From: Nitrososphaerota archaeon
GTDB taxonomy: Archaea > Thermoproteota > Nitrososphaeria > Nitrososphaerales > Nitrosopumilaceae
Reading direction: 5' to 3'
Length of the DNA stretch: 14,657 nt
Assembly: GCA_022573895.1 (NCBI GenBank)
Contig: JACZTB010000009.1
Span: forward strand, 41,136-55,792
In this document: piece after piece, positions 1 through 14,657 of the stretch
How the letters are laid out: each line of letters starts with the position of its first letter
How positions within the stretch are numbered: the first letter of the stretch is position 1
Made by a program: the position numbers and the translations under genes
The notes under the pieces: model-generated
The model's database searches: none
The model's input: only the letters and a program-made list of their open reading frames with translations
Told to the model about the DNA's origin: nothing

Positions 1-81
1 AAATGGAAGGATCATCTGCAATCCAATACTGATAGCAAGAGATGCACCTAGAAAGAGCAAATAAGATTTATAATTAACCAA
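1..81 (-). CDS. partial CDS (N-terminus only), probable membrane protein; continues beyond the left edge
   Basis: A minus-strand frame is open from an in-frame TAA to the window edge. The only canonical start is TTG at 81..79. The translation (M)VNYKSYLLFLGASLAISIGLQMILPF is hydrophobic and TM-helix-like. Only 27 codons are visible. Confidence 0.25.
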   Translation of the reverse strand, partial: MVNYKSYLLFLGASLAISIGLQMILPF

Positions 82-160
82 TTCATAAATTGTATCTTAA
101 AAAAAGGTTATAAAGCTTTGTCAGTTTTTTTTAGATTTTTCAACATATTTTTTACAAATT

Positions 161-559
161 TCATACAATTGAAAGAGGAATAGAATTTCCGCCACTGTCC
201 CATGCAAAAATAGAATCATCATCATATGGAGATTTTACAATTAATGAAACTAACCCAAAGAAGTTATTTGAATCAGTAACAGAAGGTTCTGCTGAACCGC
301 TTGGATGAGAATGAACAATTCCAAGATAGCTCATGTCAAATGGTAAAAACGAACTAGGGAATCCAGCAAATGTTGGTCCAGTCTCACTGAAAGGAGGAAT
401 TACAAGTCCATCTATTCTGATTTCTCCATTTTTTGATTTACCCTTTAGTATCAAAATTCCTTCATTTGGATGATTCATTTGGCAGTATGATAAGATGCTA
501 TCAAGTACATCTTTTTGCAGCAATACTTTACGTTCAAACTTTTTCTTTTTGAAAAACAT
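161..559 (-). CDS. stand-alone JAMM/MPN+ domain metalloprotease (Mov34/MPN/PAD-1 family)
   Basis: 132-aa ORF with a complete JAMM signature: an upstream Glu in HPNEGILIL, then HSHPSGSAEPSVTD, which is H-x-H-x7-S-x2-D. It lies 30 bp downstream of the co-directional 426-aa gene. Confidence 0.85.
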   Translation of the reverse strand: MFFKKKKFERKVLLQKDVLDSILSYCQMNHPNEGILILKGKSKNGEIRIDGLVIPPFSETGPTFAGFPSSFLPFDMSYLGIVHSHPSGSAEPSVTDSNNFFGLVSLIVKSPYDDDSIFAWDSGGNSIPLSIV

Positions 560-589
560 AAAGATTCTTCACTTCGGAGTAATTTAATT

Positions 590-1870
590 TTAAGGTACTA
601 ATACAATGTATTTTGTGTTTGAGAATTGTCCAAGTTTCTCTTCAATTTCAGATACAAGATGTGGAATCTTTGAATCAATCTCATCCATCTCGCTTTGAAA
701 AGTTTCAGATTTGATCTGTGAATCTTCCTTAAGTAAGATATTTTTGGCCATCTCCTGTTCCAAAAGCACAAGTTCATCAGAGTTAAGAGAATTTAGATTA
801 TTTTTCATTTTTTCGTATTTTTCTAAATATTCTGAAATTTGATTTACAAATCCATCAAGTGATTCCTCAGTTTCAGTAATGTAAAACAAAGACTTGTCAA
901 TATCCTTTACAGAAATAGAGCCAGAGGAAATTCCTTTTCTAACATTTTCTAAAATCACAATAATAGAATCCTTATTTTGAGGAAGAATCACATCAAATGG
1001 ATTCTTAACTAGGTTAGTCAAGAGGTTTTTTTGTTCTTTGTCTAAAGAAGATCCGTATTGATATCTACTCAAAGGACGGGAAATTTTTGTAAATTGTGTA
1101 TCAATCTTATTTTTTATCTTTGATTTTTGAGCACTAAACACATCTAATGTATTTTTCAAATCAATATACTTTTTGTAATCATCTGAAGACTTTATCTCTT
1201 CAATTGAATTCTGTATCGATATAATTTTTTCATCAAGTGACTGTGTGCTTTGATTTGCATTGCCGAACTTTTGATTTTTTTCTAGTTGTGTTTCCTTGAG
1301 ATTTTTAATTTGATTTAGTAAATCTGTTATTTCAAAAGAATTTGATTTTGAAGAATCATAATTTTTTAGTACTTTACGAATCTCAGAATGGTTAGTGTTC
1401 ATTACTTCAAGATTTCCCTTTAATTGATTTGCGTATTTTTTTGCAAAGATATGGATTACTCTGGTTTGTCTTCCCAAGACATCACCAAGTTTTTTAAGAA
1501 TTTTGCTCAGAGATGAGTTTAGTTTTTTTGCATCATCAATAGATGAAATTTCTGGTAGATGTTGAACATCTTTTTTGATAACATCAATTACCTGCTTTTT
1601 GCCTCTGACTACAATAATTGAAAGAATCTTGTCAATATCATCAACTTTGAGGTTATCTTTTTCAAGTACATATCCTATTTTTATCAGATCATCTATCAAT
1701 GGCTCAGTACTATTTCTTAGATATCTTATATCCAAGATGGTTTGCGATTTTCGTAATTGATCAAGTTCAGCCACAATTTTATGAACATCAGAAAGCTGAA
1801 CCTCTTTTCCCCGAGTAGTTTTCTCTATAAATTTTTCCTCTTGTTTCTTTTTACCCCATCCAAATACCAT
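590..1870 (-). CDS. hypothetical coiled-coil protein (426 aa), function unknown
   Basis: Long ATG-initiated ORF rich in Lys, Glu, Asn and Ser, with heptad-like stretches throughout (e.g. LLNQIKNLKETQLEKNQK, ISEYLEKYEKMKNNLNSL). I recognise no catalytic motif. The N-terminus is MVFGWGKKKQEEK. It probably forms an operon with the JAMM gene. Confidence 0.7.
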   Translation of the reverse strand: MVFGWGKKKQEEKFIEKTTRGKEVQLSDVHKIVAELDQLRKSQTILDIRYLRNSTEPLIDDLIKIGYVLEKDNLKVDDIDKILSIIVVRGKKQVIDVIKKDVQHLPEISSIDDAKKLNSSLSKILKKLGDVLGRQTRVIHIFAKKYANQLKGNLEVMNTNHSEIRKVLKNYDSSKSNSFEITDLLNQIKNLKETQLEKNQKFGNANQSTQSLDEKIISIQNSIEEIKSSDDYKKYIDLKNTLDVFSAQKSKIKNKIDTQFTKISRPLSRYQYGSSLDKEQKNLLTNLVKNPFDVILPQNKDSIIVILENVRKGISSGSISVKDIDKSLFYITETEESLDGFVNQISEYLEKYEKMKNNLNSLNSDELVLLEQEMAKNILLKEDSQIKSETFQSEMDEIDSKIPHLVSEIEEKLGQFSNTKYIVLVP

Positions 1871-1892
1871 TTTATATTATTATTTTATGGGG

Positions 1893-1925
1893 ATTAAAAA
1901 TGGTTGTACAACTAAAATTTAAAAT
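1893..1925. promoter_or_regulatory. divergent promoter region with two TATA-like boxes
   Basis: The minus-strand ATTTTTAAT (1893..1901) is centred about 27 nt upstream of the ATG at 1870. The plus-strand AAAATTTAAAAT (1914..1925) is centred about 28 nt upstream of the ATG at 1948. This spacing fits archaeal TATA boxes driving leaderless or short-leader mRNAs. Confidence 0.35.
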
Positions 1926-1947
1926 CCGTTAGATTTTATGTTATGAT

Positions 1948-2409
1948 ATGACAAAAACTCCAAAAAAATCTTTTCATACGGGTTCTGTAAAAAAAACAAT
2001 CACGATTAAATCATCAAATGACAAAGTCTGGAGAAAGATTAGTAACATTGTAGGATTACCAACGTGGGTAGTTAATGTAAAAAAGACAGTTTATCTGTCT
2101 AAGAAGAAAAGAGGTGTTGGTGCAGTTCGACTAATCACATTTGTGGACGGAAGTAAAATTGAAGAACATGTAATTACATGGAAGAACAGAGAGTATTTTA
2201 CATACATTGCTACTGAAGGATTACCATTAAGGGCATATGTTGCAACAATTTCAATAAAGATAAAATCAAAAAAGAGTGTTAAGCTAACTTGGCAATCATA
2301 TCTTAACAGCAAAAAGATGTCTGAAAAACAGTTCTTAGAGTTTCTTTCATTTATGGGCTCATTTTATGAGACATCATTAAAAAATCTCAAAGCATTACTT
2401 GAAAAATAA
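1948..2409 (+). CDS. SRPBCC / Bet v1-like (polyketide cyclase-dehydrase type) ligand-binding protein
   Basis: 153-aa ORF. The pattern ITIKSSNDKVWRKISNIVGLPTWVVNV...GVGAVRLITFVDGSKIEEHVITW...ATISIK matches the usual SRPBCC layout of an N-terminal beta strand, helices and a beta sheet. The call is by recalled family pattern only. Confidence 0.55.
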   Translation: MTKTPKKSFHTGSVKKTITIKSSNDKVWRKISNIVGLPTWVVNVKKTVYLSKKKRGVGAVRLITFVDGSKIEEHVITWKNREYFTYIATEGLPLRAYVATISIKIKSKKSVKLTWQSYLNSKKMSEKQFLEFLSFMGSFYETSLKNLKALLEK

Positions 2410-2460
2410 TGCAAAGATTTTCAAGTCAAAGTGTAAATACGATCAATCGAGGAAAAAAGT

Positions 2461-2805
2461 ATGAGTGATATGCGATTTACCGTGATTGGTATTGCGTTAA
2501 TTTTTGTAGGATTTCTTATTCTTGGAGTATTTGGACATGATTATCAGGCAGCAACTATAGAATCAAATGAGTTTGAAACATGTTACAAGTATTCTGATGA
2601 AGAGGCGCCAATTGAGATCAACTGCTCGCTTAAGATATTTAATCAAACACTATTCTTTGCATTAATTATTGGTTTTATTGGTGCAGGAATCATTGCATTA
2701 GTTAAAGGGGTAAAAGGAAATTGGGACAGCAAGATAAAGCCAGAAGACATGGTTGGTCCAGGTAGAAGAGAAAACGATAATTCTGAGGATTCTGATAATG
2801 GTTAG
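2461..2805 (+). CDS. small membrane protein with two predicted TM helices and an acidic C-terminal tail
   Basis: 114-aa ORF with two hydrophobic segments (FTVIGIALIFVGFLILGVF and LFFALIIGFIGAGIIALV). They flank a loop carrying two Cys. The C-terminus is RRENDNSEDSDNG. Confidence 0.6.
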   Translation: MSDMRFTVIGIALIFVGFLILGVFGHDYQAATIESNEFETCYKYSDEEAPIEINCSLKIFNQTLFFALIIGFIGAGIIALVKGVKGNWDSKIKPEDMVGPGRRENDNSEDSDNG

Positions 2806-3004
2806 AGAAACATGATTATGAAGATTTTTTAGATTTTAGTTTTTCATAATCTTCTGGATTGTCTTGTTCTAATCTTTGAAAACATACTTCTTCATATGGC
2901 ATTTTTTATCAGTGTATGATTATCAAATTTGCATTTAACCCTAAGGAATGATTTGTACTTATCAGGCATAGATTATTGTCAAAGATTAATTTCAGATCAG
3001 GGTT

Positions 3005-3403
3005 TTAAGCGTCAGATTCAATAATATTTTTCATTGTAACTACCATCTCACCAATTTCAGATATTCTTTGTTCAAACTGCTCATTAGATAGTTCATCAGG
3101 TTTGTTCAAAGTAATTACAACTTCAGAAAAATCACCACTAGAGACCACACGCATTGGAACATTCCAAGATGATTCTTCATCAACATACTGGTGATCTAAG
3201 ATTCCTAGTGACTTATTTTCATTGAATTTGAGTCGAGCTTTACCATGAAGGCCAGTAAAGGACCACCAACCATCATTATTCATTTTTGCATCAGACATAA
3301 TCTTTGGAGGAATTTGTAGAATTGCATCAAATACATCGCCTGTTTTCTTTTTCACAATAATAGAGATAGTTCTAGATCTAGTCACAGCAAAATGATCAAA
3401 CAA
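3005..3403 (-). CDS. SRPBCC/AHSA1-like small protein (hypothetical)
   Basis: 132-aa ORF with a TTG start in the ORF track. TISIIVKKKTGDVFDAILQIP...GILDHQYVDEESSWNVPMRVVSSGDFSEVVITL resembles Bet v1-fold proteins. The family assignment is tentative. Confidence 0.45.
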   Translation of the reverse strand: MFDHFAVTRSRTISIIVKKKTGDVFDAILQIPPKIMSDAKMNNDGWWSFTGLHGKARLKFNENKSLGILDHQYVDEESSWNVPMRVVSSGDFSEVVITLNKPDELSNEQFEQRISEIGEMVVTMKNIIESDA

Positions 3404-3450
3404 TGATTAAAAAAGATATAGTAGTAATAGTGAGAATCGATGCTTTGAAT

Positions 3451-3627
3451 CTATTTGTTAAGAAAGTCTTTGATTTTCTTTAGATTTATGACATTTGATT
3501 CATGAAACATAACCATAGATTTTGCCAGTGAGTTTGGTAATACAGTTTTTAAATTGGCAACTAATTCATCGCCACTAGTTATCATATTATCAATAAGTTT
3601 TTCAATCTCATTTTTTTCATCTGCCAT
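3451..3627 (-). CDS. small hypothetical protein (58 aa), absent from the supplied ORF track
   Basis: My manual translation of the minus strand gives ATG at 3627 and TAG at 3453..3451. The product is MADEKNEIEKLIDNMITSGDELVANLKTVLPNSLAKSMVMFHESNVINLKKIKDFLNK. It fills the gap between two co-directional genes (22 bp and 47 bp spacers) and looks helical. There is no homology evidence. Confidence 0.35.
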   Translation of the reverse strand: MADEKNEIEKLIDNMITSGDELVANLKTVLPNSLAKSMVMFHESNVINLKKIKDFLNK

Positions 3628-3649
3628 TTGAATTAGATGATGACTAATC

Positions 3650-3883
3650 TTAATTATCCTTTTTTATAAGAGTTGAAGTAGAACGCACTTTGGGTAGTTT
3701 TTGAATATTAATAGAAACAATCTCTCTTATTTTTTCAAAATTGTCTGCTTTCAATTTTACTAACATGTCATGAGTCCCAATTGTCTCAAAGACATCGATT
3801 ACTTGTTCAAGTTCCTTGAGTTTTTCAATAATCTCTGCCTCTGCACCTAACTCACAGTTTAGCATCACATAGGCATCAGTCAT
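3650..3883 (-). CDS. stand-alone Lrp/AsnC-type ligand-binding (RAM) domain protein
   Basis: 77-aa ORF. AYVMLNCELGAEAEIIEKLKELEQVIDVFETIGTHDMLVKLKADNFEKIREIV is the typical AsnC_trans_reg/RAM pattern (beta-alpha-beta-beta-alpha-beta). There is no N-terminal HTH domain. Confidence 0.7.
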   Translation of the reverse strand: MTDAYVMLNCELGAEAEIIEKLKELEQVIDVFETIGTHDMLVKLKADNFEKIREIVSINIQKLPKVRSTSTLIKKDN

Positions 3884-3934
3884 AAATCAAGCAAGTGTAC
3901 ATGATTATTTAAATCTGGAGGATTTAATGTGTTT

Positions 3935-4606
3935 TTACCATATTACATGAACTAAGTCTTTGAGATTTCGTCTTGGTTTTGGGAATTTTGTTTGTTCGGG
4001 ATATCCAATGCATAACACAGAAGATGGAACCAGATCTGTTTCAATAATATCCATTACCTTTTGTTCATTAAACATACCAATCCAGATTGAGCTTAATCCC
4101 AATGCTTGAGCTGCAAGCTGAGAATATCCTGCAGCTAAAGTTGCGTCTTGTATGGCAAATTTTTTAAGAACATAATCAGGAAAATCAAATTTTACTCTAG
4201 ACGGGTTTTTGCAGAAAATCAACATAACAGGAGAATTAACATAAGGTTGATTGTTACATGCTTCAACTAGAAGTTTTTTCTTTTCTGGACTTTTGACATA
4301 AAAGATTTCAAACCCTTGATAGTTTCCAGCAGTAGGTGCAGTATCAGCTGCTGCAATAATCTTGTCTATTTTTGTAGTTTCGACTGGCTTATCTGAAAAT
4401 TTTCTTGTCGAACGTCTCTTTGCCATCACAGCAAACAAGTCAGTATCTACAATTTCAGAAGGTTCAGAAGGTTGAGAAGATCCAGAATGTAAGATAAAAT
4501 CAAGTAATTGATTTCTCACATTAGAATCAGTTGATTCTGGAGTTTCTTGTGGTTCATAGCCTTGAGGATAGATTTTATCTCCAATGTTTTTTGAAGTCAC
4601 TAACAA
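3935..4606 (-). CDS. nitroreductase-family flavoprotein
   Basis: It carries the nitroreductase N-terminal motif AKRRSTRKFSDKPV and a conserved-looking core (APTAGNYQGFEIFYV, AIQDATLAAGYSQLAAQALGLSS). The track start is TTG at 4606, which gives an unusual Ser/Pro/Glu-rich extension of about 60 aa. The first in-frame ATG is the Met just before KRRSTRKF, so the true start is uncertain. Confidence 0.8.
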   Translation of the reverse strand: MLVTSKNIGDKIYPQGYEPQETPESTDSNVRNQLLDFILHSGSSQPSEPSEIVDTDLFAVMAKRRSTRKFSDKPVETTKIDKIIAAADTAPTAGNYQGFEIFYVKSPEKKKLLVEACNNQPYVNSPVMLIFCKNPSRVKFDFPDYVLKKFAIQDATLAAGYSQLAAQALGLSSIWIGMFNEQKVMDIIETDLVPSSVLCIGYPEQTKFPKPRRNLKDLVHVIW

Positions 4607-4644
4607 TTTACTAAATTTGTCGTATTAAAGAATTGTAAACAAAA

Positions 4645-4830
4645 TTATTCAGCTTCAAAACCATCACAGCCAGAATTACATGGCTTGTTCATTACGCCTT
4701 CACATTTTCCTAATTCGTCGTGCATTATTCGGTGATGTCCACAAATTTTACATTTTTCCCTAAAATGTGCTATTAATTCAGTAGTTGAAATACCTGATTC
4801 TTGTATCTTTGATTCTGTTTTCTGCGTCAT
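4645..4830 (-). CDS. small Cys/His-rich putative metal-binding protein (61 aa from the ATG)
   Basis: The ORF track begins at a TTG (4854), but an ATG at 4830 gives MTQKTESK.... The cluster is C-x2-C-x-HH-x3-H-x5-C-x8-C-x3-C (CKICGHHRIMHDELGKCEGVMNKPCNSGC). It sits 38 bp upstream of the co-directional nitroreductase gene. Confidence 0.5.
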   Translation of the reverse strand: MTQKTESKIQESGISTTELIAHFREKCKICGHHRIMHDELGKCEGVMNKPCNSGCDGFEAE

Positions 4831-4906
4831 GAAATGGTTTTGTCGATAAAGCAACTTTAAACATTTTGAAATATCAAATTCTTATTTTTTATTATAATTG
4901 TATGAG

Positions 4907-4988
4907 CGCCGGGAAAGGGATTCGAGCCCCTGCACGCTTGCGCGTAGCCGTTTTCGAGACGGCCGCCTTACCACTTGGCTACCCCGGC
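4907..4988 (-). tRNA. tRNA-Ser (anticodon CGA), type II with long variable arm, no encoded CCA
   Basis: I folded the reverse complement by hand: GCCGGGG-TA-GCC-AAGTGGTAA-GGC-G-GCCGT-CTCGAAA-ACGGC-TACGCGCAAGCGTGC-AGGGG-CTCGAAT-CCCTT-TCCCGGC-G. It has a 7-bp acceptor stem (one G-U), a 5-bp anticodon stem, the loop CU-CGA-AA, a 15-nt variable arm with an ACGC/GCGT stem, and a 5-bp T stem. Total length is 82 nt. T-loop position 54 is C rather than U. This GC-rich island sits in AT-rich DNA. Confidence 0.85.
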
Positions 4989-5010
4989 ATTTAATCTAAG
5001 ATTTTCCCCA

Positions 5011-5022
5011 TAATAAAATAAA
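5011..5022 (-). promoter_or_regulatory. TATA-like box for tRNA-Ser
   Basis: The minus strand reads TTTATTTTATTA at -34..-23 relative to the tRNA 5' end at 4988. This is the expected archaeal TATA position. Confidence 0.4.
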
Positions 5023-5071
5023 TCAGATGTAAAGGACAAACACAAAATAGCATAAAAATACAACAAATTTC

Positions 5072-6094
5072 ATGGGACTAAACCTAAAGGACTTGGTAAT
5101 AAGAGAGAAAACAAATCTAGAAGCATTTTCAACCAAAATAATTGCAATTGATGCATACAATGCGATCTACCAATTCCTAGCAAGTATTAGAGGTCCAGAT
5201 GGTTTACAGTTATCAGATTCTGAAGGAAGAATTACAAGCCACCTTAGTGGTCTGCTTTACAGAAATGTCAACTTTTTGTCTTTAGGAATAAAGCCAGTTT
5301 ATGTGTTTGATGGTAGACCACCATCACTAAAAACAGCAGAAATTGAACGCAGAAAACAGATCAAAAAAGATGCCACTGTCAAATATGAAAAAGCAATTGC
5401 TGAAGGGAACATGGAGGATGCAAGAAAATATGCGCAACAGACAACCAGCATGAAAGATGGAATGGTGAAAGAATCAAAACAACTACTAACATATTTTGGC
5501 ATTCCATACATAGAAGCAGTATCAGAAGGAGAAGCAACAGCTGCACATCTAACAAATACTGGACAAGCATATGCTTCTGCAAGTCAGGATTTTGATTCCA
5601 TTTTATGTGGTGCAAAGAGGCTGATAAGAAATTTTACCAACAGTGGAAGAAGAAAGCTACCAAATAGAAACACCTACATCGATATTGTCCCAGAGATAAT
5701 TGAGACTCAAAAAACACTTGATGCGTTAGGATTAACAAGAGAAGAACTAATTGATGTTGGAATTTTAATTGGAACTGATTTTAATCCAAATGGTTTTGAT
5801 AGAATTGGTCCAAAAACTGCACTAAAAATGATAAAACAACATTCAAGATTAGAAGACATTCCACAAATTCAAGAACAATTGCAAGAGATAGATTTCCAGC
5901 AGATACGAAAAATCTTTTTGGAACCAGAAGTAACTGATGTAGATGAGATTGTTTTTGATAAAGTAGATTATGAGTCAATTACAAACTATCTGGTAAAAGA
6001 GAGAAGTTTCTCAGAAGACAGAATCCAGTCAACCCTAAATAGACTGAAAAAAGCGCTAGAGAGAAAAAGTCAGAATTTAGACCAATGGTTTTGA
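5072..6094 (+). CDS. fen: flap endonuclease 1 (FEN-1)
   Basis: 340-aa ORF. The N-terminus MGLNLKDLV...[13 protein letters not shown] is the XPG-N region. EGEATAAHL...[12 protein letters not shown] is the XPG-I region. [21 protein letters not shown] is the H3TH motif. The C-terminal QNLDQWF is a PIP-box-like PCNA-binding tail. Confidence 0.92.
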
Positions 6095-6135
6095 TAATAT
6101 TTCAATTTAATAACTAGTCAAACCAATTTTAAAAA

Positions 6136-6663
6136 ATGCATCAAACTGAAGCAAGAAAAACTCTCAAGGATGCCCCTATAATGTGGAGAAGAATAAATTC
6201 AATTGGCATAATTCTTGATTGCAATTCCACATATGCTGCAAACCTAGGATATGCAAAATCAGAGATTCTAGGCAAGCCAATCTTTGAACATGTGCCTAAG
6301 GAATCATGGAAGGTTATGAATGACTCTCTGAAAACATGGTTTGAGACTGGCGAAGTAACTAACAGAAAGATCACATTCAAAAGACAGGACGGAAGTACTT
6401 TTCCAGGATTGTTGCAAGCAACAAGTCTTTATGATGAAAATAAAAATATGCTTGGAAGTAATACAGTGATTTTTGATTTAACGCAGATGACTGATGAAAA
6501 AATAATAGAATATGAAAAATTTTTCAGTGAAGCAAAAAACAGGCTGGACGAAATCAAAGAAAAAGACTACAGCCAACTAGATAAAAACTCAAAATCAGAG
6601 TATGATGGGCTCAAAAAGATGTTTGATATGCTTTCTGCCGTTGATTTAAGAGAATTAAAATAA
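6136..6663 (+). CDS. PAS-domain protein with C-terminal coiled-coil, no recognisable output domain
   Basis: 175-aa ORF. IILDCNSTYAANLGYAKSEILGKPIFEHVP...FKRQDGSTFPGLLQATSLYDENKNMLGSNTVIFDLT matches the PAS fold pattern. The tail is rich in Lys, Glu and Asp. Confidence 0.6.
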   Translation: MHQTEARKTLKDAPIMWRRINSIGIILDCNSTYAANLGYAKSEILGKPIFEHVPKESWKVMNDSLKTWFETGEVTNRKITFKRQDGSTFPGLLQATSLYDENKNMLGSNTVIFDLTQMTDEKIIEYEKFFSEAKNRLDEIKEKDYSQLDKNSKSEYDGLKKMFDMLSAVDLRELK

Positions 6664-6673
6664 TTGCAGAGAA

Positions 6674-8596
6674 TCATTTAGATTTTTCTTTAATTGATTT
6701 TTGAAGTTCGTCAAATACACTTTGAATTTCAGTTACTGCGGTATCGTCTTCTAGTGTACTAACATCACCAATTTTTTCATTGTTTGCAATTGATTTTAGT
6801 AATCTTCGCATAATTTTTCCGCTACGTGTCTTTGGAAGTTTTGAAACAAAATAGATTTGTTTGGGGGTTGCAATTGCACCAATATCATTTCGTATTTTAT
6901 CTGAAAGTTCTTTTTCTAAATCATTTGAACTTGTTGTTACTCCTTGTTTTAGAACAACAAATGCAATTATTACTTCTCCTTTTACATCATCTGGAATGCT
7001 ACATACTGCAGACTCTGCAACATAATTGTGAGATACAATGCTACTTTCAAGTTCTGCAGTTCCAATTCTATGACCTGCCACTTTTAGAACATCATCTGCT
7101 CGTCCAAGTAGCCAAAGATACCCATCCTCATCTTTTAGCGCATAGTCACCTGTATAGTAATAGTTTTCATATTTTGACCAGTACACAGTTTTGTATTTTT
7201 CATCATCACCCCACAATGTCAAAAGCATTCCAGGCCAAGGATTCTTGATTACAAGAAATCCCTTTGTGTTTTGAGAAACATCAGTCCCATTTTCATCAAC
7301 TACTGAAATATTTACGCCTGGAATTGGGCGAGTTCCAGAACCTGGCTTTAAAGGAATTGTCTCCAACCCAGGTAATGGAGAAATTAAGATTCCTCCAGTT
7401 TCAGTCTGCCACCAAGTATCAATAATTGGACACTTTTCTTTTCCAATAGTTTTGAAATACCATCTCCAAACTTCTGGATTGATTGGTTCTCCTACTGTTC
7501 CAAGTAATCTTAATGAAGAAAGATCAAAAGAGTTTGGAATATTATCTCCAAATTTCATAAACATTCTAAGTGCAGTAGGCGTTGTATAGAAGATTGTAAC
7601 TTTGTATTTTTGTAAAATATCCCACATTCTTGATTCATCTGGATAATCAGGTGCACCTTCATACATTATTTGAGTTGCACCATGAAGTAATGGTGCATAA
7701 ACAACATAGCTGTGACCTGTAACCCATCCAATATCAGCAGTACAAAAAAATACATCAGAATCTTTAATGTCAAATGCCCACTTGAAAGTAGAATACAAAT
7801 GTGTTAAATAACCACCAGTTCCATGTAAAACTCCTTTTGGTTTTCCAGTAGTTCCTGATGTGTATAAGATGTAAAGAGGGTGAGTACTATCTAATTTTTC
7901 TGCGTTACAAACATCAGATGCGTTTTTCATCAAATCATTCCAAAGTTTATCTTTTAATGTCAATGAGATTTTATTTTTTGTTCTTTCAAGAACTATAACG
8001 TGCTCTACAAAATCAAAGTCTTTAATTGATTCATCAACTACTTCTTTGAGTTTGATTATTTTCCCTCTCCTATATCCGCCATCTGCAGTGATGATAACTT
8101 TAGATTTAGAATCATCAATTCTATCTCTAATAGATGTTGCACTAAAACCTGAAAAGACTACGATATGTATGGCGCCAATTCTTGCACATGCCAACATTGC
8201 AATAGGTAATTCAGGCACCATTGGCAAATAAATTGTAACTCTATCTCCTTTTTGGATACCCAATGACTTTAGAACATTTGAGAATTTTCTGACTTGAGTC
8301 AACATTTCACGATATGTTATTCTTCTGGATTCACCATTTTCCCCCTCCCATAATATAGCAGGTTTGTCAGCTTTGGTATCTTGATGTACATCAAGAGCAT
8401 TGTATGAGGCATTAATCGTGCCTCCAACAAACCATTTGGCAAAGGGAGGATTCCAATCCAGAGTCTTTTCCCAAGATGAAAACCAGAAGAGATTCTTTGC
8501 TTGATCATCCCAAAAAGATAAAAAATCAGAATTGGCTTTTTTTCTTATTTCAGTATCATTGTTTCCAAGGCCAACATTGTAGGTCTCAGACATCAA
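6674..8596 (-). CDS. acs: acetyl-CoA synthetase (AMP-forming acetate-CoA ligase)
   Basis: About 640 aa, with the AMP-binding signature YTSGTTGKPKG, GWVTGHSY, TWWQTETGG, YYTGDYA and the C-terminal LPKTRSGKIMRR. The track start is TTG at 8596, but the adjacent ATG at 8593 is the more likely start. Confidence 0.93.
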   Translation of the reverse strand: MMSETYNVGLGNNDTEIRKKANSDFLSFWDDQAKNLFWFSSWEKTLDWNPPFAKWFVGGTINASYNALDVHQDTKADKPAILWEGENGESRRITYREMLTQVRKFSNVLKSLGIQKGDRVTIYLPMVPELPIAMLACARIGAIHIVVFSGFSATSIRDRIDDSKSKVIITADGGYRRGKIIKLKEVVDESIKDFDFVEHVIVLERTKNKISLTLKDKLWNDLMKNASDVCNAEKLDSTHPLYILYTSGTTGKPKGVLHGTGGYLTHLYSTFKWAFDIKDSDVFFCTADIGWVTGHSYVVYAPLLHGATQIMYEGAPDYPDESRMWDILQKYKVTIFYTTPTALRMFMKFGDNIPNSFDLSSLRLLGTVGEPINPEVWRWYFKTIGKEKCPIIDTWWQTETGGILISPLPGLETIPLKPGSGTRPIPGVNISVVDENGTDVSQNTKGFLVIKNPWPGMLLTLWGDDEKYKTVYWSKYENYYYTGDYALKDEDGYLWLLGRADDVLKVAGHRIGTAELESSIVSHNYVAESAVCSIPDDVKGEVIIAFVVLKQGVTTSSNDLEKELSDKIRNDIGAIATPKQIYFVSKLPKTRSGKIMRRLLKSIANNEKIGDVSTLEDDTAVTEIQSVFDELQKSIKEKSK

Positions 8597-8648
8597 AAAG
8601 TGTATGAACGTAGATCTTTCTAAATGTTAAAAAAATAAATTAAAAAAA

Positions 8649-9524
8649 TTATTGTACTTCCATTCTAGCAAGCCAATCGTTATCGTTGTCTTCTTTTGAT
8701 GTTTCTGGGATTACCTGTTGGGGTGGTTCTGGAAATTCAGCTGAAACTTCAGATTTAGTTGGAGATTCAGATATTGGAAGAGTTCCTACTTTAATTGGTT
8801 CTGAAGATTGGACTGTTGATTCTGTTGGTGCTTCTGGAAGTATTGCCTGAACTACTTTTTCGGGTTCAGGGGTCTCTAGATATGAAATGGCCGATTCTTG
8901 GATATTTGGTTGAGAAGTAGTTATTTCTTGCACTTCCAATTCAAGATCTGCAATTCTACTCTTTACATTTGCAATTTCCGCAGTTTCGTGAGTAACACGC
9001 TCAATTACCTCATTTGTACATGATTTCACTGTATCAAATGTTGTGTCAGAGATTTCATTGCTCTTGGATTGTACTTTTGCATCAAATAATAACATCTTTG
9101 CAGACTTCATTTGTTCTTCTAACTCGGTCAATCTTTCCTCAAGTTTAACTTTGATTTCACTTTCTGTTTCATCCAATGTTACAAGTTTTGACTTGTATTT
9201 TTCATGAATGATTTCTGCATCTGCTTTCATGTCATCATTTTCAGAAACAATATCAAACAATGCTTTTAAGCGACGTAGAGTTAGTTGTTTTTCACGAATT
9301 AGTCTTTGAGAGTCAAGTCTCCATTTTGGAATGAAAATAACAACATCATTTTGGACTACTATTTGTTCAAATTGGATTTGCTGTAATCCTTGAGAACCGC
9401 AGTCAACACCAATTGATTGGATGCTACCATCGATGTCAGTTATTGTCCCTATTACTTTACCCATGAATGTTCCGTACATGTCTTTGACGTTCTTGTCGAT
9501 AATTTTGATATCGTCGTTAGTCAT
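8649..9524 (-). CDS. cdvA: CdvA-like cell-division protein (PRC-barrel-like N-domain, coiled-coil, disordered tail)
   Basis: The N-terminus IIDKNVKDMYGTFMGKVIGTITDIDGSIQSIGVDCG...VVIFIPKWRLDSQRLIREKQLTLRRLKALFD parallels the crenarchaeal CdvA pattern as I recall it (VKD-YG-x3-GK...DG...P-W...R-x-AL). A long coiled-coil follows, then a Pro/Glu/Ser/Thr-rich linker, ending in the short conserved-looking peptide DNDWLARMEVQ. That peptide is a candidate ESCRT-III-binding tail. Confidence 0.7.
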   Translation of the reverse strand: MTNDDIKIIDKNVKDMYGTFMGKVIGTITDIDGSIQSIGVDCGSQGLQQIQFEQIVVQNDVVIFIPKWRLDSQRLIREKQLTLRRLKALFDIVSENDDMKADAEIIHEKYKSKLVTLDETESEIKVKLEERLTELEEQMKSAKMLLFDAKVQSKSNEISDTTFDTVKSCTNEVIERVTHETAEIANVKSRIADLELEVQEITTSQPNIQESAISYLETPEPEKVVQAILPEAPTESTVQSSEPIKVGTLPISESPTKSEVSAEFPEPPQQVIPETSKEDNDNDWLARMEVQ

Positions 9525-9604
9525 ATGAGGTGGTTATGAGATTTGTATAAGCGACAAAGTGTAAGTAATGTTTTTGATTTTAGTAAGATTAATTTTACTA
9601 ACTT

Positions 9605-9620
9605 AAAATCACGTGATTTT
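9605..9620. promoter_or_regulatory. perfect 16-bp palindrome AAAATCACGTGATTTT, candidate operator in the cdvA/ORF97 divergent intergenic region
   Basis: It is exactly self-complementary with a CACGTG core. It lies immediately upstream of the TATA-like AATTTTAAATTT (9625..9636), which is centred about 26 nt before the ATG at 9657. Confidence 0.4.
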
Positions 9621-9656
9621 CAGCAATTTTAAATTTGGAGGCATAATAATAGGCTC

Positions 9657-9950
9657 ATGATTCAAAGAGAAGAACTAGAACAAATTTTGAATTTTGTTGC
9701 AAGTAGATGGGAAGAACTTACAAAAGATCCTGACAGTAAAAATCTTGATAATTTACCAAGTGACTTTTGGATGAATTCTGTTGGTGGAAAAACTGCAAAA
9801 AATGGATATTGGATTACAGCATTGATGTATACAGAAAATGAAGCAGATGCAGTAGCTTTCAGAGAAGTACTGTTAAGATGGCAAGCCAAAGGGAATGACA
9901 AAAATAAAGATAAAGGTCCCGATCTAATTCAAATTGGAAAAAAGAAATAG
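9657..9950 (+). CDS. hypothetical protein (97 aa)
   Basis: ATG-initiated ORF that ends 11 bp before the thyX start, so it is probably co-transcribed. I recognise no motif. The C-terminus is Lys-rich. Confidence 0.5.
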   Translation: MIQREELEQILNFVASRWEELTKDPDSKNLDNLPSDFWMNSVGGKTAKNGYWITALMYTENEADAVAFREVLLRWQAKGNDKNKDKGPDLIQIGKKK

Positions 9951-9961
9951 ACTATTAATAA

Positions 9962-11602
9962 TTGAAAAACAGCAGACAGGTATTGTCAGAGTTTTCGATT
10001 AAAGAAAAAAAGATTCTATCAGATCATTTTTCAAATACCGATGAAAATGTATTTGCAATAATTACTCCTAGACAAGTTGATCGCGGTGCATTGATGTCTA
10101 GATATAGCAGAACCAACAAAAGTATGAGACGAATTTTTCTAGATGAGTTTTTAAAAAATAAAAATAGAGGAGAAGAATTTTACAATAGAGTTCTTTTAGA
10201 ATATGGTGATGACTCTGTTGCGGAATTAGGTGAAGCACAAATTGCAATTGAAGGTTTGTCAAACATTGCAGTGAAAAAAATTGAAGATAGAAGAATAGGA
10301 TTATCTTACTTGGAAAAATCGTCAAGATATGTTACATGGAATAAAAAAGAAAAAGGAAAATATAGATTTTACAGAGATTCTAAAATTACAAAATCAAGAT
10401 TTGTAGATATGTATGAGGAAACTTGTAATTTTTCATTTGATATTTATTCCAAAAATATAGAACCGATGATAAACTATGTCAGAGAAAAATATCCTATAGA
10501 AAAATATAGTTTTAAAGATTCAACAGATGGAAAAGAAAAATCATTTTCCAAATTAAAAAATGAGATAGATGTAAAATCTGCCAGTATGATTTACAAAGGT
10601 TCAACTAAAGCTAAAGCATTAGATATTCTTAGAGGGTTATTACCCGCTTCAACTTTGACAAATGTTGGAATTACAGGTAACGGCCGTGCGTTTGAATACC
10701 TTCTAACAGTTTTAGGCTCATCTGAACTAAATGAAGAGACGGATTTAGCCTCAAAAATCAAAAAAGAGCTTGATACTACAATCAAATCATTTGTTAGAAG
10801 AGCAGATGATAAATACGGAAAAGCATTCCAAAAATATCTTAGAGATATTAAAAAAAAATCAAAATCAATCACAGCAAAAGAAATTAAACCAAAACCAACT
10901 ACTGGAATAATAACAAATCTAGTTGAACATGAATCAGAAAAAACTGCAATGGATAAAATTATTACAAGTATAATGTATGAGCAGTCGCCAAGTACATCAT
11001 ATCAAAATATTTTACAACAGGTAAAAAAATTATCAAAAGAAAAGAAAATCAAAATAATTAATGAATTTACAAAACTTCGGACAAATAGACGGCATAGACC
11101 ATCAAGGGCATTTGAAAATGTCTACTATACATTTGATTTATGTAATAATTTTGGAATGTTTAGAGACTTCCACAGACACAGAGTCTTAACTCTAGAAAGA
11201 CAACTACTAACAACTGATCATGGATATAGTATCTCAAATGAAATTAAGATTCTTGGAATTGATAAAGATTTTAAGGATTGTATGAATAAAAGCAAAGAAA
11301 CATTTGAGAAAATTAGAAAAAAATATCCTGAACAGGGACAATATGTTGTGAACTTTGCATACAATTACCCGTATTTTATGAAATTCAATCTCAGAGAAGC
11401 TTGTCATCTAATTGAATTAAGAACTGTTCCACAAGGACATGCAGATTATCGACGAGTAGCACAACAAATGTTCAAACGTATAAACAAAGTACATCCTAAT
11501 TTGAGTAAAATTATGAAATTTGTGGATTTAAAGGAGTACGACTTAGAAAGATTCGAATCAGAAAAGAGAACTGAAGAGAAGAGAAAAAACCTAAAAAAAT
11601 AG
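9962..11602 (+). CDS. thyX: FAD-dependent thymidylate synthase, long (about 546 aa) tandem-domain ThyX form
   Basis: ThyX-type motifs are split across two halves: [23 protein letters not shown] near the N-terminus, and RRHRPSRAF and [15 protein letters not shown] in the C-terminal half. The protein is about twice the size of canonical ThyX. It uses a TTG start, and there is no in-frame ATG until residue 45. Confidence 0.75.
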
Positions 11603-11638
11603 AAAAATATTCTAATATCAAAAGAAATAGAATAAATT

Positions 11639-12043
11639 ATGACAGAGAAAATTGTAAAAACACCTGAAGAGTGGAAAGAACAACTAAATCAGAATCAATA
11701 TGAGATTTGTATCAATCATGGAACAGAACCGCCATTTTCTGGAAAATACAATGATAGTAAATTAGAAGGAGTTTACAAGTGTGTGTGCTGTGGGGAAAGA
11801 CTTTTTTCATCTGATACAAAATTTAATTCAGGCTCAGGTTGGCCAAGTTTTTGGAAACCAATTTCAGAAAATAAATTAGAATACATTTCTGATACAGCAT
11901 ATGGAATAGTTCGTACAGAAGTTAATTGTAACAAATGTGGAGCACATTTAGGTCATGTATTTGATGATGGACCAAAGCCTACAAATTCAAGATACTGTAT
12001 CAATTCCATATCATTACAACATGAAAAAGATAACGATGAATAA
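11639..12043 (+). CDS. msrB: peptide-methionine (R)-S-oxide reductase MsrB
   Basis: 134 aa. It has two CxxC pairs (CVCCGERLF and CNKCGAHLGHVFDDGP) forming the structural zinc site, GSGWPSF, and the catalytic Cys in RYCINS. Confidence 0.92.
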   Translation: MTEKIVKTPEEWKEQLNQNQYEICINHGTEPPFSGKYNDSKLEGVYKCVCCGERLFSSDTKFNSGSGWPSFWKPISENKLEYISDTAYGIVRTEVNCNKCGAHLGHVFDDGPKPTNSRYCINSISLQHEKDNDE

Positions 12044-12119
12044 TCTTTTATCGTTATTGAAAAAAAATAATTTTACGATAGTTTAATTACAACACAATTT
12101 CACCAAATTTTAGAAAGAT

Positions 12120-12563
12120 ATGCCATTTGATAGAGAGAGAGAAATGTTTGATGCAAAATGTGCAGACTGTGGAAATGAATGTCAGATACCATTCAAACCA
12201 AAAGAGGATAGACCTGTTTATTGCAATGAATGTTTCCAAAAGCATAGACCAGAACAACGTGGTGGCTATGGTGGAAGATCTGGTGGCTATGGTGGAAGAT
12301 CTGGTGGCTATGGTGGAAGATCTGGTGGCTATGGTGGAAGATCTGGTGGCTATGGTGGAAGATCTGGTGGCTATGGTGGAAGATCTGGTGGCTATGGTAG
12401 AAATGACAGAGGTTCCAGATTTGGTAGAAGAGATGACAGACCAAGAGAAATGTTTGATGCAAAATGTGCAGACTGTGGAAATGAATGTCAGATACCATTC
12501 AAACCAAAAGAGGATAGACCTGTTTATTGCAATGAATGTTTTCAAAAGCATAGACAAAATTAG
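12120..12563 (+). CDS. dual CxxC-x17-CxxC zinc-ribbon protein with central (GGYGGRS)6 RGG/Gly-Tyr low-complexity linker; putative nucleic-acid-binding protein
   Basis: 147-aa ATG ORF. Residues 9-43 and 111-145 are identical: MFDAKCADCGNECQIPFKPKEDRPVYCNECFQKHR. Each has exactly 17 residues between its two CxxC pairs. Between them lie six perfect GGYGGRS units plus GGYGRNDRGSRFGRRDDRPRE. All competing ORFs at this locus translate the same repeats in other frames. Confidence 0.8.
   Translation: MPFDREREMFDAKCADCGNECQIPFKPKEDRPVYCNECFQKHRPEQRGGYGGRSGGYGGRSGGYGGRSGGYGGRSGGYGGRSGGYGGRSGGYGRNDRGSRFGRRDDRPREMFDAKCADCGNECQIPFKPKEDRPVYCNECFQKHRQN
12138..12249 (+). repeat. 112-bp direct repeat, copy 1 (encodes zinc-ribbon module 1)
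   Basis: It matches 12444..12555 at a constant offset of 306 bp. There is a single mismatch (C at 12236 versus T at 12542), which is synonymous (TTC/TTT Phe). Confidence 0.95.
12261..12401 (+). repeat. in-frame tandem repeat, 21-bp unit GGTGGCTATGGTGGAAGATCT, 6 perfect copies plus a partial degenerate 7th
   Basis: Counted directly. The six identical units span 12261..12386. They are followed by GGTGGCTATGGTAGA, which carries one substitution. Every unit uses identical codons. Confidence 0.97.
12444..12555 (+). repeat. 112-bp direct repeat, copy 2 (encodes zinc-ribbon module 2)
   Basis: See copy 1: 111 of 112 nt are identical. Confidence 0.95.
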
Positions 12564-12662
12564 TAAATTGTTTTGAACAAGTATTATACATAATTAATGA
12601 TATGAAAATCAATAGTGAAACAAGATGAACTATACTCACACATCAAAAAGGAATGAAGGATT

Positions 12663-13673
12663 TTGAGAATAATACTGTGTGGATTTGGGGTTGTTGGTCA
12701 AAGTTTAGTTAAATTATTTGATTCAAGATCAGAAGATCTATATGCAAGATATGGACTAAAGCCCAGAGTAGTAGGAGTTTGTGATAGTAAAGGAAGTGCA
12801 GTAAACTCATCAGGATTAGAATTTAACAAACTTGTTGAAGTAAAGAAAAAATTTGGAACTGTAAAAAATTATGCAAACACAAAAAATACAATGTCAGGAA
12901 TTGATATGTTAAAAAATATAGAGGCAGACGTGTTGATTGAGACTACTGCAAGTAACTACAGAGATGGAGAGCCTGGAATGACTCACATTACAACTGCCAT
13001 GAAAAAAGGCCTGCATGTAATTTCTGTAAACAAGGGTCCTCTCGCATTAGCATTCCCGTCCCTAATGGAACTTGCAATATACAATCAAGTCATGTTAAAA
13101 TTTAGTGGAACAGTTGGAGGAGGAACACCAATTCTAGACTATGCTAAAAACAGTTTAAGTGGCGAAAGAATCACATCATTTTCAGGAATCCTAAATGGAA
13201 CTACGAATTACATTTTGTCAAATATGGCCACTGGTTTATCTTTTGATGAAGCACTCAAAGATGCCAAAGATAAAGGGTATGTAGAAGCTGATGAATCATT
13301 AGATTTAGATGGTTTGGACGCTGCTGCCAAACTCGTAATTCTTGCAAATTGGATAATGGGAATGAAAGTTACAATGCCAGATATCAACTGTACAGGAATA
13401 AGAGAGGTCACTACAAAAGATATTAAAAAAGCTGCCAAGAACAATTGTGCTGTAAAATTAATTGCGTCATGTAACAAAGAACTAGTTGTAGGGCCAAAAG
13501 AAGTGCCAAACGACGACCCACTTTGCGTTAATGGAACACTAAACGCAATTGCTTTTACATCAGAGCATTCAGGTACACAAACAATTATTGGAAGAGGAGC
13601 TGGAGGAATGGAAACTGCTAGTTCTATTCTAAGAGATTTGTTAGACATTAGACAAGAGATTGCAAAGACTTGA
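12663..13673 (+). CDS. hom: homoserine dehydrogenase
   Basis: 336 aa with a TTG start directly at the Rossmann motif MRIILCGFGVVGQ. It also has VISVNKGPLA, the GTVGGGTPIL-type motif, LNGTTNYIL, and KGYVEADESLDLDGLDAAAKLVILAN. The C-terminus is GRGAGGMETASSILRDL. Confidence 0.88.
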   Translation: MRIILCGFGVVGQSLVKLFDSRSEDLYARYGLKPRVVGVCDSKGSAVNSSGLEFNKLVEVKKKFGTVKNYANTKNTMSGIDMLKNIEADVLIETTASNYRDGEPGMTHITTAMKKGLHVISVNKGPLALAFPSLMELAIYNQVMLKFSGTVGGGTPILDYAKNSLSGERITSFSGILNGTTNYILSNMATGLSFDEALKDAKDKGYVEADESLDLDGLDAAAKLVILANWIMGMKVTMPDINCTGIREVTTKDIKKAAKNNCAVKLIASCNKELVVGPKEVPNDDPLCVNGTLNAIAFTSEHSGTQTIIGRGAGGMETASSILRDLLDIRQEIAKT

Positions 13674-13696
13674 AATCAAATCTAGTCTCATATCCT

Positions 13697-13721
13697 AAAG
13701 TTGAGAGTTATAATTATTTAG
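13697..13721 (+). repeat. 25-bp AT-rich direct repeat, copy A (AAAGTTGAGAGTTATAATTATTTAG), promoter-like
   Basis: It matches 13792..13816 (AAAATTGAAAGTTATAATTAATTAG) at 22 of 25 positions, 95 bp apart. The shared core GTTATAATTA is TATA-like. Confidence 0.6.
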
Positions 13722-13740
13722 TCATGAATTGACTAAATAA
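13714..13740 (+). repeat. inverted repeat / hairpin (11-bp perfect stem, 5-nt loop) downstream of hom
   Basis: TTATTTAGTCA-TGAAT-TGACTAAATAA begins 41 nt after the hom stop codon and overlaps the end of repeat copy A. It could be a terminator-like or RNA structural element. Confidence 0.5.
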
Positions 13741-13791
13741 AATTTGCATGAAAATATGAAAAAATCATAGATTGATTGGAAATGCAACTCA

Positions 13792-13816
13792 AAAATTGAA
13801 AGTTATAATTAATTAG
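13792..13816 (+). repeat. 25-bp AT-rich direct repeat, copy B
   Basis: See copy A. Confidence 0.6.
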
Positions 13817-13994
13817 GCGGGAAAAATTATGATTAAAACTGAATGGTTTGCCAATATTTTTCGAGTCTAAATTACATTTGAGATAATTTACCAAACAGAT
13901 TACAGATAATCTCTAAAAATGGTATCCCCCCGTTCTATTCGTGGAAACATGCTAGGTTGTCGTAATGCTTTTGAATTAAGATTTGATCTAAAGT

Positions 13995-14561
13995 TTGATG
14001 ACTGGCAAAACAGAGTTTCAATTAACACAAGAACAAGCAAAAAAAGCCATTGAAATGTGTCTAGAAAATGCTGAATCATATCTTAATGATGCTGACATGT
14101 ATATCTCAAATAACAAAACAGATCATTTAGCAACTCCTATTGTATTTGCAATGGAAGAAATAGGAAAAGCAAAAATTATTTATGATAAAATAGAAAACTC
14201 TAGTTCAAAAATTTCACTATCTGATAAAGATGGTATCTATGATCATAAAACAAAAGCTGAAAAAGTTAATTCATTAATTGAATTAGATGTAGGTGAAAAA
14301 ATAGCCAAGTCTCTATTATTGGGTGATGTGGACGGTTACTTAGTTGACCCATTAACCATTACGTCTTACATAAGAAAAGAAAATGAATTAAAAAATACTG
14401 GAAAAAAAGGTCATGGTATAAGACTTGCAAGTTCATATGTTGATTTTGACTCTGTCACAAGCGAACCTAAAATTGAAAAATCTTCAGGGGATTTGACTGA
14501 ACTCATAAAAAATTTGTTTGAAATTATACATGGATATCCATCTTCGTTCAATACCAATTGA
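13995..14561 (+). CDS. AbiV-like (HEPN-superfamily-like) helical protein; possible abortive-infection/defence protein
   Basis: 188-aa ORF with TTG at 13995 and ATG at 13998. The N-terminal pattern CLENAESYLNDADMYISNNKTDHLATPIVFAMEEIGKAKIIYDKI, followed by YDHKTKAEK, matches my recollection of the AbiV family (N-A-x2-L-x2-D-A...A-x-EE-x-GK, then a conserved H-x2-K). This has not been verified by any search. Confidence 0.45.
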   Translation: MMTGKTEFQLTQEQAKKAIEMCLENAESYLNDADMYISNNKTDHLATPIVFAMEEIGKAKIIYDKIENSSSKISLSDKDGIYDHKTKAEKVNSLIELDVGEKIAKSLLLGDVDGYLVDPLTITSYIRKENELKNTGKKGHGIRLASSYVDFDSVTSEPKIEKSSGDLTELIKNLFEIIHGYPSSFNTN

Positions 14562-14657
14562 CTCAAAAACGTAATCACTACAACGTAAAACTACTTCGAG
14601 GTTATGGAGTCTCAATTTCTCTGAAAAACTCCAAAATCATTCTAAAAAATGGCGCAC
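14558..14657 (+). CDS. partial CDS (first 33 codons), unknown; overlaps the upstream stop by 4 nt
   Basis: The frame is open from 14522 to the window edge. The only canonical start is TTG at 14558, which forms a TTGA overlap with the TGA stop of the AbiV-like gene. The translation is (M)TQKRNHYNVKLLRGYGVSISLKNSKIILKNGA. Alternating short beta-strand-like segments weakly resemble Cas1/casposase N-termini. Confidence 0.35.
   Translation, partial: MTQKRNHYNVKLLRGYGVSISLKNSKIILKNGA

Follow-up and report, generated by a model that had tools for sequence, protein, structure and literature searches.

A conserved small gene of marine ammonia-oxidizing archaea encodes two CxxC-x17-CxxC modules joined by an arginine- and tyrosine-rich linker, a candidate nucleic-acid-binding protein

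The window, meaning the whole stretch of 14,657 nucleotides that was analyzed, carries on its plus strand an ATG-initiated ORF of 147 amino acids (12120..12563, stop codon included), which is present exactly as the initial annotation had described it. The encoded protein has a computed mass of 16.4 kDa and a computed pI of 9.05. Two zinc-finger modules with the same protein sequence, residues 7-43 (12138..12248) and residues 109-145 (12444..12554), are separated by a linker of residues 44-108 (12249..12443), which is predicted to be disordered. The N-terminal module was assigned as a CxxC-x17-CxxC / zf_Tbcl_2 domain from TIGR04272, PF23477, and the AF2 model. The modules are identical as first claimed, with their length corrected from 35 to 37 residues (REMFDAKC...FQKHR). 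The cysteine positions bear out the proposed spacing in both modules, with C-x2-C-x17-C-x2-C ligand sets of C14/C17/C35/C38 and C116/C119/C137/C140, and each module has a fifth conserved cysteine (C21 and C123). Within the linker, a 21-bp tandem array on the plus strand (12260..12402, unit TGGTGGCTATGGTGGAAGATC, 6.8 copies, 99% matches) encodes the six perfect GGYGGRS units already noted, together with a partial seventh. A repeat search also detected an intragenic direct repeat of 122 nt on the same strand, with arm 1 at 12128..12249 and arm 2 at 12434..12555, 306 nt from arm 1. The arms are 96% identical, differ by one nucleotide across the module proper, and would be a substrate for gene conversion or recombination.

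More than 1000 homologues share the MPFDRERE start, the modules, and the composition of the linker, indicating that the ORF is not a product of chance. The closest orthologues differ mainly by synonymous changes. From these comparisons, we regard the ORF as a real, conserved small gene of marine ammonia-oxidizing archaea; the homologues place the organism itself in Nitrosopumilaceae, in agreement with the archaeal origin suggested earlier. Three overlapping ORFs (12087-12557 minus, 12127-12576, and 12193-12498 minus) are probably by-products of the repeats; the database searches covered the annotated frame, and it is this frame for which a conserved start, a family match, and homologues are known. 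A viral origin was rejected, as IMG/VR returned only two weak matches, and so was an RNA element, as Rfam gave just one unrelated tRNA.

The gene is flanked by putative expression signals of its own. An upstream block (12070..12119, plus strand), conserved in seven aligned loci including the non-syntenic L010, may be an archaeal promoter: it contains a TATA-like TTTAATTA at 12082-12089, placed some 31-38 nt ahead of the start codon, and a short leader, ...ACCAAATTTTAGAAAGAT, that is likewise conserved. Directly 3' of the stop codon, TAAATTGTTTTGA (12564..12577, plus strand) is invariant in five orthologous loci and is a candidate archaeal terminator T-tract. Scans for sigma-70 promoters and bacterial terminators were uninformative, as expected for an archaeon. 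The methionine sulfoxide reductase gene MsrB lies directly upstream of the gene in a synteny conserved in six loci. The order ThyX-MsrB-gene-HSDH is lineage-specific; the gene is located elsewhere in N. adriaticus, Nitrosarchaeum, L010, and Nitrosopelagicus, and in L031 a P-II gene lies between MsrB and the zinc-finger gene. No informative conserved operon partner was found, the DUF2196 neighbor being restricted to two genera, and the neighborhood of a Patescibacteria locus was also uninformative. Synteny with transcription or ribosomal genes was absent from the loci examined.

The initial annotation referred to a domain family defined by sequence and often tied to low-complexity regions. Such a family exists, the association is seen throughout it, and the profile scores assign the protein to it: TIGR04272 (NCBIfam, cxxc_cxxc_Mbark) matched in two stretches with 136.4 bits against a cutoff of 36 (E=1.7e-40), and PF23477 zf_Tbcl_2 (Pfam) in two stretches with 134.2 bits against a cutoff of 27 (E=1.1e-39). 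By these matches it is a member of the catalogued CxxC-x17-CxxC family and not a new kind of protein. Its novelty is smaller than was implied, since the annotation 'CxxC-x17-CxxC domain-containing protein' is already attached to orthologues in Nitrosopumilus genomes and a published study shows zinc binding by Methanosarcina mazei members. The family, which is widespread and apparently abundant, comprises 6,503 clusters at 50% identity in Archaea and Bacteria. All of 142 unique modules and all of 50 diverse members retain the four cysteines, and the zinc fingers have 12 invariant positions; the fifth cysteine is nearly invariant within Nitrosopumilaceae but is not conserved family-wide. A Pfam scan of the 50 diverse multi-module members found no fusions beyond this domain and overlapping zinc-finger models, and no enzymatic domain apart from one unreliable S3_C case. 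The contig that carries this Ribosomal_S3_C fusion (P0169) is 1,016 bp long and belongs to a highly fragmented assembly, and the fusion was set aside as a probable chimera. A search with the sister finger zf_Tbcl gave, among the matches listed, only stand-alone proteins of 51-82 aa.

Zinc binding was measured by ICP-MS for two purified CxxC-x17-CxxC proteins of M. mazei, a group identified with the highest confidence across the proteomic analyses of this organism (PMC12704099). By analogy with these members, each module of the Nitrosopumilaceae protein probably binds one Zn2+. The M. mazei proteins A00184 and A01980 share the domain family, the cysteine spacing, and a similar N-terminal motif with it; their cloning primers encode the N-terminus MAFNDRN..., which resembles the family start. 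The family also shares with the Nitrosopumilaceae protein the association with Arg/Gly-rich low-complexity sequence. However, the M. mazei proteins are shorter than 100 aa, whereas the Nitrosopumilaceae protein has two gene-converted modules and an expanded Gly/Arg/Tyr linker of 65 residues. In our literature searches, neither the thaumarchaeal protein nor either of the Pfam/InterPro families was covered, and expression data for the Nitrosopumilus protein did not turn up. The searches likewise brought up no unrelated function that would speak against a role in nucleic-acid binding, as a chaperone, or in condensates, and no proteomic or other result pointing specifically to methylation of the arginines.

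The modules are predicted to be treble clefs, in agreement with the Pfam label. In the AF2 model of the N-terminal module, strands are at residues 10-13 and 20-23 and a helix at residues 36-42, which places the first CxxC in a β-hairpin knuckle and the second (C35/C38) at the N-terminus of the helix, the arrangement on which the treble-clef assignment is based. The earlier zinc-ribbon label does not fit this prediction, since the second CxxC starts a helix in the AF2 models and the zinc-ribbon Pfam matches are below cutoff. Both modules were modeled with pLDDT of 81-89 in the whole protein, and a single module with its alignment reached 86.6. Residues 45-107 of the linker have pLDDT below 50 and the whole-protein pTM is 0.26, suggesting that the modules have no fixed mutual arrangement. 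When solved structures were searched by fold and by profile, nothing beyond generic Cys4 matches without significance came up, and no solved relative was found in PDB searches.

The linker is cationic and, as first described, of low complexity. Its 65 residues include 29 Gly, 13 Arg, 7 Tyr, and no Lys, with a net charge of +9 and a pI of 11.1, and the segment is predicted to be disordered; the net charge of the modules is close to zero. Its C-terminal end is the family-conserved GRRDDRPR motif. Across homologues, the linker length between the cysteine motifs varies from 30 to 93 aa. In 129 homologous linkers, Gly accounts for 32.6%, Arg 24.2%, Ser 13.6%, Tyr and Phe together 8.9%, aliphatic residues 1.3%, and Lys 0.1%, and the net charge is always positive (+3 to +11). 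The aromatic count follows linker length with r=0.93, at 0.86 per 10 aa. The composition is thus conserved while the sequence turns over, and Tyr/Phe residues are evenly spaced. Arg is selected over Lys in the linker, since Lys makes up 0.1% of the linkers against 10.1% of the window's other proteins, in which Arg is 4.1%.

Although the protein was initially described as RGG-type, its linker is not an RGG box by motif. Thandapani et al. are said to have defined RGG/RG motifs in 2013 as two or more RGG, or three or more RG, with spacings of 0-4 residues. The window linker has one RGG, two widely separated RG, eight GR, and seven [G/S]Y[G/S]; it lacks the clustered repeats of this definition and shares with RGG/RG-motif proteins an Arg/Gly-rich segment predicted to be disordered. 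At least two RGG occur in 5 of the 129 homologous linkers and at least three RG in 32. The linker is better described as a sticker-spacer sequence of [G/S]Y[G/S] and Arg.

Comparable architectures are found in other systems. The FET proteins (FUS, EWSR1, and TAF15) also place a Cys4 finger beside Arg/Gly-rich disorder and share the [G/S]Y[G/S] and Arg composition, and their Tyr-Arg sticker-spacer composition is linked to RNA binding and phase separation. However, they are not homologous to the archaeal protein, which is without an RRM, a SYGQ prion-like domain, a PY-NLS, and canonical RGG repeats; RRM and zf-RanBP gave no Pfam match down to E=1. The FET finger is of RanBP2 type (C-x2-C-x10-C-x2-C), whereas the archaeal finger has x17 spacing and is a predicted treble clef. 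Plant zinc-knuckle glycine-rich proteins are RNA chaperones, and the class IV GRPs and CSDPs (such as AtGRP2/CSDP) likewise alternate Gly-rich segments with small zinc modules. Their modules, however, are CCHC knuckles (C-x2-C-x4-H-x4-C) combined with a cold-shock domain or an RRM, and Pfam detected no CCHC knuckle, cold-shock domain, or RRM in the archaeal protein. The C(P)XCG micro-proteins of Haloferax volcanii (such as HVO_2753 and HVO_0758) are also small Cys4 proteins, some with two fingers, and the CADCG knuckle fits their CxxCG pattern, but the match to PDB 8q5b (E=0.11) is non-significant and restricted to the knuckle, and the haloarchaeal proteins have no low-complexity linker.

Basic low-complexity segments also recur beside related zinc fingers in other phyla, as seen in sequence comparisons of Patescibacteria, Thermoplasmatota, Chloroflexota, and Clostridia. 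In Patescibacteria, the N-termini are RGG-like and the tails are H1-like and rich in Lys and Ala; the linkers of Thermoplasmatota members are of GDRGG type. In Clostridia and Chloroflexota, zf_Tbcl (PF13451) is a tiny predicted treble clef followed by a tail or linker rich in Gly, Arg, Asn or Ser, and aromatic residues. The Clostridia mini-proteins carry G/R/N tails, and in Chloroflexota zf_Tbcl is joined through GY/S/R linkers to the same zf_Tbcl_2 module as that of the archaeal protein. Unlike the archaeal modules, zf_Tbcl belongs to another finger family, is N-terminal, and is bacterial; a literature search on it found no reports.

Purifying selection on the gene and compositional selection on its linker are evident in the alignments, as is homogenization of the two modules by gene conversion within each lineage (concerted evolution). 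Compared with the window's N-terminal module, synonymous and non-synonymous codon differences stand at 7:2 in L009 and 8:2 in L015, the closest syntenic orthologues, and they are mixed in more distant loci. Repeat number and module number also vary. L032 is 99.94-100% identical over 7.4 kb except for a clean 105-bp deletion in the tandem array, which leaves a 112-aa allele with one unit, and L031 has one GGYGGRS unit fewer, so near-identical alleles carry 1, 5 or 6 units. The number of modules per protein ranges from one to three, with one-module genes in L014-L016 at the orthologous locus and exact repetition of the whole module-plus-linker unit in the three-module proteins P0004 and P0009. 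Assembly collapse may be a source of this variation, and we consider it quite possible that the 1, 5 or 6 units and the one-module L014-L016 genes are short-read artefacts. L032 is a k141 (MEGAHIT-style) contig, and the array, at 143 bp, is close in length to the largest k-mer. The L014-L016 contigs come from short-read MAGs, and identical arms of 111 bp create a de Bruijn loop that assemblers can skip. Such an artefact would not explain the broad continuum of linker lengths in hundreds of independent assemblies, which include the complete chromosomes L010, L011, and L013, or the existence of the exact three-module proteins. No assembler generates gene conversion, and its presence between the arms shows that they do recombine. 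If the one-module versions are real, bivalency and the linker would be dispensable.

We tentatively propose that the protein is a multivalent, non-specific binder of RNA or single-stranded DNA that acts as a chaperone or scaffold. It would be a small cytoplasmic zinc protein in which each Cys4 module folds around one Zn2+ as a treble clef and the two fingers are tethered by a flexible, strongly cationic linker, with Arg and Tyr/Phe as stickers and Gly/Ser as spacers. FET proteins bind RNA through Arg/Gly-rich and [G/S]Y[G/S] segments, which also drive a phase separation that depends on Tyr and Arg. The Arg/aromatic linker would contribute most of the affinity for RNA or single-stranded DNA, in a multivalent manner that is not sequence-specific, and the two fingers would add bivalent binding of a partner or of nucleic acid. 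The protein might then serve as an RNA chaperone or as a scaffold organizing RNPs or the nucleoid, with possible condensation at high concentration. We infer this binding, the chaperone or scaffold role, and the condensation. Speaking for this reading are the family match, the zinc binding of the M. mazei members, the folded neutral modules beside a disordered cationic linker, the conserved linker composition with Arg in place of Lys, the recurrence of such segments in other phyla, the lack of enzymatic domains in the members scanned, and the gene's own promoter-like block and terminator-like T-tract. The neutral modules and the lack of canonical RGG/RG repeats in the linker count against nucleic-acid binding, and the absence of a fusion, operon, or structural match leaves any specific function without support.

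The neutral rather than basic modules would suit an unlikely alternative, in which the protein is a protein-protein adaptor or regulator whose fingers dock on RNA polymerase, TFB or the ribosome, like RpoP and eS27, with the linker as a spacer. A transcription role was proposed for the M. mazei proteins because one of the eight carries an RNAP-subunit annotation and the cysteine spacing is also found in TFIIB-family ribbons (PMC12704099), and the weak best matches of our protein are eS27 and RpoP. These matches (E of 0.02-0.8) are, however, far below the family thresholds: eS27 scores 12.8 bits in NCBIfam (cutoff 70) and 14.9 in Pfam (cutoff 24.5), and RpoP scores 9.5 (cutoff 89). S27e entries in the PDB match with E of 0.13 at best. 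The missing synteny with transcription or ribosomal genes also speaks against an adaptor, and a passive spacer needs no strict Arg-over-Lys preference, uniform aromatic spacing, or constant positive charge.

It is very unlikely that the protein is a zinc buffer or a thiol/redox sensor linked to MsrB, in which Zn(Cys)4 and the fifth cysteine release zinc on oxidation. The position immediately 3' of MsrB in six loci, the near invariance of the fifth cysteine in Nitrosopumilaceae, the 'dehydro-cysteines' seen in M. mazei homologues by top-down proteomics (PMC12704099), and a PerR Zn(Cys)4 redox-switch site among the top, non-significant Foldseek matches would fit such a role. However, the MsrB adjacency is lineage-specific and interrupted in L031, the zinc-finger gene has its own promoter-like block, and the fifth cysteine is not conserved across the family. 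Two zinc ions per 147 aa would be poor storage, and the Arg/Tyr/Gly linker would be left unexplained. As little can be said for a stress protectant or hydrophilin like LEA or cold-induced plant glycine-rich proteins, which we consider the least probable reading: the extreme Gly content, the predicted disorder, and a linker length that varies freely, as if bulk properties matter, are consistent with a disordered segment shielding macromolecules in cold or osmotic stress without specific binding, but this would explain neither why the zinc fingers are so highly conserved nor why the linker is strictly positive and keeps its Arg/aromatic pattern.

An extension of the proposed nucleic-acid-binding role, which we regard as unlikely, is that the protein is a prokaryotic counterpart of FET-type scaffolds. 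As an abundant protein of marine ammonia-oxidizing archaea, it would phase-separate with RNA through Tyr-Arg contacts, with its valence tuned at high frequency by 21-bp slippage (from 1 to 6 or more units) and by arm recombination (1, 2 or 3 fingers). If this is true, condensate or RNA-chaperone properties would be adjusted within populations in the manner of a contingency locus, and the protein would fall into a class of 'zinc finger + GR/GY tail' proteins that extends across phyla, with the 6,503 clusters counted for this finger alone.

With a FUS-like linker composition in 147 residues, the protein offers a simple natural test case for sticker-spacer RNA binding and condensates in archaea, and the natural alleles with 1, 5 or 6 repeats and 1, 2 or 3 modules would be ready-made valence variants. 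Should the function not be confirmed, the protein would be an ordinary member of an uncharacterized zinc-finger family. If it is confirmed, a widespread 'known unknown' of nitrifiers that are abundant worldwide would have been given a role.

The zinc-finger ORF (12120-12563, plus strand), read from the window sequence, encodes 147 amino acids, of which residues 7-43 and 109-145 form identical 37-residue modules with the spacing C-x2-C-x17-C-x2-C. The initial annotation had claimed two identical modules and six GGYGGRS units here, and this is borne out, the modules being joined by PEQR-(GGYGGRS)6-GGYGRNDRGSRFGRRDDRP. The modules are encoded by the arms of a 122-nt direct repeat (12128-12249 and 12434-12555, plus strand, arms separated by 306 nt) and the heptads by a 21-bp tandem array (12260-12402, plus strand, 6.8 copies, 99% identity). 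The GC content is 41% for the gene and 32.6% for the window. The ORFs that overlap the gene in other reading frames seem to be side effects of its repeats.

The CxxC-x17-CxxC family named in that annotation was recovered by profile search with scores far over the curated thresholds: NCBIfam TIGR04272 scored 136 bits (threshold 36) and Pfam PF23477 (zf_Tbcl_2, described as a 'probable treble clef zinc finger') 134 bits (threshold 27), each matching two copies. Zinc-ribbon models, among them eS27 and RpoP, matched only under threshold. A deep search yielded 1,048 homologues, of which the best 120 are without exception Nitrosopumilaceae-type proteins, 101-203 aa long, with two (111/120) or three (9/120) modules; several of them (N. 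adriaticus, Nitrosopumilus spp.) are already annotated as 'CxxC-x17-CxxC domain-containing protein'. We found no prior record of the exact 147-aa product. It adds a new member (allele) to an already catalogued domain family, zinc-binding but functionally uncharacterised, and is no new kind of protein.

In the AlphaFold2 model, the modules have pLDDT values of 81-89 in the whole protein (86.6 for a single module with alignment). Because the predicted topology is a β-hairpin with a zinc knuckle at the first CxxC followed by a helix starting at the second CxxC, the modules are modelled as treble clefs and not as the zinc ribbons that had been assigned. The linker falls below pLDDT 50 (residues 45-107), and the whole-protein pTM is 0.26, which suggests a disordered linker and no fixed mutual arrangement of the modules. 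Sequence and profile searches found no solved structural relative, and Foldseek returned generic Cys4 sites alone, none significant. Two purified CxxC-x17-CxxC small proteins of M. mazei bind zinc by ICP-MS, and this group has the highest-confidence identification across that organism's proteomic analyses (PMC12704099). Their primer-encoded N-termini (MAFNDRN...) resemble the family's MPFDRERE/MSFNRDR. Each module of the 147-aa protein also has a fifth cysteine in the pattern CxxCGxxC (Cys21 and Cys123, window 12180-12182 and 12486-12488). It is present in 141 of 142 unique Nitrosopumilaceae modules and frequent in Patescibacteria members, is replaced by Thr in Thermoplasmatota, and is not strictly conserved in the family as a whole. 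Its possible roles are those of an alternative ligand or of a redox-active thiol.

The modules are neutral (pI 6.7), whereas the linker carries a charge of +9 (pI 11.1) and contains 29 Gly, 13 Arg, 7 Tyr and no Lys. Across 129 homologous linkers, G (32.6%) and R (24.2%) are the commonest residues, followed by S (13.6%), D (7.0%), P (6.7%), Y (5.3%) and F (3.6%), while aliphatic residues make up 1.3% and K 0.1%; the net charge is always positive (+3 to +11), and the aromatic count follows linker length (r=0.93; 0.86 ± 0.16 per 10 residues). The repeat unit varies by lineage (GGYGGRS, GGGYGGRS, YGGNRGSS, GSSYGRGSSDR and others), so the linker sequence turns over while its composition is held; the ends HKPxPRSG (start) and GRRDDRPRE (end) are conserved. 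The linker is under selection for composition rather than sequence. The exclusive use of Arg is selected as well, since the other proteins of the window contain 10.1% K and 4.1% R. The proposed RGG-type linker holds in being cationic, Arg/Gly-rich and predicted disordered, but not by motif: RGG occurs in it once and RG twice, and just 5/129 homologous linkers have at least two RGG. A more fitting description is [G/S]Y[G/S] with Arg, FUS-like in composition.

The two fingers evolve in concert by gene conversion between the arms. Within one gene, the N and C modules differ by one nucleotide in the window (a synonymous change), none in L009 and one each in L011 and L013, whereas the modules of these three orthologous loci differ from those of the window at 7-12 of 35 codons (7-19 over all loci compared), chiefly synonymously in the closest orthologues and with mixed changes in more distant ones. 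In L031, a contig ~97% identical to the window, both modules have TGC for TGT and CAA for CAG, a pair of shared synonymous changes that directly shows gene conversion to be ongoing. The protein-level module identity, 0.905 within proteins and 0.86 for the N module between proteins, agrees with this. In three-module proteins (P0004, P0009), module and linker together recur as an exact repeat, the outcome that unequal crossing-over between arms would give.

Length also varies. At the ThyX-MsrB-gene-HSDH slot, the product has 147 aa in L009, 143 aa in L013 and 102 aa in L011, and L014-L016 have one module alone (41-45 aa). The L031 array is one unit shorter than that of the window, and L032, 99.94-100% identical to the window across 7.4 kb, differs solely by a clean 105-bp (5-unit) array deletion. 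These variants are either real products of slippage and recombination or short-read assembly collapse; L032 is a k141 contig, and the array measures 143 bp. Hypervariable valence is possible.

A conserved block, TTTACAATAGTTTAAnTA...ACC...TTTAGAAAGAT-ATG, directly precedes the gene in all orthologous loci and in the non-syntenic L010, with a TATA-like TTTAATTA (12082-12089, plus strand) ~31-38 nt 5' of the ATG. It fits a putative archaeal promoter with a short leader. With the conserved T-tract 3' of the stop codon, the gene looks monocistronic, and since the block is also found at L010, the gene appears to have moved with its promoter. The neighbours (CdvA, double-length ThyX, MsrB, homoserine dehydrogenase, FEN1) mark a Nitrosopumilus-like housekeeping region. 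The ThyX homologue (9962-11602, plus strand, 546 aa, ~2x usual length) has two Thy1 stretches (best 321-513) and ~90% conservation in syntenic loci. Between CdvA and ThyX, a 97-aa ORF (9657-9950, plus strand) with no Pfam match shows 87-94% amino acid identity in four syntenic loci. A P-II gene (PF00543, 109 aa; L031:4133-4462, minus strand), absent from the window and L032, is inserted at the site of window gap ~12044-12068. A HEPN/AbiV-family (abortive-infection-like) gene lies 3' of homoserine dehydrogenase (13995-14561, plus strand) and also in L032; L031 differs here in having a TFIIB-family gene and a response regulator. The window also carries an 82-nt tRNA gene (4907-4988, minus strand; Rfam RF00005, 54 bits). 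In N. adriaticus and Nitrosarchaeum (L001-L005), the zinc-finger gene is followed, ~80 nt further on and in the same orientation, by a small gene for DUF2196 (PF09962); no DUF2196 homologue was found in the window or the other loci.

With the module profile (E 1e-3 or better), 6,503 clusters at 50% identity had a matching representative. The top matches have 2-5 modules each, and their sequence outside the modules contains K 15%, R 11% and G 11%. Thermoplasmatota have GDRGG-type linkers between modules; Patescibacteria have an RGG-like N-terminus, 2-3 fingers, a short helix (LNxKLDKIL) and a Lys/Ala-rich histone-H1-like tail; Bathy-, Brock- and Micrarchaeota have one module (50-58 aa) with an RGFG-type leader; and Chloroflexota and other bacteria fuse the sister finger zf_Tbcl (PF13451) to the zf_Tbcl_2 module, with a GY/S/R-rich linker in two cases. 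Many Patescibacteria-type proteins (P0124-P0165) share a fixed architecture with the conserved helix F/LxxLNxKLDKIL and a long KKA/AKK tail. Clostridia encode stand-alone zf_Tbcl mini-proteins with G/R/N-rich tails bearing aromatic residues (P0290-P0409, 51-82 aa; tail G 26%, R 20%, N 16%; many end ...GGNRW); they make up another uncharacterised family of the 'finger + GR tail' kind. The repeated pairing, in different phyla, of a very small Cys4 finger and a basic low-complexity stretch points to a shared function for both parts. Fifty diverse members contained no enzymatic domain, bar one unreliable case: in P0169 (L006:117-857), a ribosomal protein S3 C-terminal domain replaces the usual Lys-rich tail of a two-module protein. 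The contig that carries this fusion is 1,016 bp long and comes from a highly fragmented assembly. The protein is probably chimeric, but a genuine fusion would link the family directly to the ribosome.

Neither this analysis nor the literature searched demonstrates a function for the protein or its family. The most economical reading, which we hold tentatively, is that it would be a multivalent, non-specific nucleic-acid binder, acting as a chaperone for RNA or as an RNP/nucleoid scaffold and perhaps able to condense. This reading draws on the established behaviour of eukaryotic RG-rich and [G/S]Y[G/S] segments, on the disordered, cationic Arg/aromatic linker, on the H1-like tails of bacterial relatives, on the absence of catalytic domains and on the confident proteomic detection of the M. 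mazei relatives. The initial annotation, which had proposed an RNA/ssDNA chaperone or condensate scaffold, is confirmed in its observation and supported in part in its interpretation; methylation of the linker Arg residues is unsupported. A protein-protein adaptor for the transcription or translation machinery, as suggested by the M. mazei authors (PMC12704099), is rather unlikely. A zinc or redox switch connected with the neighbouring MsrB is improbable, because the MsrB synteny is not conserved and the P-II gene stands between the two genes in L031, and a generic hydrophilin-type stress protectant is improbable too.

What is new is a FUS-like linker composition that is held by selection, fingers that evolve in concert, a possible hypervariable valence, and a 'zinc finger + GR/GY tail' theme that spans phyla.
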